DNA from: Macrostomum hystrix
Taxonomy: Eukaryota; Animalia; Platyhelminthes
DNA length: 64,000 bases
Reading direction: 5' to 3'
Assembly: GCA_950097015.1 (NCBI GenBank)
Contig: CATNEN010000008.1
Coordinates: forward strand, 1,984,001-2,048,000
A program made the translations under genes and the position numbers. Under the pieces are notes generated by a model. It was not told where the DNA came from. It was given only the letters and a program-made list of their open reading frames with translations, and did no database searches. Shown piece after piece: positions 1 to 64,000 of the stretch. The first letter of the stretch is position 1. Each line of letters starts with the position of its first letter.

Positions 1-2480
1 AATAAACAGCCTTCACTTCAGCTCGGTACCAGCCGCCTTCGAACAATCCGATGCAAAACTGTCCGACCATCGGCTCGATCAGCAAGTCGGCTGATGTAGC
101 CACAGCATCAATTTGACTTTGCAAGCTATTGAGCGCATCTAGGTCACTGCACGACTGGATCCACAAGTGTAGCCTAGAGTTGTCATCAGCCATAGGCAGT
201 GCAATGCTCACAACTCCCGATATGGTATTGCCGGGTTTACACTTCTGAATCGTTGGAATCTTTGATTTGTTGGCTTCTGATTCATCAATGGTTTCAACTA
301 GCGTAGCTGTGGAGTCTACAATGCTTACGGCGGAAGTCGTTATTGATTCTAAAACACTCATTTCGGCCGAAACAGTTGGCAAATCACAAGGCGTAGAAAA
401 CTCAATGATGAAGTCAATCTCTCCGAGTTCGACAAGCTTGTCACAGGCCTCTGCAGAAAAGCAACAACCGTCTGGCGAAACGATGATGCACTCAAAAGCA
501 AAGGCGTCGCGATACAGATCGGCACATTGCGGAAGTGCTTTCAGTTGCAACTCGTCTAGAGTGCCTTCCTCCTCATTGCCGTAGTCGATAAACAGCACTC
601 GCACAGAATCAGAATAAACAGCCTTCACTTCAGCTCGGTACCAGCCGCCTTCGAACAATCCGATGCAAAACTGTCCGACCATCGGCTCGATCAGCAAGTC
701 GGCTGATGTAGCCACAGCATCAATTTGACTTTGCAAGCCATTGAGGGCATCTAGGTCACTGCACGACTGGATCCACAAGTGTAGCCTAGAGTTGTCATCA
801 GCCATAGGCAGTGCAATGCTCACAACTCCCGATACGGTATTGCCGGGTTTACACTTCTGAATCGTTGGAATCTTTGATTTGTTGGCTTCTGATTCATCAA
901 TGGTTTCAACTAGCGTAGCTGTGGAGTCTACAATGCTTACGGCGGAAGTCGTTATTGATTCTAAAACACTCATTTCGGCCGAAACAGTTGGCAAATCACA
1001 AGGCGTAGAAAACTCAATGATGAAGTCAATCTCTCCGAGTTCGACAAGCTTGTCACAGGCCTCTGCAGAAAAGCAACAACCGTCTGGCGAAACGATGATG
1101 CACTCAAAAGCAAAGGCGTCGCGATACAGATCGGCACATTGCGGAAGTGCTTTCAGTTGCAACTCGTCTAGAGTGCCTTCCTCCTCATTGCCGTAGTCGA
1201 TAAACAGCACTCGCACAGAATCAGAATAAACAGCCTTCACTTCAGCTCGGTACCAGCCGCCTTCGAACAATCCGATGCAAAACTGTCCGACCATCGGCTC
1301 GATCAGCAAGTCGGCTGATGTAGCCACAGCATCAATTTGACTTTGCAAGCTATTGAGCGCATCTAGGTCACTGCACGACTGGATCCACAAGTGTAGCCTA
1401 GAGTTGTCATCAGCCATAGGCAGTGCAATGCTCACAACTCCCGATATGGTATTGCCGGGTTTACACTTCTGAATCGTTGGAATCTTTGATTTGTTGGCTT
1501 CTGATTCATCAATGGTTTCAACTAGCGTAGCTGTGGAGTCTACAATGCTTACGGCGGAAGTCGTTATTGATTCTAAAACACTCATTTCGGCCGAAACAGT
1601 TGGCAAATCACAAGGCGTAGAAAACTCAATGATGAAGTCAATCTCTCCGAGTTCGACAAGCTTGTCACAGGCCTCTGCAGAAAAGCAACAACCGTCTGGC
1701 GAAACGATGATGCACTCAAAAGCAAAGGCGTCGCGATACAGATCGGCACATTGCGGAAGTGCTTTCAGTTGCAACTCGTCTAGAGTGCCTTCCTCCTCAT
1801 TGCCGTAGTCGATAAACAGCACTCGCACAGAATCAGAATAAACAGCCTTCACTTCAGCTCGGTACCAGCCGCCTTCGAACAATCCGATGCAAAACTGTCC
1901 GACCATCGGCTCGATCAGCAAGTCGGCTGATGTAGCCACAGCATCAATTTGACTTTGCAAGCTATTGAGCGCATCTAGGTCACTGCACGACTGGATCCAC
2001 AAGTGTAGCCTAGAGTTGTCATCAGCCATAGGCAGTGCAATGCTCACAACTCCCGATATGGTATTGCCGGGTTTACACTTCTGAATCGTTGGAATCTTTG
2101 ATTTGTTGGCTTCTGATTCATCAATGGTTTCAACTAGCGTAGCTGTGGAGTCTACAATGCTTACGGCGGAAGTCGTTATTGATTCTAAAACACTCATTTC
2201 GGCCGAAACAGTTGGCAAATCACAAGGCGTAGAAAACTCAATGATGAAGTCAATCTCTCCGAGTTCGACAAGCTTGTCACAGGCCTCTGCAGAAAAGCAA
2301 CAACCGTCTGGCGAAACGATGATGCACTCAAAAGCAAAGGCGTCGCGATACAGATCGGCACATTGCGGAAGTGCTTTCAGTTGCAACTCGTCTAGAGTGC
2401 CTTCCTCCTCATTGCCGTAGTCGATAAACAGCACTCGCACAGAATCAGAATAAACAGCCTTCACTTCAGCTCGGTACCAG
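1..2480 (-). repeat. 612-bp coding tandem repeat (204 aa = one extended Tudor domain plus linker), >=4.05 copies
   Basis: aataaacagccttcacttcagc starts at 1, 613, 1225, 1837 and 2449. Identity ends after 2480. Copies read identical except for 3 substitutions in copy 613-1224 (positions 739, 746, 835). Confidence 0.98.
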
Positions 2481-5221
2481 TTACCTTCAAAAAAACCTAG
2501 GCATAGCTCACCAATTTTAGGTTTATTAATTTTTATGGCACTGGTGGCAACAATTTCAAGCTTGTTTAGTAGTTCATTTAAGCAAGTTAGTTCGCTGCTC
2601 AGTTGAATCCAGAGATGCAACTGTTTTGAATTACCGCTGTTGGGTTTGGCGATGCTTGTAACTGCTCGGAACCAACCGCTAAGCTTCGCTTGACTAACTC
2701 TTGCTTTGCAATGCGGATGCGTTTCGGTGGGTAAGTGATTGGCATCCATATTTAAACTCATTGTAAATTCGGATTCTGCAGAAACTGGATTGCTAAGACT
2801 TGCTATAGTTGGCAGATCTGACAGAATATCTTGCTCGTTAATCTCTAATCTTACACCAATTGGATTAGATTCTGCTTCGATGACGGTTACACAAAGCGGC
2901 ATGTTGATGAGCTTTCTGAAGCTTGTAATCGCTTCTTCTCTATAATTACGCAGATCGCAACCCACCAGTCTACAGTGAAGTGCGAATGCACAACAGGTAA
3001 GAGCCTCTTGCGAAATTTGTAGAAGAAAGCCTGGCGGAACAAGTGCAATGTTACCATAATCGACAAACTTCACCACAAACTGCGCATTTTCAAGATTTGC
3101 TATGAGAGCAGCACGGTACCATTTGGAGTCCTCCGTGTACATAGCAATGCATGGCTGACCAGCATACAAATCTCCGTTAAGCTTTTCCGCTTTCTTAGCA
3201 ACTTCTTGGACGTCTGCCATGGTCTTACGAAGGAGCTGCGAATCCTCGTCAAGTAGGAGATAAAACGAACAAAGATTCTCAATATGTGTGATGCTTGCGG
3301 TGAATGATTGGCTAGGTGGGGACTTTGCTACGTAGGCTATTTTTAGTGGTGTAAGACGTGTGTCGTTAGAACAAAATGATCCAGACAAGCCACTAGTCGA
3401 ATTGGTAGGCTCAACGAAGTTTTCGACACCGTTCGTTTCAATTGTGAGGTACTCTGAACTTTCAGTGAATAAAACGCTGGCGGAAATGAAATGGCTGGAA
3501 ACCGAATTAATTCTTAGACTACAGCGTGCTCCTGTCAGATTTGATTTGACTGTGTTCTGGAAAGGCCCGAAGTCGTCGATGACAATTTTAATACAGCACA
3601 CTGGAATCCGGCAGATTTTCTGAGAGGCGGTAAACACGTTACTTAGGTGAATATTTTCGACAGTTCCATAGTCGACTGCGAAAATCTGACAGATGTTTGT
3701 ACTAAAGTTAAAACAACATAGTTCACCCCGATAAAGACAGTCGTTATTATTCTGGCGGAAAACAACGGGCGTACTAGCAATGGCCGTTGATGTCGATATC
3801 GGCAAAAAATCGAGTCGTGAAATGCCGCTCATCATAGAAGAAATCGCATCAAGCACAGGCTTGTCTTTCTCCAGTTGAAAATAAGCTGCACCGGGCATTT
3901 CTGTAGCGCAGCAAAGTGCAGAATAAGAGCATCCGGCTTTCAGGCTAGTGAAGTTGTAAGCAGCAAAAGGAGATGATAGCTCTAATCTGTCTATTTGATT
4001 GCATTCGTTGACAGTTGCGGCGGAATGGCCGTTTGCATTCGCAAAAGAATCTGGAGAATTTGGAGCACTTAAAACTGACAGCGGAATTTCGCGTCTCTCG
4101 AGCCACTCTGAAAGACGCATTCGACTGTTGCATAACGTTATCTCGGCAGTGACAAAGCCTGAAGAATCAGAACTCTGGATTGGTGTCACAGACACATTGG
4201 AGGATCCAAGGAAGTCCTTGATTGCAAGTAGCTGATCCTCAGACAATCTATCCTTGATTCGTTGGTCAATCAAAAAGGCAGTAGCTATAGGAGGATACTG
4301 CAAACAGCTAGGAATGGAAAAGCAGTCACTAACGTCGATAATCGCATTAAAGCCATAGTCAATAAAGAGGACTTTGAGCTGCTGGTTGATCTTACACAGA
4401 AGATTCGCTCGAAAAAACTTGCCGCCCGACACGACACCAAAAAAAGTTGGTAGGCTTTCTAAATCATGAGAAAATCGAGAATTGGAAAGTACTTCCAGCT
4501 GGTGTTGCAGCTGATCGAGTCTCTTTGCATCAGAAATTTTTTGAACATAGACAAATCCTTCCTGCGAAACGTGGCTAACGATCCCAAGGAAAACTTTTGC
4601 AGAGCAATTTACATCAATCTGATTCTGAGGCTCTAAATTTAGCGTCTTTGTTGCGATTCCAAACTTGATGTTGATTGACCTGCAGGTTATTCGATTATAA
4701 AGTTCAACTGGAATACGATTTAATTCGCTACAATCTGATTCCTCAGGGACAAATACTGCTTGAAAAGTTTCGCCGGAGTCAGAACTGATGTCAGTCCATA
4801 AGAGCTTGATCTGCTCTGGCTTCCAGCCTTCCTCGGGTTCCTCAATCAATCGTAACTTGCAATGCACTGCTTGATTACATAAAGACTTCAGCTCATCTGG
4901 CAGCACAAACAATGATTGCATTGGGGAAACGACGATTTCACCCAAGTCGACGAGCAAGATCTCGACATTAGGAAGTGCAATACTTATTACCTCTCCACGG
5001 TGAACTTCTTTCAAAAGGACAACAGCAACTAATTGGGCAACATTAACCACAGAATGCAGTTTAAGTAGACCATTCTTGTGATAATCAGTCAGCTGAGCCC
5101 TTAAATTTTGCAACTTCTGTCCTCCATCATCATTGAACTGAAGCCAGAAGTCAGTGGGGCTTATATAGTGTGAACAACGCACAGCTATTTCTGTTGCAGG
5201 ATCTATTTCAATTGGTCGCAT
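1..5221 (-). CDS. Multi-Tudor-domain protein (Tudor/TDRD6/TDRD15-like germ-granule scaffold), one giant exon, 3'-partial (continues beyond base 1)
   Basis: Hand translation of the minus strand gives an open frame from ATG at 5221 to base 2 (1740 codons, no stop), just inside an acceptor ttccctttcag| at 5227/5226. Tudor D-x-G motifs are all in one frame: LVDLG (~4945), FIDYG (~4357), AVDYG (~3670), WYRA..FVDYGN (~3058), then WYRAEVKAVYSDSVRVLFIDYGN at ~2420, 1808, 1196, 584, plus a ninth domain cut at the window edge. The ORF track omits it because no stop lies in the window. An upstream exon cannot be excluded. Confidence 0.92.
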   Translation of the reverse strand, partial: MRPIEIDPATEIAVRCSHYISPTDFWLQFNDDGGQKLQNLRAQLTDYHKNGLLKLHSVVNVAQLVAVVLLKEVHRGEVISIALPNVEILLVDLGEIVVSPMQSLFVLPDELKSLCNQAVHCKLRLIEEPEEGWKPEQIKLLWTDISSDSGETFQAVFVPEESDCSELNRIPVELYNRITCRSINIKFGIATKTLNLEPQNQIDVNCSAKVFLGIVSHVSQEGFVYVQKISDAKRLDQLQHQLEVLSNSRFSHDLESLPTFFGVVSGGKFFRANLLCKINQQLKVLFIDYGFNAIIDVSDCFSIPSCLQYPPIATAFLIDQRIKDRLSEDQLLAIKDFLGSSNVSVTPIQSSDSSGFVTAEITLCNSRMRLSEWLERREIPLSVLSAPNSPDSFANANGHSAATVNECNQIDRLELSSPFAAYNFTSLKAGCSYSALCCATEMPGAAYFQLEKDKPVLDAISSMMSGISRLDFLPISTSTAIASTPVVFRQNNNDCLYRGELCCFNFSTNICQIFAVDYGTVENIHLSNVFTASQKICRIPVCCIKIVIDDFGPFQNTVKSNLTGARCSLRINSVSSHFISASVLFTESSEYLTIETNGVENFVEPTNSTSGLSGSFCSNDTRLTPLKIAYVAKSPPSQSFTASITHIENLCSFYLLLDEDSQLLRKTMADVQEVAKKAEKLNGDLYAGQPCIAMYTEDSKWYRAALIANLENAQFVVKFVDYGNIALVPPGFLLQISQEALTCCAFALHCRLVGCDLRNYREEAITSFRKLINMPLCVTVIEAESNPIGVRLEINEQDILSDLPTIASLSNPVSAESEFTMSLNMDANHLPTETHPHCKARVSQAKLSGWFRAVTSIAKPNSGNSKQLHLWIQLSSELTCLNELLNKLEIVATSAIKINKPKIGELCLGFFEGNWYRAEVKAVYSDSVRVLFIDYGNEEEGTLDELQLKALPQCADLYRDAFAFECIIVSPDGCCFSAEACDKLVELGEIDFIIEFSTPCDLPTVSAEMSVLESITTSAVSIVDSTATLVETIDESEANKSKIPTIQKCKPGNTISGVVSIALPMADDNSRLHLWIQSCSDLDALNSLQSQIDAVATSADLLIEPMVGQFCIGLFEGGWYRAEVKAVYSDSVRVLFIDYGNEEEGTLDELQLKALPQCADLYRDAFAFECIIVSPDGCCFSAEACDKLVELGEIDFIIEFSTPCDLPTVSAEMSVLESITTSAVSIVDSTATLVETIDESEANKSKIPTIQKCKPGNTISGVVSIALPMADDNSRLHLWIQSCSDLDALNSLQSQIDAVATSADLLIEPMVGQFCIGLFEGGWYRAEVKAVYSDSVRVLFIDYGNEEEGTLDELQLKALPQCADLYRDAFAFECIIVSPDGCCFSAEACDKLVELGEIDFIIEFSTPCDLPTVSAEMSVLESITTSAVSIVDSTATLVETIDESEANKSKIPTIQKCKPGNTVSGVVSIALPMADDNSRLHLWIQSCSDLDALNGLQSQIDAVATSADLLIEPMVGQFCIGLFEGGWYRAEVKAVYSDSVRVLFIDYGNEEEGTLDELQLKALPQCADLYRDAFAFECIIVSPDGCCFSAEACDKLVELGEIDFIIEFSTPCDLPTVSAEMSVLESITTSAVSIVDSTATLVETIDESEANKSKIPTIQKCKPGNTISGVVSIALPMADDNSRLHLWIQSCSDLDALNSLQSQIDAVATSADLLIEPMVGQFCIGLFEGGWYRAEVKAVY

Positions 5222-6739
5222 GTGATCTGAAAGGGAATCAATAAAAACCTAATTAAATACATAAAGCTTTATTGTGCCATATATGAATATCTAAAATATA
5301 GCTCATTTTTATGATAAATTAGCATAAGGTTTGTTCTCAACAAAGGAAAAGTTGCATGTGAACAATTATTAACAATATTTGACATCAAACTCCAGGATTG
5401 CAAAGTTGTGGAAAGCTTCCTTAAAAATGATAATTCAAGAATTAATAAAAAGTAATTAAAGCAAAAGCTAGCTCCTGTGTGTACATTAATGATTTTAAGA
5501 GTGCCTGGCAACATTTTAATAATATAGCAAATCAATTAAGGCACATAGAAGCATAAAAGTTAGTAAATATAGTCTTAATAATTGACTTTCTCTTTAATTT
5601 TGCATCATTGCAATCCAAATACTCCCATGTGTAAAATAAACTAAAAATAATTTTTGACTTAATTAAATCATTTCACACCTACAGAATATGTTTATTTATT
5701 TTTTCTTTAAAAATTTCATCACTAAATATCAGAACCTGATATTGCATGCACAAGCAGATAAAAACATATTTAAGAACAAGTCTTTCCATTTGGTGTTAGG
5801 AGAAACAGTAGATATATAATATAAAAACAATTTTTATATTGATATTAAGCTTACTATATTTGGTACAAGGATTTATAACTGAAGGATTTTTTACAGTATG
5901 TTTCAGAGGCTTTGCTTTACCTAATATTCCTCCCTTTAGCTAACATTCTAAGAATATAGGTATTTGGAATAGAAACCAAAACTTTAAGTCAACAAAACAA
6001 GACACTAATTTGTAAGATCAGGGCTAAGCAAGCTCCTTTAACTACAAATATATATATAGTTGGTCCTATATCTACTATGTATCTAAATGGTACTCACTAT
6101 GAAATTTACTAGACTTATTAATGAAAAAGGGGAAATGACCTTAATATTAGAAGTGAAAATGAAAATAGTTTTATGCTTATAATATGAAGTCATAGACAGG
6201 AAATATTGACTTAAATATTTACAAAATATTACTATCACACCAAAAGCATTATAAAAACTAACAATTCTAGAGTGTTATGATAAATTAAAATTACATAAAT
6301 ATTAGGTTTATATAAAAAATGCTTGAGATATATATGATGTGTTATAACTACATTAGTCATTATTAGGCTAAGTTACAAACATGTTTAAGAAGGTAAACAC
6401 AATTCTGAAATGTTTATGAACAAAAGGTTGAATGATTTAAGCAAAAAATATAGTAGGGTTTAAACTGTATGGTCCAATAATTTACATATTCAGGGGCAGA
6501 AATAGTAGATAGAGATCAAGGTTTTAGTAGCTATGGAGTATATATGGTATAAGTGCTTGCACTATGTGTTGTACCTAGTAGAATATTGAGACTAGGTCAA
6601 TGCATTTTAATATACATTGATTCCAGTATACTTAGTTCCAATTCTAAAGTCTGACTGGCACTGATTGATCATTTTTAAGTGGTCAACTTGTTTGCAGTCA
6701 CTACACTGTTTACAAACCATTAGAGGCTTCATAATGTTC

Positions 6740-7045
6740 ATAAACAAGGGCTTGTTATAAACCTTGGTAGACACAGCCCTGGTGCTAAGGACAAGATCAA
6801 TGTTGACATCAAGAAAAGGGAGCTGCTTGTCAATCACTTCAACAGTGAATTGGATGTTTTGATGGGTGGCATTGAGAAATTCTTTGAGAAAACATTTTTA
6901 TGTTTGAACAGAACATCAAAGCTGGCAAAATTTTTGTTCAAAAAGTGTTTGTTGAAGCATAGGGCACTTTCTAATTGCATCCTTTGTTTCTCCCAATGGA
7001 CCATGTCTTTTGTTGTGACAGCGAACAAATTGACCACATAAAAAT
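6740..7045 (-). mobile_element. Degenerate Penelope-like element reverse transcriptase fragment
   Basis: Minus strand reads YVVNLFAV (decayed YVDDIF motif C) and, after a frameshift, FLNATHQNIQFTVEVIDKQLPFLDVNI...STKVYNKP. This matches the PLE RT C-terminal signature LNxxHxxIxFTxE...LPFLDV...TxVYxKP. Confidence 0.75.
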
Positions 7046-7809
7046 TATCAATTAGTGTCAGTCAGACTATAGACTAAAAATACGATGTAAATTAAAAAGC
7101 ACAGACCAGTCTCAATAGGCTATTCAACTACAACACAATGGTGCAAGCCACTTGCTCTAGGCCTGACTAAGTGTATAACCTGTCTTCTGGCTCTATAAAC
7201 ATTTCATAAAGGTCTAGCTACCTAGCAAAAGAAGTCTGCCAGCCACGGAGATACAATACGGCGCACTGTAGACTTGTCGTGCATAAATTTATTATAAAAT
7301 GTTACGCACGTGCTGGTCAAATCAATTATATTTGTAAAACATTGACTTCCGTATTACAACAAAGTTCTGACCTTTTGTTTATGAAAAAAATGTTTTAGTT
7401 GGCAGCACAAACTAAGTCACATAAGCTATAAAGATACTTGTAAAATTAACTTAAAGCTAACAATAAATCAGATAAGTATCCGGTCTAAACATTTATACTT
7501 TAATTTTTTTGTCAATATAAGCTTAAGTTTCTTATTAATTAACAAACTTGTCGCCACTATCTGCTTGCAACAATACTTTTTGATGTTGTTTGTGTGCCAC
7601 TGGGTTGGGCCTTTTATCTAGTTCCTAAAGAAAATCAATAAAAATTTTCTGTGTAAACACTGTCATTTTTATATAGTAGCTTTTAAAGTTATATTTTAAC
7701 GAAATTACAATAAACCAGAAAGCTTAATTTTTTAGCTTTGACTATACTTATGGCATATATTTTTAAATTAAATCTATGTTGTGTTTTCGTTATATGAAAT
7801 CACCTAGCA

Positions 7810-8125
7810 GTCTTTTGGGTAAGAACTTTTCCATGATTTTTTTCCAACCAATGAGCTTTTTGCTCACCTCTTGGGTATAGTAATTTCCCACTCTGAGGAG
7901 TGGAATGATTCCAACGAAACTGCATCCTTTAAGTGCCATTCAGATATATCCATATATATCCAAAACATCCAGATATATATCTGTGCTCAGGATAATGCAG
8001 AAGAAGAGGTTCAGATTGAAGTGATTGAACAGGCTAGAGAGAAAACTAATGTCACCAAGTGCCCTAGTGTTTTAAGGACCATAGCTAGGTGAGATGCTAT
8101 TGGGACCATTGGATTTGGAAGTGTT
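7810..8125 (-). mobile_element. Degenerate non-LTR retrotransposon (LINE) RT N-terminal fragment
   Basis: Ordered motifs on the minus strand with frameshifts and stops: KSNGPNSIS (cf. KSPGPDGI), LSSLFNH, GIIPLLRVGNY (cf. IIPIxKxG..NYRPIS), KIMEKFLPKRL (cf. KILEKILxxRL). Confidence 0.55.
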
Positions 8126-8610
8126 AAAATGTAAATGCAGAGAGTAAATCATTTGTAAAGAGCTCAAATTGTGTAGTGGAGACACCCTTCAGTTCTTTTG
8201 CAGCCTTTGATGGTAAGGGAGTCAGGATTGGATAGGTAGAGCAAAAGTTGCAATAGAAGGCAAATGTTCAATCCTTGACGTTCTTTAAGTCGCTGCAAGC
8301 TTTGTGCTGCACTATATTGAAAGCCATGGTACCAGCATAGCTCACATAAATTTGTTTGGCTTTTGCAAACTCTTTAGCACTTGTATTCAGTAGCCTTACA
8401 TAGCTTTGTTGTTAAGAGGTTTGGGTCTAAGACCCGCGGGTCAGCCCTGGGAGGGGCTCTTCCGCTTACATAGCTTTAGGGTTTTATTCTACCTCTGACT
8501 GCTAGCTACACTTATTTCCTAGCAACTTCAACAACATAAGGTTTTCATGAAAATGTACAACATGAAAAATTTTATTTGCATGTATGAGCACATCAACCTG
8601 CAGGCAACCT

Positions 8611-8951
8611 TGGCAGAGTGGTTAATGTGTTTGCCTCTTATACCAAGGTCCCTGAGCTCAATTCTATGGTGAGGCCACATTTATTTAGGGTGGAGCCACA
8701 GAGAGAAGGTTTGGGGGCTTGCGCAACTTATGCCTTTGAGGGCCAACCTCCAAGGCACAGTGAAGTGTAAACTGCCTGATTATGATAAAGTCAGGGCAGA
8801 TGTACACACCTCTGAGTATGTGCCTGCTTATGGTATCTGTGTGCATGTGTGCTCAGGAGTCCCTGGAATGGGCAGAATTGTCTCCAGTGGGCCTAGTGTC
8901 ACCAAATAATGTGACATTACCTGCAGCCCTCCTGCTATTATTTTTATTATT
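8611..8951 (+). mobile_element. SINE family A (tRNA-derived head, (ATT)n tail), slightly 5'-truncated
   Basis: A-box tggcagagtgg, B-box-like gagctcaattct, body shared with copies at 11205, 16013, 38110, 41782 and 45225. Flanking direct repeat aaccttggcag at 8606-8616 and 8952-8962. Confidence 0.85.
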
Positions 8952-9208
8952 AACCTTGGCAGGAAAAATATGAAGTGCAAAGATTTCTTGGGCAAGTGTT
9001 AAAGTCCCACTGTGAAACTAATACCAAAAGAAAATATAGTGAGTTGTTGTTTGAATTCTAAGTTATATATTAGTTCATGGCTCAGTTTTCTTTTTGCTCC
9101 ATGTCTATGCTTTTTTAAAACATATGATGGAGTTGTTTTGTGTTTAAAGTAGTTTAGAATGTAATAAAAATGTATTTGACGTGATGCCTCGCATGTCATA
9201 ATTGACAG

Positions 9209-12200
9209 AATACTCCAGAGTACTGTTCGAGCATTGCCATCAGCGAGTTGAGCGCAGATGTGTTCAGAGATCTGCCAACCGCTCAGCGATTTGCCTTGGA
9301 CATTGGCGGCTCCCTCTCTAAGATTGCGTATCAGAGTAAGAGAAAGTGGCGAAAATCGTTCGTCATTTATGATGACAGTGCTGGCGCAGATTCGCACCTG
9401 TATAGTACACAGGAGCTGGAAAAGGAGGCCGACTGTTTGCACTTTATTAAGTTTGAGACGCGACTGCTGGAGAACTGCTTGGACTTCATCTATGAGAATC
9501 TTAAGGTGCGCGGACACCCTCGATCCTAGCAAGCAATTTCTTATTAGATCCCTTCATGTCGAAGCGTCGTACAATGAGATTTATTCGTGTCGAAACATCC
9601 AGCCTCCGTGATTCTTTTATGTGGAAACATCCAGCCTCCGTGATTCTTTTATGTGGAAACATCCAGCCTCCGTGATTCTTTTATGTGGAAACATCCAGCC
9701 TCCGTGATTCTTTTATGTGGAAACATCCAGCCTCCATGATTCCTTTATGTGGAAACATCTAGCCTCCATGATTCCTTTATGTGGAAACATCCAGCCTCCG
9801 TGATTCTTTTATGTGGAAACATCCAGCCTCCGTGATTCTTTTATGTGGAAACATCCAGCCTCCGTGATTCTTTTATGTGGAAACATCCAGCCTCCGTGAT
9901 TCTTTTATGTGGAAACATCCAGCCTCCATGATTCCTTTATGTGGAAACATCCAGCCTCCGTGATTCCTTTATGTGGAAACATCCAGCCTCCATGATTCCT
10001 TTATGTGGAAACATCCAGCCTCCATGATTCTTTTATGTGGAAACATCCAGCCTCCGTGATTCTTTTATGTGGAAACATCCAGCCTCCATGATTCCTTTAT
10101 GTGGAAACATCCAGCCTCCATGATTCCTTTATGTGGAAACATCCAGCCTCCATGATTCCTTTATGTGGAAACATCCAGCCTCCATGATTCCTTTATGTGG
10201 AAACATCCAGCCTCCATGATTCCTTTATGTGGAAACATCCAGCCTCCATGATTCCTTTATGTGGAAACATCCAGCCTCCATGATTCATTTATGTCGAAAC
10301 ATCCAGCCTCCGAGATCGTAATCTCATAGCTTCCGTCCCCAGAGATTCATTTGTCGAAACATTCATCCTCTCGAGTCTCGAATCCTCACGCAGCCCTCCG
10401 TACTCACGCAGGGATCAGACGGCAGCGGCCTTGAGGTTCTGCGCAAGTCGCCACTTCGAGTTACAGGCGGAGGCGCCTATAAATACAGAGCGGCCATCGA
10501 AGCCAAGCTGGGCTGTATTGTTGAAAAGGAAGACGAAATGGCCTGCTTAGTGCGCGGCTGCGCTTTTATGCTCAAGCACATACCTGGCGAGTTGTTCTCT
10601 TATGACCACGACAGCAGTCCACCGTGCTGCTTCGCAGACGAGTTGACAGACGGCGCGGAGCCATTCCTATTGGTTAATATCGGATCCGGAGTGTCTATGC
10701 TCAAGGTAATTGAGCAAATTTTTTAATTAAAATTTGTCAAAGAACACAATTTAGTATTTTGTTTTATTTTAGGTGGAGAATGAGACTACATTCAGTCGCA
10801 TTGGCGGCACATCGTTAGGCGGCGGCACCTTCTGGGGCCTCGGCTCCTTATTAGCTGGCACGTCTGATTTTGACGAACTGTTAGAAGTGGCGTCGCAGGG
10901 CGATCATCGCAATGTCGACATGCTTGTTGGCGACATCTATGGTGACGTCAGTGCGGGAAGTGTTCACGGTCTCTCATCTGACATTATCGCATCATCGTTT
11001 GGCAAAGCTATGAAGTGAGAATTCCTCATTTCTCATGTTGTTCTGCTTCTCTACTATCTCACATATGACTGCAAAGATAGGAGTTTCAAGCTGTCTTCCC
11101 TAATGGAGCTTTGTTTTATACTCATAACCTTGCGACTATAGCAGCGTTGTACATTCGGGAGAGCTTATTATTGAGTATACTTATTCGCCTCATGTGGAGT
11201 CGAGTGGGGGTGAGTGGCAGAGCGGTTAACGCGTTTGCCTCTCGCACCACGGTCCCTGAGCTCGATTCTGTGGCATGGCCACATTTATTTGGGGTGCAGC
11301 CACAGAGAAAAGACTAAGGGGCTTGTCGTGCAATTTACACCCTTGAGATGAGAAAGTCAGGGCAGATGTGCACACCTGTGTGAGCGTATGCCTGCGTACA
11401 GTATCTGTACGCGTGTGTGCTCAGGAGTCAGCGATGATGTGCCACTGCCCGCTGCCCTCCTGCAAATATAAATTAATTATTTTCCTGTGGAGTCGAGAAT
11501 CGAACCCCCGACCTTCAAGTCGTGAGTCGGACGCTCTAACCTCTAGGCTACAATTCCTTCGAATATATACGACGGCAACGAAAAAACGCGCATTCCCAGA
11601 TCCGACTCCAAGGATTTCTCAAAGCCGGACCTGCTGCGCAGCCTTTTAATCACCGTCAGTAACAACATCGGCCAGTTGGCATTCCTCTATGCTAGCAAGC
11701 ACAAATTGAAGCGCATCGTGTTTGCCGGCTTCTTTATTCGCGGCCACCTGCTCACAATGCGCACGCTAACCTATGGCGTTAATTTCTGGTCTCGCGGCAG
11801 CGTTAAAGCCTATTTCCTGCGTCACGAAGGCTACCTGGGCGCCATCGGCGCCTTCGTGCGCGGCGTCGAAAAGGACAGGCGAACCGGCGTCCTAACTGGC
11901 TCGTGGGCTGAGAATCTGTGCACAAGCAGCTCTTTCGATGTTAAAAGCTGGCACAGCCTTGCCGCTTTGGAATTGGACAAAAGAAAAGAGTTGACGGACT
12001 TTCCTCTTCTGCGAGATCGACTAGACTATGCGCCGGACACGTGGGATTTAAGTCAGGTGCGATGCCGAGCTGCTGGTTGTCCCACATCCCGAGATCCCTC
12101 TACACTTTTCTTCCTTCCAAATCCCCTATCTGGCCTTTACTAATCTCCCAAATCATTTAGATCCATTCTATGGCCTCAACCGCTCTCCAAAATCCCTTCG

Positions 12201-14013
12201 ATCCGTTCTATGGCCTCAACCGCTCTCCAAAATCCCTTAGATCCATTCTATGGCCTCAACCTATCTCCCAAATCCCTTCGATCCATTCTATGGCCTTAAC
12301 CACTCTTTCAAATCCCTAACTTTCACTCTTCTCCCAAGTCCCGTAGATCCCTCAGCCGACCTTCAGTTATTTCCTATGTCACTCAGATTCCACTTTAAAC
12401 TTTCATTTATGCTCCCTAATCCCATAAAACCCGAAATATTATTCCCCCATCCCTCAGGACTGGGCGGCCCGAGAGTATTGGCTAAACTGCTTCGAAGGCT
12501 CCATCAATAGGCACCAGAGCCGCGCGGTTGCCAGCCAGCCGGACAGTCCGAGTGCCGCGGAGAGAGGCGAAGCCTTCCGCTCGGCTTATCAGAACTTTTT
12601 TAAAGAGGCAAGAGCCAATCCGGTGGCGTTTGGCCAGCTCACAGTTCGGCGGATACTGGATGTACAGGTTGGCACTGGCTTTGCGATGGGATCATTTGGG
12701 TAGCATCCTCATTCGGGATAATTGTGATATTCAGTATCATGGGATTTTTTCAATAATGTATTTTTCAAAATTTTCCCGAATTTTTGTTAACAACGCGGCA
12801 GGATTTTGCAACCCTCAGGAGCACTGTTTGCGCGAGTCCGGCTTCCCGGATCCCTATTGGGAATTGAAGCGGGAGGAGAACGAACTCGCCCTGAATGGTC
12901 TGCAGGCTCGGCTGACCTGCCTGGCGGCCCTGCCTGTGGAGGAGCTGCCCGCCGCTTTGATCTGCGGCCTCCTCGGCGGCAACGTGTTCGACTGGGGCGC
13001 CGGCCGGGTGGCGCAGCTGCTGGCCGAGCGGGGTCGCGACTTCGGCCTAGACCAAGCAATGCAGCAGCTGCAGCCGCGGCCGTGGCTTGTTGACGATCTG
13101 GACGCTTGGACTGATCGATTGTTGGCCGGTGTCTACCGGTGCGCCGTGGTGTTCGTTGACAACAGCGGCTTCGACCTGCTGCTCGGCGTGCTGCCCTTTG
13201 CCATCGACCTACTGGACCGCGGCGTCAAGGTTTGCTTGCGTCAGCTCTGCACCCGAGATCCAATCTGCAAGCTGCACCCCAGATCCAATCTGCAAGCTGC
13301 ACCCCAGATCCAATCTGCAAGCTGCACCCCAGATCCAATCTGCAAGCTGCACCCCAGATCCAATCTGCAAACTGCACCCCAGATCCAATCTGCAAGCTGC
13401 ACCCCAGATCCAATCTGCAAGCTGCACCCCAGATCCAATCTGCAAGCTGCACCCCAGATCCAATCTGCAAACTGCACCCCAGATCCAATCTGCAAGCTGC
13501 ACCCCAGATCCAATCTGCAAACTGCACCCCAGATCCAATCTGCAAACTGCCGTGATCGATTCTCCTAAGGTACACAGACGCTAATCTGTCAAATCATGTC
13601 CCATCGCACCCCAGGTAATACTCGCTGCTAATCACGGCCCAGCCCTCAATGACGTCACCATCTTTGAGTTGCGCGCCCTTATGCGCCGAGTGGCCAGTTT
13701 CGTGCCGCTCGTAGCCGAAGCCCTGACCGGCGGACGCCTCCTGCTGGCCGGAACTGGCAGCTCCTCGCCCTGTCTGGACCTTCGCTGCGTCAGCGTCGAA
13801 GTGGCCGACGCCTGTCGTAGAGAAAACGTTGACCTAGTCGTTATCGAAGGCATGGGAAGAGCTGTACACACTAATCTGTACGCCAAGTTCTCTTGCGACT
13901 GTCTCAAACTGGCCGTTCTCAAGAATGCCTGGCTGGCTGATCGGCTTGGAGGCGACCTGTTTAGCGTCATCTGCAGCTTCGAGCCAGCATCGGCCCCTGC
14001 TACACATAGTTGA
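9209..14013 (+). CDS. PANK4: Pantothenate kinase 4 (type II PanK domain + C-terminal DUF89/ARMT1-like phosphatase domain); start codon unresolved
   Basis: Phase-consistent GT-AG exons 9209-9505, 10412-10705, 10773-11014, 11600-12056, 12458-12667, 12819-13229, 13615-14013 (770 codons). Motifs: [89 protein letters not shown]. In-frame TGA at 9203 lies upstream of acceptor ttgacag, so a short first exon is missing from this model. Confidence 0.96.
9591..10312. repeat. 32-bp minisatellite (ggaaacatccagcctccgtgattcttttatgt), ~22 copies, PANK4 intron 1
   Basis: Direct tandem units with g/a and t/c variants. Confidence 0.97.
11205..11485 (+). mobile_element. SINE family A copy (internally deleted) in PANK4 intron 3
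   Basis: Full head gggggtgagtggcagagcggttaacgcg...gagctcgattc. 12-bp TSD tgtggagtcgag at 11193-11204 and 11486-11497. Confidence 0.88.
11486..11553 (-). mobile_element. SINE family B tRNA-like head only
   Basis: Reverse complement matches the head of the 63060 element (gtagcctag...gtccgactcacgacttgaaggtcgggggttcgattc). Confidence 0.85.
12139..12310. repeat. 40-bp minisatellite, ~4 copies, PANK4 intron 4
   Basis: ctctccaaaatcccttcgatccattctatggcctcaaccg-type units. Confidence 0.85.
13247..13550. repeat. 25-bp minisatellite (gctgcaccccagatccaatctgcaa), ~12 copies, PANK4 intron 6
   Basis: Direct tandem units; they generate the spurious overlapping ORFs at 13087-13584. Confidence 0.97.
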
Positions 14014-14314
14014 TCCATTATATCAACTTGGACCCGATATACCACTTGACACGGTTTAACTTTTGTTAACATACTGATTGAGGTGTTAATTCCCTTTACT
14101 TATTTCAAGTATGTACTGCGTGTCCATTCTCATCTGCAATTCATTTTAACTGGATTTTCTGATTTAATTATAGAATTTTTTCTCTTCTCTACTTTTTATT
14201 TGATTTCTATACCTTGGTTTATCTCCAGGCTTGGGTAGGCTTAACTACTTAGGCTTAAACTTAAACTATACTGGCGTAATACATATTAAGGCCTTTGTCT
14301 TGATGCTTCAGATT

Positions 14315-15685
14315 ATCCTGGTGTCATTGCTGATGCCTGTGAAGTGGCATCCTGGTGTCATTGCTGATGCCTGTGAAGTGGCATCCTGGTGTCATTGCTG
14401 ATGCCTGTGAAGTGTGACATCCTGGTGTCATTGCTGATGCCTGTGAAGTGTGACATCCTGGTGTCATTGTTGATGCCTGTGAAGTGTGACATCCTGGTGT
14501 CATTGTTGATGCCTGTGAAGTGTGACATCCTGGTGTCATTGTTGATGCCTGTGAAGTGTGACATCCTGGTGTCATTGTTGATGCCTGTGAATTGTGACAT
14601 CCTGGTGTCATTGTTGATGCCTGTGAATTGTGACATCCTGGTGTCATTTTTGATGCCTGTGAAGTGTGACATCCTGGTGTCATTGCTGATGCCTGTGAAG
14701 TGTGACATCCTGGTGTCATTGTTGATGCCTGTGAAGTGTGACATCCTGGTGTCATTGTTGATGCCTGTGAAGTGGCATCCTGGTGTCATTGTTGATGCCT
14801 GTGAAGTGTGACATCCTGGTGTCATTGTTGATGCCTGTGAAGTGGCATCCTGGTGTCATTGTTGATGCCTGTGAAGTGGCATCCTAGAGTCATTTTTGAT
14901 GCCGGTGAAGTGTGACATCCTGGTGTCATTGTTGATGCCTGTGAAGTGGCATCCTGGTGTCATTGTTGATGCCTGTGAAGTGTGACATCCTGGTGTCATT
15001 GTTGATGCCTGTGAAGTGGCATCCTGGTGTCATTGTTGATGCCTGTGAAGTGGCATCCTAGAGTCATTTTTGATGCCGGTGAAGTGTGACATCCTGGTGT
15101 CATTGTTGATGCCTGTGAAGTGTGACATCCTGGTGTCATTGTTGATGCCTGTGAAGTGGCATCCTGGTGTCATTGTTGATGCCTGTGAAGTGGCATCCTA
15201 GAGTCATTTTTGATGCCGGTGAAGTGTGACATCCTGGTGTCATTGTTGATGCCTGTGAAGTGGCATCCTGGTGTCATTGTTGATGCCTGTGAAGTGTGAC
15301 ATCCTGGTGTCATTGTTGATGCCTGTGAAGTGGCATCCTGGTGTCATTGTTGATGCCTGTGAAGTGTGACATCCTGGTGTCATTGTTGATGCCTGTGAAG
15401 TGGCATCCTGGTGTCATTGTTGATGCCTGTGAAGTGTGACATCCTGGTGTCATTGTTGATGCCTGTGAAGTGGCATCCTGGTGTCATTGTTGATGCCTGT
15501 GAAGTGGCATCCTAGAGTCATTTTTGATGCCTGTGAAGTGTGCAATCCTGGTGTCATTGTTCATGCCTGTGAAGTGTGACATCCTGGTGTCATTTTTGAT
15601 GCCGGTGAAGTGTGACATCCTGGTGTCATTGTTGATGCCTGTGAAGTGTGACATCCTGGTGTCATTGTTGATGCCTGTGAAGTGA
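14315..15685. repeat. 34/36-bp mosaic minisatellite (atcctggtgtcattgttgatgcctgtgaagtg[tgac|gc]), ~39 units
   Basis: Interspersed 36-bp, 34-bp and atcctagagtcattttt variant units downstream of the PANK4 stop. Confidence 0.97.
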
Positions 15686-16012
15686 CATTACAATGTCTCT
15701 ATTAATAATCTTGATGTCGTCAGGAAAATGCGCCTGGCTTCAAGCATATTTTATACTATTGTTTACTTAGGTAAATTTTCTTGTTTCATCATGTCATTTC
15801 TGATTGTCTGATTTCTCCCACTACATGTTGATTTGCTGCAGCCGCGTTAAATTTTAGTATTGACATCAGCAAACCAGTTGTAATTAACCTAAGTTGTCAT
15901 TGGTTCCGCAATAATTAGCAAGCATTTGATTACTATATTATCTAAAGTAAATTTCAATGTCTACTTATTATTTCCTTCATAAATATTAATTTAGTTAGAA
16001 ACTCATGTACTG

Positions 16013-16359
16013 GGAGGCAGAGCGGTTAACGCGTTTGCCTCTCGCACCAAGGTGCCTGAGCTCGATTCCACGTCGAGGCCACATTCATTTGGGGCGCAGC
16101 CGCTTGGGGGCTTGTCTTGCAACTCACGCCCTCCTCCAAGGGCCAACCTCCAAGGCACAGTGAGAGTGTACACTGCTTGACGATGAGAAAGCCAGGGCAG
16201 ATGTACAAACCTGTTTGAGCGTATGTCTGCGTACAGTATCTGTGCATGTGACTCATCAGGAGTCAGCGGAATGGTCAGAATTGCCTCCTCGCTGGCTGCG
16301 GGTCTAGTGTCACCAAACGATGTGCCATTGCCCGCAGCCCTCCTGCAATTATTATTAAT
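16013..16359 (+). mobile_element. SINE family A, near full length
   Basis: Head ggcagagcggttaacgcg...gagctcgattcc, (ATT) tail. Degenerate TSD aactcatgtactg (16000-16012) / aactcgtgaactg (16360-16372). Confidence 0.88.
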
Positions 16360-16385
16360 AACTCGTGAACTGTCGCGACTTGCAG

Positions 16386-16550
16386 CCGCTGCGAGCCCTG
16401 TTGCCCGGTGGTAGCTCCGCCGCAGCCACCACTTCCTCATCGGCCTCTGTAATTTATGACAGCAGCCTACCCTGGTGTCCAGAATTGCTTGGCGTTGAAC
16501 TGGGCAGCCAGCTTCTATGGCCGAGCTTGGAGTACGAGTCCTTAATTGTT

Positions 16551-16582
<32 letters not shown>

Positions 16583-18065
16583 TATAAGTAAAAAGACCGT
16601 CTTGCTTGTATCCTCGCCGATTTCATGCCGCCTGCCAGCTGGCGCCGCCTCCGCTGAACCTACGGTCCAGTGCAAACTGTGCGGCAGGCAGTTTCGCCAC
16701 AGATACAACCTGCAGAAGCATCACCGGTTGAAGCACACTCCAGCCGGCCTGGATCGACCATTCGAATGCTTAGCCTGCGCCAAGCTGTTTAAAACTCGCC
16801 AGCATTTGCGCAATCACACAGTTGCTAGGCACAGATCGGCGATCGGCGAGGCGACGCGGACTAGGGCCGATTCTCGAGTTCGCCAGTTCCATTGCACAAT
16901 TTGCAAGCGCAGTTTTCGTCTGGACCGTCAGCTTCGGCAGCACCAGCTGCAGCACACGGGCGCCAGGCCGCACCGCTGCTCCGCCTGTCTGGCCGACTTT
17001 GTCACCGCCGCCGGATTGGCCCAGCATAGGCGAGGATTCGGCGAAGATGGGCGCTGCAAGTCAGCGGCTGCTGCTGAATCCGCGCAGGCCGTCCGCGTCC
17101 GCTGCTTCGCCTGCCAGCGGTCTCTGGTTGGTCTGCCCGCTCTGCGGCGACATTTGATTGGCTCGCACTGCTGCGCCGTGGCTGGCGTCTGCCTCGAGTG
17201 CCGCCTGGACTTCTACACTTCCGAGGGTGAGAAACTAGTCATGACCCATTATCTCATCATGACCCAATCTCCCTTTAGGATCCATTCTCGATGAACCATT
17301 CTCTCTTCAAGAACGCATTCTACATTACACATTCTCCCTTTATGACCTATCCTCCCGCCATGACCTATTCCCTGCATGACCCATTCTCCCTTCATGACCC
17401 ATCCTCCAAGACATCCTCCCTTCATGACCCATCCTCCAAGACACATCCTCCCTTCATGACCCATCCTCCAAGACACATCCTCCCTTCATGACCCACTCTC
17501 TCCTTAAAAGCCATCCTCCCTAGTTGTCTAATATCTTGGGAAATGGCTACGCACTCGCTCTTGCTGTTTTCCCGCAGACCTGCAGCTGCACATGCTAGCC
17601 AGCCACACCAGATCCATTGCCCTAAGATCTGGCGGATCCAGTGTCCTACTGCGCCGCTGCCGCCTTTGCTCTCCGTCCTCGGACTCCGTCTTCCATTCCG
17701 AGGAGGCGCCCCTACTGCGTCACCTGACCTCCGAGCTGCACTGCTCGCGGCCCAGCTGGCGCTGCGGTATCTGTCCGGGCCGTTTCTCTGATCACCAAGC
17801 CGCTCGGAGACATCTGATTGGCCACCTGGCTGGCAAGAAGGTGCACCTGTGTCCTGGCGGATGCGCCAGATTGTTTGTGACCAGATCCACTGCTAGAAGA
17901 CATTTCGCCAGCGGCAGGTGTCTAGGAGTTGATGCTGCCGCTGCTGCTGCTGCTGTTTCACCTGCCGGCTCAACTCAGTCAGTGTTTGGACCGCCAGTTG
18001 AGTTATGCGACTTGAATCCATTGGATGTGGCCAGCACTGTTGTAGTCCGGACTCAACCATTTTAA
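16386..18065 (+). CDS. C2H2 zinc-finger protein (~9 fingers); 5' exon unresolved
   Basis: Exons ~16386-17226 and 17578-18065. The phase-1 intron joins CLECRLDFYTSE|DLQLHMLASH into one finger. Other fingers include CKLC..HHRLKH, CLAC..HTVARH, CTIC..HQLQH followed by a TGARP linker, and CGIC..HLIGH. Poly-Q tract near the N-terminus. No in-frame ATG in the first visible exon. Confidence 0.88.
17300..17520. repeat. 30-32-bp degenerate minisatellite in the zinc-finger gene intron
   Basis: catgacccatcctccaagacacatcctccctt-type units. Confidence 0.8.
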
Positions 18066-18134
18066 CCTGACCTGCTACAACTGCCCTACCCTCACTGCCC
18101 CCCCGGCACTGAATCACATCATCAACCCACTTGT

Positions 18135-18705
18135 CATCTCCCTCTTTTACGCTATCTCCCTCTTCCATCATCTCCCTCTTCCATCATCTCCCTCTTCCAT
18201 CATCTCCCTCTTCCATCATCTCCCTCTTCCATCATCTCCCTCTTCCATCATCTCCTTCTTCCATCATCTCCCTCTTCCATCATCTCTCTCTTCCATCATC
18301 TCCCTCTTCCATCATCTCCCTCTTCCATCATCTCCCTCTTCCATCATCTCCCTCTTCTTCCATCATCTCCCTCTTCCATCATCTCCCTCTTCCATCATCT
18401 CCCTCTTCTTCCATTATCTCCCTCTTCTTCCATTATCTCCCTCTTCTTCTATTATCTCCCTCTTCTTCCATCATCTCCTTCTTCCATCATCTCCCTCTTC
18501 CATCATCTCTCTCTTCCATCATCTCCCTCTTCCATCATCTCTCTCTTCCATCATCTCCCTCTTCCATCATCTCCCTCTTCTTCCATCATCTCCTTCTTCC
18601 ATCATCTCCCTCTTCCATCATCTCCCTCTTCTTCCATTATCTCCCTCTTCTTCCATTATCTCCCTCTTCTTCTATTATCTCCCTCTTCTTCCATCATCTC
18701 CCTTT
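18135..18705. repeat. 16/19-bp CT-rich minisatellite (ccatcatctccctctt)
   Basis: Tandem units beginning ~70 bp after the zinc-finger stop codon. Confidence 0.93.
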
Positions 18706-19048
18706 TCTGTCTTTCTTAGAAAACAATAGTCTACAATAAAATTAAATTTGGCCAGCTGTTTCTGCTATAACCAGTTAAACCATTGTTGAACATACTTACG
18801 AGCGCGTACTGTCAATTTATCAGTTTACATACATTTTTTCGTTAATATCAAATATCAGTTATTATTATTGAAAAATATTGTGGGAGTCCGGTTTGTACTT
18901 GAACAAGTGTCTCTAAATATAGCGAAATTTAATTACATTTTTTGTTTATAACCATCTACTGATTGATTCATATTAAAAAATCGCTTGCAAATACTTTGAT
19001 TTCCACGGCTGCCTGAGGGGGACTGGGGTCGGGCTGTCTCAAATCACA

Positions 19049-19118
19049 TTCCAGTGTATTCGGAAAACGAACCTCTGACCTTCAAGTCGTGAGTCCGACG
19101 CGCTAACCACTGGTCTAA
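19049..19118 (-). mobile_element. SINE family B head fragment
   Basis: Reverse complement: tagaccagtggttagcgcgtcggactcacgacttgaaggtcagaggttcg. Confidence 0.75.
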
Positions 19119-19164
19119 AAAGCCCTTCAGAATTCAGAGAAAAGCCAAAAACAAACTAAACAGA

Positions 19165-19325
19165 ATTTGATTGATTGACTAATTGAACCTGCCACTATCG
19201 GGCCTGATGTGCAGCCGGCAGCACAGCCGCAGCTATTGCGCGCCGCTTCTGAAGGCTGCGTACGGCTGTTCAGTCCATGAACTGGGGAGGACTCCAAACA
19301 AACACTCAATTACCGCAGCTGACGC
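19165..19325 (-). mobile_element. SINE family B 3' body fragment
   Basis: Matches the reverse complement of 63230-63350 (gaacagccgtacgcagccttcag...gctgcacatc...aatcaatt). Confidence 0.8.
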
Positions 19326-19748
19326 TTTTGCTACGATTTCAACAAAATGATTTCTAGCTTATTTTAAGCAGTCCAGATGCTATATATTGAAGTCCTCGAC
19401 TGCTGCGAGTACGTGCACAATTGCGTGTGAAGATTGAGTCGAATGGCTTTATGCTGTAGGCAATCAAGTTTCAATTTGAAGCCTTGGCCATAGACTACGC
19501 AGAGGAGCTGGGCTCTACTCAGCCATTTTTTTTATCAATCATAGTCTATGGCCTCGACCACTTTAACTCGTTGCCTCTCAGCGCTCGCAGCGAAGAGAGT
19601 GCGAGTTTAAGATAGACGAAAGGTCTATCTCTGCCCAGCTCATCGACAGTAAGCGTTTTCATTATCGAAGGAAGCAGCACTGGAGTCGAATTTACAGAAG
19701 TTCAAGGAATACTACATCCATTGTACCAGAGAAGGAAACGAAGAAGCT

Positions 19749-20396
19749 ATGCAGCAGCAATGGGGCTACAACTCGGCTATGGGCTATAACGGCAGTGGAT
19801 CAAGTTGCGGCGGCGTCGGCAGCAGCGCTGGGGAAGTTAAAAGTGGCGGCGGCGGCTCCGACTGCCTGGCGGATCTCAGATTCGCCAGCATGCCGAGCAT
19901 TATGTTCCCCGATCAGCAACAGCAGCAGCAGCGGCAGTTCTACAACCAGGATTATCAGCGCGGAACGATGCGTCAGAACCAGCCGCAAATGAGCCCAGAC
20001 ATGATGGAACCCAACGACCTGACCTGGCTGAGATTTCAGCAGCTACAACGGCAGCAACAGATGCAGGCGAACGCATTGTTGAATGACAGCAACGATGGAG
20101 GCAGTATGTGCTTTCCGAGCTACTGCGGGGCGTCGCAGTCTGGCGGCAGCCCCTTCTACGGCAACATGAATCCGATGGACATGCCCATGCGCCAGTCTTT
20201 ACCATCTGGCGACATGCAGTGCGGCATGGGTTTCGACGGCTTAGGCAGCTCCAAGATGTTCTGTGGATACGTCGGAGACAGAAACGGCAACAGCTGCGGC
20301 GGTGGCTGCAGTGGCGGCATGGCGCACATGCCGATGGACGAGTGCTGCAGCGGTTCGAACCCGTTCCAGCAGTCCGGCCTGCTGCCAGACATCTGA
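19749..20396 (+). CDS. Orphan 215-aa low-complexity Q/G/S/M/N-rich protein
   Basis: Uninterrupted ORF with the GC3-rich codon style of neighbouring exons, followed by AT-rich 3' sequence. A candidate 5'-UTR intron lies at 19649 (gtaagc) to 19697 (tttacag). No recognisable domain. Confidence 0.72.
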   Translation: MQQQWGYNSAMGYNGSGSSCGGVGSSAGEVKSGGGGSDCLADLRFASMPSIMFPDQQQQQQRQFYNQDYQRGTMRQNQPQMSPDMMEPNDLTWLRFQQLQRQQQMQANALLNDSNDGGSMCFPSYCGASQSGGSPFYGNMNPMDMPMRQSLPSGDMQCGMGFDGLGSSKMFCGYVGDRNGNSCGGGCSGGMAHMPMDECCSGSNPFQQSGLLPDI

Positions 20397-20991
20397 GGCC
20401 GGGGAGGGCAGTCACATCTTTATTCTAGAATCTTCCATATTTTTTACGTTGTGCTTTTAAGAAAGCGGAATTTTTTGCCTTAAAATCTGTCTGGGCCGAC
20501 TTTTAGTTTGAATGCATCAACAGTCGTTAAAGTGAACGCCTATACTGGCGACTGGAATGAGAGGCCGAATTAGTTACTTATAATCAGTACACAACTAACG
20601 AAGCTATGGGTTCCGTGCGGTAGTAAGATCGTACAATTCTATTGTTATGCAATATAAAGAAGCACACAGAATGAACTCGCTTCACTCACTCGTGCACAGC
20701 ATTGTTGGCATGATTTTGACAGTTTAGACTTTGGTTTCATTTATTTGATGTACCAACCACATTAATTTTAGCGTGTTATCAACTGTCAAAGCCGGGCTGT
20801 TTGTTGCCATTAACTGCATGGGAAGAGCTCTGAAACACAGATTTCTATCAACCGAGAAAAGTAGCATTTAGCTTTGTCTGACTGAGACACTATAGATTTT
20901 TATTCTGACACTTGGCACGAGACACATTTTGTCTATATTTCAATTGTCCTTTCTCAGCCCAATGGACATTATCTCCGCCATCCAGGACTCC

Positions 20992-21607
20992 TCAGACGCA
21001 GGATCTTCTGCTGTCGTGTTTGTCGACCAGGTAGGGCTTGCAGTCGGGCCCAAGGACGCTCCGGCAATTGGGTTTATCGGCAGCGCCACTGGCTTCGTCT
21101 TTGATCCGTTCGCAGGTCCATTTGTCGCCGCTCTGTCGCTGACAGCGCTGACAATCGTGACTGACGTAGAGGCTGAAAGATGGCAAATGTGGATTTCCGG
21201 GCACTTTGAGCCGTCGGTACATCGACGAAGAGTTGGGTGACTGAGCGTCGGTGACAGAGGGAGGGTGTGACAGCGGGGTGTGACAGCGAGGGTGTAACAT
21301 TCACGTCTAGTATCATGAGAGTTTGAGTGACGTCCTTGGCCAAAGAGACAGCTAGTTGAGGCACATCAAGTGGTCGAACTCACTCGTCAGTGCTGGGCGG
21401 GTCGCTCTGGACCTTCTCGCAGTGGTCGTCGATGAGTTTGTACTTCAAGATTGCCACACGAGGTCGGCCGCCCAGCATCTTGAAGGCCAGCATCTGCTCG
21501 TGCTTCCTGCAGGCGTACACCTTGTGGCTGGCGTGACCCTCAGCGGATGCGAGCAGAATAGTCAGGGCAGAGACTACGAGCAGAGCTGTTGAAAATTGCG
21601 ATGCCAT
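20992..21607 (-). CDS. Small secreted cysteine-rich protein (134 aa, signal peptide, 8 Cys), 2 exons
   Basis: Exon 1 is 21607-21384 (MASQFSTALLVVSALTILLASAEG...PPSTD) ending at perfect donor GA|gtgagt. Exon 2 is 21172-20992 after acceptor catttgccatctttcag|. The phase-2 junction gives ...STDDLYVSHDCQRC...WTC...NC...DC...SCV*. Confidence 0.78.
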
Positions 21608-22331
21608 TGCTGCTTGGATGCGTTCTGGTAGTCTTATTTCTGTTTTCACTAAAAGTTTTCGCTCTTCCTATACAGGCTTTATTAATTTTTTCTTGAAGTC
21701 AATTTTATACAGTTTTATCAACACTGGGCTTGCACACAATATGACATTTGTTTTGTCATGTCGAAGGTAAATACCAATATAGGCTCTGTCAGGGAGACAT
21801 GGAAGTCTCATTGAACAGTTGTTCAAACAACAAATAATTTATACTCAATGATTGAGTCCGCTCAATGAGACACTCCACAGCCAAGCCGCCCAAATCTTTC
21901 TGAAATGAGAATTCCTCTAGAAACTTAATCACCTTGACTTCGTGAAATGCAAAATTAACTGTGGGAGGACTGGAGCGCTGCGGCGACGCCGTGTTTACTG
22001 CATGCGGCAAGAATTTCAAGTCCTGTCGTAATCCGAGCAGTTTAGAAAAGCTTTAGTTAAGGCGGATTGGCTTTGACATTGGCATTGGTTTCGTCATTTC
22101 AGTCAACTTTCCTTTTTATCATAGAAGTTAACCTTCCTTTGCATTCACCGATTGTAGCTTCGAGTATTGTGTGTATAAAAAATATATAACTAGCTAAATA
22201 TTGCAGTCGATAATGACTTTCTGCTTCTATAAATTAATGCTTGCTTTCATAATGTCACTACGGTTGATTGCGCATATCAGGTCTATATTGCCTTACTTTT
22301 AAAGTGGTTTTGTCTTTGCAGCTTGCTTTCC

Positions 22332-23625
22332 CTGGGCTTAGCCTTCCCTCTGGTCATTGTGCTTAGCCTTCCCTCTAGTCATTGTGCTTAGCCTTCCCTC
22401 TGGTCATTGTGCTTAGCCTTCCCTCTGGTCATTGTGCTTAGCCTTCCCTCTGGTCATTGTGCTTAGCTTTCACTCTGGTCATTGTGCTTAGCCTTCCCTC
22501 TGGTCATTGTGCTTAGCCTTCCCTCTGGTCATTGTGCTTAGCTTTCACTCTGGTCATTGTGCTTAGCCTTCCCTCTGGTCATTGTGCTTAGCCTTCCCTC
22601 TGGTCATTGTGCTTAGCTTTCTCTCTGGTCATTGTGCTTAGCCTTCCCTCTGGTCATTGTGCTTTGCCTTTTCTCTGGTCATTGTGCTTTGCCTTCCCTC
22701 TGGTCATTGTGCTTAGCCTTCCCTCTGGTCATTGTGCTTTGCCTTCTCTCTGGTCATTGTGCTTTGCCTTCTCTCTGGTCATTGTGCTTAGCCTTCCCTC
22801 TGGTCATTGTGCTTAGCCTTCCCTCTGGTCATTGTGCTTTGCCTTCTCTCTGGTCATTGTGCTTTGCCTACTCTCTGGTCATTGTGCTTAGCTTTCTCTC
22901 TGGTCATTGTGCTTAGCCTTCCCTCTGGTCATTGTGCTTAGCCTTCCCTCTGGTCATTGTGCTTAGCCTTCCCTCTGGTCATTGTGCTTTGCCTTCTCTC
23001 TGGTCATTGTGCTTTGCCTACTCTCTGGTCATTGTGCTTAGCCTTCCGTCTGGTCATTGTGCTTAGCCTTCACTCTGGTCATTGTGCTTTGCCTTCTCTC
23101 TGGTCATTGTGCTTTGCCTTCCCTCTGGTCATTGTGCTTAGCCTTCCCTCTGGTCATTGTGCTTTGCCTTCTCTCTGGTCATTGTGCTTTGCCTTCTCTC
23201 TGGTCATTGTGCTTAGCCTTCCCTCTGGTCATTGTGCTTAGCCTTCCCTCTGGTCATTGTGCTTTGCCTTCTCTCTGGTCATTGTGCTTTGCCTACTCTC
23301 TGGTCATTGTGCTTAGCTTTCTCTCTGGTCATTGTGCTTAGCCTTCCCTCTGGTCATTGTGCTTAGCCTTCCCTCTGGTCATTGTGCTTAGCCTTCCCTC
23401 TGGTCATTGTGCTTTGCCTTCCCTCTGGTCATTGTGCTTAGCCTTCCCTCTGGTCATTGTGCTTTGCCTTCTCTCTGGTCATTGTGCTTAGCCTTCCCTC
23501 TGGTCATTGTGCTTTGCCTTCCCTCTGGTCATTGTGCTTTGCCTTCCCTCTGGTCATTGTGCTTAGCCTTCTCTCTGGTCATTGTGCTTTGCCTTCTCTC
23601 TGGTCATTGTGCTTAGCCTTCCGTC
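22332..23625. repeat. 25-bp minisatellite (gccttccctctggtcattgtgctta), ~52 copies
   Basis: Direct tandem units with a/t and c/t variants. Confidence 0.97.
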
Positions 23626-24411
23626 TCGTCATAGTGGTTGGTTGGCCTAATGGTCATTGAACACAAAAACCTATTGAACCAATGCGAAGGCAAGTTTAAA
23701 AGCCACAGGTGTAGAATAGTAAAAAAATTTGCTACGAAATAATTTAACAAAAAAAATATTTTTTTTTATTTTAGCAAAGATTAACACTTACAGGTAGACA
23801 AAGGAGCCTTGCCAACTAACGGACTTCTACCTTAAACATCTCGGCCATGCTTATTATTTTATATGAAGTTAACTGGACGACATAGAGATATATTTATTTG
23901 TTAAAAGTGCATACTGGGCTGCTAGGTTAACTGAGAGCAGTTTGTTAGCTATATTTATTGAAACATACAAAAAATGCGGCACAAAACAGTTTAAAGTTTA
24001 AAGAGCGCGAAGAGCGAAAACAGAACATAGGAACTTAACTATTACTTGATCATCTACCTGCTCAGCACAAACCATCATCATTTTATGACAACAACCATCA
24101 CAACAGGTAAAAATACAGATAAAATATTTAGTCATATAGGGGAACTAAGACACTTCACCTTGTCTGTTAAAAACATGACTTCTATGTACGAGTACATTAA
24201 CAAAAAATGTACTAGTGAAATTGATGCAGAACCTACAACACACAGGTTTTAACCGCGAAGAGAAGTCAAAGTCGTGAAGGTTTAGGATCGATATTAGAAT
24301 GCTATAAAAGGTACAGATTTACTGTTCGTGTTTGATGCTTGTCATATAGCTGCTTTTCGACAATGCCATTTTAATGAGATCACCAGAATCCCCAGACGCA
24401 TCCTCAGTTCC

Positions 24412-24804
24412 TCACTTATCTCCGCTGTACTGATCCTTGTTCTTTAGTAGGAAAGCGGCCAAATATTCGATGGGATTAGGCGGCCGCTCCTTGGCTAGCA
24501 CAGAGAGGCCCTGGAGCAGCACGGGCACCACAGTCTGGTCCAGGTAGGCCCTGGTAGGCAGTGCCTGAACTGCCACCCGCGGCCGCTTGGCCTGCTGCTG
24601 CTCAGACTCGGCGTCGGCTAATTTGGCCAGGCCGTCAGTCAGAGCAGATGGCGGAGCGGCAGTTGCAGATTCCTCCATTGCAGCCGCTGGCACTGCTGCT
24701 GCTGCTGAAGCTACTTCAATTGAGCTCACAGTGGCACCTGTGGCGGGTGCTTCAGGCGCAGTTGTGGGTGCTTCAGGGGCAACAGTTGGATCAGCTCCTT
24801 CCAT
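24412..24804 (-). CDS. DPY30: DPY-30 homolog (COMPASS/SET1-MLL subunit) with Ala/Pro/Thr-rich N-terminus
   Basis: C-terminal [44 protein letters not shown] is the Dpy-30 dimerisation motif. The frame stays open upstream to an acceptor at 24833, so an N-terminal exon is possible. Confidence 0.95.
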
Positions 24805-27496
24805 GTTGGTGGCAGGAGCTGTGGCAGTGGTTTCTGGTAGAAAATAAATACAACAAGAATAAACTTTATGGACTACTTTTAAGAAAAGTTAAATAGCTAG
24901 TTTCTAAACAGAGCAATTGCAAAATCTAGCTTCTGGAAAGAATATCTACCTACTTAAAATAGGTAGATTGGCAATTTATGAAAATTAATTTTTTAAGTTT
25001 CAAGTAAAAAACATTTGTCTTGTGTTCTAGAATACCTCTATGATGCTATAATCTGAAAAGCAAAATATGTTTAGTAAATAAAAATAAACAAAAAATTGAA
25101 GTTAACATACAGTTTTTTAATAAAGAAGAATGTATGAGCGTAAGTTATTCTAGCTATAGTAATGAGTAGGATTAGCCTATAGCCTAGGATAGTTCTTATT
25201 TGGTTGTTTAATTACTATGGATCTACTAAATCCAGTAGTCAATTAACAATTAGTAAAAGATTGCATGCTTTAAAATACTACTAATATGAATTAGGGCATA
25301 GCTGAGTTAGTATATTGTAAAGATAGGCATAATTCCATGCCTATCATGATTCTTCTTGTCAGCTAAACAGTACTATCTATTAAAAGTTTATAAACTATAA
25401 ATAAAGAAACAGTTTTACTACTTTTATAAAAAACGAGCAGAACTCCTCCTCCAGAGAAGATTGAAGGGATAGAACTCCCATTGCCTGAATTCCACTCAAC
25501 CAATGCTGCTAAGAGAAAACCCTGACCTTTAAATCAGATGAACTCAATTCATTCCATTTGAGGACAATGATTCTCTAGGCCAGCCCTATTTATAAGAACA
25601 TTACTATAGCTCTGCCCAGTCAGAGGTGAGAGTGCAAATAAAATATTTTTTTAATAGCCTACCTCCCTCCACCACATTAGTGTAAACTGTCATTTATCCA
25701 ATTCAACTCTTTCCACTCTTTCCAGTATCAGAGTTAAAAAACTGATACTTATATCCCAATAATCAGGACTTCAAGCTCTTTCCAACAAAATTTTTTTTTC
25801 ACCAATTTTAAAAAATGAAAGCAGTCTATAGTTAACATTTCTTGATTTTCCTTCCCATGAAAAGCAAGCTGTTTCAGTTAGTACATTATTCTCCACCTTC
25901 ACTAGTAAGAGGCCTGCCAATTTGATTAATTTTTTTTACTTTAGCTTTATGGTATCCTGCCCTAGCGAAATGTATGCAGTTTTTAATTGAACAAATCAGA
26001 CCCCTCAATAGAAATTGACTTGTGGCATCCTATCTTCACCAATACACAGAAGCAGTTACAATGTGCAAAAAGCCACCTCTGCCCCAATTTTAAACTGACT
26101 ACAAACCATCCACTAGAGAGAAAATCTACTAAACAGATGGGCACAAAATGTTGACACAACTCACTTAATTGAAGCCAATTTTTTCTCAATGAGGACATTT
26201 GCCTACTATATGCTACTTAATAGCCTTGCTGCTTTTTTGAGGATCTTAGAACTTGAACTTTCACAATTAAAATAGCCTATAGCCTATCTTAGAAATATTT
26301 TCATTTTACCATAAAATTCAACACTGAGTCACTAGGGCTTAGCAAGCCATTTAGTAAGGCTTAGCATAACAACGTTAGCAACATTTTACCGCATGGTAAA
26401 AATAATGTGTTGTCATTACTATGTGGTAAAGTTTGCGGTTTTTACTGCGTGGTGAAATGTTGCTAACGTAGCATAACAAGACAAAATGGCATCAATAGTT
26501 CATGGGCTTATTTTCAACAATAGAAAGAAGCTACAATAGGCTTATAAAACTATTTAGGTTTATTGGTGGCATACTATTCATAATTCATATATAATTTATA
26601 TTGACACATTAACAACTGTTATTAAAAATATATTTATTTTTATTTATTTATTTAATAATTTACTTATACTAGTTTCGTTACACCTTCATTCTGTTTCATG
26701 ACCGCTAGGCACCCTATTTATATTATTAGAGCTAAAACTTAAAAGCTAGCCTATGACTATGTCATAAGAAATTGAGAATAGCATTATTATAAGTTGGTCA
26801 TGTGCACATTTCATGAGTTATGTAAGATCTGCTTTTGCTAACCTGGGGAGGTCTCCATACCAATAGACGTAAAGTAACTTATAAGTGCTCCTTAAGATAT
26901 AATTCTAGAAACAGTGCAATTTCAAAGCAGTGGATTTAATATTGTTTTGTGCGTTTGTCTTTGTTACAATAGTTAGGTCCTATGGTGCAGTGCAGTCCAA
27001 AATAGTTAAATAGAACTCGAGTTTGAAGGTAGCAGCACGACAGAGGTCTTATGATACTTAAAGTACTAGGTTCGGAGATAATAATTTAATTCCAACAATG
27101 TCCCTAAAGTCCAGTTATTATCTTTTAGTTAAAGAAATTCAAATGTCAAATCGGAAATTGTAGGTCAGAAATTATTAAGCCTATTATTTAACAAATGATG
27201 GTAAAACTTAAAAGTTAAATGACAAGAGATATATTAATTGCTTAAAATTGTTTCTATCTACATAAGGTGTAAATCATGCATAAATTTTATAATGTTACTG
27301 ATTTATATTGGTAATTAGGAAAATAAATTTATACTTTGTTTATCTAAGTTGGTTTGATAAGTTTTAATTTGCATCCATTCAAAGAAGCAAAGCGTGTTGA
27401 ATTCTCTATTTTTTGTAGCCACTGGAATACTCGAAGATTAGAATTCTCCAAGGAAAAACTGTAAGTTTTAAAATCATATTTTACTGGAATTTTCCA

Positions 27497-35968
<8,472 letters not shown>

Positions 35969-36309
35969 TCACCTCGCTCACATGACTTATAATAGGATTG
36001 CTGATTAACTGATTTGTGTGATAGTGACAGAAAGGGACATAATGATATTATCATTACTAATTACATAATGCGATTTATGATTTCCAACAACTGGTGACAA
36101 CCGAACTAATCATTTTAATCTTTGATTTGCTCAACTTGTAATGCCAGGCTAATATTCTTAATCTTAATTGATTTAGTTACAAAATTTAATGATTTACAAA
36201 TAATATAAGAATACTTGCATTGAGTCAAAACAATCAATACATTCGTTACAAGTCTCATTGTTCAAAGACCTAACGTTTGAGAAAACTTGGAAAGATAATA
36301 AGAAATTAG

Positions 36310-36880
36310 TTGGTGAGAAGTAGAGAGAGTAGAGTGAGAAAAAAAGAGAGTGAGTGAGAAGGAGAGAGAGAGTGGGTGAGAAGGAGAGAGTGGGTGAAAA
36401 GGAGAAAGAGTGGGTGAAAAGGAGAGAGAGTTGGTGAGAATGAGAGAGTGGGTGAGAAGGAGAGAGAGAGTGGGTGAGAAGGAGAGAGAGTGGGTGAGAA
36501 GGAGAGAGAGTGGGTGAGAAGGAGAGAGAGAGTGGGTGAGAAGGAGAGAGATTGGGTGAGAAGTAGAGAGAGTGGGTGAGAATGAGAGAGAGTGGGTGAG
36601 AAGGAGAGAGAGAGTGGGTGAGAAGTAGAGAGAGTGGGTGAGAATGAGAGAGTGTGGGTGAGAAGGAGAGAGAGTGGGTGAGAAGGAGAGAGAGTGGGTG
36701 AGAAGGAGAGAGAGAGTGGGTGAGAAGGAGAGAGAGAGTGGGTGAGAAGGAGAGAGAGTGGGTGAGAAGGAGAGAGAGAGTGGGTGAGAAGGAGAGAGAG
36801 TGGGTGAGAAGTAGAGAGAGTAGGTGAGAAGTAGAGAGAGTGGGTGAGAAGTAGAGAGATTGGGTGAGAAGGAGAGAGTG
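36310..36880. repeat. GA-rich ~18-22-bp minisatellite (gagagagtgggtgagaag)
   Basis: Tandem units with variable (GA)n length. Confidence 0.93.
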
Positions 36881-37544
36881 GATGGGAAATAGGCGGGGTG
36901 GGAAATTTTATTCACCAGTGAAACATGACGCAGGGAGTAGGAAAAGAGATGGGGATATCAGAAAGGGAGAATCAAAACGAAGTGATGTTGTAGTCAGGGC
37001 TGTATAAAAGACAGATAGTGGAAGAGAAATAGAAGTAGAAATGGAAGACAGATGAACTGAAGCAGCGAAGCGGCTGTTGAAAGTTCAATTCAGAATAGCA
37101 ACAGTTTGGAGAGTGGAACATTGGTGCAAATGCACCCCAGTCTCTGTTCCTCCCACATTAAAACTGTCTGACCTTTTCTACAGGGTTCAGTACTACTGCG
37201 GACACTACAGTGCGTATAGCTATTAGTTATATTGTTTTAGTAATCAAGATAGGTCTTGGCTATATCGGCACAATGGGCAGCAGAAATAAATTGCGCATTT
37301 GCCAGTCCTATTCGGTGTTTGATTGCCTGTTGAGGCCACAGAGCATAGAAGCTAGTTAATAAATTGCGACTGAAAGTTAAAAACTGCATTTCAGATTTAG
37401 GTAATTTGAGTGCTTGGCAAATTTCCTAATCTTATTTGGCAGAATAGAATCTGCAGAACGATTAATTTATTAAGAGAATGGTACAGGTGCGAATAGGTGT
37501 GCTATTGAGGGTTTTCAGAAGGTTGGGTATTAAGTTTTGGTAGA

Positions 37545-37715
37545 GCTGGATGGTAGACTGGTAGAGAGGGATAGTAGACTGGTAGAGAGGGATGGTAGAG
37601 AGGGACGGTAGAGTGGGATGGTAGAGTGGGATGGTAGAGTGGGATAGTAGAGTGGGATAGTAGAGTGGGACGGTAGAGTGGGAAAGTAGTGAAGGACGGT
37701 AGAGAGGGACGGTAG
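37545..37715. repeat. ~13-bp minisatellite (gtagagtgggatg)
   Basis: Short degenerate tandem array. Confidence 0.85.
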
Positions 37716-38109
37716 ATAATGTATTGTGGCCTCTTTTGAAAACAATATTTGTGCTAGACCATTCATTTGAAATTGACGAATGTCACAGAAGGAAGCCACA
37801 GATCTCCCTATTGTGTTGTAGAAGCAACAATGAGAGTAGAGAAGACTCTAGACAATGACTTATTGTGGGTGAATAGAAAAAAATACTAATTTCCCGTTAG
37901 ATCAGGTCTAGGCATGTGGCGAATGGGTAGGTAGAGAATTTGAGACACAGAGAGAGGACCAAAATCCACCTTAAAACACCTTCAACCTGCTTCCGACAAC
38001 ACAAGTGTTCTATAAATAGAAATTGGCTTTGGTCTCTCCGCTAGTTTACTGCTGTCACGTGAATCCCAATGAACCTTAACCTTAACTTCAACGTGTGAAT
38101 ACAGTGAGT

Positions 38110-38305
38110 AAGGTGGCTGTGGATGCATCATTTTTGACGATAGTCGATCCGCGGCTGACCGGTGAGTACACATACTCACATCTGTCCTGACTTTTTCATC
38201 GTCAGGCAGTGTCCCACACTCTCATTTTGCCATGACGTTTGGTCAAAACAATTTGTGGCCTCGCCGCGGAATCGAGCTCGGGGACCTTGGTGCGAATTGG
38301 GGGAG
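38110..38305 (-). mobile_element. SINE family A, diverged partial copy
   Basis: Reverse complement contains cgcaccaaggtccccgagctcgattccgcggcgaggccaca and gacgatgaaaaagtcaggacagatg. Confidence 0.75.
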
Positions 38306-39994
38306 TTGAGTTGCGAAATCTGCACCCTGCGGATGAATGACCACCCGGTGACATTGGAGCGGGCAGCTTAGGCCCGCCTCTGTGCTTTGCCACCGAGCAG
38401 GCATTACCCGAAGTGGTTCAGAGCGAGCGAGCACTGCTGAGCACTGTTGAGCACTGTTGAGCACTGTTGAGCAGCAGGCTGATTATACTAACCTGGATTA
38501 TTTTCTATAGCGTCGTTTATTTATTAATAAAATTCTCGACCGAATCTCCCCTCTTCCGACTCTGCTTGTCTCTAATTTGGCCTTTTTTATATGGCCGGAG
38601 CGCTATAGCAGCAGCAGTGTCAGTAACAGAGCTTCTCATTGGCTAGCGAAAATGGCAATTTTCTCTCTCCCTCTCTCCCTTTCTCTCCCTCTATTTTGGT
38701 GTTCGCTGGCGTACACGCGTCACGCGCTTCTCTTAGTAAGTGTTGTCAAGGGCAACGACAGCCTCTTAAACCCGGGCCATCTAGGCAGCAACCTCATGCG
38801 TCAGCTGTCAGTGAGGGTTCAATACACGCCCAGTCGAAAGCAAGCAGAGCGACAGAAGAACCTGCATGGCTTTGGGAGGTGGGCGGTTGGCAGAGGTTAA
38901 ATTTAGGCCAACTGCAGGGCGTGGGTCACTGTAGAATTGAGTGTACATGTACGTCAACGCGTGCTTGCGTGCGCTGTGTGCAAATTGTGGTTGTGGGTGT
39001 AACTGGCGCGTATTTGTCGAATCCATTTATGGTAGTCTGAATCTGAATACGCCCTGGTATCTGTCTGTTTCTTTTCATTTGCTCGTTTGCCATTTGCGAA
39101 TAAAATTGCTTATCGTAAAATGACGTCGACAAGGATTTTTAATAAATAAACAGTTTCTGAAATTATGAAATACCACTTTGGGATAACAATTTGTTGAACT
39201 CATTAGTATAGTCTCAATGCGTACTGAATCAGGAAATCTCCCAGAATTACTCTTTCCAGTGCTCTCAAAATATCCTCAATCTAGTGCAGCGCAAACCTAC
39301 TTAGTACTGGGGAAATTTTCTGGGATGAGTGGAAAGGGATAATAATAAGGGGATGTGCGTCCTCGATTGACCTTTCCCTAACCGGGGCCTCTTTTATCCT
39401 CAGAGCGATTTCCTTTACCTCAAGCAGATGCAGCAGGAGAGGTGAGATTTAGTATCCAGGGTTCACGCGAGGTGACTCACAGTCAGACCTGCCATCTCCC
39501 TAAGCAGAGTCGCACAGCAAATCGATGCAAATCCGTTAGTGCTATATGACACCCCATCATGAGATGGACTCAAAACAGCTATAGATCGTTCGATTATGGC
39601 CGAATGTCCCGATTCTGGTCTATATTTCGCTGTCCTCCTCCCATGCAGGCTGAGCTAGTGCTTGCGTACTTTTAGATTCTACGCAGCTTCATCTTTTGGC
39701 AGACCCACTCTCTCTCTCTCACTCCCAGGCCACAGTCAGTGTGGGGAGAGTTCATCCGAGGACAAAAGGGGTGAAAACCGCATAGCTAGGCCCCGCGATG
39801 GAAAGTAATCAATGGTTTGAGGATAAACTGGGAGAACCAAAGGAGCAAAGGAACTTCTTTGACCGTGGTGGAAAGCATGCGGAAGTCAGGGCATCAAAGA
39901 GAGAGGAAGAGGGAGGAGGGAAGTAGCACATCTTGTCATCGCTGAAATTGATAAACAAATGAGATTGATAAAGTGTTAATCGATCGAAGGAGAA

Positions 39995-41205
39995 AGAGAG
40001 TAGAGATTGACAGAGAGTAGAGATTGACAGAGAGTAGAGATTGACAGAGAGAGTAGAGATTGACAGAGAGTAGAGATTGACAGAGAGAGTAGAGATTGAC
40101 AGAGAGTAGAGATTGACAGAGAGTAGAGATTGACAGAGAGTAGAGATTGACAGAGAGAGTAGAGATTGACAGAGAGAGTAGAAATTGACAGAGAGTAGAG
40201 ATTGACAGAGAGTAGAGATTGACAGAGAGAGTAGAGATTGACAGAGAGTAGAGATTGACAGAGAGAGTAGAAATTGACAGAGAGTAGAGATTGACAGAGA
40301 GTAGAGATTGACAGAGAGTAGAGATTGACAGAGAGAGTAGAAATTGACAGAAAGAGTAGAGATTGACAGAGAGTAGAGATTGACAGAGAGTAGAGATTGA
40401 CAGAGAGTAGAGATTGACAGAGAGTAGAGATTGACAGAGAGTAGAGATTGACAGAGAGTAGAGATTGACAGAGAGTAGAGATTGACAGAGAGTAGAGATT
40501 GACAGAGAGTAGAGATTGACAGAGAGTAGAGATTGACAGAGAGTAGAGATTGACAGAGAGTAGAGATTGACAGAGAGAGTAGAGATTGACAGAGAGTAGA
40601 GATTGACAGAGAGTAGAGATTGACAGAGAGAGTAGAGATTGACAGAGAGAGTAGAGATTGACAGAGAGTAGAGATTGACAGAGAGAGTAGAGATTGACAG
40701 AGAGTAGAGATTGACAGAGAGTAGAGATTGACAGAGAGTAGAGATTGACAGAGAGAGTAGAGATTGACAGAGAGTAGAGATTGACAGAGAGTAGAGATTG
40801 ACAGAGAGTAGAGATTGACAGAGAGAGTAGAGATTGACAGAGAGTAGAGATTGACAGAGAGAGTAGAGATTGACAGAGAGTAGAGATTGACAGAGAGTAG
40901 AGATTGACAGAGAGTAGAGATTGACAGAGAGTAGAGATTGACAGAGAGTAGAGATTGACAGAGAGAGTAGAGATTGACAGAGAGTAGAGATTGACAGAGA
41001 GTAGAGATTGACAGAGAGAGTAGAGATTGACAGAGAGTAGAGATTGACAGAGAGTAGAGATTGACAGAGAGAGTAGAGATTGACAGAGAGTAGAGATTGA
41101 CAGAAGAGTAGAGATTGACAGAGAGTAGAGATTGACAGAGAGTAGAGATTGACAGAGAGTAGAGATTGACAGAGAGTAGAGATTGACAGAGAGTAGAGAT
41201 TAATA
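39995..41205. repeat. 19/21-bp minisatellite (gagagtagagattgacaga), ~60 copies
   Basis: Source of the spurious 539-aa ORF 39809-41428. Confidence 0.97.
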
Positions 41206-41781
41206 GATAGAGATGAGAGTGGTGGTTATAGAGCATTGAAGTTAGGATAATACTTGATAGTGAACAGAGAGTGGATGCAGATATATAGGTAAATGTGGAT
41301 ATAAGTGAAGCCCTGTCACACAATAAAGTCCTTCTCAGTTTCCCACGAAGGCTCTGTGTGGCTGTTCTGTTGCCACCCACGCATCTCGCAGTGCCGACAG
41401 TCTGGTGTGCCATCTTGAAATGACTCATTTAACTATAGAGTTTAGCTGCGTAACCTGCACGAGACAATCGAAGTCCACTTTGACACGTGCTGCATGGCGT
41501 CTCGAGCTGTGAAATGCAGTCCAAATATACGCGCGAGCTGCTTTTGGGAGAGATAGTACTCAAAGAAGAATGCTGCGTAGATTTGAGCATTTGTAGCAAA
41601 AGCAAAGCAAGTATCTGTGCAGGCCACAGCCTGTTTTCACACAGATATACATTTGCGGTCGATAGTGGTGGGGGTACCTATTGGCTATTGTTTGAATTGT
41701 TCCACACATGATTCCACGCATTTGCGACGCGGTAAATTTGGCTAAACGAAAAATAATTGTAGCGCACGCATTGAAAAACTA

Positions 41782-41956
41782 GGGTCAGTGACAGCAGTTA
41801 ACGCGTTCGCCTCTCGCACCAAGGTCCCTGAGCTCGATTCCGCGGCGAGGCCACATTTATTTGGGGCGCAGCCGCGCAGAGAAGGCTTGGGGGCTTGTCG
41901 TGCAATTTTCTCCCCCTGACGGCCAATTTCGAAGGCACAGAGAAAGTGTACACTGT
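41782..41956 (+). mobile_element. SINE family A, 3'-truncated
   Basis: Head and first half of the body, ending at gtgtacactg where a minisatellite starts. Confidence 0.85.
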
Positions 41957-42637
41957 CTGTCTCATCTCTCCCGTATCTCATCTCTCCTGTGACTCATCTT
42001 TCCCCTGCCTCATCTCTAGCCTGTCTCATCTCTAACCAGTTTCTTCACTCCCCTGTCTCATCTCTCCCTGTCTCATCTCTCCCCTGTCTCATCTCTCCCT
42101 GTCTCATCTCTCCCTGTCTCATCTCTCCCTGTCTCATCTCTCCCCTGTCTCATCTCTCCCCTGTCTCATCTCTCCCCTGTCTCATCTCTCCCCTGTCTCA
42201 TCTCTCCCCTGTCTCATCTCTCCCCTGTCTCATCTCTCCCCTGTCTCATCTCTCCCCTGTCTCATCTCTCCCCTGTCTCATCTCTCCCTTGTCTCATCTC
42301 TCCCCTGTCTCATCTCTCCCCTGTCTCATCTCTCCCTTGTCTCATCTCTCCCCTGTCTCATCTCTCCCTTGTCTCATCTCTCCCCTGTCTCATCTCTCCC
42401 CTGTCTCATCTCTCCACTGTCTCATCTCTCCCTTGTCTCATCTCTCCCCTGTCTCATCTCTCCCTTGTCTCATCTCTCCCCTGTCTCATCTCTCCACTGT
42501 CTCATCTCTCCCTTGTCTCATCTCTCCCCTGTCTCATCTCTCCCCTGTCTCATCTCTCCCCTGTCTCATCTCTCCCCTGTCTCATCTCTCCCCTGTCTCA
42601 TCTCTCCCCTGTCTCATCTCTCCCCTGTCTCATCTCA
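41957..42637. repeat. 16-bp minisatellite (ctgtctcatctctccc), ~42 copies
   Basis: Same unit as 52505-52790. Confidence 0.96.
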
Positions 42638-44039
42638 TAATAAAGCTCAGCCTGCATAATAAATATAATAAGAAAAGTTATAAAAAAATTAATACGTATA
42701 GCAAACACAAATTTTCGCTCGTCAACATGCCACTTGTCTGTTCAAAATGCTTTGTGATTTTTTTTCTAATTTAGATCTGAAGCATTTCCGTTAGTTAAAG
42801 CTAAAGCTTACCAGAATCAGAGGAGAGAGAAACAGAAGGAGAGGTCATCCAAGGCGAAGATTTCTCTCTGGCCCTCTTTTGGTCAAAGTCGTGCCCTCGC
42901 CTCGTGGGTCGAGCCAGTGCACTCTCTTGCGCAAAAATTTTTCCCCTGTTCTTTACAACTGCCCTGGCCTGGGGACGCCTGGTGACCTTAGACTGCACGG
43001 CTGTCCCACTGAGACATTGCCAAACATTTTTAGGTATTACAACTGCATAGCAACAAAATTAACGTTCAAGGCACGCTTTGGCAAAGACACTTTTGAAAAC
43101 TTTGCTTGAAATATCCTATCACGACTAAAGGCGCACTTTGTCCCTCATTAGGATTTTTACCTACCTACCGGAGTGTGACTGCCCCGTTTTTTGTTTATTT
43201 GGATCGTACATTATTTTTTAGAAAGTTTCTAATCGATTGATAAAATAGTATAGCAAAATTAAACAGACTTTACATTTCTGCTACCAGGTTTTTTTTCAAA
43301 TGGCCTATTTCTATCTATGGCTGGCATTAAAATTTCTGCTACGCTGAAAAATAAAGTAGTCTGTAGTGCAAACTGTCTACTTGAATTTCAATCTAAGTAG
43401 TATTGTGCAAATTTATTGGCAATTATGTTTTGATAACTATATATTTCACTTTGGCATTAAGCAATTGCAAATGGCAGTGCAGAGCACTCCCCTTTTTAGG
43501 AGAAAATGTATTATTCTCATTGTACGCAATTAAACCCGCTACTTTAGCATTTTAGAAACTTGAAGATAAATTGTTAATTTTATTAAAAAAGATATTTTGT
43601 TACTTCGTTAGTGTATACTATTTAAATGTTGGTATAGATTAAACAAAATTTTAAGCTCTATTTGAAAATGCGAAAATTAGAATTTCGTTAATCCAGAAAT
43701 GGCAATCTGTTGATCGCCCATCCACAGTACAGTGCCACTCAAATGAGAAGCATTAAACTCATTTATTCTATGGCTTTGCCTATGCGTTTTATAGATGCTA
43801 TCTATAGAAGTCCATGGATTATGACTGTTAATTTGTTTCGTTCTAAGTACCGGTTGTCCTTGGGGTGGCACTACACCTTTTTACACTAGGTGTATAAGCT
43901 AGTAGCTAGTAGGATATTAGCTAGTTTCATTTAGTAGAAATAAAAAAAATAGTCATTGTTTGGCTGCGTGACTATTGCTCAAAATCCTGGATATTTGTAG
44001 GCTGAAGTACGTTACGCATGTAATTTCACCTGGCTGCAA

Positions 44040-46299
44040 TCAAACGGACTCATCTGCCAGGTTTCTTCGCTTGCCAATTTTTTTTCCGCCGTAGCCAACA
44101 CTGCCGTTCTCGCGCGCGCCCGCGTCGCCAAATTGTTGAACCCGATGATGAGATTGGCTGGACTGGCTCCAGTCCGAGTGGATGTTCAACTCGCAACGGA
44201 CGGAGCTGCCGCCGGTGACGCCGCCCTTGGCAGCCGCCCGTGGTACATCGCCAGCCGCCCAGTCGACCAGAGCCTCGTGTTGGTGATGCTTGCGCGGCCG
44301 TCGCGACGGAGTCATCGACGGCACCGACAGGTGCGAAGCCTCGTGCACCGTCACCACCGTTTGGGTGGTCTGCGCCAAGCTCGCATTGTCAAACTTGTTG
44401 GGGCTGGGGCTGGCGTAGGCGCCGAATTCTTCAGTTTCGGACTCATCAGATTCTTCGCTGGTCGCAGCTGAGTTCATTGAAATATAATGAGATCTTTAAT
44501 CAATTCCATCTGAATTTCTACAGTGAATGAATCTGCTTACTTGTCTGACCAAAAACAGCCATTCTCCAGTACAAAGACTGGTGAGTTTCAGTACAAATAC
44601 TGGAGAGCTCCACTACAAAGACTGAAGAGTTCCACAACAAAGACTAATGAGTTCCACTACAAAGACTGGAGAGTTCCACTACAAAGACTGGAGAGTTCCG
44701 TTACAAAGACTAACCAAAGATTAACGAGTTCCACTACAAAGACTGGAGAGTTCCGTTACAAAGACTAACCAAAGATTAACGAGTTCCACTACAAAGACTG
44801 GAGAGTTCCGTTACAAAGACTAACCAAAGATTAACGAGTTCCACTACAAAGACTGGAGAGTTCCACTACAATAACTGGAGATTTCGCTACCAATACTGTG
44901 CGGATCAAATCTAATGCAGAAGAAGAATTTACATATTTGCTTTTACTATCACAATCGCAAAACTAAAAACTCACTCTTCCTAGAAAGCGCCGGCCCCGAT
45001 GTAGTTGCGCTAGTCGCCAAATCGTACGAACTCGGACGACCGCTTCGACTAGTTGTTGGATGCTCGTCGCTAAACTCCGTCTCCGATGCGATCGACACGG
45101 ACACTTTCGGCTGCGGCTGCCGCAGGCTGGTCAAGCCTAGGTTCTCGAGCTGCTGATCGAGTATCTGCAGTGCGCGCATAAAAGCGATGTATTGTAGGCG
45201 CTTTCTTTCTTATCTATGAAGAAAGGTGTTAACACGTCAGACTCGCACCGAGGTACCTGAGCTTGATTCTGCGGCGAGGCCACATTTATTTGGGGCGCAG
45301 CCGCGCAGAGAAGGCTTGGGGGCTTGTCGTGCAATTTAACAAACCCCCGTTGATGGCCGACCCCCAAAATGTGAGGTGAAAATGTACATAATGAGAAAGT
45401 CAGGGCAGATGTACACCCCAGTGTGAGCGCGTGTTGAGAAGTCAACAGGATTGCCTGTGACCAACTGTGGCGCAATTTTTTGGTAGCCTGCAGTCTCTAA
45501 CAGTGTGTTCATTCTGAAATATTTCTAGTACGCTTCTCAAAATAATGCGCAGGGCCTGTGAATTGGTATATTCTGGAAGTTGTTTCATCGAACAGAGCGG
45601 AAAATTTTTGCCCGCGTTCAGGATTTTCATGGCGATGGGTAGAATCTTTTCGGAGAAAAAAGAAATAATGAGTATTTGAATTACTCCTGTCTTTCTGCTG
45701 TTAACGAACGTAGCTAATGGCACATAATATAAGAGTTTGTTAGTTATTTCTACCTGCAACTCATTGAAGCCACGCGACTTGGTCTTCTGCTCTCTAACAG
45801 GTGGCTCAGTGTCTCCAGTCCAGGTATTCTTGTACTCCAAGCCATTTTCGAACTTCAACACCAGCCATCGCAGTAGCCGGTCCTCGTGAATGTCCATCGT
45901 CTCCGAGTTCTCGTACATAGAAAGATCCTCGTAGCGAAACTGGGCCGGCAGGTCGCTCTCTGGCGGCGCGTGCCACGGTTGCGACGGCTTCAGCTGGCGC
46001 CAACGTTCTCGCGGATCCCAGTGCGGCCTGTAGATCTGCCGCTGCGGTCGGTGCACCTTGGGCAGCTCGGCGTCCAACGACGGATAGAGTGGATCGATGT
46101 CTGGCTTAGCCGCTGGGTCGCCAGCTGCCAAAGCTGTTTCGAGTGCTGCTGCCGACTGCTGGTGGGCCGGTTCACCCGAGGAGGCAGCTACGGCTGCGTC
46201 AGCTCTCAAGCTGGAGGTTGATGCGGTCAGGAGGTGGCCACGATTGAAGATGGTGCGCAGTGGCGTTTCAGCATAGTCCAGATGCATTGTCTCATCCAT
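44040..46299 (-). CDS. Hypothetical protein, 410 aa, 3 exons
   Basis: Exons 46299-45685 (donor gtaatt), 45164-44975 (acceptor actgcag, donor gtgagt) and 44467-44040 (acceptor aactcag) are phase-consistent and total 411 codons, with GC-rich codon usage. No family recognised. The frame is also open 5' of the ATG up to an acceptor at ~46330. Confidence 0.8.
44560..44890. repeat. 22-bp repeat with a 55-bp higher-order unit (x3) in intron 2 of the 410-aa gene
   Basis: ttacaaagactaacc at 44701, 44756, 44811; gagttccactacaaagactgga monomers. Confidence 0.88.
45225..45435 (+). mobile_element. SINE family A partial copy in intron 1 of the 410-aa gene
   Basis: gcggcgaggccacatttatttggggcgcagccgcgcagagaaggcttgggggcttgtcgtgcaattt is identical to the 41782 copy. 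Confidence 0.85.
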
Positions 46300-49200
46300 A
46301 ATGGCTTGAACTGGCTTCTGCGTTGATCCTTAGATGTAAACAAATTTTAGTCACAAAAAAATTGCTCTGTTTTCTTACTTTCGGCTTCATCGCTAAAGAG
46401 TCAAAACACTTGTTGCCATAGATTTGCGTTACTACATTTTATTTGACACTTACGATCGTATTTATTGCTACCAGCGCACTTTAGAAATTTCCAAATCTAG
46501 ATCTCAATTTACTTTTCAGTCTCAATCTCAAATTAAACATTTATTGATTAACGTTTATTGGTATTTTTAATCCAAGCTTAATCTGTGGTCTTTCATGTTC
46601 ATAAAATTCTTTTTTAGAGCACAATAAAGTTTCGCAAAATACAGACGTGGTCTTCTTCTAGTGATCCGTGGGTAATGCTCGGTGCGGTTAATGTAGCATG
46701 TTCATCAAAAGCTTAAGCTTAAATAATCATCAATCTTTTATTCGAAGTTCGGTACTGTCATACTAAAACCTTACGGGAAAATTTTGTTTTGATTGTTTAA
46801 TAAGATAAAATGTTTAATGTTAGGTACTAAAATGCGTGACGCCGCAAGTAAGATTATTTGCGCTCAATCGTTTTTTTTCAGAAGGACTGTCTAACTGTGA
46901 AATGTATATTATTTAAATAATTGAAACAGTTATGACATTAAATACCAGTTTAGATTTAAATTGTTGTATTGGAAGATATCAGCCATTCTTGAAGCTGAAA
47001 AATTAGAAGTGTCAGATTACCAGTTGTTATCCAACCATAGTTGTTTACTTTACCTATGTCGATAGGAAATAAGGAATAGAAGACTCACATAATCTTCTGA
47101 GTCTGAAGTTCGACGCGACTTAAGCATAGTGCGTGACGACAAAAAAGTTAAACTAAATTGCCTTCTTTTTTACTAGCAAATCACAAACCAAATGAACTAT
47201 ATTTATCCAATGGAAAATTTGTAAATATCTTTGCAACTTAAATAATATTAATAGCGGCATTTTACGCTTTTAAGTACATTTCTTTGAATGTATAGGTTCC
47301 TTTTTCTAATTTTTTTATTGAGTATGAGTAATCAATGCGGACTAGTGTGCCTACTACTACTAGGGGTGTGGTACTGCCGAGGATAACTAAAGTTTGTACT
47401 GTGACACTTATCTTTTACTAATAATTATTGCATATTTTTAACGTAGAATCCTTTTTCTGTTGTCATTTTCTACTATTTTTGTAGTAGTAGCTTATGTTGA
47501 CTTGTTGTAAGACTACTTTCATTTAAGCAGCTAGCTGAGCTATGTAACTAGCTAACGCAAGACCCAAGCCCAAGAGTCTTAACTCTCGGGAGCAGATAAA
47601 GAACAAACATAACAAAACTATTGCAAAGGGTGTCAAAGCGGCTGCCCCAGTCGAGAAAAGGGTGTCCGAATCCCTGCACTATTTAATCCGCGATACAGAT
47701 GCCTCGCGAGAAGCAACAGCATATCCCATGAGTAGAGCATAGCTGGATGCAAAGCTTAATGGTTTTTTTATTGCTTTATATATATTTTAATTACATTCGA
47801 ACTATATTCAGATTATCCTCTCTTGTCACAAAAAGTAATATTTTTTCTAGATTTTTGCTAGCATTTAGAATACACCTTAAATAATTACATTTTTGCACTA
47901 TGAAACCCCTTCATTGCTTCAGAAATAGATTCGATAAGTGGACATAAATGAATAAATATGTTCATGAAATAGTGTCCATAATAGGCACCATTAAATTTAT
48001 AGACATGCTTTCCCTTCATTCCCACTATATGTTGTCACTTGGTTTTTGACAATAATACTTATTCATCATGGGTATACATAACACTAATGACTATATATTT
48101 GTAATTACAAAGAATCAAATATGAAATATATTTGTGATGCAAATTGAAACATTGTATTATGTATATTATATAAAGTCTTGACCCTTTTGTAAAAGCGAAA
48201 CTATAGGGTAGTTAAGCCAACTTGGCCTTAGGAATATTTTTTAGAAAAATGTTTGAAAAAATGTGGGCGTATTATAGTTATCTTATTTTCCAAAACATTT
48301 AGTATCAAATCAAATTTCAAGACCCATAGTATTAGAATCTTTATTGGAATCTTATTTAAATTTGACAATTAAACTTTCAATTTGAACATAATATAATATG
48401 TTATGGTTTTTTATAGCCAATTGAATATAAACTTCAGCAGCATTTTTTTCTTAAAAACAAAAAAAATTAAATCTGCTCAATTAAACTTGGGTTTTGCCTA
48501 TTCATACCCACTAGTATATCTAAGAATTCTATGCAAAGGGTGAGAACTATATAAATCTCTTAAATGATTCATTGATTAAAAAAGGTCCAAATCCTTTCAT
48601 TGGTACTTATTGCTTTGTAAAAAATAAATTAGTTTTTTAACAATCATAGGCCTATAAAAATGGTAGTAGGTGCCTATTAAAATATTCTTAAAAAAAACAA
48701 AACAAATCAAATGGATGGTTTCTATTTATATTGTGTAAATTGTAAGAACCCTATATCTTTTTTTGTAAATAAAACTGCTTAAGACATTGGTACCATGAAA
48801 CAGAGGTATGACTTAAAATATAGCAAACAACATTTTTATGCCTACATATAGGTTTGCACTGCTATTGGTTGTTTTCAACTTACTGTTATAAGTCAATAAA
48901 AGCCTTGGATTTTTGTATATTGTTAGTCATTTTTAAATGATTTTTTTGGTTATGAAACTTATTTGTTAGTTTTCATTAGCTGTTCCATCACATTATCTAT
49001 TTTGAGTGTCAATTGCTTGCCTTATTAGGATTTGCATAGCTAGAGCAAGGTTCTCTATTCTTGGTCTCATACTAAGCCATGCATATTTTAATTAACTTTG
49101 TTTTCAATTGCATTTAATATTTTATGTGATCTATGGTAGCATCTTTAGTCTTAATTGTATAACAAATTTAATTTACTGTTTCTTGTCTCTTTACTTTCTT

Positions 49201-50544
49201 GGGTAATAGTATAGTTTTCTGCAAATCCAAATTGGTATTGAAGCATTTGCAGCCACCACTTGGCTCGCCTGCCAGTTTCCTTCACATTTTTTTCATTTTT
49301 TATTTCTCTACTCCCTTTCTGGACATCATCCTAATCCATCAAACTTCCGCGATGCCAACCTGCCAATGCTGCTGCAACTACAAGGCTTCACTCGCTACTA
49401 GCCACCATTAAGGCAGGCTGTTTTTCTTGCAGTCAGAGAGAGGGAGAGATAGCCAGATAGATTTGGCCCTAAGTCAATTTTGTTAAGCCAGGATTTGCAC
49501 TACTAGTTAGTGCTGTGTGCAGAGATTATTCTATCACCAGCATAGAGGGAGCTACATGTTTATGCGTCTTAACTGTCTCGAACTGAAGTCAAGTGTACAG
49601 CCAAACTGATTTTGCTCTGCGTCATCCACCCAGCGCTTAATCAGACATGTGAGCCTGAGGGCAGAGTTAGGGAAATCCCTTCTAACCCTCTCCTCTCCTC
49701 CCAAACAGCTCACCCTGACTCCGTCCTAAATTCGTGGCCTTTATTTCCCCATCGGGTCCGGGCAGGCATCCTCCACCCTGCCAAAGCAAACATTCCTCCC
49801 GCAATCCTATTGCGCAGCTAAACTTCCCTAATTTTCTCTCCCCTCAACCTTTCTAGAATCTAGAACCTCGTGTGGCAGAGATACTGATTCTTTATTTTCT
49901 CCGCCTCTGCACAGCGCTTCGTCCAGCCAATAGCCGTGAAAAAGCTTTAAGCTGTAAATCCAAGTGCGGCCGAGAGAATGTGGAGAAAGAGAGTGGAGTG
50001 GCGGCGACTGCAGAATTGGCTTCCCCACCTTTTTCTATCCCTAAAAATATAATCCAGGAAGCGTTGACTCAGACACTCGCCACGGCTCCACCCTCCCTCT
50101 GTCTGCCCGCCCTCCAATTAAATCCTAAGAGTGCGTGCTAGATCCCTTTGTATTTCTCTTCTTCCCGTTTCTACCTCTACTGTCGCTTCCTCACTTCTGA
50201 AGCCGCGTTCCACCCTTCCCAAGTGTTCAGTGGTCATTTTTTCATGCCTGTCTGCCGGATTCTCTATGATTAGAACTTTGATTACTCTGGTCTAACCAAG
50301 CCTTTGTCTGATCATTTATTAATCAGCTTGCATTGTGACTAGCCAAGTAGTCTTGGTCAAAACCTTGTCCCCAACTATCGCATATGCGTTACAAAAGTCT
50401 GCATTAAAGAAATGTAAAAAAACTATAATGGTTTGAGTATCCGCTAATAACATTTTTCAGACAGAGCCCCAGGAGCCATACTCTGTCCTAGCAACTCAGA
50501 GAAAATCTTCGCATCGTGTTGTTTTTGTTGTCGCATTCGTTTGA

Positions 50545-53500
50545 ATGAGTCAGCCTCAGACAGTGGCTGTTGGCATCATCGTATCTCGGGCATCTGCGAT
50601 GGCGTTGCCATTGATTATTCTGCTGCTAGCCCTGTTCTGCTGCTGCTATTGTGGTAAGTTTGCTGCGCTGCTGAAATTTGAATTCGTCCCTGTCTTTGAT
50701 TAGATACCTAATGATTAGATTTGATTAGATCCCTACTGAGTCCCGGTCTTTGATTAGATCCCTACTGAGTCCCGGTCTTTGATTAGATCCCTACTGAGTC
50801 CCGGTCTTTGATTAGATCCCTACTGAGTCCCGGTCTTTGATTAGATCCCTAATGTGTCCCGGTCTTTGATTAGATCCCTACTGAGTCCCGGTCTTTGATT
50901 AGATCCCTACTGAGTCCCGGTCTTTGATTAGATCCCTACTGAGTCCCGGTCTTTGATTAGATCCCAAATGAGTCCCGGTCTTTGATTAGATCCCTACTGA
51001 GTCCCGGTCTTTCATTAGATCCCTACTGAGTCCCAGTCTTTGATTAGATCCCAAATGAGTCCCGGTCTTTGATTAGATCCCAAATGAGTCCCGGTCTTTG
51101 ATTAGATCCCTACTGAGTCCCGGTCTTTCATTAGATCCCTACTGAGTCCCAGTCTTTGATTAGATCCCAAATGAGTCCCGGTCTTTGATTAGATCCCTAC
51201 TGAGTCCCGGTCTTTCATTAGATCCCTACTGAGTCCCAGTCTTTGATTAGATCCCTACTGAGTCCCGGTCTTTGATTAGATCCCAAATGAGTCCCGGTCT
51301 TTGATTAGATCCCTACTGAGTCCCGGTCTTTCATTAGATCCCTACTGAGTCCCAGTCTTTGATTAGATCCCAAATGAGTCCCTGTCTTTGATTAGATCCC
51401 TACTGAGTCCCGGTCTTTCATTAGATCCCTACTGAGTCCCGGTCTTTCATTAGATCCCTAATGATTAGATTTGATTAGATCGCAAATGAGTCCCTGTCTT
51501 TGATTAGATCCCTACTGAGTCCCGGTCTTTCATTAGATCCCTACTGAGTCCCGGTCTTTGATTAGATTCCAAATGAGTCCCGGTCTTTGATTAGATCCCA
51601 AATGAGTCCCGGTCTTTCATTAGATCCCAAATGAGTCCTGGTCTTTGATTAGATCCCAAATGAGTCCCGGTCTTTGATTAGATCCCTAATGAGTCCCGGT
51701 CTTTGATTAGATCCCTAATGAGTCCCGGTCTTTGATTAGATCCCTTTTGAATCCCTGTCTTTGATTAGATCCCTTTTGAATCCCTGTCTTTGATTAGATC
51801 CTTAGTGAATGCCCGCTTTCATTTTTAATTACAATCTGTCTTTAAAACACTCATGCTCCACGGAATCCTGACAGGCTAGGTTCTTATACACAGGGCTTGT
51901 TTTAAGTTTGGCATAGTCGGCAGACTGAAAGTGCTTAGATCTGTCATTAAACATTGCACAGTATAAAATAGTAGCTATGCAAATTTTGCCAGTAAAAGAC
52001 AGGTTAACAATGTTTGGCAAGCATTCGCTAGCTAAACATTGTGAATGATTAAACAGTAAGACATTCTCTCGTCAATTATTAGTCTGTCTCACCAGCTTTA
52101 GCTGTGCTATTTCTATGTGAGGTCTTTTTAGTATTATCTTGTTTTTGAGCAGATTATTTTCATTTAAAGAATAAAACTTTGTCGCCGCCATTTAATGTAG
52201 TTTTAATTTGATTTCTAAACTAATTTACTTTGTAGATAAGATAGTAAGAGTAACTCTGAAAAAAATTAATTGAACCTTAATATAGCTGTTAATTCATCAG
52301 TGTAATCATTTATCTCTCCATTTCTCTATCCATCAAACAGTCTGTTAAATCTATCCATTCATCTATAAACCGATCTACGAATTTACCTAAGTATCCATAG
52401 CTCTATTAATCTATTGCATGGGTCGGCAAACTCCGGCCCGCGGGCCAGTTACGGCCCTCGAAGCTCCCAAATCCGGCCCGTCGCCCCTTCCAACACCTAC
52501 AGTATCCTGTCTCATCTCTCCCCTGTCTCGTCTCTCCCCTGTCTCATCTCTCCCCTGTCTCGTCTCTCCCCTGTCTCATCTCTCCCCTGTCTCATCTCTC
52601 CCCTGTCTCATCTCTCCCCTGTCTCATCTCTCCCCTGTCTCATCTCTCCCCTGTCTCATCTCTCCCCTGTCTCATCTCTCCCCTGTCTCATCCATTCCAT
52701 GTCTCATCTCTCCCCTGTCTTATCTCTCCTCTGTCTCATCTCTTCCCTGTCTCATCTCTCCCTTATCTCACCTCTCCTCTGTCTCATGGATAATCCGTCA
52801 AAGTTTCGCTCATTCATTGTCGATGAGCTATGTCATTCAGTCTCTCTCTGTTATTTCTAGAGCTGCCGCCGCAGTCAGCAGTGGGCGGTCCTACTGGCAA
52901 CGGAAGTTCGCCAGCTCCACTGCCCCAGGAGACCTTCCACTTCGAGTGCCGCCGATGGCCACTCTGCGTCAGCAAAGTCAGCTCCACCAAGGCCGATGCC
53001 GATGTCACCAGCGCCCTGCTAGACGACAGGAATGTACAGCGAGTCAGTCACAGACTGTTCACCCTGTCCTACGCCATCTGCCGCACCCCCACTGGCAACA
53101 CCATGCTCGAGCGATGCGTCAGGAACTCGCCTTATGTGAGTCTGTCTGTCAGTTCTGCGTGTTTGTCTGTCAGTTCTGCGTGTTTGTCTGTCAGTTCTGC
53201 GTGTTTGTCTGCCAGTTCTGTGTGTTTGTCTGCCAGTTCTGTGTGTTTGTCTGCCAGTTCTGTGTGTTTGTCTGCCAGTTCTGTGTGTTTTTCTGCCAGT
53301 TCTGTCTGTCTGTCAGTTCTGTCTGTCTGTCAGTTCTGTCTGTCTGTCAGTTCTGTCTGTCTGTCAGTTCTGTCTGTCTGTCAGTTCCGTCTGTCTGTCA
53401 GTTCCATTTGTCTGTCAGTTCTGGGTGTATCCTAACTATATTTATCGGCTCTTTCTGTCTTTCTGCCTGCCAGTCTATCTGTCAGTGCTGCTCTGTTAAG

Positions 53501-56500
53501 AAACTGGTCTGTCTGCTATAGCAGTGTCCCTTTGTTATTCCATCGCCTGTCGTCTCAGGGCTACTCACCGTACACGCAGTCGCTGTCGATCAGTCTCTAC
53601 AGAGCCGAGAACGAGCCTCCTCTGCTGTTCCAGCTGGAGAGAACCAAGTGAGTTAGCTGTCTTGTCTGTGACTTTTTAATATTAATCCTTGATAGTAATC
53701 AGAATAAAATCAAATGATCAAATGGGTTCCTACCAAAACACCAGCAGGTAAAATCCTCCCAAAGTTCTAGTTGGGAGAAATCTATCGCTACTATCACTAG
53801 AAATCCCTACTATCCCTAGAAATCCCTAGTGTCCCTAGAAATCCCTACTATCCCTTAACATCCCTACTATCCCTTAAAATCCCTAATATCCCTAAAATCC
53901 CTACTATCCCTTGCAAATCCCTACTCTCCTAGAAATCCCTACTGTCCCTAGAAATCCCTAATATTCCTTGAAATCTCTAATATACCTAGAAATCCCTAAT
54001 ATCCCTAGAAAACCCGTACTATCCCTAGAAATCCCTATTATCCCTAGAAATTCGCTACTATCCCTTGAAATCCCTAATATGCCTAAAATCCCTACTATCC
54101 CTAAAAATCCCTACTATCCCTAGAAATCCCTACTATCCCTAGAAATCCCTACTATCCCTAGAAATCCCTACTATCCCTAGAAATCCCTACTGTCTCTAGA
54201 AATCCCTACTAGCCCTAGAAATCCCTTCCAATGCCATCGATCGTAGTCTTACGCGCCAAACACACTCGGTAAAATAATCTGACTTTGGAGATAAGCCAGC
54301 ACAGAAGTGAAATCTGTGAGAGGCAAAATTGGTATAGCAGGAAGGAAGGAAAGGGTAAAAGATTCTTTCCACTATATAGCCCGCGACAGAATCCCATTTT
54401 GACCGCCTCGTCCTCGAGTAATTTAATCCTTGGCTTATTGATAATCGCTCTGCACTAGCCTTCTGCCCACCCCCAGATTCTCCCTGACCGTCTTCATATT
54501 CTAGCTGCGAATATGCATATGAATAACCCCAATCCATGATCTACCAACCCCAATCCATGATCTACCAACCCCAATCCATGATCTACCAACCCCAATCCAT
54601 GATCTACCAACCCCAATCCATAATTCCATCAACCCTAATCCATGATTCCATCAACCCCAATCCATGATCTACCAACCCCAATCCATAATTCCATCAACCC
54701 TAATCCATGATTCCATCAACCCCAATCCATGATCTACCAACCCCAATCCATAATTCCATCAACCCTAATCCATGATTCCATCAACCCCAATCCATGATAT
54801 GCCAACCCCAATCCATAATTCCATCAACCCTAATCCATAATTCCATCAACCCCAATCCATGATTCCATCAACCCCAATCCATGATCTACCAACCCCAATC
54901 CATAATTCCATCAACCCTAATCCATGATTCCATCAACCCCAATCCATGATATGCCAACCCCAATCCATTATATGCCAACCCCAATCCATTATATGCCAAC
55001 CCAGTCATATCGTGAACATATTTTCATCGCCAATTTTTTAGGATCTGCTAGTATTTATAATCTAGTATTTAGTACCTATTATATCTCCTATTTACAAATT
55101 TGTGAACTATCTTTTGTTCACATAAATTGCACAAAACGTGTAATTTTCAACCTAGCCTGTTTCCAAGCGGTGTAAGCAAAAATTATTCAGTTGCTTGCCG
55201 TAAAGAAAGTAGCAATTTGGGTTGGTAAAAGTGAAAAGAAATTATTTTTTGTGCTTGTTAATCTTTTCGGAAAACCATTTCCGCCTGTTTGGCCGTTGGG
55301 TTAGGCTTTGGTTTCTAGAAAAATTGCCTAGGAAATTGCGATACATCTGCAGCCTGGAAGGATAACACGGCGGAAAAAATGAAAAATCTGAAGCGAAACT
55401 AAAATTATGCGACAACTGAATTACTATAGGGGGGGGGGCAGAAGGATCTAAGAATTGCGAAAAAGAAATTGCGAAGATAGTCCTCTCTTCTCTCTTTTTT
55501 ACTTTTTCTTCTTCTTTCGTTACTTAGCTTCCTTCGTCTAATTCTGTTATTCGGCTCTGGGCTTGGTAAGTTCTAGACAGGTGTGTATAGAATGGAACAC
55601 GACCCAGGCTTAACAACCGAGGCAGCCTAGAAATTGGCGAGATGATGCTGCAGATCAAGGAGGCTGAGTTTGAAGGATAGCCAAAGAACATCACAAGCAA
55701 AGAATTTCACTCGCTTTCCGTTGGTTGGTCCGGTGCGGGTAGTAAGAAAAACTCGAAACGAAACTAATAAGGAACGGCCTTTAACACTCGCTGGTAGATT
55801 ACGAGCTATACAGAGAGGTGGAAACTTTGCCCAGCTTAATGAGCGACTGATAGATAGGCCTACGCTAGGTCGAAGATCCTAAGTCCCTAAGAACGAGCGT
55901 ATTGTCATCCCATGTCATCCCAGATTCTATGCTTTACTTATTATCAACATTTTATAAAGGTTAACCAAATAATCTTCACCTGTCAAGATTAATTCTTGTC
56001 TTCTTTCGTACGAGAAGAAATATTCGTGGTCCGTATTTCCCGTTTTAAGTGAACTTTATTGTTTTCTTTCAAGCTTCGTTTGAAACTTTGTTACTTCAAC
56101 GGCCAGCCACTAATTTTCGAATTGAACATTCGAATTAGGAGCTAGATGTTTTTTTTCGAGGTCTTACTATCGGCCATTCAATTCGATCATTCAAGGTCAT
56201 TCTAAAGACCGTTCATTAGCCTTCTTAAAGGTCGTTATAATGACCATTCGTTCGCCTTCTTTAAGGTCACTTTAATGACCATTTATTAGCGTTTTTCAAG
56301 GTCACTTTAATGACCATTTATTAGCGTTTTTCAAGGTCACTTTAATGACCATTAATTAGCGTTTTTCAATGTCAATTTAATGACCATTAATTAGCGTTTT
56401 TCAAGGTCACTTTAATGACCATTCATTAGCGTTTTTCAAGGTCACTTTAATGACCATTCATTAGCGTTTTTCAAGGTCACTTTAATGACCATTCATTAGC

Positions 56501-59121
56501 GTTTTTCAAGGTCACTTTAATGACCATTCATTCGCCTTTTTTAAATTCATTATAATTACAATTGATTGGCATTCTTCAAGGTCATTCTGTTGATCATTAG
56601 CCTTCTTCGTGGTCATTCTAATAACCATTTATTAGCATTCTTCAAGGTCACTCTAATGACCATTCATTGCATTCTTCAAGGTCATTCTGTTGATCATTTG
56701 CTGTCTTCGTGGTCATTCTAATAACCATTCATTAGCATTCTTATAGGTCATACTATTGACCATTCGTTTGCCTTTTTTCTAGTCATTTTTAATAAAAACT
56801 CATTAGCCTTCGTTTCCAGGTCATTCTGATGATCATTCGTTCGCTTTTTTTATCAAGGTGATGAAAATGAACAATAATTATATAGTCTTATTCGATGTCA
56901 TTTAAAATTAAAATTATGTTTTCCATTTAATTTTCTACTCGTATGTCATTCAACTTAGCTTTTTTGTACTTTGTTACTAGGAGATTTCATGTCTTTACGA
57001 TTTTCTGCTATATGTACGGATGAACATTTATAGGGCCTGTTTAGGGCGAAAGCTGTGAATATCGATCAGTTGGTGTCTGATGAGGAAACATCACATGCTG
57101 AGTGATGATGTGACTGTCGCTACCACCACAGAAAGCCACTTGTTTAGTTAGCCTAAGGCATTTAATGCCACCAATTTTGAGTAGTGTAACAGTTTTTCCT
57201 GAGTAGCAGACTTGACAATTCCAGTTATCCCTAACTCAGCGCTCCCCCCACGCCTACAAAACGATTGTGGATGAGTAATTGCAGCTCATGAATTTGCATC
57301 CGTCAGTCAGTCAGGGTAACAATTTCAGCCAGACAATTTATGCATTTTTCTCGGCGAGTAAAACTACTAAATGTATTTATGGCTGCAAGTCTACTAGCGA
57401 TGCGAGACATATCATGCTTGCATGACCTGCCTGTGTGATGTAACCGTGTCAATTTCCGACATTTCGGCGATGCCAACGATTTCAAAATATCGCATTTTGC
57501 GTCACTCTGCATAGTTTCAGTTCAGAAAAATATGTGAAATCCTTATAACGCAGTCATTATATGACCATAGAGCAGCCACTTATATGACCATAGAGCGGCT
57601 ACTTATATGACCATATAGCGGCTACTTATATGACCATAGAGCGGCTACTTATATGACCATAGAGCAGCCACTTATATGACCATAGAGCGGCTACTTATAT
57701 GACCATATAGCGGCTACTTATATGACCATAGAGCGGCTACTTATATGACCATAGAGCGGCTACTTATATGACCATAGAGCGGCTACTTATATGACCATAG
57801 AGCGGCTACTTATATGACCATAGAGCGGCTACTTATATGACCATAGAGCGGCTACTTATATGACCATATAGCGGCTACTTATATGACCATAGAGCGGCTA
57901 CTTATATGACCATAGAGCGGCTACTTATATGACCATATAGCGGCTACTTATATGACCATAGAGCAGCCACTTATATGACCATAGAGCGGCTACTTATATG
58001 ACCATATAGCGGCTACTTATATGACCATAGAGCGGCTACTTATATGACCATAGAGCGGCTACTTATATGACCATAGAGCGGCTACTTATATGACCATATA
58101 GCGGCTACTTATATGACCATAGAGCGGCTACTTATATGACCATAGAGCGGCTACTTATATGACCATATAGCGGCTACTTATATGACCATATAGCGGCTAC
58201 TTATATGACCATATAGCAGCTACTTATATGACCATAGCAGCTACTTATATGACCATATAACAGCTCATTATATGACCATATAGCAGCTCATTATATGACC
58301 ATATAGCAGCTCATATGATATGTAATGATCATATAATGAGCTGCTGTATGGTCATATAAAATAATCAGTATCTAGTGCGAGACAAAAGTATCTCGCCTAT
58401 CGATTAGCTTATTTGCTATCATATCTTGCTTTCAGCAATACTAGCCGCAACAAACAAAACTTGTTTTGGTTCAAGCCTATATAGAGGAACACTGACCTAA
58501 GCTTTGATTCTAGTCTATTCTATTCATACTATTGATATATTTGCCATCACGCACAGCACACAGACTTGGTCTCCAAAGACTTTCAAAACTGTGCGCACAG
58601 GGCAGTCCAGTTTCACACAACTATAGCCAGCTGCTGAAACTTATAGTTTCGGAATGGTGAGGCATAGTGAGAGGTTGGAGGAAGGGTTGGCTGTGCCAAA
58701 AATGAGTCATGCTGCAGTATGGATGGGAAGGGACGCTTTTTTGGATGGGAGAAAACGGACTTTGAAGTCGATAATCTATTTAGATAGGAAGTTATCTAGC
58801 TGGCGCCAGTGCCTTCAGCTTGACATCAGTTTCCATCGTGTGATCTCCATCGTGTGACCTTTCTCTCGCCTCTCTCTTGTCTCTCCAGCTCCTAATAGAG
58901 TATGGTACTGGTGTAAATTGATCCAATTTCTTAATGTAATTGACAGCTCGCGCAGGTTTAACTACATAGGTTACTTATCTATGTATCTATCTGTCTATCT
59001 ATCTATCTGTCTATCTATCTATCTATCTATCTGTCTATCTATCTATCTATCTATCTGTCTATCTATCTATCTATCTATCTGTCTATCTATCTATCTATCT
59101 GTCTATCTATCTATCTATCTG

Positions 59122-59156
<35 letters not shown>

Positions 59157-59165
59157 GTCTATCTG

Positions 59166-59200
<35 letters not shown>

Positions 59201-59225
59201 GTCTATCTATCTATCTATCTATCTG

Positions 59226-59268
<43 letters not shown>

Positions 59269-59277
59269 GTCTATCTG

Positions 59278-59317
<40 letters not shown>

Positions 59318-61442
59318 ATAAAGTTTGCGCCACCCAAATGCACTTTTATTCACACTGCAGATGCATATTCGTGGAAAATTTATAGTCGTAGCACGGCAGT
59401 CCAGAAGATTCTGGCGATAACAAAATGTGGAAGCTATTTCCATATGGCATCGATGGGAGATAAAATAGTTTTTTTAGTTCTGATTCTGCCTTGGTCTGGT
59501 GATAAATTAATTTTTTCAGACACCGCAAGTCGATCGGGCATGGTATACACGTTTTTTCGGATTCGGGATTTTAAAGTTTGGCAAAGTTTGGTTAACTTAC
59601 CTCTAGGGTATTTTTGTCTCTCTTTCAAATATAAAGGGTCTAATTAAAATCCAGGCGCTTACTAGTACAGTATGGAGGGTCCGGGCCTGGAAGCCAGCAG
59701 GATGCGGCCTGATTCCAAGTCCTGTAGAGCTATTATTTAGGCAGATTTTTATCTCTTTTTCTTGCGGTCTTTTTCGCTTTAATTTTCAAAATAAATATCA
59801 CGTGTCTGTGATGCGGGTCAGAAATTATGAATAAGCCTAAGTCTTTGTTGTCCACAAGTCTTTGTAATGCATGCCCCTTTTTGAGTTCGAGTTTTGTATG
59901 AAACTATCAGAATAAAACACACACACACACACACACACACACTGTTCTCAAACCACGGTGTAGTCTTTGTCATTGAGGAGGTTCAATCTCGATGCTTTTA
60001 AATATAGTTTTTAAAAGGTGGAAGTGAAGAAGGTGAGGCAGGGGAAGAAATTTCTAAAAAAATGGTGAAGTTGGAGAGAGATAAGACGGTTGCCAACTAA
60101 TTATTAGGTAACTAAGGATAATGACTGGCTTCCGACCTGCCGCTGTTCGAACCGGTCCGGACCGGACCGTACCCTTCCATTAAGTAGTTTGTGTTCTCCA
60201 TCCTATTATAGAATTTATTCTTCATTTTTTCAAGGAAACAAGCCATTATATGAGGTATTTAGCGATTAGCCCATTAGCCTTAAATTAACAAAATATCTAA
60301 CTTGTTTGTCTGAATGCCGCATATTTCAATTACTTCTCTGAAACATTAGAAAGTAGAGAAATAATGGAAGGAGGGAAGAAAGAAAGAAGGCAGAAAGGAA
60401 AGGAAGAAAGGCAGGAAGGAAGGAAGAAAGAAGGGAAGAAAGAAAGAAAGAAAGGCAGAAGAAAGAGAAGAAAGAAAGAAAGGAAGGAAGAAAGAAGGGA
60501 AGAATGAAAGGAAGAAAGAAAGAAGGGAAGAAAGAAAGAAAGAAGGAAGGAAAGAAAGGCAGAATAAAGAAAGAAAGGAAGAAAGAAAGAAGGGAAGAAT
60601 GAAAGGAAGAAAGAAATAAAGAAAGAAGGGAAGAAAGAAAGAAAGAAGGGAGGAAAGAAAGGCAGAAGAAAGAGAAGAAAGAGAAGAAAGAAAGAAAGGA
60701 AGGAAGAAAGAAAGAAGGGAAGAAAGAAAGAAAGAAGGAAGGAAAGAAAGGCAGAATAAAGAAAGAAAGGAAGAAAGAAAGAAGGGAAGAATGAAAGGAA
60801 GAAAGAAGGGAAGAATGAAAGGAAGAAAGAAAGAAGGGAAGAATGAAAGGAAGAAAGAAAGAAGGGAAGAATGAAAGGAAGAAAGAAATAAAGAAAGAAG
60901 GGAAGAAAGAATTGAAGGAGTGAAGGAAGGAAGAAAGAAATAAAGTCGGGAAGGAATCTCTAAAGCTAACAAAACGAACAATCCGCAGTGTTCTGGACAC
61001 CTCTGACAAGTTCCAAGTGCGGCACTGGCGCATCCAGGGCCACATCCTGGTGTCTGGCATCATGGCCCGCTGTTTCTATACCGGCCGAGTGACGCAGCAC
61101 GACCGCAGTCAGGGCCTGGCCTATGTGGACCTGTGCTCAGGTATCATGCACGGCTACTTCACCTATCAGGGCACAGAGTATGCTATTCTGCCTGTGGTCT
61201 GTCCGCACTGCCTCACCCACAAGCCTTATTTCGTCATGCGCTATGGCCAGGACCCGCGGACCAATCAGAACATCACTAGGGATCCGAATGTGCAAATCTT
61301 TTATACGTCCTTCACTGCTCTGAGCGAGCCGCGCATTGTGCCGGAGGATGTGCTGGACCGGCTGCGGCTGAGCTGGGGACCAGATGATCCGCCGCCGAAG
61401 GATTACAAACTGCGGCTAGGGATCATTGTGGATCAGCAGTTG
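50545..61442 (+). CDS. ADAM/ADAMTS (M12B reprolysin)-type metalloprotease precursor, 5' part (signal peptide, prodomain, start of catalytic domain); continues beyond the window
   Basis: Phase-consistent exons 50545-50653 (signal [18 protein letters not shown]; alternative ATG 50599), 52861-53135, 53559-53647, 60989-61442. Prodomain signature FQLERTN...CFYTGRV...S...[13 protein letters not shown]....YAILP, then [13 protein letters not shown] resembling the first catalytic-domain strand. The HExxH motif is not in the window. Confidence 0.75.
50695..51800. repeat. 29-bp minisatellite (gagtcccggtctttgattagatccctact), ~37 copies
   Basis: Period 29 (50738, 50767 and onward) in intron 1 of the protease gene. 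Confidence 0.97.
52417..52485 (+). mobile_element. Solo 5' end of a hAT-superfamily (Charlie-like) DNA transposon/MITE
   Basis: catgggtcggcaaactccggcccgcgggcc...aaatccggccc matches the hAT terminal motif CAGGGGTCGGCAAACT..CGGCCCGCGGGCC..ATCCGGCCC. No matching 3' end seen. Confidence 0.7.
52505..52790. repeat. 16-bp minisatellite (ctgtctcatctctccc)
   Basis: Same unit as 41957-42637. Confidence 0.93.
53140..53420. repeat. 21-bp grading into 17-bp minisatellite (gtctgtcagttctg...)
   Basis: Starts right after the donor at 53136. Confidence 0.9.
53790..54225. repeat. ~20-bp minisatellite (ccctagaaatccctactat)
   Basis: Degenerate tandem units. Confidence 0.9.
54525..55000. repeat. 21-bp minisatellite (accaaccccaatccatgatct)
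   Basis: Alternating unit variants. Confidence 0.93.
56180..56830. repeat. 35-bp minisatellite (tcaaggtcactttaatgaccattcattagcgtttt) with degenerate flanks
   Basis: Period 35 (56401, 56436 and onward). Confidence 0.9.
57557..58359. repeat. 23-bp minisatellite (atatgaccatagagcggctactt), ~33 copies, ending in an inverted unit
   Basis: Period 23. 58329-58359 is the reverse complement of 58268-58298 with one mismatch. Confidence 0.96.
58975..59316. repeat. (ATCT)n/(GTCT) microsatellite
   Basis: Interrupted tetranucleotide run. Confidence 0.97.
59916..59942. repeat. (CA)n microsatellite
   Basis: About 13 CA units. Confidence 0.9.
60350..60945. repeat. GAAA-rich low-complexity array
   Basis: Pure purine tract with block duplications, ending ~45 bp before the 60989 acceptor. 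Confidence 0.93.
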
Positions 61443-61559
61443 GTGAGCTCAGTTGATGCTTATTGGGATTGGAATTCAATCCTGAAGTTCATGAGTGCTA
61501 GGTCATGTATTAGTATTTAATCCTAAATTATCTGTAATAATTAAAGTATCTCTAATTTA

Positions 61560-62650
61560 TAATGTGGGATTTATCGCAGCGACTTAAAAATATCCCATTT
61601 TCAAAATGTTGGATTTATCGAAGCGACTCAAAAATATCCCAATTTCCAAATGTGGGATTTATTAAAGCGACTCAAAAATATCCCAATTTCCAAATGTGGG
61701 ATTTATTAAAGCGACTAAAAAAATATCCCAATTTCGAAATGTGGGATTTATCGAAGCGACTCAGAAATATCCCAATTTCCAAATGTGGGATTTATTAAAG
61801 CGACTAAAAAAATATCCCAATTTCGAAATGTGGGATTTATCGAAGCGACTCAGAAATATCCCAATTTCCAAATGTGGGATTTATTAAAGTCACTCAAAAA
61901 TATCCTACTTCAAAATGTGGGATTTACCGAAGCGACTCAAAAATATCCTAATTTCGAAATGTGGGATTTATTAAAGCGACTCAAAAATATCCTAACTTCA
62001 AAATATGGGATTTACCGAAGCGACTCAGAAAGATCCCAATTTCAAAATGCGGGATTTATCAAAGCGACTCAAAAATATCCCAATTTCCAAATGTGGGATT
62101 TATTAAAGCGACTCAAAAAATATCCCAATTTCGAAATGTGGGATTTATCGAAGCGACTTAGAAATATCCTAATTTCCAAATGTGGGATTTATTAAAGCGA
62201 CTCAAAAATATCCTAACTTTAAAATGTGGGATTTACCGAAGCGACTCAAAATATCCCAATTTCGAAATGTGGGATTTATTAAAGCGACTCAAAAATATCC
62301 TAACTTTAAAATGTGGGATTTACCGAAGCGACTCAAAATATCCCTATTTCAAACTTTGGGACTTATCAAAGCGACTTAAAAGTATCCCAATTTCGAAATG
62401 TGGGATTTATCGAAGCGACTCAAAAATATCCCAATTTTCAAATGTGGGATTTGTTCGAGCGAGACTGTTAAAACCCAATTTTGAAATATATGATTCTTTG
62501 AAGCGACACTAAAATACCCTCTATTTCAAAATATGGCATTTATCGGAACGACACTAGAATATCCCCAAAATTCTGTTATATCCCAATTTTGAAATGTGAT
62601 ATTTTTCAAAGCGACTCTGAAGTATACCCAATTTCAAAATGCGGGATATA
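61560..62650. repeat. 44/45-bp minisatellite (aatgtgggatttattaaagcgactcaaaaatatcccaatttcca), ~24 copies
   Basis: aagcgactc at 61621, 61665 and onward; source of several spurious ORFs. Confidence 0.95.
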
Positions 62651-63059
62651 CTCGTGCAACTGAGTTATTTGCAGGTACAGGAATTTGTACTTTCTTTTTT
62701 CCTGTTTTTTATGTAGTTTCGGGGATAAACAAACTAGCGCTTTTGCGAAAGTGGGGGGAAATTCAGCCAACTTTTTTGTTAAACAAGTGTTGATTGAAGC
62801 CATGGCTAGCTCGATAGGCAGGCATGCTGTGGTGTGTTTACACACGTGGCGGTGAACTTTTATCTACGAGTACTTATATTCTACATGATGTGCAGCGGTG
62901 AAAATAATTATCTGCAAAAAATCGTTGGACAAAAAATTCGCGAAATTTCAAGTGTGTATCTCACACACGAAATTTTATTCTAAAATCTACGAGTAAAAAG
63001 CTAGTGCAGGTCGGAAACTATGAATACTTTCAGCAGTTCCGCATGTATTGTATTTAGCA

Positions 63060-63371
63060 GAGGTTGTAGCCTAGTGGTTAGGGCGTCGGACTCACGACTT
63101 GAAGGTCGGGGGTTCGATTCCCGACTCCACTGGAACAATTTGTGTCCTTTAGCAAGACACTTAACTCTGCATTGCTTCAGTTCACCCAGCTGTTAAATGG
63201 GTACCAGCATCAGCTGGGATAATTGAAGGTGGGTGTGGCGTCCCCCCAGTCCGTGGACTGAACAGCTGTACGCAGCCTTCAGATGCGCCGCGCATTAGCT
63301 GCGGCTGTGCTGTCGGCTGCACATCTGACCCACTTGGGGCAGGTGTAATCAATTATTATTATTATTATTAT
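63060..63371 (+). mobile_element. SINE family B, full length: tRNA-derived head + CORE-like central domain + (ATT)n tail
   Basis: A box tagcctagtgg and B box ggttcgattcc. CORE-like gtcctttagcaagacacttaac...cccagctgttaaatgggtacc. Perfect 14-bp TSD tattgtatttagca at 63046-63059 and 63372-63385. Confidence 0.92.
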
Positions 63372-63517
63372 TATTGTATTTAGCAATTTTTATTGAGTTA
63401 GTTCGTAACTGCACAATGGTCAGGTCATCTATCCTATCCGAAGGCAAGATTTAGAAATGAAGGTTTGAGTTGACTTCTAGCGAAGCTGTAGCTATGAGCT
63501 TTAATGACACTCCACGA

Positions 63518-63870
63518 AATCATACCGAAGCTAGTGAGGTCAATTGACCCCTCTCTGAAATCATACCGAAGCTAGTGAGGCCAATTGACCCCTCTCTGAA
63601 ATCATACCGAAGCTAGTGAGGTCAATTAACCCCTCTCTGAAATCATACCGAAGCTAGTGAGGTCAATTGACCCCTCTCTGAAATCATACCGAAGCTAGTG
63701 AGGTCAATTGACCCCTCTCTGAAATCATACCGAAGCTAGTGAGGTCAATTGACCCCTCTCTGAAATCATACCGAAGCTAGTGAGGCCAATTGACCCCTCT
63801 CTGAAATCATACCGAAGCTAGTGAGGTCAATTGACCCCTCTCTGAAATCACACCAAAGCTTTGAGGTCGA
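63518..63870. repeat. 41-bp minisatellite (gaaatcataccgaagctagtgaggtcaattgacccctctct), ~8.5 copies
   Basis: Direct tandem units. Confidence 0.95.
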
Positions 63871-64000
63871 TTGACCTCCCTAATGCAGCGGAAGCTAGGG
63901 TGGCTAGTGAGACTTAGTAGGGGTCGCCGAATGTACTTTAAAAAGTGAAAAGTCATGCTAGACCAAGAAAGTGGGCATCGGACCCTCCGCATTTCTTTCC

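Follow-up and report, generated by a model that had tools for sequence, protein, structure and literature searches.

In current models, piRNA granules are organised by multi-Tudor scaffolds via multivalent binding. The closest described systems are Drosophila Tudor as well as vertebrate TDRD6 and TDRD15, all of them germ-granule scaffolds, which possess many extended Tudor (eTudor) domains and no other Pfam domain and are encoded by a very large coding exon. In-frame arrays of near-identical folded domains, homogenised by unequal exchange, are represented by human LPA kringle IV type 2 and by the zinc-finger arrays of PRDM9. The copy number of these two arrays varies among individuals, and their domain type and biology differ from those of the Tudor array described below.

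We analysed a stretch of 64,000 nucleotides of the Macrostomum hystrix genome (hereafter the window), which a search of the own genome located at C8:1984001-2048000. It contains a gene that, like those of Drosophila Tudor and TDRD6/TDRD15, encodes many eTudor domains and no other Pfam domain on a very large exon. To place this gene among known proteins, domain identities were calculated by pairwise alignment of segments around the DYG motif. For comparison, 20 other multi-Tudor proteins from the database matches were examined; with one exception, their domains showed median identities of 28-37% within a protein, and no pair exceeded 54%. Unlike Tudor, TDRD6 and TDRD15, whose domains are approximately 28-37% identical, the M. 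hystrix gene comprises six domains which are 99.5-100% identical at the DNA level and probably evolve in concert. The exceptional protein was TDRD6 of the darter Etheostoma cragini (P0021), harboring three tandem Tudor units with 79-83% protein identity. Hence, the assertion of a preliminary description of this DNA that Tudor repeats are normally divergent within TDRD proteins agrees with the low medians, but darter TDRD6 provides a milder precedent of duplication. Its tandem units were likewise duplicated recently; however, there are only three of them, they are less similar, and evidence for homogenisation across species is lacking.

Database matches of the N-terminal 900 residues comprised two proteins of Macrostomum lignano with 51-55% identity and otherwise distant Tudor proteins only. 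The latter were a mix of TDRD1, TDRD15, TDRD6 and RNF17, with identities of 21-35% outside the flatworms, values too low to single out one TDRD subfamily. A word search with the 204-residue unit of the array disclosed no protein of 112-357 residues and no fragment models from other species. Neither this gene nor a concertedly evolving Tudor array was described in the literature that we searched. We concluded that the gene product belongs with the Tudor-only scaffolds exemplified by TDRD6 and Drosophila Tudor, although its repeat dynamics are unusual. To call it a candidate for an undescribed system, as had been done initially, was thus an overstatement.

The gene is encoded on the minus strand, where one open frame reaches from window position 5248 to the window start (1749 codons within the window), while none of the plus-strand frames is open. 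Including the neighbouring DNA, the full frame spans 2052 codons (contig 1983093-1989248). Judged from the sequence context, the start codon of this exon, termed exon A, is probably the ATG at window 5221-5219. It is situated directly 3' of an acceptor-like site (TTTCAG), with approximately 4 kb of AT-rich DNA further upstream. In M. lignano, this Met is conserved. The ATG is perhaps preceded by a trans-spliced leader. Exon A ends at a GTATGT donor about 873-907 bp past the window start. It is followed by approximately 2.05 kb without coding potential and by a second open frame of 1158 codons ending in a stop (exon B). Seven in-phase AG sites are candidates for the intron acceptor, of which the first, located right after an in-frame stop, is the simplest. 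Not a single stop codon interrupts the 6.1 kb of exon A or the 3.5 kb of exon B. Searching the genome (220,453,370 bases in 42 contigs), we found the unit family confined to this one locus; the next-best Tudor genes were 36-38% identical.

Some further features of the locus were observed. In both species, exon B opens with a conserved tail of an eTudor unit without a Tudor core ahead of it (L012:5881-6030, minus strand; L013:18145-18330, plus strand). The intron between exons A and B seems to be placed where the core is missing, or the real splicing differs from the simple pattern. Divergently oriented to the Tudor gene and separated from it by the AT-rich DNA of approximately 4 kb, a PANK4-like gene is located at window 9248-14013 (plus strand), in which exons for a Fumble pantothenate kinase are followed by an ARMT1-like damage-control phosphatase domain. 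Minisatellites with units of 32 bp and 25 bp appear to be intronic in this gene. Altogether, approximately 25 minisatellite and microsatellite arrays are scattered over window 9588-63876; they have periods of 3-89 bp and up to 143 copies, and many of them are strongly strand-skewed; tandem repetition is very common in this region.

The domain content of the two exons was determined separately, so that the totals given here do not derive from one joined protein. Pfam revealed Tudor-type families only in both exons. The TUDOR family (PF00567, curated cut-off 23 bits) scored 374.8 bits in the in-window part of exon A (8 stretches) and 178.8 bits in exon B (5 stretches). By means of a profile made from the unit alignment together with a motif listing, approximately 15 Tudor-like domains were counted in all, i.e., those of exon A plus five in exon B. 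Within exon A, the unit profile recovered a weak domain T0, the domains T1 and T3, and six array-type domains named R0 to R5. T2 of M. hystrix gave no match with the unit profile and was recognised by its DYG motif and by its one-to-one pairing with T2 of M. lignano in a tree, which had starred support. According to the motif listing and the alignment, all five cage positions are intact in nine domains (T3, R0-R5, B3 and B4), while the C-terminal domain as well as B1, B2, T1 and T2 have degenerate cages. Six of the nine predicted working pockets are thus contributed by the array. Table 1 summarises the features located in the window.

Table 1. Positions of the Tudor gene features within the window
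Feature	Position	Strand	Characteristics
Giant coding exon A, in-window part	1..5221	-	Open frame of 2052 codons; Pfam TUDOR 374.8 bits, 8 stretches
Array part in the window	1..2497	-	Lag-612 identity; 0 or 3 differences per unit; sharp edges
Variant unit V	662..1273	-	Three marker sites; same variant recurs in the unit starting at window 49 and running off the window
eTudor R4, first part	1..271	-	R4 and R5 continue outside the window
eTudor R3	290..883	-	Array unit; profile match
eTudor R2	902..1495	-	Array unit; the one modelled and searched; PDB matches TDRD1 and SND1
eTudor R1	1514..2107	-	Array unit; cage F-Y-F-Y-N
eTudor R0	2126..2722	-	Unique old head; array-identical from the Trp of WYRAEV on; cage intact
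eTudor T3	2771..3355	-	Unrepeated; cage intact (Y-Y-F-Y-N); one-to-one orthologue in M. lignano
Tudor T1	4343..4621	-	Degenerate cage (Asn replaced); one-to-one orthologue in M. lignano
Tudor-like T0	4850..5119	-	Weak (E 7.7e-4, home-made profile)

To characterise the repeated unit, its 204 residues were compared with PDB sequences, which yielded TDRD1 TD3 (4b9w, E 3e-8) and extended Tudor chains of SND1. Aligned to the eTudor domains of SND1 and TDRD1, the unit carries F, Y, F, Y and N at the cage positions. The Asn after the DYG motif is counted as the fifth cage position of eTudor domains reading symmetrically dimethylated arginine (sDMA). The known cage residues of SND1 (F740, Y746, Y763 and Y766; PMC10860161) have F, Y, F and Y as their counterparts in the unit, which also retains the Asn that follows DYG. 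The full aromatic cage which had been ascribed to each unit was thereby corroborated, as the alignment gives F-Y-F-Y-N in all six array domains. The motif quoted for it (GLF-EGGWYR...LFIDYGN) is present in each unit, and the location of the units within one coding exon was confirmed as well.

An AlphaFold model of the unit, based on a nine-row alignment, was of moderate overall quality (mean pLDDT 71.8, TM about 0.55), with values of approximately 90 in the Tudor core. In the model, SN-like strands and helices flank the Tudor barrel, as is typical of the eTudor fold of about 180 residues; the order is strand-strand-helix, barrel, strand-helix-strand-strand. At residues 1-9 and 183-204 the pLDDT fell below 50; in the model, these ends of the unit would fit a flexible linker between neighbouring units. 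The top matches obtained by Foldseek were all extended Tudor domains (TDRD1 TD3, Tudor eTud11, SND1 and PAPI), which aligned over 166-180 columns with E values from 7e-10 to 1e-7. Complexes with sDMA peptides were among them, namely TDRD1/MILI, Tudor/Aubergine, SND1/PIWIL1 and PAPI. Thus, Tudor eTud11 and TDRD1 TD3, both bound to sDMA peptides of PIWI proteins, have the same fold as the flatworm unit. The eTudor structures of SND1 and TDRD1 (3omc, 5m9o and 4b9w) share its fold and its cage at an identity of 22-24%.

The extent of the array was determined by a repeat search and a lag-identity script. TRF was run with 500 as the longest period and therefore did not detect the 612-bp array. The repeat search revealed four full copies of the 612-bp unit at window 1-2448, spaced by exactly 612 bp and 99-100% identical, and a partial fifth match from window 2449. 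In the own-genome search, one further full copy and a partial copy of 197 bp were found just upstream of the window; weaker copies (74-80%) lie approximately 5 kb further on. An identity scan at lag 612 placed the near-identical block between window 2497 and 815 bp past the window start, corresponding to 3312 bp or 5.4 units. This block is at least 99.5% identical at the DNA level and spans six extended Tudor domains. The preliminary description, according to which the unit is repeated in frame at least four times and runs off the window, was therefore correct in this respect.

Read in gene order, the block consists of a junction unit, a reference unit (R), a variant unit (V), again R and V, and a partial unit. 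Differences are scarce, amounting to 0-3 per 612 bp between array units. The junction unit shows six differences, all of which reside within its first 17 bases, and the final partial unit diverges after base 234. Exactly three sites distinguish V from R; they lie at window 835, 746 and 739 and cause the exchange I>V, the silent change GCG>GCC and the exchange S>G. These are the three changes previously noticed in one copy; all could be located, and a second V copy lies just outside the window. The order R, V, R, V suggests that a block of two units was copied in the last step. Both edges of the block are sharp. At the Trp of WYRAEV in R0, the identity per 30-nt bin rises from 10-17 to 27-30, and it drops again past the ACDKLVE motif of the last unit. 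Within the array, identity at the edges equals that at the centre. Old, unique sequence makes up the head of R0 and the tail of R5.

An alignment with orthologues of sister species had been proposed at the outset; the comparison with the orthologue of M. lignano disclosed the same gene plan with six cores, homogenised separately. Both M. lignano proteins contain runs of near-identical units of approximately 210 residues. At the M. lignano locus (L013), exon A is open over 2076 codons and is followed by an intron of approximately 5.9 kb and an exon B of 1211 codons. The intron is inserted at the matching point, the tail of the last array unit. The M. lignano array has a period of 630 bp and comprises 5.55 units with 0-10 differences per unit. 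Array-type cores are found at the same gene position in exon A of each species, six in number.

When all units were placed in a maximum likelihood tree, each of T1, T2, T3 and the C-terminal Tudor domain grouped with its counterpart from the other species (starred support). The array units, in contrast, formed one clade per species, supported by 85/100 in M. hystrix and 91/86 in M. lignano. Between the species, array units share 59% protein identity, and synonymous sites are saturated (pS 0.72-0.9). The corresponding pN values were 0.28 over the unit, 0.12 in the Tudor core and 0.29 in the non-repeated N-terminal region. As pN is well below the saturated pS and lowest in the core, the gene is under purifying selection which is strongest on the reader core. 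The one-to-one relationship of the flanking domains, the clustering of the array units by species and the synonymous saturation together indicate concerted evolution or parallel amplification. Uniformity of the units was reached long after the two species had separated. The notion that the block is very young or actively homogenised was supported.

Further evidence came from exon B of M. lignano. Three of its units contain long, abruptly bordered tracts in which 28-30 of 30 positions match the exon A array. These tracts lie across the 5.9 kb intron from the array and surround a degenerate unit. Such mosaic tracts would be expected from gene conversion and suggest that exchange is continuing in M. 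lignano. In M. hystrix, a comparison of exon B with the array revealed no conversion tracts, the longest exact match being 18 nt. We also noticed that in exon B of M. lignano (L013:18083-21715, plus strand) an ancestral single unit seems to have received an insertion of one array period.

Taken together, we regard it as likely that the locus is a single-copy scaffold gene with a six-domain block that evolves in concert in each species and whose product is predicted to be a multivalent sDMA-reading scaffold of PIWI granules. Its protein would have approximately 3,100 residues and about 15 Tudor-like domains, with window 1-5221 as the first giant exon. The block would have begun when two paralogous units, then next to each other, underwent unequal exchange; such a starting pair is proposed because old, unique sequence persists in the head of R0 and the tail of R5. 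Adjacent 612-bp units may have generated the block, and may keep it uniform, by unequal exchange or gene conversion. An ancestral array of six units, kept uniform by exchange, would then be a standing feature of the gene. We favour an ancestral array because position and number are equal in the two species and because conversion tracts occur; the comparison covers two species, whose block edges and periods differ.

The main alternative is an independent and very recent amplification in each species, starting from two diverged neighbouring units of the ancestor and being a neutral by-product of a repeat-prone genome, with neither a long-standing array nor selection on valency. The sharp, fully identical edges of the M. 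hystrix array and the lack of conversion with exon B would also fit a single, very recent amplification. Moreover, the block edges lie at different residues (17 residues before the FIDYG motif in M. hystrix versus 65 in M. lignano), the periods of 612 and 630 bp differ as well, and about 25 minisatellite arrays are present in the window alone. The equal number of six cores could be a coincidence, for which exon B provides an example. Each species has four units there, yet a degenerate unit occupies the second place in one species and the third in the other; the four units thus go back to different events, and equal counts can arise by different routes. Against independent amplification stand the same number of cores at the same gene position in both species, the mosaic tracts which point to continuing exchange in M. 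lignano, and the intact frame with the Tudor core as the part most conserved between the species. On balance, we consider this explanation somewhat unlikely.

The reading of an ancestral array in concerted evolution can be extended by selection on the array itself. The six-unit block would then be an old and selected feature of Macrostomum, its number being held near six, while conversion would keep the six pockets identical and in lockstep with the RG/RA cluster of the PIWI partner, and any change in the number of units would adjust granule assembly in germline and stem cells. We judge this extended version to be distinctly unlikely. The initial idea of a copy-number dial on condensation is so far purely hypothetical; the presence of six cores in both species argues, if anything, against free copy-number variation.

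An artefact of assembly or polishing, the true locus having fewer or more divergent copies, is very improbable. The genome of an inbred line was assembled with canu from PacBio CLR reads and polished with Arrow and Pilon, and Iso-Seq data exist (PMC10468722). Multi-mapping short reads can homogenise repeats, and short-read polishing could have erased some true differences between the copies. However, typical CLR reads are much longer than the block of 3.3 kb, the three marker sites were not flattened but alternate in the order R, V, R, V, and the frame is intact over 2052 codons. In addition, two M. lignano gene models from separate sources contain the same kind of array, and no second copy exists elsewhere in the assembly. 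We likewise give hardly any credence to the assumption that the array is present in the DNA but absent from a working protein, by being spliced out or by decay of the gene: the intron acceptor is ambiguous, with seven in-phase AG sites, and past the array the two M. lignano models no longer agree, but these models do contain array units, there are zero stops in 6.1 kb plus 3.5 kb, dN is far below the saturated dS with the Tudor core being most conserved, and the two species, although deeply diverged, share a collinear gene plan.

As to the function of the protein, potential partners were sought in the same genome. PRMT5 is present, as are Argonautes of the AGO clade and at least one gene of the PIWI clade (L020:1103-4027, minus strand, corresponding to G000:C30:1319103-1322027), whose first open frame starts with four RG/RA arginines. 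A second, similar PIWI-clade locus lies at C30:2062543-2064939. N-terminal RG/RA clusters are the usual target of PRMT5 and the usual ligand of eTudor domains. The N-terminal RG/RA cluster of the PIWI-clade protein is therefore a candidate sDMA ligand of the array. By homology, each intact unit would bind symmetrically dimethylated RG/RA arginines, most likely those in the N-termini of PIWI proteins. Each unit would consist of an eTudor domain and a flexible linker of approximately 30-45 residues. Nine predicted pockets, six of them identical and on flexible linkers, would bind RG/RA clusters multivalently. On sequence grounds, a multivalent PIWI-binding scaffold is plausible, and the protein would act as such a scaffold in perinuclear granules of germline and stem cells. 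In M. lignano, Macpiwi1 functions in the germline and in neoblasts (PMC4604429).

The kind of protein encoded by the gene is already known; what is new is that the same six-domain block was homogenised independently in two deeply diverged Macrostomum species. The locus is a clear case of folded reader domains which reside in one exon and have probably undergone concerted evolution across a deep species split. Transgenesis and RNAi work in the genus (M. lignano). In model multi-Tudor proteins each domain differs, and valency and specificity are therefore inseparable. Six identical reader units offer a clean system in which the number of identical sDMA readers can be related to PIWI binding and granule formation.
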